64,000 bases of DNA, taken from the NCBI GenBank assembly GCA_965112155.1, contig OZ218107.1. One strand, written 5' to 3'. Positions 1 through 64,000 of this stretch are shown piece after piece. This stretch comes from Podarcis liolepis (taxonomy: Eukaryota). A program made the translations under genes and the position numbers. Position 1 is the first letter of the stretch, and the number at the start of each line of letters is the position of its first letter. The notes below the pieces were generated by a model. That model was given only the letters and a program-made list of their open reading frames with translations, had not been told where the DNA came from and ran no database searches.

Positions 1-1449
1 GGTGGTTGTTTTCTTTTAAACTCCTGTATTACAAAATTCAGAGAAGTGTGAACTTCAAAGGATATATGTCTGCATGTTTTTTTTTGAGAAGTGAGAATTA
101 GGTAGGTTTGCAATAAAATGCACACTAAGCAGAATTTCTCACCCTCCCTTGTTGACTTCAATGGGACTTAAAATAAATGTGTTCCAGACTGAAATGCCAG
201 TTATGTGCTAAGGTTATTTGTTTCACAGCATGACTCCTACTTTGCCTCTATCTTTTCCAAAAGGGGGAACTGCGTACAACCCCACAGAAACAGGGTTGGT
301 ACCCTACCACTACCAACTGGTGAGGGGGTCAGGATTGCAACTGAAGACTCATAAGGAGTTGATGAAGAAACACCTACCTACCTTCAATGAGGCCACATCT
401 TTAGTTGCTAAAGGAACTTGCTGGTGTACTCTGTACTCCCAAGTCGTATAACTAGTTAAATTCAGTGTAGTTAAGGCTGGACCTCAGGGTTGAACTCCAG
501 GATGCGGCAACCTGCTCACTAACCAAATGACACCCAGTAGTTGATGATAGGAACAGCTGCAAACCAGCTCTGTATCAATATGAAAGCCCTCATGGACATG
601 CCAGAGCCCATTGTTGCTGGGGCTCATCACAGTACCATTATTTCCTTTTCTGCATTGCTAGGGGCTGGCTGACCAGGCACACACTTGGTTGCAGATCCTC
701 ATAATATTTATTATCATTTTCTACAAGAAGATGGGTTTTATTCCCAAATAAATGTATCTAGTGCAGACTAGCAAAAGCAAACTCCATTTTATTAATTTAA
801 TTGTGATGGCGCTATGATTTAAGTGAGTTTTAATACAAATCTGCACACACTTAAAATCTTTCATTATTATTTTTTAAATAACAACCAGGGCTGTTGGATT
901 TTGCTATAACATGTCAGTTGTAAAGTAGGGAGCACAGAAGTTATAGAAGCATGGAATGGTGGTGGTGGTGGGCGAGCGTGAGAAGAGAAATATGTGTTTC
1001 ACAAGTGAAGTATTTCACATGGTTGTCTAAAGCCCTCCCTGCCCACCTTTAAGATCATTAAGCCCAGGGTCTAAACCAAGCCTAGCTGTACCACCAATCA
1101 AATTGTGAGTCTTTTGGGAACAAACAAGTGTGCTTTGGAGGAAAGAAGCTTCTGACCTAAAGCAGAGTCGGTAAATGAAACTGACAAAATATCAAAGGTG
1201 GGGAGGGGGCGCTTATGCCAAAAAGAGGACACAGATGTGCATTAAAAATTAATATGCTAACTTACATTCACTGGTGCAATTTTTTATTTATGTTTTTACT
1301 ATAAATGAAATAGGAATAAATTACATATCACCATAGTGGGGAAGACTGCAACCAAGTGACCTATGCTCAATTTGATGGACATCTTCATGGCCCCTGCTCT
1401 GTATCTTTAAACCAGACATGGACTGGACAGGCTTTCACATGTACTAGGA

Positions 1450-1588
1450 CAGTGGCTCCCAATTAGCTAAGTACTGTGGACCCCTTGTTTTTCAAAAGCC
1501 AAGCCATGAACCTCCTACTTTTGAAAATTTTGGTATCTTGATGGTTGTTTTTGTTGGCCACGGGCCATTCACTAACTGGCAACCACTG
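1450..1588. mobile_element. hAT/Charlie-type MITE
   Basis: Termini CAGTGGCTCCCA / TGGCAACCACTG form an imperfect TIR; 8-bp TSD tactagga (1442-1449) / cactagga (1589-1596). Confidence 0.65.
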
Positions 1589-2254
1589 CACTAGGAGACA
1601 TGGCCACCCTTCAGTGGTTATTATTTTTTCTAAGAAGAAATGTGGGTAAATGGATTGTAAAGAATTTGAAAAGATGCTGTAAGGAAACAGGAATCCAAAT
1701 AGCAGCAGCCTTTTAAGTTAAGAATAAATAAACTTGATTTTATTGGAAACTATAATCACAGCCTCCTTTACACTAAGCCTGTGATGTTTATAGTTTTGGT
1801 TCTTTCTGACTAGTCTGCTTTGAATATTTACCCAATGAACTGAAGGCAGCTGTAATGCTAATAATACAACCACTATTATAAATAATAGCTGATTGGGACT
1901 AATAACAATAAACATATGCATTAGCTTAACATTATAATCAGTGGGACATTTTTACAGGCACTTTGTAAAAGAGTGTGCCTGCCCTCCTAGAGACATTCCA
2001 GGCCAGAGAGAAAACTATCATTAAAATCCACTTTACCTAATTCAGGGGCAGCTGTCACATTTGCGTGGCCTGTTAAAAGACCGAAGGAGGCGCTAGATGC
2101 TCGTAGTGAACTGAGATCCATTGCTCCTGCATCTATCAGCTGGGAGAGGAGATGTAGAAGAACAAGTCTGATATGCATGATGATAAACAGAAAAGATGGG
2201 CAGTGGAGGTTGCAAAGCCTGAAATATGGCATTGCTGCTATCAGTTATCAGGCT

Positions 2255-2995
2255 GGTCCAGTGGGAGAGCATGGGCTCCGCATACAGAATCTCCCAGGTT
2301 CAATCCCCAGCATCTCCAGGTCTTCTTCTTCTTTGGCGATCACTTGTAGCTGAGTACGTTTGTCTTCCATGAACATGGTTTTAACAGTGAGTCTGTAAGT
2401 GACTGTGGAGGCCAATTCTGGATCCACACACCCTTCCACAGTGGGGACAAAGGTTTCCCAGTGGGAGTTGATCATGGTGAGGGTTTGCCAAGTGTGCCCT
2501 CCTCTTAGCACGTTTCTCCCTTTCGTCCTGAGCTCAAGCATCTTCAAAGCCCATGACACCTTTGGTAAAGGCTGTTCTCCAGTTGGAGCGCTCACAGGCC
2601 ACTGTTTCTTAGTTGTCGGTGTTTATACTACATTTTTTTTAGATTTGCCTTCAGAGAGTCTTTAAACCTCCTTTGTTGACCACCAGCCTTATGCTTTCAA
2701 TTTTTAAGTTCGGAATAGAGTAGCAGCTTTGGAAGACGATAATCAGGCATCTACACAACATGAGCAGTCCAAGGAAGTTGATACTGAAGAATCACTGCTT
2801 CCACACAGGTGGTCTTTGCTTCTTCCAGTACACAGCATTAGTTCACCTGTCTTCCCAAGTGATGTGTAAAAATTTCCAGAGACAAATTTTTCAGAGCCCT
2901 CCAGGTAGGGCTTGCATCAGACTCATTGCCTGAAACTCTGCAGAGCTACTGCCTCTGGGTGTAGAAAATGCTGAGCTAGATGGACCAATGAGCCC
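2255..2995 (+). mobile_element. tRNA-derived SINE split by the RTE insertion
   Basis: B-box-like head 'ccaggttcaatccccagcatctccaggt' (to 2321) resumes at 2899 as 'ctccaggtagggc...gctgagctagatggaccaatg'. Confidence 0.6.
2322..2898 (-). mobile_element. 5'-truncated, degenerate RTE-clade LINE 3' end
   Basis: Minus strand encodes ACERSNWRTAFTKGVMGFED and the C-terminal CPHCGRVCGSRIGLHSH zinc-finger motif typical of RTE ORFs; (GAA)n tail; 8-bp TSD ctccaggt at 2314-2321 and 2899-2906. Confidence 0.85.
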
Positions 2996-3174
2996 TATGC
3001 TCCTAATGGAACAGTTCAGAGTCTTTTACTGCTGCAGGTGGAACTCTTGAAGCTGTGAGGTAGGAAATGTCTTGCAGCAATGACTCTTTTGCTTAGGCTA
3101 GTGCACTATCTGCACCCATTCATAGAAAAAAACAGGTCTGGTCAGGGAGATGGGTGTCTTAGTTACCTCTCTTT

Positions 3175-3345
3175 GGGACTACTAGAACACGCTTCGTATG
3201 GGGCTACACTTGCAGAAACTTAAGTCTTAAATGGAACCAGTCCACTGGGTCATGTAACCCCCTGTGTTTCTAGCTGCACTAGCTGTTGATCCATTTCTGG
3301 GTTCATTTCAAAATTCTGGTTTTTACCTTTAGAGCCTAGAACAGA
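3175..3345 (+). mobile_element. Old L2 LINE fragment
   Basis: Degenerate L2 ORF2 3' region ('ctgcactagctgttgatccatttctgggttcatttcaaaattctggtttttacctttagagcc', resembling LHWLPI..FKILVL.FKAL). Confidence 0.55.
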
Positions 3346-6300
3346 GGTTGTCAACATGGTGTCCTTGGGATGTTTTTGGAGTTCAGCTCCAATCCGTATG
3401 GCCAAGAGTAGGGTTGTGCACCAGATTCAGTCGAGGGAGGCCTGAGCCAAATTGGGTCTATTTGGAGGGATCCAGGTATTGGTTGAGTCAGGATGAGATA
3501 TCCCTGGATCGCCACAGATTGAACTGGGTAGCTCAGAGCAGTCCCGTGCTGTTGGGGGACAGGACATCAATCAAGAAGGAGAGGCAGGTACAGGGAGGAA
3601 GAAGCTGAAACTGAAACTGAAAAACATAGGGACCTACTGGGCAGCTGCATTCTGAGTTGTTTCCAGATTATGATTATGATTATTTATTAAATGTCTATAA
3701 TGACCTTCATTCCAACATCACAAGGCAGTTTACAATATAAAAGCACAAAAATAAATACCTGATGACCAGTTGTTGTTTTTTGCATTCACCCTGATTTGTG
3801 TGTAGGGAGTTAGACAATGTTGCATCAAGTTTGTGTTATCCCACACGTTCTAATGCATTTTCCTTTTCCTTTCCATATCTCAAACAGCCTCACATTTGGG
3901 TGGAAGTTGGTTTGTTGCAGATAAACATTGTTGCAAATAAACTTGCATTGCATATATCAACATCCTGCAAGGGCCCCAAGTAATTCAGAAGTCTACAGGG
4001 TTGAAATTCAGATGCACTTCTCATTTAGTTCCAGCTGTCAATGGTCTGGTGGATTACCTCCCATTGAGCGCTCTTGAACCCACTAGATTTCATACCAACT
4101 GGAAAGCAACTGAACCATGGTTTCCTCTCTATTTTACTACAGTACCTCATACAAATGCTCTTGCTATAAATCAGGATTTGAATTCTAGCCTATTTATTTA
4201 TTTTAAAAAACTGTATGCCACAATTTCATAAAGAAAATGAAAGTGGTTTGCAACAATTACAATACAATAAAAAACACACAAAAATTACAAGCTCTCCAGC
4301 TCTTGCAGAAAATGTTATTTTCTTCATTGTGTGCATAAGCCTGGTAGCAAAGAAATGCTTCCAGCAAACATTTGAAAGATAGTGCAGAAGGCTATAGGAA
4401 GACCATTCCACAGGAGAGGACTGAAGAGGCTCAATGAAGTGTAGTTTATATGCTGATGACATTACACGATAAACATATGGAGTGAGATAAGAAATTCTGC
4501 TCTATTTCCACCCTAATAGTCATTAGGTACCTTGTGCCACAGTAGAAAAAGGAGATGCTTGCAGGCAAATAAATGTGCATATTCTTGGATATTTTTGCTC
4601 ACCCCTTTCCATTTTTGGCCCATTTTTGCAGCTGATTCATTGTCTCAAAATCTTTGCTGCTGTTCTCATTTGTTGCCTAATACCCTGAAACGAGATGCGC
4701 ACATGCCTTATCTGCTTTGCAAGTTTGTCTCTGCCTGCTGATCATCCGGCTAGAATTACTCACCTTTTTCAATAACACATTCCTGCAAACCCCATCTCCC
4801 CACCCACCCCACTTGAGATGACACTGCTTCTATGCTCCAACCAGCCACATGCGAGTGCCTGTCAATCATCCTGGCATGGTTCAAGTGCAATGCCTGCTGG
4901 GGCTTCCAAGTGGCAAGAAAACCGACCACCAACAGAAAAGGGGAAATGGTGGCCCTGAGCTTCTGGAAAGCAGATTTAGAAGAGTAGTGGAGTCAGGATG
5001 TCAGGAAGAGGAAGACAGAACTTGGGGCAGTAGTAACTTAATCCACCAGACCTGCACTGCCGGGTGTCAGTTGTCTCCTGATGTGCTGACCAGTAGCAGT
5101 GTCCTGTCTCCTTTGCTTTTCTAAAACTGTTCTTGCCTCATCATCAGTCAACTAACCAAGTGCACAGCTTCTTGACAATCTCTGGATTGCATTTGCTTGA
5201 GGAAACACATCTGTCAAAGCAGCTTGCATGCAAGTAGGAGCGAGATCGGGGCTGCTCAGCTGGGGAGTGTGAAGCTTGCCCTTCCCAGCTGAGAGAGCCC
5301 CAACCCTGCCGGGCTGCACCTTTCCTCCCAGAAAGACAGAACCCACCCTCCAGGTAGAAGCCAACCAGGAAGTGTAGGGAGACTTTGATGCTGCTGGCGG
5401 GCCCAGTGCTCACCAGCAGTCCCTCTCCACAAGGCGCAGATAGGGTGGCTTTGCACCCCACACCTTGTGGACTTCACCTGGGAGGGTTATGCTGTGTCAT
5501 TCCCTCTGGGGTGAATGACCCCCCACCAGAGGAAAGAGATAGCACACCCGCACGGGCTAAGGCAATCAAACACAGAGTCTAACAGGTTCTGTGTGCTTGG
5601 CTACTGCCACTTGGTCTGTCTTTGGGGAGTGGGAGGCAAGCAGGCGAGGAAGCTCGCCTGCCCCCTATGCCAGTGAAGGCAGAAGGAATTTGGCCAAGGA
5701 GCCCCAAGATCCTTGCGGCTCCAGCACACGCAGCAGGGTACTTGGGCCTGTCTCCGCTGGGGGCAGGAGCTCTCCCGCCCCCAGAGGAGCCTGGCCAACG
5801 GGCCTGGGGCCTCGCTCAGCTGGGGGCAGGAGTTTTTCCACCCTGCGGCTGAGCAGCAGGCTGGGGCCAGCTGCAATGGCCACAGCCCGCAAGGCTCTTG
5901 GGTGAATGTGCCTAAGCTCCTACAATGAGAATTGTGGCAGTTTCACCTGGGATCTCGCCAGCTGGGGCCAATGCAGTTTTTTTCAACATCACGGTATATC
6001 GCCAAACCGTGACGTCTGGCTGGTGATACACCTCGATGTTGAAAACCCAACCTTGCCCAGTCCTACTGGGCTAATAATGCACTTGATCTCAAACTGATGA
6101 CTGTTTGTTGGCAGTCTTTGCTCAATACACCAGGGTGGGTGGCCTTGCAAATCTCACAGTGGCAGAGTCAGATCCCCAGTGTGGCCAAAGTGTAAGGTAG
6201 GTCAGGACTTCACCTTATTTTTAGGAGTGACTAAATGAATACACACTCACACACATATCTACACACCTTTTATCAGAAGGGCCCAGGACTGGTTACAACA

Positions 6301-6654
6301 ATTAAATATACAATTATAAAACCAAATTAAAAAGTTACAGTTCTAAAAGGATAAAAACAATTAAAAACTTTTCTATATATAAGAACCAGTTTAAAATATT
6401 TCCCATACAGATACACACACATATATGTGTATATAAAATTCATATATTGCAAATGTGTGCAGAAAGAAGTCTGGTAAGATGGCTGGTTGAAAGGATAATG
6501 AGAACATAAGTGTTAACAAAACCATTCTGATTGCAGGCTTTATATGTCACCCAAATGGAGCTGTTAGCACATCTTACATCATACTGATATTGACTGGACT
6601 TAGAAGGAAGGAAGCAGGAAGGAAGCAAAGCTTGAAAGGAAGTGATCTACTTTA

Positions 6655-6755
6655 CCAGCAAATAGTTACTAAAAGAAGGAACTCTGTGAGGGATAAACTA
6701 CAGTTCCCAGGATTCTTTGAGAAAGCCATGTGTTTTAAATGTATGGTGTGGATGT
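6655..6755. repeat. Half copy of a palindromic 'actacagttcccaggattc' MITE-like family
   Basis: Same motif family recurs at 33555-33740, 35045-35395, 37870-38065 and 43010-43210. Confidence 0.6.
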
Positions 6756-8110
6756 AGTGATTGTGAATTGCAGTAAAAAATCTTGGTGTGCGCTTTTGCA
6801 TGCAAGCCAAAATCCAAACAAAGCTGGATTTTGGGTCAGCAGACTGTGATCTGAAACAGGAGAAAACCCCTTCATGAAGCAATAATGCTTGAAAATACAT
6901 GAACCGGCCTCTTCTGTTTGTAAATTGGAAAACAAGGGCCCTCCGGAATCGGCTCTCTACCAAAAGTCACCTTAAACTGACCTTAGCAATACTTTGCAAG
7001 TGCTGAATGCATTTGCTCTTCAGGTGTACTTTTAAAAGGACCTGATGTTTAAGATGTTCTGGCGTTTAGTGTTTGATATATAGTTATATATTTCACTGTA
7101 GAGATGTGTGGAGCCCTTCCTCTGGGAATTTTCTTTGCTAATCCTATTGAAGTCCTTTTAACTCCCTTTGAAATTCCTGCAGATGTTTTGCCTGAGCAGG
7201 ATCTTACAAATTAATGCAAAATAGGAAATTGGGGGGGGGATACAATCCTGAATATATTATCTCTGGCTGTCACTGAAGTTATCACAGGGAAGGGCACAAT
7301 CCAGACTCCCACATCTATGTACAGCTATAATCTCATAAAGTTCCATTTTGCTTCTGTTGTTGTAAGTAGTTATCTGAGTTTAGTTTGGGTGCTTTCCTCT
7401 AAAAGACAAACCCAGTAGCCACCATCCATTCTGTGACATAAGCAACATAAAAAAGCCAGACACTGTTTATCTGAAACCTCTTCACTGATCGTGGATACCT
7501 ATATTTGTTCCTGGTTTTAACAACAGAGAAACGTGTTTATGTGAGGCTGACGGTCACTTAAGAGGCGATCGTTTTGACAGAGAATCATAATCTGATGATC
7601 ACGACGGATGGTTCCAAGCAGCAGAGAAACTGTTACTGTTAGGAAAAAGTGAATGAGAATCCACTTTGAACGTTTCATATGGAGGTTGATGAAGTTCTTT
7701 AGAGTTCTACACATTTGTCTCATGAGCAGTATCTTTCTTGCTTGGATTCCCCTCCCCCCCTTGAAATTTGGTCCTGTGGAAATTACGTCATATATTATGG
7801 GCTCTGTGTTTTTCTTTTCTTTTTTTTACTGATGGCACACAGAGCTGAAAAAAAGGAAGTGGGAAAGAACAGCCTTTCAACTTCCTGCTTTGTCTCTATG
7901 GATAAGGGTAACCCCCCCTCACCATCTCATAACCAAAGGGGAAAATGGGGGTGCCATGTCAGAGGCTATGTGGGTACCAGCCAGTGGAAGACCTCAATAG
8001 CAATTCCCATTCAAAGGCTTGATGGATTAGCTTGAATCGGAACATATAACGATTACTTGCTTGCTTTCTAGGTATCATTTTTTGGGGGGGGGGCATTGAG
8101 CGCTTAATGG

Positions 8111-8734
8111 TGTGATCCTACCAGGAATTAACTCCTGTATGCTCAATAGTGCAGCAGAACCGTTCCTGAGCTACCCCTTCACTGGATGTCATAACCACTC
8201 AGCCCACAATACAGGTCACCACCAGACAAACTAACAGTCAGGCTTCAGGGAATTGGCTTCTCTCTCCCATAAGAAGATGAAAGAAAGGAATGTCTTACCA
8301 GTTAGAAACTTTAATAATCACAGTGAGAGAACAAAGAACACATCTCCTAGAAATGGCGGTGCTCCCAATTAAGGATCACACCCCCTTCCATCCCTATTAA
8401 TCTATGCTACTCCTACCTATGTCTTGTAATCTGAGCTTGTACCCTCGGTGCTTTCTGTTCTGAGACTTTCTGAGCTCTTTGTAGCCTTGGGGAGAGCGGA
8501 GGAATGATGTGCAGAGACTGTGAATCTGCTAACCCTCGCTGTTCCAGTGCTTCTTCTCCTAACTGTTCCCCATCCAGTATTTCCCAGCTTTTGCCTTCTG
8601 AACTATGTCCCTCTACAAACCACTGTTCTAAATCTAAACCGCCCTCCTGCTCCTGGGAAGATTCAGGATCAGGGAGAGGGGTTGGCTCCCACCATTCTTT
8701 CTCAGTGCAGCCCTCCTCATCATGGTCCCTGACA
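8111..8734 (-). mobile_element. Solo LTR-like element (probably Gypsy/Metaviridae) containing a 106-codon ORF
   Basis: On the minus strand it starts TGTCAGGGA and ends ...TCACA (TG...CA); ATTAAA signal downstream of the ORF; same first 9 nt as the TSD-flanked LTR at 50724. No TSD found. Confidence 0.6.
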
Positions 8735-10593
8735 CTAACCAACTAACTAAAAAAAAGAAAGAATAGCAACCAGGACTTGAGTTTAGCTTACTCATATCAT
8801 TTATTTATTTTTGCCAGGAATAGTATTCATAACATCATAGAATCATAGAACTGTAGATTTGGAAAACACTACCTTGATGCCACGTAAATACTCCAGTGCC
8901 ATGTCCAGTGATAAATCTTTAATATCAAATCCCAGAAGTAATGCCAAAATGACCTTCGGATCTCAGCCACCATGCAAAATTATGATAGGCTTACAACCAA
9001 GTTAATATGTTTTCCTTTTCAAATGTACGTTTTCAGAACTGAATCAGAAAAATGACACACTCTGCAGATTATTACCAGGTTGAGTGAAAACCAAAGCCAT
9101 CACTGACAAGATTAAGACAGCAGCAAATATCCTGATTTCGATTCATAAATTCTATTACGGTGTTAGTGGTTAATGGACTGAGCTGTAAACAAGGAAATTC
9201 TATATTAAAACCTCAGGCATCTTTAAGTGAGTTGCTGTCTCTTAGTCTCAACCCTGCAGTGTTGGGATAACACTGAACTACCTTATAGGATTGTTGTAAG
9301 AATTACAGAGATAATGTGCTGTGAAACTCTCTGAATATTATGAAGTGCTTTATAAATGCTAAACAGTATCATTAATCAGAAACTTCAAAGGCAAAATTTG
9401 GCTTGGATGCACACAACTGAGCCATCTTCTTTTTCTAATTCTAGGAAGTGTCCCCCCCACCCTCCCCATCATCATATGTATAAATAACTTCCCCTCTTTC
9501 AGAGTTGTAAACTTGAATGAGGGTAAACCTTCTGTAAAGATGGAAATCATTGAGGAATTTTGTAATCTGGTAGAAATGAAAGATCCTCTTAACCCTTATT
9601 AAAAAGCCATAATCTTAAACTTATTCGACATTTTAAGCCTGGAAATTAGCCATGGTATTTAAATGAGCTGGAATCAAAAAGATTGCAAAAACGACTGAAG
9701 TCTCTCCAGACAACTGAAGAGTAATCTCCCGAGATTAAGACAGTGACAGTGACCAAACCTGCAAGAGAGAGAAAGGCTCAAAGCTAGTTGCTAATTAGAC
9801 CCTATTTATAATATTCATTTCCCCCAAAGCCTAACACAGAGAAAAATAAAATATCCTTTCCACATTATCCTTTCCACTCGGCCACAACTGGAACACTGGA
9901 AGAATTATACTACTGCTACACTGTTAGCACCATTAAAAGATGTTAGAAATCACATTCCCCTACTTTATAAATTATAATATTTTGAGCCTTTAGCACATTG
10001 CAAGCATAAGAGTGGTAATAATGAGGACTAGCTACTTTCCCCACTTCCCTGCTTGAGATAATTCCTGGAAAGAGCTCATGCATTGTATTATGGTTATTAG
10101 CTTCGTCAGTTTCCTCCTCACAGAGATACAGCTGGCACCTTCACTGTACAGCTTTCTGTGAATTTTGGGCATGCATTTCTTTATGCTGGCCTTTGGCACC
10201 CGAGATCAGCAGTGTAGCTAGCCGCTTGGGTGCATGGTGCAGGGGCGTGTCCTCAGGTGGGGGCGGGGTGAACCGCCCATGGGGGCGGGGCAAGCCTCTC
10301 CAAAGCTTGGAGCCTCTCTGCCACCTCCCCCTCAGCAGTAGGGTGGCTGAGGGAGAGGCAGTAGACAGATACAAGTCCCACGCTGTTGTTTCAGGTAGCA
10401 CGGAACCTGCAGGCACCTAAGCCACGTCACTCCTAAAAAGTTTTGTGAGTCCATTTTGTTTTTTTAAAAAATCTCATTTTGTCACCCCCCTCAGTGATGA
10501 CACCCAGGGTGGCCGCACCCCCCCCGCACCGCCCTTCCTCCGCCACTGCCCAAGATGTCCTGTGACTTTAATTTGTTTCAGCTGTTTTAAATA

Positions 10594-10811
10594 CAGTGGT
10601 ACCTCGGGTTAAGTACTTAATTCATTCCAGACTTAACCTGAAACTGTTCTTAACCTGAAGCACCACTTTAGCTAATGGGGCCTCCTGCTGCTGCCGTGCC
10701 AGCGGAGGACAATTTCTGTTCTTATCCTGAAGCAAAATTCTTAACCTGAAGCACTATTTCTGGGTTAGCGGAGTCTGTAACCTGAAGCGTATGTAACCCG
10801 AGGTACCACTG
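10594..10811. mobile_element. Tc1/mariner (pogo/Tigger-like) MITE, copy 1
   Basis: TIR CAGTGGTACCTCGGGTTA / TAACCCGAGGTACCACTG with TA target duplication. Confidence 0.9.
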
Positions 10812-11484
10812 TACTGAGTTTATTCTCTTTTTGCGAACGGAGAATTTGCTTCAGAATATTTTGCTCCACAGTTTTTTTTTCAAAATAAAAAAATTCCTTC
10901 CAGTTTTTTTTCCAGATATTCTTTACATTGTAGAGAACTGCAGCTTCATTCATGGCTATTGCATGGCCCTTTTGATATTGGTTGCTGAACAAGCTGGTCT
11001 GGTGGAGACATGGTGTAGTATCTAACATTAATTCTCCTCAGAGTAGACCCACTGAAATTAGTGGACATTACTAACTAATTGAAAGAGTGCAAGATATCTC
11101 AGTCTATTAAAGTAGATCCGAAAACCCCCAGAATTTAATGAGATCACAGCACATTGTGTCTACGCTTTGCAGGCATCAAGATGATCTCCTCTTAAAACCA
11201 ACGCTAAATGCCGTATTAGATAATTTACATCTTTTAAGAACTTACTGGTTGTGGTTTCCTCGTTTCTGTTGGCAAAAAACTTGGATGTGTGTTGCCAAGA
11301 CAACTGGCTTTGGAGACAAAAGGATTTGAAAACAGTTTCTGTATATTCTTTTAATCCTCTCTTTAAGACTCCTAGCATAGTTATTTCTTCCGCTCCTTAT
11401 TAAGATGTGTAACCTAATGCATCTTTTAATGTTAGACATGCAGGGAAGCTGCAAGTTATATTCCGTTTCCCATTATATGACTTT

Positions 11485-11630
11485 TGCGGTTGGCATCTGT
11501 GTGTCTCGAGAGACAATGGAGTGCGCCTCTGGGGGTGAAGCCAAACCACTGCATAAGCAGCACTGAAGTGACCTCCCTAGGGCGGAAGACTGGGCAGTGT
11601 GTATGGAGCCTCTGGGAAGCTCACAATCAG
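11485..11630 (-). mobile_element. SINE-like element sharing its 3' tail with the RTE fragment at 63445
   Basis: 'catctg..tctcgagagacaatggagtgcgcctctgggggtgaagccaa' aligns by eye with 63455-63505. Confidence 0.5.
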
Positions 11631-11689
11631 TGCCTGGATGAAATAGTTCCTGGTGTTCAGAGGCATGGTGTCCCTGATCCTGAAAATAG

Positions 11690-12090
11690 CAATCAGTCAT
11701 CATGACTTGTAGCCATTGATAGCCTTTCCCCCAATACAGTGGTACCTCAGGTTAAGTGCTTAATTCATTCCAGAGGTCCGTTCTTAACCTGAAACTGTTC
11801 TTAACCTGAAGCACCACTTTAGCTAATGGGGCCTCCCGCTGCCGCAGTGCCACCGGAGCATGATTTCTGTTCTCATCCTGAAGCAAAGTTCTTAACCCAA
11901 GGTACTATTTCTGGGTTAACAGAATCTGTAACCTGAAGCGTATGTAACCTGAAGCGTATGTAACCCGAGGTACCACTGTAATTTTTCTAATCCCCTTTTA
12001 AAGCCATCCAAGCTGGGGGCCATCACTACTTCTGGTGGTATCAAATTCCATAGTTTAAGAATGCACTCTGGCTGCGTGAAGAAGTCCATA
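11690..12090 (-). mobile_element. Old CR1 3' end interrupted by a mariner MITE
   Basis: Minus ORF 11916..12125 contains LWNLIPPEVVMAPSLDGFKRGLEK, a CR1 ORF2 C-terminal motif. Confidence 0.65.
11737..11978. mobile_element. Tc1/mariner MITE, copy 2
   Basis: Same TIRs and TA TSD; internal taacctgaag subrepeats. Confidence 0.9.
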
Positions 12091-12415
12091 ACAAAAGAAG
12101 AAGAGTCCTGATGGATCAGGCCCACCAGATGCCTATAGGAAACTTGCTTCTTCTTGGATTCATCTACAGTTCAGATCACTGGGTTCAGACCCCAGGTTTG
12201 AGTATTACGCGAGAGGGAGGAAACTGTCTGTTCATGATTTTATAAACCACTCTCATCCTCCCTTTGCTAACTCTCACTGTTAGCAACAAGCTATTCAGGT
12301 TGAGGAAGGGCAGCACATCTGGAAACAGTATTTCAGGCAATGGCATCTGAGTGGTGCTTAGCTCTGTAAGACGAAAGAGTTGCTGAATGTCATGCAGCAT
12401 TTTATTTATTTGTTC

Positions 12416-12418
<3 letters not shown>

Positions 12419-12464
<46 letters not shown>
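12419..12464. repeat. (GA)n microsatellite
   Basis: Read directly from the sequence. Confidence 0.98.
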
Positions 12465-12467
<3 letters not shown>

Positions 12468-12488
12468 TGTGAAGCTATAAGATCCACA

Positions 12489-12842
12489 AGGTAATGGTTA
12501 AAGGGACCCCTGACCATTAGGTCCAGTCGTGACCGACTCTGGGGTTGCGGCGCTCATCTCACTTTATTGGCCAAGGGAGCCGGCATACAGCTTCCGGGTC
12601 ATGTGGCCAGCATGACTAAGCTGCTTCTGGCAAACCAGAGCAGCGCATGGAAACGCCGTTTACCTTCCCGCCATTTACCTTTCCGCCGGAGCGGTAACTA
12701 TTTATCTACTTGCACTGTGATGTGCTTTCGAGCAACGGGACCGAGCAATGGGAGCTCACCCCGTTGCGGGGATTCGAACCGCCGACCTTCTGATCGGCAA
12801 GTCCTAGGCTCTGTGGTTTAACCCACAGCGCCACCCGTGTCC
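12489..12842 (-). mobile_element. Sauria SINE
   Basis: Minus strand has the tRNA-like head (ggcgctgtgggttaaaccacagagcctagg...ggttcgaatccc) and the gtccctttaacc tail; TSD ctataagatcca at 12475-12486 and 12843-12854. Confidence 0.92.
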
Positions 12843-14406
12843 CTATAAGATCCATAGTCCTATATAAACCTTGTTCGTGCTATTAGTGGCATCTACCTGG
12901 TGCCTCCACTATTCTTTCTGCTTTAGCCCCTGCTTATTGCTCATAGAACAGGTGTCTTCATTCAATTCAAGGTAATGCTGCCAAGATGTTTTCTTTTCCC
13001 TTAGAAGTTACAGCTAATTCAAAATCCATCAGTGCGTACAAGGAGTTTAAATTGTTCCTTCCAATGTGTATTACCTTGCACTTGTTCACAGTGAAATTTA
13101 ATCTGCTATCACATTGCCTAATTATCTCATTTGGTTGGGTCTTCTAGAGATCCTAGCAAGCCTTATGCCTGTCTTGTCCTCATGGAATAGCAGCCTTCAG
13201 AATGTCAAGGCTGAAAGATACATTTCAAGAGACCATCTGTGGCCTCTTAAAGGAAATCTTAGCTGATATGAAGGTTAGCCTGCAAAGGACTGGCACTTCA
13301 CTTGTATTTGATACTGCTACACACACCCCAGTTGCAAAGGGGTGAGGTATTTCAGGGTTGTCAGAGTATACCTGAGGTTGGGCTTCCTTAGAAGGAAGGT
13401 CACTGGAAACTGTGGTCTCTATGTGATGCATGTGTCCCACCCTCCCAGTTTTTTTACCTATACACAGGCTGAGCAGAAGATGGAAAGACTCACAGATATC
13501 AGTCCAACATTAGGTTTCTAGAGGACTTCCAAATAACACTGGATTCTCACAGAATCAGGCTCCTCTGTCTTCCCAGATCCAAGTTACCAGTCTGACTATT
13601 CTTTTCTACTTGGAGACCCACACCTTGATGGCATCACCTCCAGACAGGGAAGCAGGCAAGGTCTTAGAACTAGTTGGAGGAAAGTATTATAGTCGAAGAG
13701 TAGCAGAAACTTCTTGATGGTAAAAGCAGTTTGACAACGGAGCCAGTTATCTAGATGGGGTTGTTGGAGGTCCTAAACCTGAAGTCTGAGATACCGTGAC
13801 ATGTATTTTTTTCTTTTTATGTTGTAAACCTGTGAAATTTGGATGAAAGGTGGTATAGAAATAAGAATAAGAATAAGAATAATAGAAGGAACTGCTGAAC
13901 TGGTCAGAACCGTTTCTTTGTCAAGTTGATGGCCAGTTAAGTACCCCCATCTCCATAACTAAAGGGCTGGCCATGTTGCTATAGTGACAACTGGAGATGC
14001 TTCCAGGAGGATAAGGATGGGTGTTTTCCCACTTCACCTGGATGGATGGCATGATATGCTAGGAAGGAGAACAGTAGGCCAGTGGGCTCTAGTCTTTGCT
14101 TGCATTTTAGTTGATGCTGAAAGCTGAAAGGAGACACAGAGAGGCTTGCCTCTACAGGAGGAATCCAAAGCTATGTCTTGTGGTGGGGAGGCTTCCCTGG
14201 AAATCATAGAATCATAGAGTTGGAATAGACCACAAGGGCCATCGAGTCCAACCCCCTGCCAAGCAGGAAACACCATCGGAGCACTCCTGACATATGGTTG
14301 TCAAGCCTCTGCTTAAAGACCTCCAAAGAAGGAGACTCCACCACACTCCTTGGCAGCAAATTCCACTGTCGAACAGCTCTTACTGTCAGGAAGTTCTTCC
14401 TAATGT

Positions 14407-14570
14407 GAGGAGGTCTGGGGAAATAAGCGTAAGGAAGATATGGTATGGAAAATTATTTGTTTTTTAACTGTTTTTATGTTGTACTTTGTACTTTGTTTCT
14501 TTTTATTTTTTTATTTTTTCATTGTTATATTTTTAAAAAACTTTAATAAATATCTTTTGGAAAGAAAAAA
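14407..14570 (+). mobile_element. Short A-tailed retroposon (L1-like 3'UTR fragment) nested in CR1
   Basis: 19-bp TSD aggaagttcttcctaatgt at 14388-14406 and 14571-14589; AATAAA followed by an A-rich end; absent from the second CR1 copy near 57480. Confidence 0.85.
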
Positions 14571-16240
14571 AGGAAGTTCTTCCTAATGTTTAGGTGGAAT
14601 CTTCTTTCTTGTAGTTTGGATCCATTGCTCCGTGTCCGCTTCTCTGGAGCAGCAGAAAACAACCTTTCTCCCTCCTCTATATGACATTCTTTTATATATT
14701 TGAACATGGCTATCATATCACCCCTTAACCTCCTCTTCTCCAGGCTAAACATGCCCAGCTCCCTTAGCCGTTCCTCATAAGGCATCGTTTCCAGGCCTTT
14801 GACCATTTTGGTTGCCCTCCTCTGGACACATTCCAGTTTGTCAATGTCCTTCTTGAACTGTGGTGCCCAGAACTGGACACAGTACTCCAGGTGAGGTCTG
14901 ACCAGAGCAGAATACAGTGGCACTATTACTTCCCTTGATCTAGATGCTATACTCCTATTGATGCAGCCCAGAATTGCATTGGCCTTTTTAGCTGCCGCGT
15001 CACACTGTTGGCTCATGTCAAGTTTGTGGTCAACCAAGACTCCTAGATCCTTTTCACATGTACTGCTCTCAAGCCAGGTGTCACCCATCTTGTATTTGTG
15101 CCTCTCATTTGTTCTGCCCAAGTGCAATACTTTACATTTCTCCCTATTAAAGTTCATCTTGTTTGTTTTGGCCCAGTTCTCTAATCTGTCAAGGTCGTTT
15201 TGAAGTGTGATCCTGTCCTCTGGGGTGTTAGCCACCCCTCCCAGTTTGGTGTCATCTGCAAATTTGATCAGGATGCTCTTGAGTCCATCATCCAAGTCGT
15301 TGATAAAGATGTTGAATAAGACCGGGCCCAAGTCAGAACCCTGTGGCACCCCACTAGTCACTCTTCTCCAGGATGAAGAGGAATCATTGATGAGCACCCT
15401 TTGGGTTTGGTCAGTCAGCCAGTTACAAATCCACTGAGTGGTAGCAAGGTCAAGACCGCATTTTACCAGCTTCTTTACAAGAATATCATGGGGCACCTTG
15501 TCAAATGCCTTGCTGAAATCAAGGTAGGCTACATCCACTGCGTTCCCTTCAACTACCAGGCTTGTAATTCTGTCAAAAAACGAGATCAGGTTAGTCTGAC
15601 ATGACTTATTTTTCAGAAATCCATGCTGACAATTGGTGATCACAGCATTCCTTTCTAGGTGCTCACAGACTGTTTGCTTAATGATCTGCTCCAGAATCTT
15701 CCCTGGTATTGATGTCAGACTGACTGGGTGATAATTATTTGGGTCCTCTCTTTTCCCCTTTTTGAAAATAGGGACATTTGCCCTCCTCCAGTCTGCCGGG
15801 ACTTCACCTGTTCTCCAGGAATTCTCAAAGATGACTGCCAGTGGTTCTGAGATTACATCTGCCAGTTCTTTTAATACTCTTGGATGCAGTTCATCTGGCC
15901 CTGGAGACTTGAATACATCTAAACTAGCCAAGTATTCTTGTACTATCTCCTTAGTTATTCTGGGCTGTGTTTCCTCTGCTGAATCATTTGCTCCAAATTC
16001 TTCAGGTCGGGCATTGTTTTCTTTATCAGAGAAGAATGAGGCAAAGAAGGCATTGAGGAGTTCAGCCCTTTCTGTGTCCCCTGTTTGCATTTCACCATCT
16101 TCTCCTCTGAGTGACCCCACTGTTTCTTTGTTCTTCCTTTTGCTACGGACATACCCATAAAAGCCTTTTTTGTTGCTTTTAACCTCTCTAGCAAGCCTGA
16201 GTTCATTCTGTGCTTTAGCTTTTCTGACTTTGTGTCTACA
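14543..16240 (-). pseudogene. CR1 ORF2 reverse transcriptase region (no endonuclease domain; C-terminus disrupted by an insertion)
   Basis: 597-aa ORF 14543..16336. The first ~32 residues are flanking sequence and the last residues (FFFPKDIY) come from the nested insertion. Confidence 0.9.
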
Positions 16241-17149
16241 TGGACTTTGGAGTGTTAATACTGTGAGCCCTTCCAGCCTATGCTCAGGTTCTGTATGTGT
16301 GTAAGGTACATATCCTAACAACACCACAGTCACCACTGACCTTCATTCCATGGAAACCAACCCCTGGAGCCTCTCACTGCTTGAAGATTGGGGTGTGCAC
16401 AATAATAATATGAAAATTTATTATTATGCCACTGATTCATTTGAGCATGTTTAGGACCACCACAGTCTTTCTAATAGTTTAGGCCTGTGATCAAATTGTT
16501 GCATTGCCTTCAGTCGTGTGCAAGCGAGTTCTACTGAGTTTAAACTCAGGCAGATTACGTTAATCAGCTGGAGTCTTTTAAAATTTATTTCTCTCTCTTC
16601 CTGTGTGAAGCGTCTTACTGTGTATAATCTAATGTGCAGCTATGTTTGAAAAGATTTCGATAGTCCTTCAAGGAAAACCACAAAATATAATAAATATGAT
16701 AAAATAGTTTCTAATGGGTTGTTCTAAGGAAAATTGCAACTAAATTATGAGTAGTTATTTCTTTGAAGTGCCTTTATAATAGGATGTCAAATCAGTCAAG
16801 GTCATATAGGTAAGAATAAAGGGTTTAGGTCACAATTACAAGGTAGGGGACTGTTGTTTGCAGAACAGCAACCCCGGAAAAGATTTGGGGATCATGAACT
16901 CTCATTTACTGCTCCAGCAAGGAAAGTTACCATCAGCACTGAACATACAAGCAGGAAAGAGGTGCCTGCCCAGCACATGCAGTTCTCTAAGTGTCCCTGT
17001 CATAACTTCAAAACCAAAGTGGAAAATCTTGCAAGAATAGATCTGGAAGCAAACTAGATGCGACGACCAAAGCTCCATCTAGTCTAGCATTGTCTTTCCA
17101 ATGGGCAGGGTGGGAAAGGAAATTAACCCTCTCACACTGTTCACCCCCA

Positions 17150-17265
17150 CTGTGATTTTACTGTATTTTTGGTTTTATGGAAGCCGCCCAGAGTGGCTGG
17201 GGAGGCCCAGCCAGATGGGCGGGGTATAAATAATAAATTATTATTATTATAATTATTATTATTAT
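17150..17265 (+). mobile_element. L2-type 3' tail with (TAA/TTA)n end
   Basis: 'ggaagccgcccagagtggctgggga..cccagccagatgggcggggtataaataataaa'; a reverse-oriented copy lies at about 33820-33880. Confidence 0.7.
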
Positions 17266-20200
17266 AAGCATCAGATCTGTTCAACAATCATTGAAAAATG
17301 GAGCAAGCTCCACTTCAGGGTTCTAGCCAGCAGCCAGCCATGTCCTCTCCCAAGGTACCTTATTCTATTCCATTCCCCTTCCTCCAAATTCCTCTTCCAC
17401 CCTCAACAGTTAGGCAGGCTTCCATACCCACTGTGCTCATTGCACTGTGCTGGGTACCCATCCCCTTATGGCTTTTTCTCAAAAGACTTTTTTTGTCCTT
17501 TGGCAAAACTTGGGGTATCCCCAGGCTTGTCAACATCTCCCCCTTGGGCATAGATGGTGCCAATTTGTCTACATAATGATGAACACTTGGATAATGAGTT
17601 TGCTATTAGTATACAGCTGGGATTGGGGAACCTCTGGCTTTCTGGATCTTCTTGATTCCAACTGTCATCAGCACCAGCCAGAATTTGGCCAATGATGTAG
17701 TCCAGCAACATTTGGAAGGCCACAGGTCCCCCAACCCTGATATATAGAAAATAGACCTTTCCATTAGAGGGCCAATAAATGTTTGGGGAAAGCTCTGGAA
17801 GATGGAAGGACTGCCTTCACGGGACATATTTTTAGTCACTTTGAGCTAATTCACAAGACCGAAAGTCTTACTGGTGTGTAGAATGCAAGTATAATCTGGC
17901 TGTGCGGTGAAACAATAGCCATGCGGCCAAACCAATTTTTTAGCCCACAGCTATGGATGTGGGGAATGTTGCTACCTGATCATCACCCACCGCTGCCCCC
18001 AGATGTTGCCTGTTGTAAGGATTTTTGGGATAATGTATGGGAAGTTCATTGCATGTATTAATGGTAAATAACAAGTATTACCATTTCTCCCGAATGTAAC
18101 AGCACAGTTAAAAGAGAACTAAGCCTTGGAGAAATATGTAGTATTTACCAGAGCACTTCTATAAAAGCCACCTGCTGTTCTTTTTGTCTCTCTCTGCAAT
18201 TTCTTGTGTCTTTAGCTGCTTATCTTGCTTTTTGTTCCTGGGATATAGTTCCTGCTCATATTTGTCATGACAATGGCAAAGCTCAGTAGGTTACATGCAA
18301 CTAGCTAACTCCTATCAGTAGTTATTTTAGGTACTTTAAATATGGTTTTTTTCTCCCCTACAAGTTTTTATAAAGTGATGCCCCCACTCTTTGGTTGTGC
18401 GCAGTTGCAAAAATGAAATGATCACAGCCATTTCCATTTTTAGCTTTTGCTCCCTCTTGGAAACACAGTTTCCTGCCCCAGGAGGCTCCCTGTCCTCTCA
18501 GTCATTTACACCTGTACAGAACAAATTCAAAACCACCTCTTCATTTCTTTTCCCAGCCTCTTGGAGCTATATTTAATATTGCAAAATGCCACCTGCAATA
18601 GCAGTAAATGGCAGAGAATATGGCTAGAGGACAGTACCGGTCAATTTACTGCCTCTCACCCAGTAGCTAAGTTTGTACAGAATAGATATCCGTAATTCTT
18701 ATCCTTGCTGCATTTTCATTAAAGCTGAAAACTTTCATCAGCAGATCACCCACCAACCAGAAGTGACTCTTCAGGTGGGGCACCGCTGCAGCGCTAACCT
18801 CACAGCGGTGGCATGCTGCCACGTACCAAGAGGGAGAGTGGCAGGGGGCAGCGGGAGGGATAAGGCAGCAGGGAGGTCAGTGCAGTGTGGGCACACCACT
18901 GGAGTCAATTCAGCACTCATCCATGCTCCTGCACCTTGCCAAATTCCCCATCACCTCGCTTCTCTCCCTCCCAATAAGTGAGCTGCTTCTGCCATCAACT
19001 GAAGCATTAGTTGGTTAATTGACAAGGGCTTGGAGAAAACTTGAAAGATTTGCTTCTCTTGTTTTAAAGGTTTGCTTCTCTTCAGGAAATCATGGCTTAG
19101 AAAAATCAGGATGTTTTCCACAGGCTTACCACTTCTGGGGTTCTTTCTGCATTCTCTTTCCTTCCTTTTCCAGAACCATTTAAAGCACATACAAAAAAGA
19201 GGAATAATCAAAGTGTCTCTCTGTGGAGGCTCTGTAACATTCTACGTTGTGTTAACAAAACTAAAAGGAAATTCATCAGGAAACAACCTGCTGTTTCCAC
19301 TCAGGAGAGGAACACGAGAAAATAGGAATGGAGTTAAAGGAGTTAAGCTGTTTTGTCACTTCAAATACAACTTCCTTCTGTGTAGTTTTTAACTGCAGTT
19401 TTCAAATCTTTCAATCAACTTTGCATGTTTTCAGGAAGAGCCTTGCACATTTCCCTGCTGATATCCTTGCATGTATGCATATAAGGGGTTTGCATCGGCT
19501 CTGTCTGTACCCCAACCTACAAGGCAAATAGTGGTGATGGGGGAAGGTTCTCCTCACATTTCTGAGTTGGTTTGCATTGTTAACAAGACATCTTGAGGTG
19601 TACCAGGGTCTCCCTATGTTTTTGAGTTGCTCTGTGTCTTCAGGTGCCCAAAAAGTGCGTGACCATTTTTAATCCCTGAGAAATGAAACCAAGATGAGTG
19701 GGGAAATGCCCAGAGCTCAAGACAGGAGGGGACAGAGGTACAGAATATTTCACTTTCATTCAGAGGTTCAGGTCTACCATTTATTCATGGTGGATTATCT
19801 TTCCAGGGCTCTCCAAACAGAGTGATTTGCTTGTTTTGCATGTGGATCCCTGTCTTCCCCTATTGCAAGTCAGTGAAACTGTTCAGGAAACAGCTGATTG
19901 TTTCCTGAAAAACATGTGGGAGCGGGAGTCCACCAGACCCTCAGTTTCTTTCTGTGTCTACACGTTGCCCAGTCAAAACACACATTGGCAAACACAGAAT
20001 ATCAGAAAGGATCCATAAGCCTCTAGCCCTCTCCTGTAAAAATGGACCCTTCAAAGACTGCCTTGGATTTTCTATTTCTCTGGCAGAGAAGAGGTCCATG
20101 CAATATCACACAATGGTGTAGACTACACAAAACACACATATTAGGATATCTGCCAATACAGAGCTGTTCACTTTCCTGCCTGATTTCTACAAATGCAAGT

Positions 20201-21194
20201 AGACCCAACCTTGGCATTTTTTTCTGTGTCCATTCACCCTGCACCTTCTGCTGATCTCTTGGTACTTATTTTCCAGGTAGCTTTCACACTAGGCATCATG
20301 GTATAATTTTCGGCAATGCAAGACCTTTTGTAACACCTTGACTCTCTTGTTCAAATTGCCATTCCACTGCTCCTAACATGTCCTCCTGTTCCCTTCTCTT
20401 CTATTCTTCCAGATAATAATAATACAAAAAGGTGTGGGGGACACACAGCAGATTTCTGCCTTCTGGGTCAACTCTGTAGCTGGTATGTATTGTGCCTTGG
20501 TTCTGCTAATAGCTAGGGTGGATATAAATCACACACACATATGTGTTTCAAAACTTGGAAACATAAAATGCCTACCGTCAGTGCACACCACAGAATATTA
20601 TAGGAGAGGGATAAGGAGACGACCTCTGGCTGTAGCAAACCCAAGCCCTTAAAATCAGGGGTAATTTGGTGGCAGCAAAAAGCCTAATTTATTTTATACC
20701 CTCCATTGAAAAGAGTAAAATTGCATTGCACAGCTGGCTGAGCCGTCAGGGACTTGAGGCTGCCACACATGCAATCCACACTGTATTAGAATAAAAATGA
20801 AAAGCTTCTTTTTCTCCCCAGGTTAAGAATATAGCTCCACAAAGAATGTGCCAAGGAGTGAGCTATATCCTCAGCTGCTGTCAGCAGCACACAGGCATTA
20901 CTGACCCAGAGTAACTGGTGTGTGTGGTTGGGGGGGGGGGAGATCTTCACAATAGAAAAAAAAGGATGACCAATGTGTGTCTTCTTCTGCACTGGAGGCA
21001 ATTTTTCCAAGGCTGGGTGCTTAATCCGTAGAGTGTGGACTATGGAAAATGAGGTTTGTACACAGTCCAGGATGCACACTGAAGAGGCAATGGCCAAAAG
21101 TGATTCCTAAGACTTTCCTATAAGCATGTAGCTGGACTAAAATTAATAATGCCAGTGCTCCTGATCTTGACCAGGTACAAACCACCACATGGAG

Positions 21195-21197
<3 letters not shown>

Positions 21198-21242
<45 letters not shown>
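21198..21242. repeat. (GA)n microsatellite
   Basis: Read directly from the sequence. Confidence 0.98.
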
Positions 21243-21246
<4 letters not shown>

Positions 21247-21329
21247 ATGTTTCTTCTGTCTTGAAGAAGAACTACACCTCAGTAGCTTCTTTCTTTGGAT
21301 TTCTTCTGTAGAAAGAAAGAAAAAGGATT

Positions 21330-21655
21330 CATAAATGTTCAAGCCGGCAAGAATAGGACTGAGGGACACTCCTTTGCAGTGGGAAATGATCCAAGAAGAT
21401 GATGGGGGACTCTTCTTGGTGATGGGGCCCTTCGGGGATTGACTCTGTCCCCCAAGTTATTCATGAAGCCACTAGAAGAGGTCATCCAAGGTTTTGGAAT
21501 GTGCTGTCATTAATATGGGGATGACACAGCCTATTTCTATTTTTCATCAAATGCCAGTGAAGTTGTTGGGATGGTTGGCAGCAATGAGCTGCCAATGAGG
21601 GCCAATAATCCGAATATCAGTCCAGACCATACAGATGTGCTCCTGATCAGGAGGA
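21330..21655 (+). mobile_element. Degenerate L2 reverse-transcriptase fragment
   Basis: Translates as EEVIQGFGMCCH*YGDDT, a decayed YADD region. Confidence 0.55.
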
Positions 21656-22183
21656 AGAAAAAGAGTGGATAGATTCATTGTGCTTGCCCTGTTTTTGTGC
21701 TGCTTTTAAAGGGAAAATCCTTAAAAATCCACCTGGATACACAATAGTTTTAAGTAAAAATAGGAAAGCACTTACAAGGTGGTTTGCAGTGCTGCTTCTG
21801 TTTCAGAAAAAGCTCTTTTTTGCCTTTTAAAAACTTCATAGTCAGGTTATCCAGCTGCCCACAGGCTGGAGAAACTGGTGTGGGACATGCAGGGCACCAC
21901 TTGCTTTGAACGCTAGGAGTCTCCTGGGAGCAACAGGACTTGAAAAATATGTTCCTTCACTCCCAGGGAGAATTGTCCCCTATGTAAAAACTGGGGGCAA
22001 CCATGGGTTGCATTTTTTTTTTGTACAGTTCCCCCTGAGAGCAACAGAATGTCAAGAAAACCTTGCTGCTCCAAGAATTTTGCAATACTGAATTCAAAAT
22101 GTTGCAGCAATGAACTGGATATGTGGCTGGATGACCTGTTTTTTCATTTTGTTTACATAGCAAGAAGAAGCATTTACTAGAAC

Positions 22184-22579
22184 CAGTGGCGTGCAGTGAA
22201 ATTTTTCATAGGAAAACAGTTAGGGCCAGGGGCGCCAGCTTCTAAGGGTGATGGGGGCAGGGATGGACGATGTTATGTTGCAACAGCCCGATGTTATACG
22301 TGTGAGCATTGTGCCTCCCTCCTTCAGCTGGGCAGAAGCTTCCCAGGCTTTGGGAAGGAAGCCCCAGTCCTCTGTCTCCTTCCCAAGGCCTCAAAGAGCT
22401 TTGAACCCTGGAGGGCTCTTGAACCCTGTCAGAGAATCCCGCCTCCCTCCTTAAGCCAGGCAAAAGCTTCCCACTCTTTGGGGAGGAGGCACCAGGATTT
22501 AATACTTTAATACTCTACTTTACTGAGAACATTTATGGGACCAGCCTAGTCCCCCATGTCCACTGGCTGCATGCCACCC
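22184..22579. mobile_element. hAT MITE
   Basis: TIR CAGTGGCGTGCAG / CTGCATGCCACCC; 8-bp TSD actagaac at 22176-22183 and 22580-22587. Confidence 0.75.
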
Positions 22580-22739
22580 ACTAGAACAATGTTGCCATCC
22601 TCCGACTGCCTCCTAAAGGGATCCTGCAGATTCTGAGCTGGATACATGATCTGATCTGCATTATCACCTGGACCCACCAGGTGAGTCCACATCAGATTCA
22701 GGTTCCATAGATTCCACACCCATCCCTACTCCGGAATAG

Positions 22740-23330
22740 GATTTAACCTGCTTTGGTCAGGGTTGTACTCTCCTTGAAAAATCAGGTTCCAAAAACTGTG
22801 CTCCAAGATACAGTTTTATGTCTGAAGGGTGTGGTGGCAGAAGTGGCCAGGATTGCCTTAGGTTGATGTGCCAGCTGCAGCTGTTCCTGAGGAAATGAAA
22901 CCTGGCCATGCTAACACATAGCTTAGTAAGCTCAAGACTTCTTTACTGCAGTGTCCTCTACATTTGGTTACTTTTGAGGAGTATTTAGAAGCTTCTGTTG
23001 GTCCAGAATGGAACAGGAAAGATGTTAGTGGGTGTGGGATTATGTTACAAGTATACTGCGGTGTCTGAACTAGCTGCCGATTTGCTTCTGGGCACAATTC
23101 TGAGTGTTGGTGATCACCTTTAAAATCCTGAAAGGCTTGGCCCAGGGAATACCTCATTCCCATTCTATTCACTCCCTAAAATCAGAAGTCCCATTCTATG
23201 TTCTACCCAAGATGGAGGCACAGTTGATAACAACAAGAGATAGGGCCTTTTCTGTGGTTGCACCAATATTGTAGAATAACTTGCCACATGAAGCATGGGT
23301 GGGCCACACCCTGGCTGTCTTTTATCCGTT
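22740..23330 (+). mobile_element. Degenerate L2 ORF2 3' part, probably the same insertion as 21330-21655
   Basis: Decayed sequence resembling SLVSSRL..C..LY.G......KL.LVQN, and the 'gggccttttctgtggttgcacc' L2 end motif. Confidence 0.65.
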
Positions 23331-26124
23331 GGCAGCAACATTTTTATTGTTGTTTTTTTTTACTTCGGCAAGCCTTTGCTTGCTCAGGACATGTTTATTT
23401 GTTATTGTTTTAAAATATTGTGCACTTTATTTGCCTTTTATGTATTTTTATTGTTACTTTGCTGCATTCTGCATATTTGCACTGTAGTGTGATTGCAAAC
23501 CTTTCAGAGCTGCTCTGTCTGATGCATGGGAACTAGAAGGGCAGGACTGACATTCCCCCCCCCCAAAAAAAAGTAAATCGATAAATAAAGCTCTACCCTT
23601 AGGAAGTAACCAGCCTGAGTTCCACACGGAGCTGTGCAAATGCTTGTCCCTGTGCCATTCATTCTTCCGCCACCTAGGAAAACCTGATTCCACCTTCTGC
23701 TGTTCTTGCAAGTATTTAGGGCTGGGCATTCAGAGTCACCAGACAGGGAGCGGGGGATCTCTGTGGAGAGCTTGTTGTGCTGTTGGTCTGCAGGTTCCCT
23801 TAGTGGACCCCCACCCTGTATGGGAAATGCATCCAGAAGACAAAAATGTATTGAGAAGTTAGTGGTCTGACACGGTTACCCTTCCTGCTTCTGTTCCTTC
23901 CCCCTCCCTCTCTCTTGTTAAGTTTTTTGATGTTGCGAGAACAGTCTTTAATGTCCTGAGAACTTCGGGAGGAGGTGAACCTTAATCAGTTGTGGAGGAT
24001 AATGTTGGGTACCTTCTTTGATGCTGGGCATGTTTTGAGAAAGTGAGGTCTTGGAAGGCGGTGGCTAATGGACGATCTGCACGTAACCAGTCTTGGAAGC
24101 CACACAGGCTATCTATAAAATTGGACGGTTTGGGCAGAGTTTCTTTGAAGCTTGTGCATGGACTGATTGGCTGCAGGGCCGTGCAAACTGAGGCTACCTG
24201 GGGGAGTCTCTTTGCCTCTTCTTGAGGGCTTCCAAGTGGCAGATTGAAGTGCTTGCTTGCTTTGTATACGTTGCTTGCTGTCTTGGAACAGAATCTTTAA
24301 TCTTCTCACTCGTGTATTTTGCATTACTTCTGAATCTCATTTTAAAAGAACCACCTTGCCTTGGGCAAGACACGCCCCCACCACAGAAACTTGGGCCAGA
24401 ATCCCCACACTTGAGGCTTTCATTTGGAACAGACTACACAGCGTCATATGCTCATTATGAGACAGCCACATCAGACTTGGGATTTTTTTTATTGGAATTA
24501 ACTGACGACCTTACAGAGCCAGAGCTCTCCACCCACGCAATTCTATCAGCAGGATAAGTGTGAATCACGTCCCAAATGAGAGAAGCAGTGCACCAAAGGA
24601 TAACTATCCTGCATTAAAATACACTCTGAGCAGATGAATCCATGAAAGATGCTGATATTATAAGTGAGCACTATTCTGGGCATCATCAGGTGTCACTAAT
24701 CAGGCTGCTGGTATGCTTAGAAATGCCTTAGCAATATATATGCTTTGAGATCTGTTCTGTCCAGTTTACCAGTCAATCCCTAAAAGCTGTTAACTAATAT
24801 GCCTTTCACAACATGGCCTGGAAGGCTGCTCCTCATTTAAGACAGCTAAGAAAGAGGGACGGGCAAAAATTGTTTTTGCAGCTTAAGGCAGCACCTTATC
24901 CAGGCAGCTATGCAGGAACACTGATAGTGACAGCTCAGAGCTACCAGCTATGTGTGGCATCACTTGGGAATACATCAAAGGTCTGTCAATTCCAGAACTA
25001 CAAGCTGTCACTCATTCTTTGGAAATGTGAAAAACGCCCATGAGAAATTTCTTTCTTTTTATTAAAAATATTATTATTGTTATTATTTTTACTCCCCTCA
25101 AAATTCCTCAGAAGTTCCATCCAGACATTTGCCTTGTAATTCATTGGAGAAATTTGGTGCCATGTGCAAAGAAACCTTGATGCTCCAATTTATGTGTTTA
25201 TTTATTTTAGCGAGCCTTTGCAAAACTTATTTTTGCTTTCCTAAAAATTCCTTAGATAGTTTGCCATAACAATGCAGCTCAAACTTTGCTTCAGATGCAC
25301 CCCCCCAAAAAAAAAGCATAGGAAAGAGATTGCAAAGCCCACTAATAAATATTTATAGGTAAATGGATTCTGGGAAGAACTGAAGCTGCCTTAGACCAAA
25401 TCAGACCACTGATACACCTAGCTCCGTCAGCATTGCCAGTGATTGGCAGTGACTCTCCAGGGTTCCAGATAGGATCCTTTCCCAGTCTTTACTTCAACAT
25501 TCAAGCTATTGAATCCAAGGCCCTTGGCATGCAAAATGTGTGCTTTGCTGTTGAGCTGTGGCCTTTCTCTTCTGAACTTATCCTCTTATGTGCATAAAGA
25601 ACTGGAAAAGGACAGGAGACCTTCTTCTAGAAAATGCTGGTACAGGCATTCAGGCATTCAATATTGTCCAGCCTTTGGCATCTTGATGCCCTCCAGATTT
25701 TTTGGACTACAACTCTAGATGTTTTGGTGCTGGTGAGATTTGGAGTCTGAAGTATCTGGAGGGTACCAGGTTGACCTAATAAAATATATCCAGTGGCAGG
25801 ATTCCCCAGACCCAGGAGAGCTGGCCTTCTGCACTCAATTGTCTTTGGTGTGTGAAGCCTTGCCATGAAGGCCGGCCGACATGGGATGTTTGTTATGTAC
25901 ACTGTGACCTTGGACAGGGGAGTATTAATGCACTGGTTTTCTCTTCTTGGGACTCCCTGGCCTCTGGCAAGCTGGGTAGAACTGGGTGGCTTCTTGGGCT
26001 GAAGGTGAGGGGCACATAAGCAAACCATCGTTCTCCTTTTTGATCCACAGGACATACTGAAATCAACAGGGGAGGGGAGGACAAGCTGCTGAAAATGCAC
26101 ACTATGCAAGTATCGGATAAGATA

Positions 26125-26200
26125 AGGTTGCAATCCTATATACACTTATCTGGGAATAAGTTCTATTGAACTCAATGGACCTTAGTTCTAAGTAGACATG
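26125..26200. repeat. About 80-bp palindromic mini-element (gcaatcctat...ttgaactcaatgg...)
   Basis: Family members at about 34775-34860, 34920-35008, 36740-36825 and 37688-37760. Confidence 0.6.
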
Positions 26201-28823
26201 CCTTGGAAGATGCCACTAGTACATAATTAAGCACCAGTTTAATTTATTGGGATAAAAAAGGGAGAGTTCCTTCCATCTTTAGCTTCTGTAGCAAGTTTCT
26301 TCAGACGTTCTTCATGCATGTCAAATCCTGTGTTATTTTTGTAACTCTGTGTTCAGTTGACATAAGTACAACTTAAGAAGCAGTGATCCATGCAGATGCA
26401 AGATTCTACAAGATCCCAACAGTGACCTAACCACTACCTTGTTTCACTTGTAAAGAAGTCTCCTGTTGATGAAACTCAACATTTGAGTTTTGTTTTTTCC
26501 TCCAACTTCCAGAAACAGTTGGTTGGCCAGTATGTGTCTAGTTCTCCAGTGACTGAAAGTCTGATGTTGCTTTTATTGATCAGTTATAAGGCTTCCAAAC
26601 TTCTAGGTTCTTGATGTGCTTCCAGGTTTTAAGAACTTATCATGACCCATCAAAATAGCTTTTATAATGAAAAGCTTAGACGTTATGTGTATTTGACCTT
26701 ACACTGACATAGTTTCGAGTCACAGCATGGAGCCTTAGAAAAGTTGGCTGAAACAATATTGCTTTGATTTTTTTGCAGTCTGGAGGTCAGGTGTTCAGTT
26801 CTGGCTTATAAAAAGAACTTGTTCAGTCTAGACCCAAACTTGAGTTAGGCACATAAATTCACTTTAACTCCAATGAAAACGTGCACTATCAAGAGCAACA
26901 TATGGGATCATAATATGCTCACACAGCACAATCTTGGAAGTGTGTCCCTGTGAGTTTACCTACTCCTATGCTTAAGATTGAAGTTTTAAGCATATCCATA
27001 CTTAGATAACATTGTTATCCATTTGTCTCTCTCATGGGGTGGAGGGCTGAGAAAAATGACCATAGTAGTGGTACCCACAGGATTCAAAAATTTCCATGGG
27101 CCAAAACCTAGAGAATACTCCACTCTCCTCTTGTTGATTACAGCAGCAAAGTCCCATGCATCCTCTACAGAACTTTCTCCCTAGTAAATGGGTTTAAGAA
27201 GGTAGCTTCCATAATTATCTGATCATGATCAGAGACACCCTTTTTGTTACTATGTCCCATCTTCTGGGTCCACACCTCAACACTGACCAGTTCTAGGCTT
27301 GACTAACCTCTGATTACCTGGACTAAACTGTTGACGATCTAATTATTTAGTATATGGTATTTCATTTGGGGACATTTTGGCGCTGCTCTTTCAATGGAGT
27401 CATAATTATTTTATCAGGGAACTGTCCCACAGATTATTCTCAGTGCTCATATATCACTTAGCAGAGACCATCATCTTCCATAATAACCCACATGGATCTT
27501 TTCTCCCACATTGGGCTGAAGCTGAAGGCTCAGCTGGAAAAGTTGAAAGGAGCCTCATGTGACATTTGCCTTTTGTTTTCAATGTCTGGCAGCCCCAGAG
27601 ATGCCTTTGTGCAGATCTCTGCTCTCCCTTTAGGTGCCCTTTCCCCCCAAACCTCTGCTCTCCCTCAGGTGACACACAGGCCTCTTTAATTAGAGAGGGA
27701 AGCAGTAGCTAATGGTCCCTGGCTTCAGTGCATGCAGGGCTTGTTCTACAAAGCCTCCAGTGATTCTGCTAGTGCTAATGAGATTTTTCTGGAGGGCTGC
27801 AAAAGATCATTAAAAAGCAGTTTTTGCAAACCCAATATTAGTTTTCATATTGTGAAATGGAAATACATCCTTGCCACTCATTGTTAAACAATGCCAGGGT
27901 GATTGTCTGTCACTCTTAGCAAACGCCAAGTCCCAGGATCTTCTTCAAGAAATATCCTGCCCATGATGCACCACTGAGAACATAAACCTGATAGTATTGT
28001 TCTAAGCTGATGGATATGCATGATAATGATGCCCTGCTAAATTTCCATGAGGGTCATACCGTTTGGCTATTGGACTGACTCTTTAGCAAGACTGCTTTCA
28101 GCTGAATCTTTTCCTCACTTTTTGTATCCCCTTTCTTACTTTGGCTTTAAAGCTGATGAATAGGCAATTTGAAATTTGCATACACTGAAATGCAGTGACA
28201 TATACAGCGGCAGGGCCCCCTCCCTCCATGCCCTCAGAGAAAGGTAGCAGTCTCAGGCTTCATTGAAAGGCAATTTTAAATGGCTTTTAGATGTGCATAT
28301 AATGAAATTATTTCAGGTATGTAAATGAGCAATACCTCTCCCCCACCGTAAGTGAAGTGTCAATCTTAGACTTGACAATGACTGAAAGTTCCAGAATTGA
28401 ACTCCAATCATCAGTATGTTTACTGGAAGTCATATCAAGTTCGATGGGACATTTTCCCTAACAGTTGTGCTTAGAATTTTAGCCAAGAGGCCTATTTCCC
28501 CCCATGACCTTTTCAGCACATGGTAACCATTAGTAAAAGCTACCAGAACGCATCAGGTGCCATCCATCACCATTGCTGCATGCCATATAAGCCACAGTGA
28601 GTTTATAATGCTGTGAGAAAAGATTGATTATTTGCCTTAGAGTGGCTCAAATGACCATCCGAAGCATTTTTAAATCACTGGGTTGGATTCTTTAGGTAAA
28701 TGCATAATTGGTTATATCTATGTGCATCCAAGTTCTGCAAAACTTTAACATCAGTTAAGTTCAATAAGATATATACTTGTATGCCTGTTTTGAGCATGTT
28801 TGCTGGTGAGTAATCAGAGCCCA

Positions 28824-29174
28824 GTGGGCGGCGCTGTGGGTTAAACCACAGAGCCTAGGACTTGCCGATCAGAAGGTCAGCAGTTCGAATCCCCACGATG
28901 GGGTGAGCTCCCCTTGCTCAGTCCCTGCTCCTGCCAACCTAGCAGTTCGAAAGCATGTCAAAGTGCAAGTAGATAAATAGGTACCGCTCTGGCGGGAAGG
29001 AAAATGGTGTTTCCGTGTGCTGCTCTGGTTCACCAGAAGCAGCTTAGTCATGCTGGCCACATGACCCGGAAGCTGTACGCCGGCTCCCTCGGCCAATAAA
29101 GCGAGATGAGCGCCGCAACCCCAGAGTCGGTCACAACTGGACCTAATGGTCAGGGGTCCCTTCACCTTTACCTT
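28824..29174 (+). mobile_element. Sauria SINE
   Basis: Near full length with (ACCTTT)n tail; TSD taatc(a/g)gagccca at 28811-28823 and 29175-29187. Confidence 0.93.
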
Positions 29175-32100
29175 TAATCGGAGCCCAAACTCTAGGGTGG
29201 CTAGATGTTCTTCATTTCAGAAACATCCAGAATATCTTTTCAACTTCATCAATAATACTTTATTTCAAATGCTTTCATAAAACCACTTAAAAATTCTAAG
29301 CTGTGCTTATGACACAGGCAGATGTCTGCACGGCACGGACACCCCATTGATATTTTGCTTCAGTTAACTTCACATCAGCTCACATGAGCTTGCAGGATCT
29401 TCACTGGTGCTTGTGATCTTCAACAGACGTCTCTTTGCAATATCTAACAAACACAATGGTGATGTTTTGGGTACAGCATGTGGAAATGTGCTGCTAACCA
29501 GCAACCCTGGTGAAGTCAAGCTTCATATAAGACAGATTTCACACACTGCTGGAAGTCCACGTAATTAATCACTTTGTAATTCAGTGACCAAATTCACCTC
29601 ATCGAGTTTCACATGTAAGAGTCTTTAAACAGAGCAGCTGGTTCATATGTAAATTCATATTTGAGGTCATTGGCAGTGTTTCCATTTCTTTCTGCTGTGA
29701 GAATAAGAAGCCAGAACAGCAGTGCACTCAGACTGTGGTAGATATGAAGGATTTTTGTAGATATATTAATATTATGCATCTTCATATACAATTATATTGC
29801 AGGTTCTAGTTCTTCTTCATCATAGCTAACACCCTGTGTGGACAGATCAGATGGGCCATGTATCAGACCCTTGATATAGCATGTAATTGCGCATGGAGAA
29901 AGAAAGAGAAAGAGAACTAAGTTTCCAGAAAGTGTCATATATGAAGGGCTACACACTTATTGATTAGCATAGTGATCAGCAGCAAGCCGCCGCTACTTTT
30001 GAGTGGGAATGAAACACATGCTGGCCAATGTAGATCTTATATAGTAGATTGGGAGGTCTTGCACAACAAACCCACTTCTCCAAAAGAGCAGGCTTTCTTC
30101 CATAAGGAAAGTGGTAAGGGAAGTGTGGTTTTACATATACAGTGACATCTAGCCTCCCCTCAAGCAAATCAGGATGAATGATACAAAAACAGTTCACCAG
30201 GAAGCACTCTTATTTTTACAAAACCAAACAAAAAACCACACCCAACCCCAACCTTTGAATGCACATATCTAATCCTAACAGCAGGGCTGGGGAACTCTGG
30301 CTCTCCAGATCTTGCTGAGCTTCCACAGCTACAGCCTATGCTGGCTTGGGCTGATGAGTTCAATGACATCTGAAGGTCAACAGGTTCCCCAACTCCACCT
30401 TATTGAATGTGAGGCCGTGAAACCAACACCACCTTCCTTATCAGGTGACCTCATGAGCGAATTCTGCTCCTGGTTCCCCATAGCCTCCATGTTCAAGATG
30501 TACTGAAGAAGGTCTGTCAGAGTCACCACCTGCCAAGTCTATGTGGCCTGGGTGGATGATGCAGGGAGGACCCAAGGAGTTCCCATTTCACAAGCCAAAA
30601 AGCTTAGACAGACGGATTTGAGGGAAACCTTTCATCTTTCCAAGTGATATCTTGGCAAACACATGAATACCTCAAATTTAATCCATTTTTTAAAAACTGC
30701 ACTGACCTGCTGCATGAATATCCATATGTCTGTGTCTCCTTCACCCTCCCCTCATGACTACATGTTTAATTAGGGACTAAACCCACAATTAAACAATTAG
30801 GGCCATGCAAGGCCTCCAGCTGACACACTGAACTGGGCCTGAACTGGACCTAGAACTGGATAGGGAAGTGCACAGCCCTAATGGACAAGAAAGCATCAAG
30901 TTCAATATTGGCACAGAAAAGGAAAGGCTGCTTTCAGTCAAGTGCAGAGCTAAATCTTTTTAGCGGTTTGTTTTAACTTGCATAGCAACCTCCCTGCACA
31001 TATCGAGATGTCATTCTCCTCTTGTTGGCAAAATCTCATCGACACGTTTTGTGGATGAACTTGATTGACTTTTGCACAGATGAATAGCACACATCCAGTG
31101 ACTCCGCCAATTGGCTGTCACATCACGGTATGATGCTCTCTCTCAGACTGTCCACATCTTTCTGTATCATCTTTTCTTTACTGTCACTGCATTATGAGTT
31201 AACCTCTTAGCAAAGAAGAGTGCAGTAATTTTGGATCTTTGGAATGTCTGCTGCTGCAGCCTGCACCGTCCACTGCTGATAACTGTTTAGGGAGCTCTGT
31301 CTCCTAGATTTCTGTGGACCCTGAAGTTGTATAACAATGGTAACAAGAACATGACCTCCCCATTATATTGTTGAAATAAAGAAGTCTTGGGGGAGGTAAC
31401 TGGGGATTTGTGTGTGGAAGGACTGTGAGCTCAGTATAGTTTTGGTACTCAGGGAAAATTCTCATGTTTGGAATTCTTTAATTCTAAATGGATGCCTTTG
31501 CACCAGACTCCAACTTGTGCACTTAATTGTTTTTAAAAACCCATGTAGAACCCACAAGCTTGAAGTCTGCCCTCCCCTACCTTAGAATACAGCACAGTTA
31601 TTTATATTTTACACCTGTGTTTGGGTAATTTCCATGCACTTCTGGAGCACAAAATCTGTCTTTCTGGTTTTCCCCATTGCTTTCAAGGCAGTATTTTCCT
31701 ACCAGATGAGATATTTATGAGTGGTACTTAATAAAATTGCTCTCTGAGCATTTGCCTTGTACACAGCATTCCTAGAAGTGGCATTCGTTTCAACAGCAGC
31801 ATACAGGAAAGTAGATTTATAAGCTTTCTTCTTGTAGGGCCCTCCTTTCAAGATGGCTCAGCGCTGATACCACAAAGAAGACATGGATCAGGGCAAGTGG
31901 TACTGACAAGTTGCTGAGACACACATTTTGTAAGCTATCCCCCCATTTTTATTTTTATTTTTGGATGGTGATTGAAGGATTATGGGCAAATAGAATTTTT
32001 TTCCCCTTGGAAAATCACTTCTTTTTGTGAAATTGCAGAGTATTTGAACATCGGTGGTGGAACAGAGCTACACTCCTGACAGCATCACCATTGCAGCTTA

Positions 32101-35100
32101 GCTGGGTGCGTCAGAATAGTGGCAATGTCAGCGCTGTGCAGATGCATTAGTGAAACCAATTGGGCTCTTCCAGTGGTGTGTCATTGCCAATTCACACAAT
32201 ACAGGTCAGCTGACCACATCACATATGGCTACTGTAGATAAACTAATCACCTGTCTGGAGCACATGACATTGGTAGAGCAGGGATGGACAAGTCACTCAG
32301 TTTTGGTTTCTCTGAGTTTCTCATTTCTCCAAACTTAAATTCAGTTTACCCCATTTTTGCATCAGTTTGCAGGGTTTTAAGCATTTCAGTGTACATCTCT
32401 CGTAATATATGCATTTTCTATACAATTCAAAATGGACAACATCTCTCAAGGTTGATTTACTGATCAATTTGCCACAACACATAAATCTTGTATGCATGTA
32501 GCTGGCATGGCTCCCAGCTTTAAAGACAAAGCAATTGCTATGCTTAACGGAAAGAGGTGGGAAAACCCTCTTTTCTGTCTAGTGCTTTCTAGAACAGTTT
32601 TCCAGGACCAGTCCTTTAATTAACTAGTAGCAAGTCAAATGTAAAAGAAGAGAAATCCGTCATACTAGAGAGGAATGATCTATCCATAGCAAGTGTGGGA
32701 TGCTATATATTTTAAACCAGAAGGATGCCTTTAGCATATTGCAAACAAGCTTCAGTTCGGCGCCAACATGCACATCTGCTTTCATCAAAATGTGGCAGGT
32801 GACAAGCTAAGAGGCACATCCACAAAAGAGGGGAAAGCTAAATAGAAATGTTAGTAGCTCCTTATGCATGCCTGTGTGTGTTCATTCAGCATTATCTATG
32901 ATGCACTCCTATGGCTGTGTAGCCATCAATCTAGGCGTTCCTGCACAGAATGTGTCTCGCACAGCTTCCCTGTTTTTGCCAATCTGCGGCATTTTAATGG
33001 AAAGGTTTGAAGAGAGGATGAGGTGTTTCTCTTGTTTGAAACAAAACAGGGTGCCTGGTTTGAAATGGAAATGAGCCCAGCAGCTGGCAACTTCTTTGCG
33101 CTGTGCAAACTGCCGTAGAAAAGAGCTCGGCGGAAGGAACATGGTGCGGGGGAGACAGCAGGGGAGCAGGGCGAAAGGCTCTCATTTGGCGTCAAAGCGA
33201 AAGCTGCTTGCTTTTGGCCTCAGGATGCTTCCTCCAGGATGCAGAGATCCAGGAATGCTCCTCCCCTCTCCCAGTACACAGTTGATAGTCCTGTTGGCTC
33301 ACTTGATGGAGTCCTCTGGATGCATCGAGCTCTGTGGGTCACGTGCCATTGGCAGATGTTGCGCCCCCAAGTGAATTGTTTTATGAGTTGAAACAGGGTG
33401 GAGGGACAGATACCCCAGGTGTGGCCCAAGTTACTTTGCTGTCTGAGGTGGAGGACAAGATGATCCTGTCCCCTCTGCCATTCCATGCATGGAAGCTAAT
33501 CCGATGGGCAACTGAATATTACTTTAGTACTCATGGAACAGCATTCTCCAAGGCTGCACTCATACGATACATTTTAAGGCCCATGATGTCACTTTAAACA
33601 GTCATAGCAAAACAGTCAATGCCAAAGCATTCTGGGAACTGTAGTTTGTTAAGGGTGCTGAGTGTTGATAGGAGGCCCCTATTTCCTCTAAAGAGTTACC
33701 ATTCCCTGGTAATTACCATTGTCAAACCACTCAGGGAATTGCATACCCTCTAACATTTATCTGATGAAAATAGGGACACCCAATTCAATAGTAATAGTAG
33801 TAGTAGTAGTAGTAGTGATAATATTTATACCCTGCCCATCTGACTGGGTTGCCCCAGCCACTCTGAGCAGCTTCCAACATGTATAAAAACATAATAAAAC
33901 ATTAAACATTAATAAACTTCCTTATACAGGGCTGCCTTCAGATGTCTTCTAAAGGTTGTATAGTTACTTATCTCCTTGGTTTGGGGGGGCTGCATAACTT
34001 CATACCCTAAAACACTTCTCCAATGATAATATGGATGTCCTAAAGAAAAGTGGAACATCCCAGAATCAAATCAGAAACCTGGACAGCTTCTGCAAATCTG
34101 GGACTGTCCCTGGGAAATAGGAACACCTGGAGGGTCTGGAATTGTAGCATTATATTGTCAATTGGGGGTGGCTGAGGCAAAGAATGAGTGGCCATGTCGT
34201 GAGTTCATAGTAGAGGCAAGATCTGAACTAGAGACTTCCCGCTTCGTAACTCAGTCTATTAGCCCTTGTGTGACTGCAGCTCATAGGTGAAAGATCTGTC
34301 CAAATTAGAGCACTAGAATGACCACCTTTGAGTAAAGACTGCCTGGCAACACATTTATTTGGGCAGCTGAACAATGTAATATCGCTTTCACTGCCACGGC
34401 CAACCCTTACATGAGAGGTGCCTAAGCAGGGCACAGGCAGCAACAGCAAACCATGCTCAGTGCCTTCTCCAGTTAACTGAAATTTCCGCTTTATTTCCCT
34501 GAGCCCCTTAAAGGACAAACCCAGTGTTTCATCAGGCAAAACCTCAGGTGGTGTGGCATTATTAGCCTGTCACTGTAAGTAATAGAGCCGTTTGATCACC
34601 TCCACATACCATACTTGGGATCATTTAACAACCCTAAAGAGTAAACCTCTTTACTCTGATTTAGAGTTTACATCCCTGGCATCAAATTTAACATCAAGAT
34701 ATCCTCAACTCTTGACCTATGCTGAAAATGTGCGTACTTCTGAATGTAAAAGCATACCTTTAGAGCCAGACTGAGGCTGCAGTCCTATGCATGCTTACCC
34801 AGGAGTAAGTGCCATTGAACTCAGTGGGGCTTGCTCCTGAGTAATGTCCATACAGCTGCTCTGTAAATTAGTTAAGTTTAACTCCCTTTGAAATCAATGT
34901 GAATGAAGTGCAAATACACAGCAATTCTATCCATATTTACCTGGGAGTAAGTATGGCAGAATTCAGTGGGCCTTATTTGTGAGTAGACACATATAGGATT
35001 GTGCTGCAACTGAGTCTGGATCCAACCCATTGACTGCAGCTCACAGCTGTGTACACACTATACATTTAAAAACCCCACAAGGAATCCTGGGAATTGTAGT

Positions 35101-35148
35101 TTGTTAAGAGTGCTGAGAGCTTTAGCTCTGTGAGAGGTCAACTACATT

Positions 35149-35326
35149 CACTGGCGGAGGAAGAGGAGTGCGGAAGGAGTGCACCACTCCCAGCAGCGCG
35201 ATCCCCAGTGTGCTATCGTGGCTGCCCCCCACCCACACTGGGCGCCCTGCCCCCAGAACGCGTGCCCCTCCCCCACCTGCTCTCCGCCCCACCCCCCTGG
35301 TGCCGGAGCATGCAGCTCTGCCAATG
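35149..35326. mobile_element. GC-rich hAT MITE nested in a palindromic MITE
   Basis: TIR CACTGGCGGAG / CTCTGCCAATG; 8-bp TSD actacatt at 35141-35148 and 35327-35334; a related terminus (ttcctccgccactg) at about 10535-10548. Confidence 0.8.
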
Positions 35327-36885
35327 ACTACATTTCCCAGGATGCTTGGGGGGTGGGATGTGATTTAAATGTATTGCATGTGCACAGCCTTATCTCATTG
35401 AAGTTAAAGGGAAATCGCCCACTGATTTCAATAGTTGCAGATCACAACTAATTGGAACAATGTGCATTTCTCTATATCCATATATTAAAGCTGAAGAATA
35501 GATTTAAGACTCTTTGGGATCTAGCTTTGTCGCAGAAATATAGTTATTAGATCTTGGAAAAGGATAGGCAAAACTGTAGGTTAATAAAGCTAGTAACATC
35601 CTTTGTTTTTCCGCACTCGAGTTGTTTTGAATGGGGCAGCGTCAAGGGTAAGAAAAATAAACACTATATTTCTTCCCTACATATTGAATTCTCTTGCACC
35701 TTCACCGATGCTCATTTCACCCTTAGACTTCTTCAGATAATTTACTTTCACACAGATTCTTTATTTACTGAGATGCAAAAAGAAAGAAAAGAAATGTGTA
35801 AACAGTAAATGCATCCAACATAGGGGCTGTTATCCTTGTAGGTTTTGTCTTCTCCTTGTAGTTATCATAGTGTAAGAAACAAAAGTATTAGACTTGGGAG
35901 AAATTTATTCCGGCCTTTGGTAGCTGAGCAGGCCTCTTCTATGGTGTTCATCTTTTAGTGGGGTAGGGACTGACATTTTAAGGATTGTGTATTGTACATG
36001 GTTTTATATGCTCTAGTTTTCATAATTGATTTTATTCTATCTCTATTTTATCTTGTTAAATTACTTTGAGACTCTTTTATGTGAGGCAACTAATAAATGT
36101 AATGATGCTGATGCTGATAATAATAATAATATTTATGATACCAAAATTTAAACACTGTTCTGTAATTCCAGTAAAATGACAGCAAAAAAATGATGGCCAT
36201 GAATCCCTTTGATGACTGGAGCGTCAGGCCCAGCAACATTGGCCTGAAAGGGAGGGATGCCTGTGGGGAAATAAAAACTGACATTTAGATTGGAGTCTTG
36301 TTAAATGAGCACTTCACAATCAAGTTCTGTGTATTGTTTTACATGCTGCACCTCCCCTGGGGGATGAATGGAGCTATCTTTCCTTGTAATATACACCAAG
36401 CACCAGAAAGTGGATTAGACAGAGTGCAGAACTGCAAGGCCCTTCCTTTCTTCCGTTTTTAATTCTCTTGTTTAGTTTGCAGAATTGAAAACTATTTAAA
36501 CCTTATCCAGAATGTTTAAGCTGTAGCTGTTTGATGAAGCATTTGAGGGCTTTGTAGAAAAGATTTGCATGTGAACTCAGTCGAAATAGAGCTCGCTTTT
36601 CAAGATGGAAAACACAAAGTAGCAGTATTTACTTATCTCACGCACACAAAAATAATTTCAGGATTCAAAGCTCCCAAGTCGAGATTCATTTATTTTCCTG
36701 GCCTGCACTCTTTTTCAAAGAGTTGCCTAAGAAACTTGGACTGCAAACTTATTCCCACTTACATGGGAGTAGGCTCCATGGAACACAATAGGACATGTAC
36801 CTCTGAGCAGACACAATTAAGATTGTGTTGGGTTTAAGTATTCTAAAGCTATAGCAGATAGCATTGTGGGGTGGCAGCATGTACC

Positions 36886-37071
36886 TGACCTCTCAGCAGC
36901 TAAGTCTTTGCTGCTTACTGGGATGGTGAGTTAGTGGAAGTTGGCATAGGGCAAACACACTGGCAAAAGTGCTGGATTGGCTCCTTCAGTGCATTTGCCC
37001 CACACCAACCTCTCTGCCAGCTCATCTGCCTCCCTCGCAGTAAGCAGCAGCTACTCAGCTGTCAGGCGGTC
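36886..37071. repeat. Degenerate foldback (MITE-like) element
   Basis: tgacc..cagctaagt..tgctgcttactg pairs with cagtaagcagca..actcagctg..ggtca. Confidence 0.55.
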
Positions 37072-38596
37072 ATAGAATCATAGAATTGTAGAGTTGGAAG
37101 GGATCCTGAGGATAATCTGGTCCAGCCTCCCACAACCTTGGCATTGTTAGCATAAAGCTCTAACCAAAGGAGCTGTCCAGGGTCCTGTAAGTGCCATGAT
37201 AGTAAACCTATGTTGTTTGTTGGGAAACTTCACATACCCTCCATTTGCTCTTCTAAGAAGCATCTGGCTATCCACTGCTGGAAGCTGGACCCTGCAGTAG
37301 ATGAAAGCTGGGTCAGATGCAGCAGAGGTCTTCCGATGTTCTTAAGCTGCTTGAAGCTCATTGAAGCAGCTCTTGAGAAAGATTGCCATAGGGTGACGAT
37401 GTAGAGAAAGCTGCCATCTGCTTGTTAAAGAACTATCTGCTCTTTCTGAGGTTATTTCTCTCCATAGGTGCTGTGTACTGTGGCTTGACTGCTGAAAAAC
37501 TATGCTAATTGCTCCACTGTCAGAAAAACATACGTGCTCGCTTTCCTTGAAATTAAACTGCCATGTAAACCGGTCTCTTGGGATCTGTGGTGAATCACTG
37601 CTGAGAGAAATGGAGGCACGGGGGAGAAAAGGAGATCACTAGATTTGGTCACTCCTTACCTGTCTGGATACAAGAAAGCTGATTAAGACTGCAATCCTAT
37701 ACACACCTACACAGGGAGTAATGAACTCAAGGCATTAGTGGATGTGCATGGGATTGCATTGCTCTAACGAGCACTTCTGGTGAAGAGACAATATGTTTGT
37801 ATGAATGGACAGAAAGGCATAACTTGGGGTCATACTCAAATAAGAAGCATTGAAATTAATGAACCTAGGGGCAGAACCACACAGCAAAGCACATTCAATG
37901 CACATTTAATGGACATAACTTCCCCCCAAGAATCCGGGGAACTGTAGTTTGTTAAGAGTACTTGGAAGTGTACTTCTGAGAGTGGGAGCTAGAATTCTGA
38001 GGGTTCTCTGTGGGAAGTCATATACTTTAAATGTGCATTGAATGCTTTAAATGCATGGTGTGGATTTGTTCTTGTACATTAATTTCAGTAGGTCTAATCT
38101 GAGTATAATTAGCGATAGATATGACCCTTGAGTTTTAGTGGATTCTTTGCAGCTAAAACCGAAATGCATCTTAACTGTGGCAATCACTTGCTACCCACAA
38201 AAGTGGTAGTTTGCAGATCTTAGTGAATGCATGAAAGGAAGAGTTAAGACCTGCTCAGTGCATCCAGACACAGAGTATATAGATACACAGAGCCAAGCAC
38301 ATCATGCAGTTTCATTGCTCAGCCTATAAATGTGTCTGCCTTTCATTCTCATTCCAGCTGCTTTTGACCCTGGAAGTCATAGCTTTGAGCTAGGTGCCAC
38401 CAGGTGAAGGCTACTTAGCTGGAATTGAAACAATAGGGGCCTTAGCTACTAAATAGATAACACTTTTTTGTTTTTGTTTTACCACAGCATGTATGTACCT
38501 AATCTCTGCACTCACAAAGGTTGGTAAAAGCATTTTTGAGTAGTCACTGCCACAAAACAAACCCTAGAGACATTTGGAGGCTCATATTGTACTTGG

Positions 38597-38852
38597 TTTA
38601 TTAAACCATGCCAGTGAGAGTAGATAAATAGGTACTGCTGTGGCAGGAAGGTAAACAGCATTTCCGTGTGCTCTGGTTTTTGTCACGGTGCTCCATTGCA
38701 CCAGAGGTGGTTTAGTCATGCTGGCCACGTGACCCGGAAAGCTGTCTGTGGACAAACAGCGGCTCCCTCAGCCTGAAAGCAATTTGAGCACCGCAATCCC
38801 ATAGTTGCCTTTGACTGGAGTTATCCGGGGATTCTTTAGCTTTTACCTTTAC
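38597..38852 (+). mobile_element. 5'-truncated, diverged Sauria SINE
   Basis: gtagataaataggtac...gtcatgctggccacgtgacccggaa...accttt; 16-bp TSD ctcatattgtacttgg at 38581-38596 and 38853-38868. Confidence 0.85.
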
Positions 38853-39008
38853 CTCATATTGTACTTGGATTTCTCAACATTCAAGGGATTCTGAGGTAAT
38901 CAATATATATATATATATATATATATATATGCTTTCGTAGATTTTCACGGGTACAGGAATGCAGGTTTTGGTGTCTTCGGGTGTCTTCCCGTGTAAGAGT
39001 TGGGGTGT

Positions 39009-39055
39009 CTAGGCGACGTTTCGACGAGGTCTCACTCGTCATCTTCAGGCTGGTG
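39009..39055 (-). ncRNA. Second copy of the hammerhead motif, in the inverted pLTR
   Basis: gacgtttcgacgaggtctcactcgtcatcttcag (39015-39048) is the exact reverse complement of 41189-41222. Confidence 0.8.
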
Positions 39056-39337
39056 CTTTCGGCTTCTTGTTACTGGAACAGAGCAGGATCTCAGTGTTTG
39101 AGTTCCTATAAATACTGTTGAGGGGGTGTGGTGTATAGCCTCCAACGTTCTGGGCAGAGAGGAAGTTCCCAGGTTAGTGTGCCTTTTCTTCTTTTGTTCC
39201 TTAATTACTTGAGGGATATCTTGAGTGATTTCTTGAGTGATATTCTGAGTACCACTTAGGTGGGTCATTAAGTGTGGATTAGTTGCTAAAGCTTTCGTGT
39301 CTTGACCTCTTGAGCTTGTGAAGAGTTTTTCTGAGTC

Positions 39338-40951
39338 AGCTCCATAGGCTCACCTCTACAAAATCTCGCTAAATTTCTCGCTAAGCAACTTCAGCCCTAT
39401 GCAGAATCCATCGCTTCACACGTTACTAACTCCTTCCAGTTCATAGAAACAATAAAGAAGCAAAACCTACATCCCGATGACCTACTTGTGAGCTTCGATG
39501 TTGTATCTCTCTTCACACAAGTGCCCATTAATGAAGCCTTGACAGCCATTCAAAACAAATACAATCCCCCCGAATACATCCTGGACCTGACCAACCACTG
39601 CCTAACCAACACGTACTTCATCCACAATGGACAAAGATACAAACAGATAGAAGGAGCACCTATGGGATCACCCCTCTCACCGGTCATCGCAAATTTGTAC
39701 ATGGAACACTTTGAAACCAATGCTTTAGACAAGTCAGAACACAAACCCAAACTTTGGCTCAGATATGTTGACGACACCTTTGTAATTTGGCCACACGGGA
39801 AAGAAAAACTAGATAGCTTCCTCACACATCTCAACAGCCTACACCCCAAAATACAATTCACTATGGAAATAGAAGCCAACAACCAACTTCCCTTCCTTGA
39901 CGTCCTAATCTACAAAAAACCTGATGGCTCCCTAGGACACACTATCTACCGGAAAAAAACACACACCAACCGCTACTTACATGCACAATCACACCACCAC
40001 CCTGCACAAATAAACTCCGTAGCCAAGACTCTCATCTCCAGAACCAAACGCCTGGCTAACAAAGACCACTTGACAACTGAGTTACAGAATCTCTCAAATG
40101 TGTTAATCGCCAATGGATACCAGCAAAACAGGGTTACGAAGCTAATCCAAAAAGAAACACCCCCCAAAAACCAAGACACAGAAGAAAACAATGGCATGGC
40201 CCTCCTTCCTTATATCAAGGGCACTACAGATAAAATTAGCAAAATCCTCCATAAACACAATATCAAAACAGCCTTTTGCACCAACCAAAAAATAGCCAAT
40301 ATCCTCAGAAACCCCAAAGATAAAATCCAGTTGGAAAACCAAGGGGTCTATGAAATACCCTGCAAAGTCTGCCCAGCCACGTACATTGGACAAACAAACA
40401 GACGAATAAATGCACGTATCGCAGAACACAAGAATGCCGTCAAAAAAGAAGAAAAAACTTCCTCTCTTTTCCAACACATGAAAGAAACAGGACACGAAAT
40501 TAATTTTGCAGATTCCAAATTGCTCTTTAACATGGAACATCACCACAAGAGAATAATCATGGAAGCCATCGAGATAGAGAAACACCCTCACAACATGAAC
40601 AAGCGTGACGACACGTCCCGCCTGCCAGACATCTGGAAATTAGCCCTCCCCACAAAAACCGACACCAGAACCAGAGGCACACAGAACGCCATCACCAATC
40701 AACCACACCAGACCCAAACCCAGACCCTCTCCACAGATAAATTACAGACTCCATCCAGTAGCCAAACCATAGTGGCACCTCCGGATGCTGCACCCCCCTG
40801 CAATCCCTACACAGATCTGGCTGGCACAGGGCACAAAACCACAGCTCGCCCCTATACACGAAGCCAAGCCAGAGCACAACTAAGTGCAGTACAGCCATCT
40901 TCTCAGAAAAACTCTTCACAAGCTCAAGAGGTCAAGACACGAAAGCTTTAG
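39338..40951 (+). CDS. Penelope reverse transcriptase / GIY-YIG endonuclease, 5'-truncated open frame with no true start
   Basis: SFDVVSLFT, GAPMGSPLSPVIANLYM, LRYVDDT, LPFLDV and GVYEIPCKVCPATYIGQT. The frame is open upstream of 39488 (SSIGSPLQNLAKFL...) back to the inversion junction. Confidence 0.9.
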   Translation, partial: SSIGSPLQNLAKFLAKQLQPYAESIASHVTNSFQFIETIKKQNLHPDDLLVSFDVVSLFTQVPINEALTAIQNKYNPPEYILDLTNHCLTNTYFIHNGQRYKQIEGAPMGSPLSPVIANLYMEHFETNALDKSEHKPKLWLRYVDDTFVIWPHGKEKLDSFLTHLNSLHPKIQFTMEIEANNQLPFLDVLIYKKPDGSLGHTIYRKKTHTNRYLHAQSHHHPAQINSVAKTLISRTKRLANKDHLTTELQNLSNVLIANGYQQNRVTKLIQKETPPKNQDTEENNGMALLPYIKGTTDKISKILHKHNIKTAFCTNQKIANILRNPKDKIQLENQGVYEIPCKVCPATYIGQTNRRINARIAEHKNAVKKEEKTSSLFQHMKETGHEINFADSKLLFNMEHHHKRIIMEAIEIEKHPHNMNKRDDTSRLPDIWKLALPTKTDTRTRGTQNAITNQPHQTQTQTLSTDKLQTPSSSQTIVAPPDAAPPCNPYTDLAGTGHKTTARPYTRSQARAQLSAVQPSSQKNSSQAQEVKTRKL

Positions 40952-41181
40952 CAACTAATCCACACTTAATGACCCACCTAAGTGGTACTCAGAATATCAC
41001 TCAAGAAATCACTCAAGATATCCCTCAAGTAATTAAGGAACAAAAGAAGAAAAGGCACACTAACCTGGGAACTTCCTCTCTGCCCAGAACGTTGGAGGCT
41101 ATACACCACACCCCCTCAACAGTATTTATAGGAACTCAAACACTGAGATCCTGCTCTGTTCCAGTAACAAGAAGCCGAAAG

Positions 41182-41228
41182 CACCAGCCTGAAGATGACG
41201 AGTGAGACCTCGTCGAAACGTCGCCTAG
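41182..41228 (+). ncRNA. Minimal type-I hammerhead ribozyme in the Penelope pLTR
   Basis: CUGAAGA (41189-41195), U, stem II GACGAG / UGAGAC loop / CUCGUC, GAAA (41215-41218), then CGUC; predicted cleavage after C41222. Helix I pairing is weak. Confidence 0.8.
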
Positions 41229-41273
41229 ACACCCCAACTCTTACACGGGAAGACACCCGAAGACACCAAAACC

Positions 41274-41320
<47 letters not shown>

Positions 41321-41974
41321 GATCAGCTCATGGAATTTTGTTCAGCCATGCCCTTACTGCTTTCCTTTGGGATTTCTATACCCTTTTTTTCACAGTACAG
41401 TTACCATTCATGCCTCCTGGCAAGACTGTGGAAGGAAACTCTAGCAAGGATCACCCTTGAGGACTTCTCAAAAGCTTCATTTTGTGAAAAGAATGACAGT
41501 CCTACCTCCTGATGGAGATGGAGTGACAACGGCACATTATATAAACCCCAATTAATTTTCTGTGGTACATTTATCTCACCTTTTCTTCCAGGAACTCAAG
41601 GTGAATGTATTGCTCACTCATTCCCCATTGTATTCTCACAACCCTGTGATACCTCACAGGTTGGGTTGAGAGAACAGAGTGAGTTTCATGGCTGTGTAGT
41701 GATTTGAATATGGATGTCCAGTTTCCTAATCTCACATTCTAACCAACATACATATGCAATAACATGCAGGCTTGTGAGTTGATGGCTGCAGACATTAATA
41801 AGAGCACAGTTGTGGATCAGTGAAATAATGCTTATTTGGCTTGGTTTGTTTCTGTTATACGTTTCTTGTAGATATAAACAAGGGGAAATATAGAACCACT
41901 TATATTCTCCTTCTTCTCCTCCTCCCCCACAAAAAGCACCTGGACATATTGTCTGCAATTTGGCATGCCTAATC

Positions 41975-42135
41975 TTCGCCAGAAGCGACTTAAGTCATGT
42001 TGGCCACATGACTGAGAAAAACTGTCTGTGGAAGCAGACAAACGCCGGCTCCCTCGGCCTGTAAAGCAAGATGAGCGCCGCAACCCCAGAGTCATTCGCG
42101 ACTGGACTTAATTGTCAGGGGTCCCTTTACCCTTT
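41975..42135 (+). mobile_element. Sauria SINE 3' part
   Basis: gccagaagcgactt...gatgagcgccgcaaccccagagtc...caggggtccctttacc. Confidence 0.85.
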
Positions 42136-43569
42136 AATCTGCTGTAGAAGGGCTCCGGTGCCTGCAAATTTCATCCACTTTGGCTAAAAGAGGGAGAATT
42201 ATAACCATTTTTAGATTACCCAATATAGCAAATGGGGAAACACAGAAGCACAGGAAATTGCCTTATGCTGGTTCAGACTAGAGATCCATCTAGTTTAGTA
42301 TTGTCTATAGTGATTGGCAGTGCAGAGGGTTTTGAACAGAGCAGCTCAGAACTCAAAACACAGACTGCTGTGAAGATAGCACAGAGCAACTCAGAGTGAT
42401 ATTGGATTTATTTTTTTAATGGCCACAATGATAATCTTGGGGCCTGCTCTGACCCTTAATAAACAGTCTTTTGAGCACATGCTTGCAGAGTGATTTCCCC
42501 CATCACGTATTAAGGGGCAGAGCTTCCAGGCAGTCTATAGGCCAGGAATGCTCTTTAGGATGGAAGCTCTATGCTTTTCCACTTAGGTGCCCATATAATT
42601 TCGCATCAAGGCTGGAGAGATGAGGGACAAATCCTATAATGAGAGAAAGTGTTATCGGCTTTCTTTATACACAGTGCGACAAGATCTTTTGTTCCTTCAC
42701 AAAAATTTTGTTCTTTTCCAAAATTCCTGTACTTGAACACAGCTTTTCCCAGTGTTATGCTTTAGAGGAACATGTTTCATAATTCTGTATATTTTAGCTG
42801 GCACAATGTACCATCTGGACATGAAATTAATTTGAGTCTCCTGAAAATTAGTACAGTGAAGCAAGCCTTAATTCTATCAGGGAGAAGAATATTTGCAATC
42901 AGGAAAGACTGAATTCTAGCATAGAGAATGTTGCTTATAATGCCATTAACTTTTCTCATCAGATCTGCAATGTTTAAAATTTATGGTTGTAAACAGCAAA
43001 GTGTTGAGCCACATTCACACCATATATTTGAAGCACTGTTATCACTTTAAACAGTCATGACTTCCCCCAAAGAATTCTGGAAGCTGCAGTTTCTGAAGGA
43101 AGCTGATGGTTGTTAGGAGCTTTTGTTCCTCTCTAAACCCCCTGAGTGGTTTAACAGTCAATTCTGCTTCACAGGGAACTCTGGGAATTGCAGCTCTGAG
43201 AGAGGAGTAGGTGTGCCCTATCTCCATAATATGGGGAGTCTACTGGTAGACCTCTTTGTATGTAGACTTTAGCTTTTGGAAGCAGGCTATCCCTACATTA
43301 TATATTAGACATATCTTTATGTTGGACATACCTGGAGGTACCCTCCCAAAGTATGGCCAGGTCATTCTAAATGGCAAAGGTAGCCAACATAGTGGCCTCC
43401 AGATGTTGTTGGACTTCAACTCCCATTAGTCTCAGGAATGGTGGGAGTTGTAGTCTAACACCTGGAGGTCACCACGATGGCTAGCCCTGGTATACATTGA
43501 CTAGAGTAGCTCTCCAGGAAACCAAGCAGAGATCTTTCCCACCAAGTGTTACCAAGCAGTTGCTACCCA

Positions 43570-43740
43570 GCAGGTAGCTGTGTCTGTAGGGCAAGAGACA
43601 CTTAATCACAGGGTTGCGGGTTCAAGCCCCATGTTGGGCAAAACAGAATTCTGCATTGCAGGGGGTTGGATTAGATGACCCTCATGATCCCTTCCAACTA
43701 TACAATTTCAGGCTTCTAGACTGGAGGTCTATGATTCTAG
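43570..43740 (+). mobile_element. tRNA(Lys)-like SINE with a CR1-type tail
   Basis: 'cttaatcacagggttgcgggttcaagcccc' head; 'gggttggattagatgacc...cccttccaact...atgattcta' CR1 3' end. Confidence 0.65.
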
Positions 43741-44804
43741 ACCTTATTCATGAAAAATATGTGCTCTAGAGCCAACAGTTCCATCCCACCTTTTCTCCAG
43801 AGCGTGGAAGTTGTCTTCTTTCTTTACAAAGTCAGACTAAAATCCAGAAGGTTTCAGATTACAGTGGGGAACTTGTCAGTTCTGAAATCGTGTATCAACA
43901 TTTCAGATTTCATCTTGATAGCTACTTTCTTGGGAACAAAGGGATCATGAGAGCTCAGTTCTTTGCTGCTCAACTAGAAATGCTGGTGAATTAAAAAAGA
44001 AAGAGGAAGAGAAGAGGAAAATGAAAAGACCTCTGCAGGGCTGTGTGTGTGTGTGTTGTTTCTCCATTAATACCTATTGTGGGAATGGATAGAAGGGGAT
44101 TAAAAATGTCTGTGATGAGCCAACACTTTGTTTAAATCCACTCTTCGATCTAATCTCCTATTGACCGGGAAGCATCACACAGGGACGTCTTGGAGGAATT
44201 ATCACAAATCCCTTTTAAACTCTTCAGTGCCTTCCCTTCCCCCTTCCCTTTGCATTTACACCCCTTGATGCTTTATTAGTAGCTGAGGACTTGGCCAGAG
44301 AGCATCATGGGTAATCAATTAAGATGCAAACTTTCACCATTTGAGATGTATTATCATGGTCCCACTGACACTTTCTTAAATGCAAACGAGATCTATCACA
44401 TCTCAAATGAATTCAAAGAGAAGATTAAAGATTCCTACTGTCTCAGTGCAGGATTCAGTACAAATGAGAGAGAAGAGCAGGAGAGAAGAAATGAACAGAG
44501 GTAGGGAACCAATCTCATCTGCAACCACTCTAGCATGGTTCAGTGGTTGGAGCGATACCAATTCAGAGTTTTGACTTGCGTGTCACATGGTGTTGGGGTG
44601 TTGTCCTCATGTGACATCTGCCCTAAGGATTCTGTAGCGAGGATTGAATCTTGTCTGCTTAAAAGCTGTATGTGTGCCTTTTATTTTAAAAATCATCTTG
44701 TATTACTAAAGCAAACCAAACTAAACCAAACTGAACATTTGGACTGTATCTGCATTACGTATGAAAATATTACAGCATTCAGCTTTTTGGGTTTTGGTGA
44801 AGAG

Positions 44805-45245
44805 TAAGGAAAGGCAAATCTATCAATTTTGCTTTCTCATTTTTCCAATCTTAAATTCAGTTCTCCACAGATCCCTATCTGTTTGCTTTTCTAAAATAAA
44901 AAAGTCACCATAAAAAACCCATTAGCGTTTTTGTGTATATTAAGCAAGATTGCGTAAAAAATGTGCATACTTTTAAATGCAATCTTGCTTAATGTACTGT
45001 ACACAATTTCCAAAGCAATATACTCAATTTCCAAAGAATGTTTATCTTCACTATTTTTATGCACACTCTACCATTGTATATGCATTTTTGCACACATTAC
45101 ATATTTGCCTTGAGAAGTGCACAGCAAAATTCAGAGAAGTGAAGATTTCAGAGAATGGCCATGTTTTGGTATGGTTCCAGAAAGTGTGAATTGGGTAGGT
45201 TTCCCTTTAAACGCAAACAGAATCTCATTTCTCCCCCATTACTAG
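44805..45245. repeat. Interspersed repeat, probably an old non-autonomous DNA transposon
   Basis: Shares 'aaaattcagagaagtg...gaatt.ggtaggttt...atttctc' with 30-150, and 'tttctcattt.tccaa.cttaaattcagtt' with 32310-32350. Confidence 0.55.
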
Positions 45246-46453
45246 TAGAGAATTTGGTTACTATAAGCACAACCACATGCTCAAATCCTTGCATGAAAAG
45301 ACAGGGCAATCCAGGGCCTCTAGATCAGGACTCCAGAGGTGTGCCACATCATGCATGGAGCTGTCGTGTCAGTAGGCTACCCCATTCACTTCAATATTGG
45401 GGGAGGTTGTACATGTGCAAAAGAGTCACGTGTCCCTTCCATTGAAATGAATGAGGAAGTGCTTGATTGTGTAGGAACTCCATATATGTATCAAGGCTCC
45501 CATGTTCTCAAAGTATTACAGCAGGCATTGGCCCTCCAGATGTTTTGGACTGCAATTCCCATCATCCCTGACCACTGGTCCTGTTAGCTAGGGATCATGG
45601 GAGTTGTAGGCCAAAACATCTGGAGGGCTGAAGGTTGCCTATGCCTGTGTTACAGGAACAGAGTGACTCTGATTCTAGCCATTCATTGCTATCCTATCTT
45701 AAATCCTAATGCATTATGAACCGCCTGCTCCAAACTTGTGTATTTCTTTCTGGAGAAAGGATTCAATGGTTACTCTGGATTTATTTATGCTGTGCATGGA
45801 ACTGGGTTTAAAGGTATAAGCAGTACGTATTCAGAGATGAATCCTCCTTACACAACTGTCAAACAATTATCCGAAATTTATGGTTGCTCCTTTCCTTGTC
45901 CTTCATGTTAGAGGAAATTCTGTGTGTCAAAATCTCTCATTTTCCCCCAGTGTCTGATTGCCTTCGATGCCCTCAAGGCAACTTGGATAAAAGAGGTTAG
46001 TAGCATAGGCATAGAGTCACTAGTTAGAGAAACTGCCAGTAGATGGCACTCCATAATATGTAACTTAGATTTTGCCATCAACAAGGAAGAAAGAGGAAGA
46101 AAATATCGTTCCCCTCAAATGGATTCCAGTATGCTTTTAAAAGGAAGAAACTGAAAGAATCCAAGATAAATATTCTTTAGCGTTTCCTTTTTCTGGGATT
46201 TCTTCGGCAATGGCTTTCATTTACATTTTAAGGATTAAAGTTTATTTTAAAATTTAAAATGAAGTGGGTAACAAGGTAAGTTGGTTTCCTGCTACATTGT
46301 TGTACTAGTGGACACATTCATAAGTGCCCAGGAACAGAATCCATGATTTCAAGGCTACCATCAGCACAATGTACTGAATAGACAAATGGGAAAATATTAG
46401 GTTTCCAAAGAAGTGGTTTTCAAAATTTTAGTCACTGTTCTGATCACTGGATG

Positions 46454-46534
46454 GAGTTTGGTGGGCAAGGCGTTGGAGCCTGGAATGTTTGGTGAGTTTG
46501 GTGGGCAAGGCGTTGGAACCTGGAATGTCCTGGT
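46454..46534. repeat. 40-bp tandem duplication (2 copies)
   Basis: gagtttggtgggcaaggcgttgga(g/a)cctggaatgt starts at 46454 and again at 46494. Confidence 0.9.
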
Positions 46535-47324
46535 GGATTTTGCTATGTTGGGAGCAGAGATGCAGAATCAATAGAAAATAAATTAACTTTTACTCCAGCG
46601 GTGGGGAACCTATGGCCCTCCAGATGTTCTTGAACTACCCAATTTCCATCAGTCCCAGTCACAATGGCTCAATGGAGGGGTGGGGAACTTGCAGCCCATG
46701 GGCAGAATTAGGCCCGTAAGACCTCCTAGTTTGGTCCATATAACCATTTTGTCCAAGCCAAATCCACCTCCCTATAAAGACCAGGTTCAGCCAAAGAGGT
46801 GTGTGAAGACACCACCTATCAGCTGTTCAGCGATGCCTGGAATGCCCTGCAAAATGAACTGTGCACAGAGCTTTGCAAGATCCAACAATCACCTGATTAT
46901 CAGTCTTGTGGAGCCCCTTGCAAAGTGCTCTGCAAAACTCTTCCGAAGTACTTTGCAAGGGGTTTCACAAGACCCGACCGTCAGCTAATTATTGGTTTTT
47001 ATGGAGCACTTTGTAAGGGATTCTGCAAGACCCAATCCTTAGCTGATGGTTGGTGCTTTGCAGGCTGTTCTTTTGCCTGCATAGTTTGATATCAAAACAT
47101 GACAGTAAAAAAGCATCATCTCATCTCATTGTGATGTCATCTGTGATGGACAACTGTGCATCCCTGCCCATCTGTCAAACTTGGACTGCAGCGGGTAGAG
47201 GAGCAGAGATAACAGTCTGGCCTGTTGGCAAGATCCTGTTCTTCACCCCTGGCCTGTCATCAGGGATTTTGGGAGTGGTAGTCCAACACTGGAGGGCCCC
47301 ACATTCTCCACTCTAAATCTATTA

Positions 47325-47566
47325 CAGTGGTACCTCGGGTTAAGTACTTAATTCGTTCTAGAGGTCCATTCTTAACCTGAAACTGTTCTTAACCCGAAGC
47401 ACCACTTTAGCTAATGGGACCTCCTGCTGCCGCTGTGCCGCCGGAGCACGATTTCTGTTCTCATCCTGAAGCAAAGTTCTTAACACGAGATAATATTTCT
47501 GGGTTAGCGGAGTCTGTAACCTGAAGTGTCTGTAACCTGAAGCATATGTAACCTGAGGTACCACTG
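47325..47566. mobile_element. Tc1/mariner MITE, copy 3
   Basis: Same TIRs and TA TSD. Confidence 0.9.
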
Positions 47567-48672
47567 TACCAGGTTCTGCTTCAAAGTATCTAGTTTCTTC
47601 AAGAAAATACCTGATACTGCCCAAGGCAGTACAAATTGCTGATTGGGCAGGTGAAATACTTGGCATTTGGCAACCCTACAAGTGCTCATCTAGGAAATGT
47701 CAGTTTCTGAGCCTTTTTTGTAATCTGCAATCATATTCCCATGTCCCTGTGGCTTAAAAACCTGGGCTTCTGCTTTTAATAAAATCAAAGCTGGATTTTT
47801 CAAGTCAGTCATACCAACCTGAGCAACTTTAAGATCTGTGAAGCAATCTTAGATTGCTGTGCCAGCTACAGACTCCAGTCTTCTTAAACTCCTAATGGAG
47901 CTGAAGAATAAACCTGTTTCACTCATTCTACACTGAGTGGTGAAAAGTTCAAGGCAGTATTTACAGGGTCCATTTTCTGTGGGGGAGAGCACTGTGAAGA
48001 TATAATGTGTCTTCATAACAACACACGCAGAGACACACAACCCTGCTTATTTACTTTATCAGTCTAGGCAAAAAATAAAAAATAAATATGAAAGAACTGT
48101 AGCTACAAGAGAAGGCAGAAGACAGAGCTTAAACTAATGGGTGGAAATCAAAGGGAAGCATATTTCAGGTAACAATTAGGAGAAACTTGCTGTTTGATAC
48201 GGTAATACCTTGCCTTGGATAATGATGGGCTCACCTGCTGGAGTTATTTACACAGAGACTTGACAGCCATCTGACTAACCTACACCCTTCATCGTAGATC
48301 ATGCACTTAGCAGGAAATTGGATTAAATAACCTCCAAATAAACTCTTCCAGTTCTAAACATCTGAGTCTATAGTTTGAAGCAGGGAAAATACTAGTTCTA
48401 AAGCCACAGCAGGTCAAGCCCTAGGTTTAGCCAGAGCAAAATAAGCAGCTTATATTGCTTATGCCTCATTTTTTTTAGAGAGTAAGAATGAGTTTATGTA
48501 TGGAGATTATTCTGAGGCCACCTGCCTCTTGCCATCAGGTCCTGATCTGCTTTCTTTGATACTCAACCTGTTTTGTTTTCAACCAGATCCATAACTGCAC
48601 ATAAACAAATCAACCAATTTACACTCCCCACTCCAAGTTTCATTGCAAATAATCGATGGTCCACATGGAATA

Positions 48673-48914
48673 CAGTGGTACCTCGGGTTAAGTACTTAAT
48701 TCATTCCAGAGGTCCATTCTTAGCCTGAAACTGTTCTTAACCTGAAGCACCACTTTAGCTAATGGGGCCTCCTGCTGCTGCTGCGCCGCCGGAGCACGAT
48801 TTCTGTTCTCATCCTGAAGCAAAGTTCTTAACCTGAGGTACTATTTCTGGGTTAGCAGAGTCTGTAACCTGAAGCGTATGTAACCTGAAGCGTATGTAAC
48901 CCGAGGTACCACTG
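48673..48914. mobile_element. Tc1/mariner MITE, copy 4
   Basis: Same TIRs and TA TSD. Confidence 0.9.
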
Positions 48915-49845
48915 TATAAATATAGGCAGAGGTCTTTGCTGCTTTCTTTGTTGCATAGGCTCACACAAACCCTGCAAGAGCCAAGTAAAAATGCTTTCCA
49001 CTAGCCATTCAGATGTTTTCCAGCAAATGCATGTTGTCTGTTTTTCCAGATCAGGTTATCAAACATTTCTGTTTGTTTTCTCTTGATAGCTATTTAATCA
49101 ACCTGATCTACCCCACCAGTCCAAGGGAGAGAAAATGAGAGGGGAAAAGCAGTGCCTTCAGCATAATCCAAAAACCCATTACGTTACTATACACTTTTTC
49201 ACCACTGTCCATCACATCATCAGTGAAATATTTTTTAAAAGAAATATTAATAAATTTAGCTTCAGAGCAGCCCTATGAAATTAATTATTTTCATATATTC
49301 TTTTCTAAAAAGAAAAAAATATAACTCTTAAGGCACAGTAACTGGTGCAGAATCACACAAAGGATCTTAAAGTCAGAGGTAAGAAACTGCATGTTATGAA
49401 ACCGTAATGATGGTTTACTCTCAGGGCCACCCGTCCGCTGATGAATGACAGTTCTGCTCTATAGGAGCTCCACTGGCAGAACCCATCTCTGCTTGCATAT
49501 ATTAATTTCAGAAAAGGCACCGAAGGAAATGCAAAGAAACGTCTGAGTTCTAACGAATGCAAAATTCCTAATATGAACTGAACCAGTACTCCCTCTTCCA
49601 TACATATTTGCAGTGGGTTAAGAAATAATTAATGCACAGAATATCTTGTTGGAAATTTGTTTTGCCTTTTGCATGTGTCTTACACAGATACATGATGGGA
49701 AACAGCTACACCATCTCAAGCTCTATGGCTTGTTGTGAGATAGGAAAGGCCTTGTTCCTTTTTCGGGGGACAAGGGCTTGAAACAAGGCTCCCATCCAGC
49801 AAGATATAACTATAGCTTGCATTATCGTCATGTCAATGAAATGAT

Positions 49846-51250
49846 TAAAGAAAACAAAAATAAAAATGGATACATAGCAATTCGAGATTTGAATTGGAAT
49901 TGCTAAATAATAAATTTAAAATACTATCCAAAATGGATAGATTACTATTGGAATGACATTTAAAAGATGAAGTTAAATCAGTTATGATACATTGGGCTAC
50001 AGACATAGGCCACAATATACCAATAGACGACTGGGGGAGATTATGGAAAGAGGGGGAAAACTTTACTGCCTGCAGTGCGCTAGAAGAAAATATAATGAAA
50101 ATGATGTATAGATGGTATATAACACCAGTAAAACTAGCCAAAATGTATAAAACAAATAATAAATGTTGGAAATGTAAATAAAAAGAAGGCACGTTTTACC
50201 ATATGTGGTGGGAATGTAAGAAAGTAAAAGACTTCTTGGAAATGATTTAGAATGAAATTTAAAAAATGTTGAAATATACTTTTCAAAAAAAACCCCAGAA
50301 GCTCTTTTACTTGGTATGGTATGTTCAGAAATCCATAACAATGATAAAAACATGTTTTTATATGTGACCACTGCAGCAAGAATATTATTAGCCCAACATT
50401 GGAAGCAAGATGAAATATCAACAAAAGAAGAGTGGCAAACAAAACTGATGGACTATGCTGAGCTGGTGAGACTAACAGAGAAAATCTGAAACCAGCAGGA
50501 CCAGATTTTCCTAAAGGACTGGAAGAAATTTATGTTGTACGGTATTTAAAAGACAATTGTAATTATTTAACATTGCTTGTAGGGTTACAAGAAGTTTTGT
50601 AAGGAGGACTTTATAAATTATTGTGAAAAGGATTAAAAATAGATGATGTAAAAGTGGATTTAAAGCAATAAGTATAGTAATAAAATGCAAAAATAGAGAG
50701 GAATTTAGAAAACCATTAGAAGGTGTCAGGGAACTGACATCGGAGGGAGAGGCGAAGGGGAGGCTCCCAGATGATGCTGGCGAAGGACCCAGCAGCAGGG
50801 GGAGAAACAGCTCAGTAGAGGGGGAAGCCAATCAGCGCAACACCAGGGATAAAGGGGGGCTGACGGGGGAATTGGAGAGAGGGCTCCAGGACTCTTCACT
50901 GGATATCAGTGAGGAGAGCCCAGGTCCTCCGCTACCCACGCCTTCCCTGCGCAGAAGACTCCCGCGCAGTGAGAGGAGGAGGAGACTGGGTGTCAAACAA
51001 CTTTTATGTTGGAAGAGGTTCAAGAAACGCCCACTGACGGATTCTGCCAGTGACTGAGGCAGCCACGATGAGAAGGGGCTGTGCAGTCAGAAAGGTTTAA
51101 CAAGGCAAACTAACCAAGAAAGGCACCAGCTTACGCACGAGTAACTCATACCCATTACAGAAGGGGATTGAGGGAAGTCTTAGGCTGTGATAGCCAAATA
51201 TTTGTTATGATGTTATTAAGTTTTTCATGCAAAAAAACAATAAAAATTTA
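49846..51250 (+). mobile_element. L1-clade LINE 3' fragment (ORF2 C-terminus + 3'UTR), interrupted by a solo LTR
   Basis: KMMYRWYITPVKL...CWKCK*KEGTFYHMWWEC cysteine-rich motif; in-frame stops; ends with AATAAA and A-rich sequence near 51240. Confidence 0.85.
50724..51159 (+). mobile_element. Solo LTR (436 bp), Gypsy-like
   Basis: TGTCA...TTACA termini; perfect 5-bp TSD gaagg at 50719-50723 and 51160-51164; GC-rich island within an AT-rich L1 3'UTR. Confidence 0.88.
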
Positions 51251-51363
51251 TAGATATAGATATACATATAGATAGATATAACTATAGCTTCTTTTGACTG
51301 CTCCTCCCACAATATACTGTTCTAAAACATGTGGCCAAAAATATAATCTCTCTTGAATATGTA

Positions 51364-51718
51364 AGGTAAAGGTAAAGGGACCCCTGACCATTAGGTCCAG
51401 TCGTGACCGACTCTGGGGTTGCGGCGCTCATCTCGCTTTATTGGCCGAGGGAGCTGGCGTACAGCTTCTGGGTCATGTGGCCAGCATGACTAAGCCGCTT
51501 CTGGCAAACCAGAGCAGCGCACGGAAACGCCGTTTACCTTCCCGCCAGAACGGTACCTATTTATCTACTTGCACTTTGACGTGCTTTTGAACTGCTAGGT
51601 TGGCAGAAGCAGGGACCGAGCAACGGGAGCTCACCCCGTCACGGGGATTTGAACCACCAACCTTCTGATTGGCAAGTCCTAGGCTCTGTGGTTTAACCCA
51701 CAGTGCCACCTGCATCCC
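51364..51718 (-). mobile_element. Sauria SINE, full length
   Basis: Complete head and tail; 12-bp TSD cttgaatatgta at 51352-51363 and 51719-51730. Confidence 0.95.
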
Positions 51719-52377
51719 CTTGAATATGTAGTTGGCTCTAATTCATGGCTCATAGACAAGTCCCATTGGGGGATGGGGAATCTGTGAGCATCTGGATGTT
51801 GTTAGTTTCCAACACTATATTATTACTTTTAAAACTTTGGACATACTGTAGTTGTTGATTCTGTTATGTACAAAAAAAATAAAAAAGACCCACTGACCCT
51901 CACTGAGAAAATGATGAAGCCAGATCCCATTGGCTGTACATTGGCCATTTTTCTCACTGCACAAAGTCTGATTTCACATTATGAGTTCAGAAAGAAGAGG
52001 CAGCAGGCATAGGTGTTTATGTGGGGAATAGCACAGAAACAGCATTAGCCGTAGCACTAGGAAATGTGGCACCACTTAGGACTGAATATAATTAAGCATT
52101 CCATGTGGCCCCAGGAGAAGTAGTAACATAACTGAAAATCAAAAGTGGTGAATATTTAGTGCAAAATTAGAGCAATAATAAGGCGTAATATGAAACAGTG
52201 GCCAACAACAGTTATAAAAGCCTATTCCAGCAAAATACAGCAGCACCAAATACCAAAACCTTCTTCAGCAACATTACAACAGCAGGTACAGTCAACAAAA
52301 TATCTCCCATCAGTCTACCCAAAAGCCTGGGAGATATGGCTAAATATAACATCATTAGTATTTCAGAAGTCCCCATT

Positions 52378-53483
52378 GTTGTCATTTAGTCGTGTCCGAC
52401 TCTTCGTGACCCCATGGACCAAAGCACGCCAAGCACTTCTGTCTTCCACTGCCTCCCGCAGTTTGATCAAACTCATGCTGGTAGCTTCAAGAACACTATC
52501 CAACCATCTCGTCCTCTGTTGTTCCCTTCTTCTTGTGCCCTCCATCTTGCCCAGCACCAGGGTCTTTTCCAAGGAGTCTTCTCTTCTCATGAGGTGGCCA
52601 AAGTATTGGAGCCTCAGCTTCACGATCTGTCCTTCCAGTGAGCACTCAGGGCTGATTTCCTTCAGAATAGATATGTTTGATCTTCTTGCAGTCCATGGGA
52701 CTCTCAAGAGTCTCCTCCAGCACCAGAATTCAAAAGCATCAATTCTTCGGCGATCAGCCTTCTTTATGGTCCAGCTTTCACTTTCATACATCGCTACTGG
52801 GAAAACCATAGCTTTTACTATACGGACCTTTGTTGGCAAGGTGATGTCTCTACTTTTTAAGATGCTGTCTAGGTTTGTCATTGCTTTTCTCCCAAGAAGC
52901 AGGCGTCTTTTAATTTTGTGGCTGCTGTCACCATCTGCAGTGATCATGGAGCCCAAGAAAGTAAAATCTCTCACTGCCTCCATTTCTTCCCCTTCTATTT
53001 CCCAGGAGGTGATGAGACCAGTGGCCATGATCTTCGCTTTTTTGATGTTGAGTTTCAGACCATATTTTGCGCTCTCCTCTTTCACCCTCAATAAAAGGTT
53101 CTTTAATTCCTCCTCACTTTCTGCCATCAAGGTTGTGTCATCTGCATATCTGAGGTTGTTGATATTTCTTCCAGCAATCTTAATTCCGGCTAGGGCTTCA
53201 TCCAGCCCAGCCTTTCGCATGATGAAATCTGCATATAAGTTAAATAAGCAGGGAGACAATATACAGCCTTGTCATACTCCTTTCCCAATTTGAACCAATC
53301 AGTTGTTCCATATCGAGTTCTAACTGTAGCTTCCTGTCCCACATAGAGATTTCTCAACAGACAGATGAGGTGATCAGGCATTCCCATTTCTTTAAGAACT
53401 TGCCATAGTTTGTGTGGTCGACACAGTCAAAGGCTTTTGCATAGTCAATGAAGCACAGTCAATGAAGTTCATAGTCAATGAAC
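52378..53483 (-). mobile_element. Bov-B (RTE) LINE, 5'-truncated
   Basis: NINNLRYADDTTLMAESEEEL, WCWRRLLRVPWTARRSN and VHGVTKSRTRL; (CAA)n-type tail; one frameshift near 53290; TSD tccccatt at 52370-52377 and 53484-53491. Confidence 0.96.
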
Positions 53484-54492
53484 TCCCCATTACACAACTA
53501 CATAGATGCATCTCTGTTTGTTCACATTTGCCTGTTAAATACATTTTTGCACATTTCTCCTACTAACTCACACTTTTGACTATGGACTCCAAACAAAAGC
53601 TTACTCTCCTCTCCCAAATGCGGCTGCAATTTCCTTTAAGCTTTCCTAGTGCTCAAATCCAGCAATTTTCACCTCTCCTTTTTTTAGTTTCATGTTCCTT
53701 TGGCACCAAGTCCCCCTTTTCTGGCTTGAGCAATATGGGTTCCATTTGGAATGCACATAGATCAGTTACCTGGGCCTTGCTAACAACATAAAACAGTTTC
53801 CAGCAAGCAAAACTCAGCATTTATCTTGCTTTATTCTGATGCTGGATGATCTGAATAACACAAATGGTGCATTGAAAATTGCTCAGAGTAGAATTTATCT
53901 GCCAGCGCTGTATCTGGGCTGTTGTCTAGTAACCCACTGCCTTTGGCAGCACAGCGTCTTGCATTGGTGATTTTCTTGTCAGGTGAAACTGTCTGAGATT
54001 GATTATAAGGCTGGTCAGGTTCCTCCCTTTCCCCAACCTTGAAAATGCTTGTCTGCCTGTGGAAGCCCCATTCCGTGTGTTGGACGGCTCTGGATTGACG
54101 GGCTTGGCAGAAGGTGTAATTTGTAACTCCGAGGGAGGCTGACAGGGATAACTAAGCAGTCTGAGGTTTCAACTTTTGGAATGATGTTAAAGGCAAATTT
54201 GTTCTTTCTTTTCAACTGGCATAACTATGTGTTTGGGACATGCAGAACCAGGTGCAAGCGCCAGCTAGCTGAATGGGAAGAAGCAGAAATAGATAAAGCA
54301 GAACATTGATCTAAATAACTAGGTGGCAAGCCAGTGAAGAGGTAAATGGTGATGTTGGAGGGGGAAAATAGTAGAAATTATTATTGTTAACCAATGATGT
54401 AGCCTATTCAGGCCTGTTTTCATGATCATTTACCTCTAGAGTATGGGACTGTCAATGTGTGGTCCTCCAAATGCTTTTGCTGGACTACAACT

Positions 54493-54944
54493 ACCTACGG
54501 GAACGCCTCTCCTGGTATGTCCCACAGAGGAACTTACGGTCTTCAAATAAAAACATCTTGAAGGTCCCAGGCCACAGAGAGGTTAGGCTGGCCTCAACTC
54601 CTCCACTAGAGCCAGGCCTTTTTCGGCTGTGGCTCCGATCTGGTGGAACGCTCTGTCACAAGAGACTAGGGCCCTGCGGGACTTGACATCTTTCCGCAGG
54701 GCCTGCAAGACAGAGCTGTTCCACTAGGCCTTTGGTCAGGGCACAGCCTGACTCCCTCCTTTGGCAATCTACACAGAATCTCTAGCCCAATGGTTGCCAT
54801 CAATTTGATTTGAATTAATTTTATAATGAATGATTTTAGAATGTTGTACTATTTTATTTATTTTTTATTGTTGTTAGCCGCCCTGAGCCCGGCTTCAGCT
54901 GGGGAGGGCGGGATATAAATAATTTTTATTTTTATTATTATTAT
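54493..54944 (+). mobile_element. L2-clade LINE 3' end nested in a 'ggactacaactcccatc' MITE
   Basis: YLRERLSWYVPQRNLRSS; 'agccgccctgagccc..ggggagggcgggatataaat(tta)n' tail; TSD tacaact at 54486-54492 and 54945-54951. Confidence 0.8.
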
Positions 54945-57291
54945 TACAACTTCCATCATTCCTGACCATTAGCCATGCTGTCTGGAGATGATTGGCTTTG
55001 TAGTGGAAGAGCCACCACAGAACAAAGGGTGTTGGACTATCAGCCCCAGCAAGCATGGATCATGGTAGTTCAACAACACCTGAAAGACCATTGGAAGGTC
55101 TAGGGTAGGGGCGGGAATGTGTGGGCTTACAGATGGTATTGGACTACAGCTCCCACCAGCTAGTGTGCCCAATGATATGATCTGAGCTGTAATCCAATGT
55201 TTACGGGCCTTTTTTCAGGGGGAACTCACAAGAACTAAGCTCCAGCACCTCTCAGGTGGGCACCATTGCCATTCTAAGAGAATAAGGGAGGCATTCATGG
55301 TGAGTTCCGAAACCTCTTTTTTCTAGAAAAATGGCACTGTGCCTGGAGGGTACCTTGCTGACTGCCCCTGCCTTCCCATTGTGACAGCCTTCAACTGGAT
55401 TCTAGCAGGTGAACAGGCTGTGACCTACACTTGCTAAATTAATGACTAACTACTTCCTGTTATACACACAAACTCTTGCCTACATAGAAATCACATAGTG
55501 CAGAGTTGACTTCTGTATGGCTTCCCAAAATCATTGTTAAGCTTATTATTTATCATAATTTTGTAGACAGAAAAACAATGTTTGAAGTAATCCAGAGATT
55601 CAGGGATTTTTCTACACCTGTGCTGAGGGTGACTAAGGTGTTGGTGCTGAGCGTTGGGCCACCTGTGTCTCTGGAAATGTCTAGGTGTATAATTATGCTA
55701 GATTCCAAATACAACTGCAAAAGTTCTCCATGTTATTTGATGTGATCCCATCCAAAAGAAGTAGTTTATCTGAAGCAGTCCTTCCTCTGCTAAAGGAGCA
55801 TTCTGTTCAATACAGAAGAGCTTTTGAAGGATAAAGAGGACTCAAGGTGAAGAGAGGATCAGCTTTGTAGGGACTATGGTGCATCTGGAAGGCAAGGTAC
55901 AAAGACTCCTCCTCAAAGGCCATTTGGTCCCCCTGAGGCTCTTCTAACCTCAAACATATAAGCAGTCATTGCGCATGACTCTAAGCTCCATGGGGACTCC
56001 AGTGGGGTCATAAGCCCCACAGGCCAACTGAGTTGGGGAATGCTTTGTGCATTCACTGGGGGCTCTTAATTTTCAGGACAGCAGACCGAGCTGCAGTGAA
56101 GGTATCAATGCACACCTAACCACAAAAGATAACCAGCTTGCTCCTACAATTCCATAGCTCCATATGTGCACCATGCACACTGGAGCTCCAGTATTTTGTC
56201 ATCTAAAGCCTTTTAAAATTAAAAGCCCATCTTTTACAATGGCGAGAGCTATAAGAAACTGGAACTTTTAAAAAAAGAAAGCTGGGATTCTTGAGTATCT
56301 GATGGAGAAACCGGAGCCTCTGGTGGAAGCTAAATACCTACACTTTTCCTGTGCAATCACAGCCGTGTAGCTCTGTGGCAAGCCATCTAATGGCCTTTTT
56401 TCACTTTTAAGCAATATCTGTACTACGATTCAGTCAGTAAGCACTTTTTCGATGGGTTATGGTGTTTTCTTCATAGTGCTGACCACTGTTAAGTAAGTAG
56501 ATTCCAAGCCCCCAGGTTGTATAGAAACTGCTTTTGAGCGCACAATGCCCGCTGTGTTTTCTCCTTGTAGTGTCCAGAAACCTTTTTGAAGTTTACTTTC
56601 CTTTTAAAGTGCTGCCAAGTCTGCCGCAGCTAAGTGGGACACCAGCCAGGGCAATGCTAATGAGGCAAATTGACATTTAGCAAAGGATTTGTTGTTGCTG
56701 TCAGCCTGCTGTATCCATACAATGGAAACAACGCATGAGTCATCATTACCCATAACTGCATTGTATCACATTTCAGATCAATATTCAAGACATTAAAAGG
56801 CCAATAATGTTACAACAAATGAGCCGGAGAGAGAACTGAAATGCCACGGTTAGCCTGTTCCCCCCCCCCCACCGCCCTCCTGTCCCCTCCTCTCCTTCAG
56901 TAAGTGGCTGCTTATTCAAATGCTAAATTGTTTTGCATGCTTCAGGAAAAAATGGGCCTGATCAGGAGATGTGTTTTTATTTTTTTATTTTAGCACTGAC
57001 GCCCACCCTTCATCACAAATTCACAGGGTGGGGCTGTAGGGTTTACAGCGTAATCCAAGACACACAGTTAAGTAACACCGGAAATATATAGCACAACCCA
57101 ACTTGTTAAAATCAACATTTCATTCATTCTTTGGGCTGGTAGCTCATTGAGAGTGGGAGGTCAGAAGACAGGGAGACCGACAGCAGGGGGACCCAGAGTC
57201 AACGACGGGCAAGTCATTCATTTTCTGTCTCCATTCTCTTCCCTGCTGAGTTCTGCAAGCCTCAGTGCTGAGGAGGGAGCAGAGAAGCAGT

Positions 57292-58092
57292 GAATCATAG
57301 AATCATAGAGTTGGAAGAGACCACAAGGGCCATCGAGTCCAACCCCCTGCCAAGCAGGAAACACCATCAGAGCACTCCTGACATATGGTTGTCAAGTCTC
57401 TGCTTAAAGACCTCCAAAGAAGGAGACTCCACCACACTCCTTGGCAGCAAATTCCACTGTCGAACAGCTCTTACTGTCAGGAAGTTCTTCCTAATGTTTA
57501 GGTGGAATCTTCTTTCTTGTAGTCTGGATCCATTGCTCCGTGTCCACTTCTCTGGAGCAGCAGAAAACAACCTTTCTCCCTCCTCTAGGTGACATCCTTT
57601 TATATATTTGAACATGGCTATCATATCACCCCTTAACTTCTCCAGGCTAAACATGCCCAGCTCCCTTAGCCGTTCCTCATAAAGCATCGTTTCCAGGCCT
57701 TTGACCATTTTGGTTGCCCTCCTCTGGACACGTTCCAGTTTGTCAGTGTCCTTCTTGAACTGTGGTGCCCAGAACTGAACACAGTACTCCAGGTGAGGTC
57801 TGACCAGAGCAGAATACAGTGGCACTATTACTTCCCTTGATCTAGATGCTATACTCCTATTGATGCAGCCCAGAATTGCATTGGCTTTTTTAGCTGCCAC
57901 GTCACACTGTTGGCTGATGTCAAGTTTGTGGTCAATGAAGACTCCTAAATCCTTTTCACATGTACTGCTCTCAAGCCAGGTGTCACCTATCTTGTATTTG
58001 TGCCTCTCATTTTTTTTGCCCAAGTGCAATACTTTACATTTCCCCCTGTTAAAGTTCATCTTGTTTGTTTTGGCCCAGTTCTCTAATCTGTC
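57292..58092 (-). mobile_element. Young 5'-truncated CR1 LINE, same family as 14202-16240
   Basis: Near-identical sequence; ORF 57367..58182 ends ...VFKQRLDNHMSGVL; (ATTCTATG)n tail. Confidence 0.96.
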
Positions 58093-58272
58093 ACATTGGA
58101 CTGATTGTAAGCAGGAAGACAGGCAGGTGGAGGCTGACTGGGGGGCAGATTGAGGCAGGTGGGGCAGTGCCTCTGTCACCAAAATTGACTGGTCTCCACT
58201 GCATCCATTTCAAAATACCTCACCTACTTGAATGTTAAGCAGCCCATGTTCTTCTATAATGTAGGGTTTTTT

Positions 58273-58273
58273 A

Positions 58274-58316
<43 letters not shown>
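58273..58316. repeat. (TAA)n microsatellite
   Basis: Read directly from the sequence. Confidence 0.97.
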
Positions 58317-58318
<2 letters not shown>

Positions 58319-58426
58319 GATAGATAAGATCCCAGTTTATTTCCCAAGTACTTCTTCTGCATTTGGGGAACCCGGTAAATTATATTTCAGTTTTAATGGT
58401 AGACTCTAGCCCTAAGATTACAGAAT

Positions 58427-58695
58427 GAAGAAGAAGAGGAGGAGGAAGAGGAGGAGGAGGAGTTTGGATTTGATATCCCGCCTTTCACTCCCCTTCAGGA
58501 GTCTCAAAGCGGCTAACATTCTCCTTTCCCTTCCTCCCCCCACAACAAACACTGTGAGTGAGGTGAGTGAGGCTGAGACACTTCAAAGAATTGTGACTAA
58601 CCCAAGGTCACCCAGCAGCTGCATGTGGAGGAGTGGAGACGTGAACCCAGTTCACCAGATTACGAGTCTACCGCTCTTAACCACTCTACCACCCT
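58427..58695 (-). mobile_element. tRNA-derived SINE with L2-like tail and (CTC/CTT)n end
   Basis: Minus-strand head ggtagagtggttaagagcggtagactcgtaatctggtgaactgggttc (A and B boxes); tail ttagccgctttgagactcc..gcgggatatcaaatcc. Confidence 0.75.
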
Positions 58696-59699
58696 GGAAA
58701 ATATAGTGATGTGTTTTTTTGCTGTAGCCATCAAAACTAGGCCTCAATTATTAAAGGGAAGATGAGTTCAGAGAGTCGAAATTGTAATTTAGAAAAACTA
58801 TTTCTGATTTTTGTTGCACCATTATTTTAAAAAGGACAATCTGTGTGCGTTTTGATATGTTTTAACTGTTGAGAACTGAGTTGTGAATCCAGTGGGGTGA
58901 CTAAGTTCTGATCCACGCACAAGTCCATTTTATATAGTAATTCACAAAGATCCTTACTTGGGAGGAGGGCTCAAGGAAATAAAGACTGTGCAAGAAACAT
59001 AGGGTTGCCTTTGCTCCCGCTGGTCAGCAGGTGAGGACAATGTAAGTTGCATTTATCTCTAGTACAAAATGCTGAACATTTGATGCACTGTGGAAGTTTT
59101 GCAAGGCCACATGCATAGTCATCCAAAAAGTCTCCACCAGAGCCTGTCCTTTGACCAACAGCACTCTCTACCATTAAGTGGAAGTCCTGTCTATTTGTGG
59201 GGTCGAGAGGCACCTCGTCTTTGCTTTTTGTGTTCTGTTTCTTTCTCAATATTCCTTTGATGCTGATAAAAGCTGCCACTTTCCATGGCCAATCGAATAA
59301 ACTTTCATCTACCGTGTGCCAGTTCCATTCACTCCATTCCTCCTTTGATCTAAAGTAGGATCTCTTTCTGTTTTGCTCTCCTCTATTGTATGTGTTTTAA
59401 AAATGTTTCGATAATAACAAATCTCAAGGACAGGAAGATGTGTGTGTGTGTTTGTGTGTATTTAAAAATGGGGGGTGTTTCACATCTCTGTATTGTCACA
59501 TAATACTAATAACTGAGCTGGCTGGTGCACCATCATTAAAATCTCATTTCTCTCTTGATGAATAATAGGGTCAACAGGATGGTTGCTTTTAATGAACAGA
59601 GAGAAAGGGCAGGCATAAAAATATTTATATATGGCTGATTAGAAAAATGTTGGCACTGCTAAGCATTTAATGGAGCATTGTCAGACATTTCAAATCACT

Positions 59700-59895
59700 G
59701 GATTATCTTATGGGAACAGAGGGCAGGACCCGAACAATGGATTCAAATTTCAAGAAAGGATGTTCCTGAATAAACACTAAGAAGAACTTTCTGGGGGTAA
59801 GAGCTGTATAACAGTGAAATGGACTACATTGGAAGGTGATGGACTCTCCTTCATGGGAGGTTTTTAAACAGAAGTTGAATGACCATCTGTCAGGG
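59700..59895 (+). mobile_element. Old CR1 3' fragment
   Basis: RTRTMDSNFK / KNFLGVRAV / SPSWEVFKQKL-like decayed CR1 C-terminus. Confidence 0.7.
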
Positions 59896-62865
59896 AGTTG
59901 AATTAGATGTTAAAGTTAAAAGTTTAATGTGAATATAATGTAATGTTTGTAAGTAGAGAAGTTTGTTGTTGTTTTTTGCAAAGGTTTGCATTTGCAAAGC
60001 AAAGAAGTTAACCTCAATCAAGAGGTTTCACTCTAGGTGAAAGCGGAAGGCTGGTGTTTTTCCATTTCACACCGTTAAGCTATCTGATGACTCATCACCA
60101 GAAACTGAGCTGCATATCTCTCACAATGGGAGAGGAAACTCAAGAAGTCAGTGATGGCTAGTAATTGCAGCAACAGATGAAACTAAACTCTGCAATGATG
60201 AATAAGCTTAGAATCCCACTCTGGGACCAGAGAAAGTTTTCTGAACTGCATAAGGCACTTACTTAAAGGACTGAACCACATTGCCTGCTACTTGAGTGCA
60301 ATGTGTTACTTTGTTTCTTTGTAACTTTTATCTTTTGTAACTTGTATTTAATTCTGTTCTTCAGTAAAGCTTTGAAACTCATTTTTGAAGTGGGAAGCTC
60401 ATTTATTTCTACACAAGGCCCAGATTATGGATTCTACTGAAGAACTCTTACCCTGGAATCCTTTTCAGTTCTACAATCCAATGGTCATATGATCCTATGA
60501 GTAACCTGAGAACTATTCCATACTGTTGCAGGTGCCCCTTGAACCTCTGAATACAAAATACTCTGGACAAACAATAAGCAGAAGGCTATTGCCTTCATGC
60601 CCTGCCTTTGAGGAGCTTCCAGTTGGCTATTGTTTGAAACTGAATGCTGGACCAGCCAAGTCTGATCTAGAAAGGCACTCTCCGCCCCCGCCCCTCGCTA
60701 CATTTGTATGCTCTCATGCACTCTTAGACTGGCTTTGGGCAAGTCATTAACTCATAACCTCATTTCCCCTGTATTAATAAAAAAACCCAAAAAAACCCCA
60801 GCCCACAGGGTTATAATGAAGATGAATGCAATAATTATTACATCTAAAGAGAGAGGTAAAAGAAGAGATTAATATTCATGGCCAGGATCATACATTGGCA
60901 AGATGACACCCTAAAGCATTCCCTTAGGGTCTGAAATCTATACCTCCTTTATCCCCTTAGAAAGGCATGGGATGCAGGGGGGTGTAAGCCTCTCTAGATG
61001 ATTACAAATGGCTTTGGCTTTTCAAAACAACGCTGGATGTTTCCCTTACACCAAGGATTGATTTTGACCTGAGGACTATATTCATCCATAGCTCAGCCTC
61101 TGGGAGCTGCAAGCCAGCAGTGGGCACTGCCACTTCACATTCCCATGCACACAAACAGAGGACACTCACACAGTCCCTTTTCCAAAGCTGATCTGTGAAG
61201 CTCAGTTTATCTCCCTCTGTGCTCATTAGATGGGGGGGGGGGGGAGAGAGATAATGTGCCTCCTCATCAGGGCAATGGGTTTTGCAGATCTTCTCCCTAT
61301 CTCAGCATTGCATCTACTTTTATTTCCCACCCTGTTTTTTTATTCCCACAACCAAAATTGGTGGGGCCTGGAAGAGTGAGGGAGAAACATTTCCTTAGGG
61401 GGCTGATCAGAGTCTCTAAACCAAATTCCAGTACCAAGTTAGTATATGGCCATTTCCGTAATGCACAAACCCTGAAGCCTTAATTAAAGCCATTCCCTCC
61501 CAGGTTACAATAAATGGAGTTAGTTGGTTATAATGGTACAAGAAATATTTGTGCAGAAACAAAGGTATTTCTTTGTTGGCACTTCCAGAAATGTTTTCTT
61601 TGCCTCTTTGAGGAGGGTGTAAAAAATAGTCTTTTTAAAAAAAGAACTTGAAACGTATCAACATTTTCGTCCTTTTATTCTTAAGCAGCTTGAGGTTCTC
61701 TGGGAAATTTGCAGAGCAGGACAGCGAGTGGGGCAGACTGAGGAGATATGGCCAAATGCAAATTTTACAAAGCCCCAAGGGGTGGGGGAGAAAAGAAAAG
61801 ATGTTAATGCAATTACTGCTGATAAAATTCTGTGTGTGGGAGAGAAATTAGCACATAATCTCTGTCTCCTTCATTACAAGCATGCTAATTACACAACAAA
61901 GTTATCCCTTTCTAATTAAAGGAGGGGGGGGGGATTAAGAAGAGCTGTGCTATTTAATTCAGAAAATGCATACTAAGGGAGGGTGGGCAAAAATGTGATC
62001 TGATGTCAATGTAAATCGGGAAGAAAGCCTCAGTAGTTAGGCTAATTCAGCCCAAGTTTACATTGCTGCAGAGGTGGGGAAACTTTTTGGCTCCCATGGG
62101 CCAATTTTGAAAGGTGGGCGGGACAATCCAACTGTCACATGGCATGATTATGACACCACATGGTCACGTCAAAATAACTTACATAGAATTCCCAAGTGGC
62201 CAATAGTCAGCTTGCTGTCTGGTACTCGTAAACCACATTGCAAGGTGACTTGCCAGCCCTGCACTTGGCATGTGGAAAGCACTGAGCATAGTGTGGGATA
62301 TCTAACCTCACATAACCAACATGCTTAACTCTAATTAATGCATGAAGGGGTTAAGACCATAGAGTAAGTTGTCCTGCTAGGCTTAGCTACATCAGTCCCC
62401 ATCACCTTGGGGGAAAGGGTTACCAAACTGCTCCAAGCTTAAACTGTGTGGTCTAAGCAAACCATCATTGTGTTTTTATAGAAATCATTTAGAAACGTTT
62501 ACCATTTTGGAATCTAAGTTATACTATCTGCTCTTCTTGCTGCTGTATGGAAAAGCACTCGAATCTGACCTTTGAAGAGTTTGTAAGTAAAGCTTTTTAA
62601 CTTAATACATATGTGGTCTCTTCCTATGCTAAGGGAAGTGGGGAACTTTGAAAGCAATGTAGAAGGAGATATTTTAAAGTTTTAACAGTCTATTTTCCAC
62701 ACTTTGCTTTGCTGTATATTCTGTGATTTTAAATATCTGTGGGGGCTCTCTCAACAAAGAGTACTTGCTCCAAACCTGGATCTTAGACATCCTGGGAATT
62801 CTCCTTCTTTCATTATACCATATATATTATTATTTTCCTTCTACCAAACCAAACAAAAACCAACA

Positions 62866-62947
62866 CATAGGGCTGTCAAAGCGCTTCTTTCTCCCCTCAA
62901 CATCACTTGATGCAGAAGGGAGAAAGCAGCACTTTGACAACCCTATG
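62866..62947. repeat. 82-bp hairpin (40-bp arms, 2-nt spacer)
   Basis: Arms 62866-62905 and 62908-62947 are reverse complements at 34 of 40 positions. Confidence 0.9.
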
Positions 62948-63444
62948 ATCTGTGCTTCCCAAAGTGGTATATAACTGAAAGATGAAGTTCTGGGAAAACG
63001 CACAGTGCCTTCAAATGCAGTAGCGTAATCTAATGGGATATTAACTAGTGATGGCATTTTCTGAAAAATCTCGAGCTTATCTGCACAGATTTTTTTCTAT
63101 TCCCTTCTCACTCCTTGTTCTCAAAAGTTGTGAAGTTTCATTTTTTTACCAGTTCTTCTAAAAATATGAAACATTTTCACATAATAGGCATTAATAGACA
63201 CATTATTTTACATATATTATAATATGCATTTTTATGTGTTTAAACTCCAGATCTCCTAAAATAACCAGCACATAAAGAAATGCATACAACCATACATAGA
63301 ACTGTGTAAAAATACATACAGTATGTATTAAGAGTTTTTAAATTATGCTGCAGAAATATAGTGCCATGTGAGGATAGACTTCTTATATGCATTATATGCA
63401 TAATGCATGTATCTTTATCCTATAATTCATGGGATCCATGAATA

Positions 63445-63700
63445 TTTGTCATTCATCTGTCTTGGGAGACAATGGAGGAGTGTGCCTTCGAGGGTGAGGT
63501 CAAGCTGTTGTATGGTTGCAGTGCCTGCTGTGGCTGTAGAGACCGATGTAGGAGAGACATGTTTTATTGTAGCTGGGGCAGATGAAGCCATCCAGTTGTG
63601 CTGCCACAGATGCACCATGGTATTTCTTCTCTCCGCGCTCTGCCCAGCAGACATTTCTCCTCTGGTCACTACTATGGATACACAACTTGACTGCCTGTCA
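63445..63700 (-). mobile_element. Degenerate RTE-clade LINE 3' end
   Basis: FICPSYNKTCLSYIGLYSHSRHC C-terminal zinc-finger remnant. Confidence 0.7.
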
Positions 63701-64000
63701 CCAGCGGCAAAGCAAGCCGATTGGGCGCCTGGAGTGGCGTGTGTGCCCAGTACCCAGGGCCAAGGTCAGCCACCCACAGGGCAGGGTGAGCCGGGGCAGG
63801 ACGCTCTGTGGGGCCTCCGAGGAGTCTGCCTGCCTCCTCCCACTCAGCCACCCTACAGCTGAGGGAAAGGCAGCGGGCAGACCATTTGGGGCAGTGTGCA
63901 ACCTGTGGGCACTCAAGCCACCATGACACTCTCAGGAGAGACGCATGGCTTGGGCGTGCTGCAGGCCCTGCAGTGAGTGCCACCTGACATTTTGTCATCC

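Follow-up and report, generated by a model that had tools for sequence, protein, structure and literature searches.

Plant retrotransposons of CRM group A encode a CR motif inside their 3' LTR (PMC3059260, PMC3605345), and the motif has been described as a helix whose tether is poorly conserved (PMC11302176). In the beet elements Bingo1-4 and 7 the ORF also extends into the LTR, and the Bingo group II chromodomain has neither the first nor the third cage aromatic; group II chromodomains have been seen only in plants according to the same paper, whose available part reports neither a conserved LTR-encoded motif nor a selection test (PMC3605345). The Tf1/sushi group (V-clade) of fungi and vertebrates is marked by self-priming, which uses the 5' end of the RNA (PMC6317226, PMC4600332). 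The accessible text of these two papers makes no mention of a Pol tail encoded by the LTR, and the word 'ORF' does not occur in the available part of a paper on Sushi LTR modelling (PMC3601003). In Ty1 integrase, the linker of a bipartite nuclear localization signal (NLS) binds a host factor and determines the target (PMC7459421). For vertebrate gypsy elements, nuclear entry and insertion-site choice have been little studied. Our literature search returned no described LTR-encoded Pol tail in these elements, although Repbase, Butler et al. 2001 or supplements may note one, and UniRef contains the tail described below inside Pol entries without comment. We present here a lizard Ty3/gypsy chromovirus in which the frame carried by the LTR is almost certainly the selected end of the Pol polyprotein, offering a short selected segment for study of these steps. 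We put the probability at roughly 70% that the selected last 45 residues of this tail, carried on a flexible tether, serve in nuclear import and in docking to chromatin.

The LTR lies at 50724..51159 (+) of a 64,000-nucleotide window of the Podarcis liolepis genome (contig OZ218107.1, assembly GCA_965112155.1), to which coordinates refer unless another sequence is named. A preliminary description of the window had called it a solo LTR, in agreement with its TGT..ACA ends and the target-site duplication GAAGG on its left (50719..50723, +) and right (51160..51164, +). The 436-bp copy belongs to subfamily A and interrupts a decayed repeat with a broken translation (49845..51250, +, borders approximate), which we take to be the 3' end of an L1-like LINE. 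In contigs of run X14 the two flanks are joined and the LTR is absent. The LTR is itself a repeat: a first look gave 3730 candidates, a figure that is not a copy number, and the 40 that were scored are all 98-100% identical. Copies 98-99% identical to the window LTR occur elsewhere in the genome, and two such LTRs flank the internal region of locus L031. The description had also noted a 110-codon frame without ATG, and translation bears this out. There are 110 open codons from 50725 and a TGA at 51055-51057 (together 50725..51057, +), all four ATGs of the LTR are out of frame with them, and the flank upstream has 26 open codons, none of them Met. Frame length by itself is weak evidence of coding. 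Runs of at least 110 open codons arose in 36 of 2000 dinucleotide shuffles when this frame alone was counted, in 234 when any sense frame was allowed and in 548 over all six frames, and the P value for the open frame alone is 0.17. Among 120 LTR copies (the 30 top matches to each of four subfamily queries, the window copy included) the 5-bp duplication is exact in 91, and the frame is open to the common stop in 102.

What the frame belongs to can be seen in copies with internal sequence. In L031, two LTR matches 4.3 kb apart surround gag, reverse transcriptase, RNase H, integrase, SH3 and chromodomain. Stops and frameshifts interrupt this copy, and its protease region is missing; Pfam on L031 and protease families on the public protein P0005 give the order gag-PR-RT-RH-IN with a C-terminal chromodomain. 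A polypurine tract (PPT) precedes the 3' LTR in copies with an internal region. The element is a Ty3/gypsy chromovirus and probably one of the Tf1/sushi group. The last frame of L031 runs for 366 codons from SH3 (Pfam E 3.5e-19) through the chromodomain (E 4.9e-6), an acidic linker and the PPT to the LTR stop, and the chromodomain matches CBX/HP1 chains (E 3e-5). The window frame is an orphan copy of the last 110 codons and stop of this Pol. Thirty pol-bearing copies were examined, two of them without an LTR junction; among the remaining 28, chromodomain and LTR share a frame in 17, the reading stays open into the LTR in 13, and it continues to the usual stop in 8. In 11 of the 28 the chromodomain is out of frame, and because the break sites differ we attribute this to copy-level indels. 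In a sister family of the same genome, chromodomain, PPT and 115 LTR codons share one frame at 15 of 30 fetched loci, and 28 of 150 matches to a query with its tail lie inside frames of at least 1300 codons. In a further family (family 2), with a Pol 50% identical, 29 of 30 copies read through into the LTR; its LTR tail of about 115 codons, of acidic, Pro and Arg character, is unrelated to the family-1 tail and starts with an in-frame ATG. Family 2 (L062, L183-L212) is a very young chromovirus whose chromodomain has a full aromatic cage. The public Pol proteins P0001, P0004 and P0005 already terminate in the family-1 tail, and relatives both of the element's proteins and of a host exon carry lizard labels. 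Entry of the frame from the internal region across the PPT, one of two routes proposed in the preliminary description, is what L031 and other copies contain; the frame does extend upstream of the 3' LTR, as the end of Pol and not as a separate gene.

Selection was assessed between four LTR subfamilies that are 10-18% apart, with real copies compared pairwise and the diversity within subfamilies subtracted. Net pN/pS across the four subfamilies is 0.41-0.54 for all 110 codons, a value similar to that of the overlapping antisense phase. Codons 1-65 give 0.77-1.02 and the sequence beyond the stop gives 0.90-1.31, against 0.13-0.16 (bootstrap 0.04-0.35) in codons 66-110. The split between codons 65 and 66 was picked after the translations had been seen, and a permutation test allowing for this choice was matched in 0 of 1000 cases. 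Differentiated columns of codons 66-110 are distributed 4/2/17 over the three codon positions (p 8e-5), and the third-position excess there persists outside CpG (p 0.002); the non-CpG test across all 110 codons is not significant (p 0.13). Indels preserve the frame as well: the one subfamily-common indel within it is 3 nt long, and the 102 nt that follow the stop contain four of 1-2 nt. Between the window and a sister copy 27 of the 45 residues of codons 66-110 are identical, and 16 of these 27 as well as the stop use different codons; pS is 0.79 (saturated), pN is 0.27, and blastn finds no match between the two over these codons. In family 2 all 150 matches are 93-100% identical, too alike for a selection test. 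Codons 66-110 (50920..51054, +), a conserved Pro/Arg-rich segment, are under protein-level selection. Codons 1-65 (50725..50919, +), a predicted-disordered acidic spacer with 15 D/E in 65 and a pLDDT below 50, keep the frame while their residues are free and drift as in a spacer, and the open frame across them therefore serves to reach the protein-selected segment. The preliminary description had named a dN/dS below 1 between subfamilies as a test, and the last 45 codons agree with it, the first 65 being near neutral. LTRs can carry protein-selected coding sequence in a vertebrate, and this affects both LTR dating and annotation.

The selected segment has a recognizable architecture. Bipartite NLS patterns consist of two basic residues, a spacer of 10-12 residues and three basic residues out of five. 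Such a pattern is found in 6 of 6 alignment rows listed, at 50974..51030 (+) in the window LTR, where two basic clusters flank a predicted helix (50992-51027, residues 40-51 of A1; block pLDDT 86). The fold of the whole 366-residue tail of L031 has a mean pLDDT of 47, with the chromodomain alone confident and the rest predicted disordered, including a spacer of about 160 residues between chromodomain and conserved segment. A profile search of 1.84 billion representatives gave four matches, of which P0001 and P0008 are plausible relatives; P0007 and P0009 are repetitive and were rejected. P0008 is an unnamed 148-residue protein from a 680-base contig that has the same residues at the LTR start. 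This distant relative keeps the helix residues and has no NLS pattern, which suggests that the constraint on the helix is older. When the LTR peptide was searched against Pfam, PDB sequences and the ESM Atlas, nothing usable came back, the sole PDB matches being to CKS2 (E 0.9-1.1). A likeness to the nucleosome-binding motif of a centromere protein was considered and rejected, as these searches returned no such match.

These features make a nuclear-import and docking module the likely identity of the conserved segment. In such a model, translation of Pol would run on from integrase, across chromodomain and PPT, into the 3' LTR, and the tail would be made only from full-length RNA, whose 3' end copies U3 and so would carry the tail codons. 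Because LTRs are copied from the RNA 3' end, every LTR, solo LTRs included, would inherit the frame. The two basic clusters may confer nuclear import, and the invariant hydrophobic helix between them may bind a host factor, as the NLS linker of Ty1 integrase does. The module may also supplement the chromodomain (L031:2090-2287, -), whose first and third cage aromatics are missing from all 22 family-1 copies that were matched; the sister-family chromodomain keeps the first. We assume here that the protease leaves the tail on the integrase. It could instead be translated and then released by the protease, acting alone as an RNA-binding or capsid-import peptide, and both the long disordered spacer and the 14 K/R among the 45 residues of codons 66-110 would suit a released peptide. 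Plant CR motifs and the Ty1 targeting domain, however, work attached to integrase (PMC11302176, PMC7459421), and we regard release as unlikely.

With the tail taken as an attached end of integrase, the element can be compared with those named at the outset. It is like the CR motif elements in layout, but it is not a CRM element. In both, the Pol frame crosses the polypurine tract, enters the 3' LTR and ends, behind a poorly conserved tether, in a basic helical segment that is conserved and has a proposed role in integration targeting. In CRM the CR motif replaces the chromodomain, whereas the lizard element keeps a chromodomain upstream; CRM is primed by tRNA-Met and the lizard element by itself, and the CRM motif TRARAR/K is absent from A1. 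Lizard copies are spread along the chromosomes, which may be a departure from the centromeric clustering of CRM. The 146 placed LTR copies (excluding the second LTRs of two elements, one unplaced match and contigs C10, C19 and C20) fall in all ten deciles of the chromosomes, thin out mid-chromosome and include two within 2 Mb of a contig end, a spread that fits no single target. Flank GC gave no sign of target preference (0.434-0.439 for 91 solo copies vs 0.429 for the window). With the Tf1/sushi group the element shares domain order, SH3 plus chromodomain and self-priming (PMC6317226, PMC4600332), and with Bingo the missing cage aromatics and an ORF reaching into the LTR, although Bingo belongs to a plant clade (PMC3605345). 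The Ty1 integrase is alike in its long tail that ends in two basic clusters and in a linker with conserved residues; Ty1, however, is a copia element whose partner is the Pol III subunit AC40, and the likeness drawn here is one of layout (PMC7459421).

Two candidate LEDGF-type motifs adjoin the selected segment. Between chromodomain and PPT, L031 (L031:1865-2137, -) has two repeats of an aromatic anchor, an acidic S/T linker of 8-9 residues and FxGF. This part of the Pol tail precedes the LTR and lies outside the window. The repeats fit the published TND-interacting motifs (TIMs) of LEDGF and HRP2 partners, with their hydrophobic anchor, acidic S/T linker and FxGF (PMC9987994, 10.1101/624023); according to the review, FxGF is essential to the known partners of both proteins (PMC9987994). 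The described TIMs differ in that they belong to host proteins; the viral examples in the accessible part of the review are lentiviral integrases, and the string 'transpos' does not occur there (PMC9987994). Under a search rule written after the motif had been seen, an acidic linker of 8-16 residues with S/T followed by FxGF, 26 of 30 copies have two matches and all 30 at least one; at least two matches arose in 12 of 20000 shuffles. In the sister family repeat 1 reads LxGF, and family 2, searched up to its break, has no such motif. TIMs have an obligate anchoring helix; in the lizard tail a helix (160-168) is predicted before repeat 1 with falling confidence, and none before repeat 2. The complex of the LEDGF IBD with repeat 1, folded without alignments, scored 0.27 against a mark of 0.34, a value that speaks neither for nor against binding. 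A PDB search with the FxGF region gave one match, which we judged to be chance. Our literature search found no described FxGF motifs in a retrotransposon integrase. From sequence likeness we consider it possible, though doubtful, that the tail is modular and joins a degenerate chromodomain, two FxGF motifs mimicking LEDGF/HRP2 partners and an LTR-encoded import-docking helix, in place of heterochromatin reading. If so, retrotransposons would be tethered to the chromatin reader of HIV integrase via the host's own short motif. The tail would then be a vertebrate parallel to the plant CR motif, and the LTR a swappable coding cassette for integrase tails.

The conserved codons share the LTR with predicted signals of transcription and priming. 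The leader after the 5' LTR is without a tRNA-type primer site; 11 nt of it pair with LTR nt 310-320, the predicted self-primer (51033..51043, +). All 11 positions pair in five of seven family-1 5' LTRs and in nine of nine of the sister family, in three covarying versions, a count that sets aside five further rows followed by host DNA. The pairing is mismatched in L006 and L079, and a shuffle control was run on the mismatched L006 and is uninformative. Following the Tf1 model, we infer that the transcript starts near 51033, at the border with R, and that U3 ends near 51032, which would place about 103 codons of the frame in U3. A putative, weak TATA-like hexamer (51002..51007, +) lies 31 to 26 nt before the predicted start; the matching hexamer of the sister family is less TATA-like, and family 2 has a TATA-like box 31 nt before its self-primer. 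Predicted RNA and promoter signals overlap the helix codons as well as the last 8 codons of the frame. The window copy is probably an ordinary, silent solo LTR, because its own promoter would start at about 51033 and cover only the last 8 codons.

This arrangement bears on the preliminary description's central proposal, an unrecognised accessory protein, compared there to nef and sag, with splicing at TGTCAG/G as one possible entry. The AG at LTR nt 5-6 and the Arg-rich peptide agree with a protein made from spliced or LTR-driven RNA, and the public model P0006 ends in the peptide, which shows that gene models can take up the LTR as an exon. The frame, however, is continuous with integrase and chromodomain, in phase with pol in three families, and has no in-frame ATG, whereas nef and sag genes have their own start codon and are separate from pol. 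The sequence before the AG is purine-rich, with 7 and 6 pyrimidines in 20 nt and no polypyrimidine tract. RNA reads from related organisms, at a depth too low to be decisive, listed no splice joints on the element, and none among the joints listed led into 50730. We therefore consider a separate protein very unlikely, and since the element is a Ty3/gypsy chromovirus, the plant CR motif is the closer analogue.

Passive read-through, with a Pol that merely has no earlier stop and conservation that reflects promoter and RNA signals in the LTR, could draw on the near-neutral codons 1-65, the chance frames of purine-rich sequence and the overlap of self-primer and TATA-like hexamer with the conserved segment, but it is largely refuted by change concentrated at third positions of codons 66-110 (fractions 0.04/0.02/0.21 by codon position), by the different codons behind the residues shared between families and by common frame-breaking indels that occur only after the stop.

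Some further observations concern the surroundings of the selected Pol tail. P0006, a public model of a phospholipid-transporting ATPase, terminates in the conserved LTR segment, and this ending is either an annotation artefact or an exonised solo LTR. Through solo LTRs a ready-made exon for a basic peptide has become dispersed over the genome, P0006 being one gene model that already terminates in it. Contig C20 (40 Mb, G000) holds 22 of 40 pol-bearing matches vs 8 of 157 LTR matches and is likely a non-recombining W chromosome. The window itself contains other elements. Reverse transcriptase fragments of LINEs lie at 14543-16342 and 52363-53271 (-), and a 538-codon frame with reverse transcriptase and GIY-YIG domains, Penelope-like, is enclosed by perfect 377-nt inverted repeats at 38959-41278.
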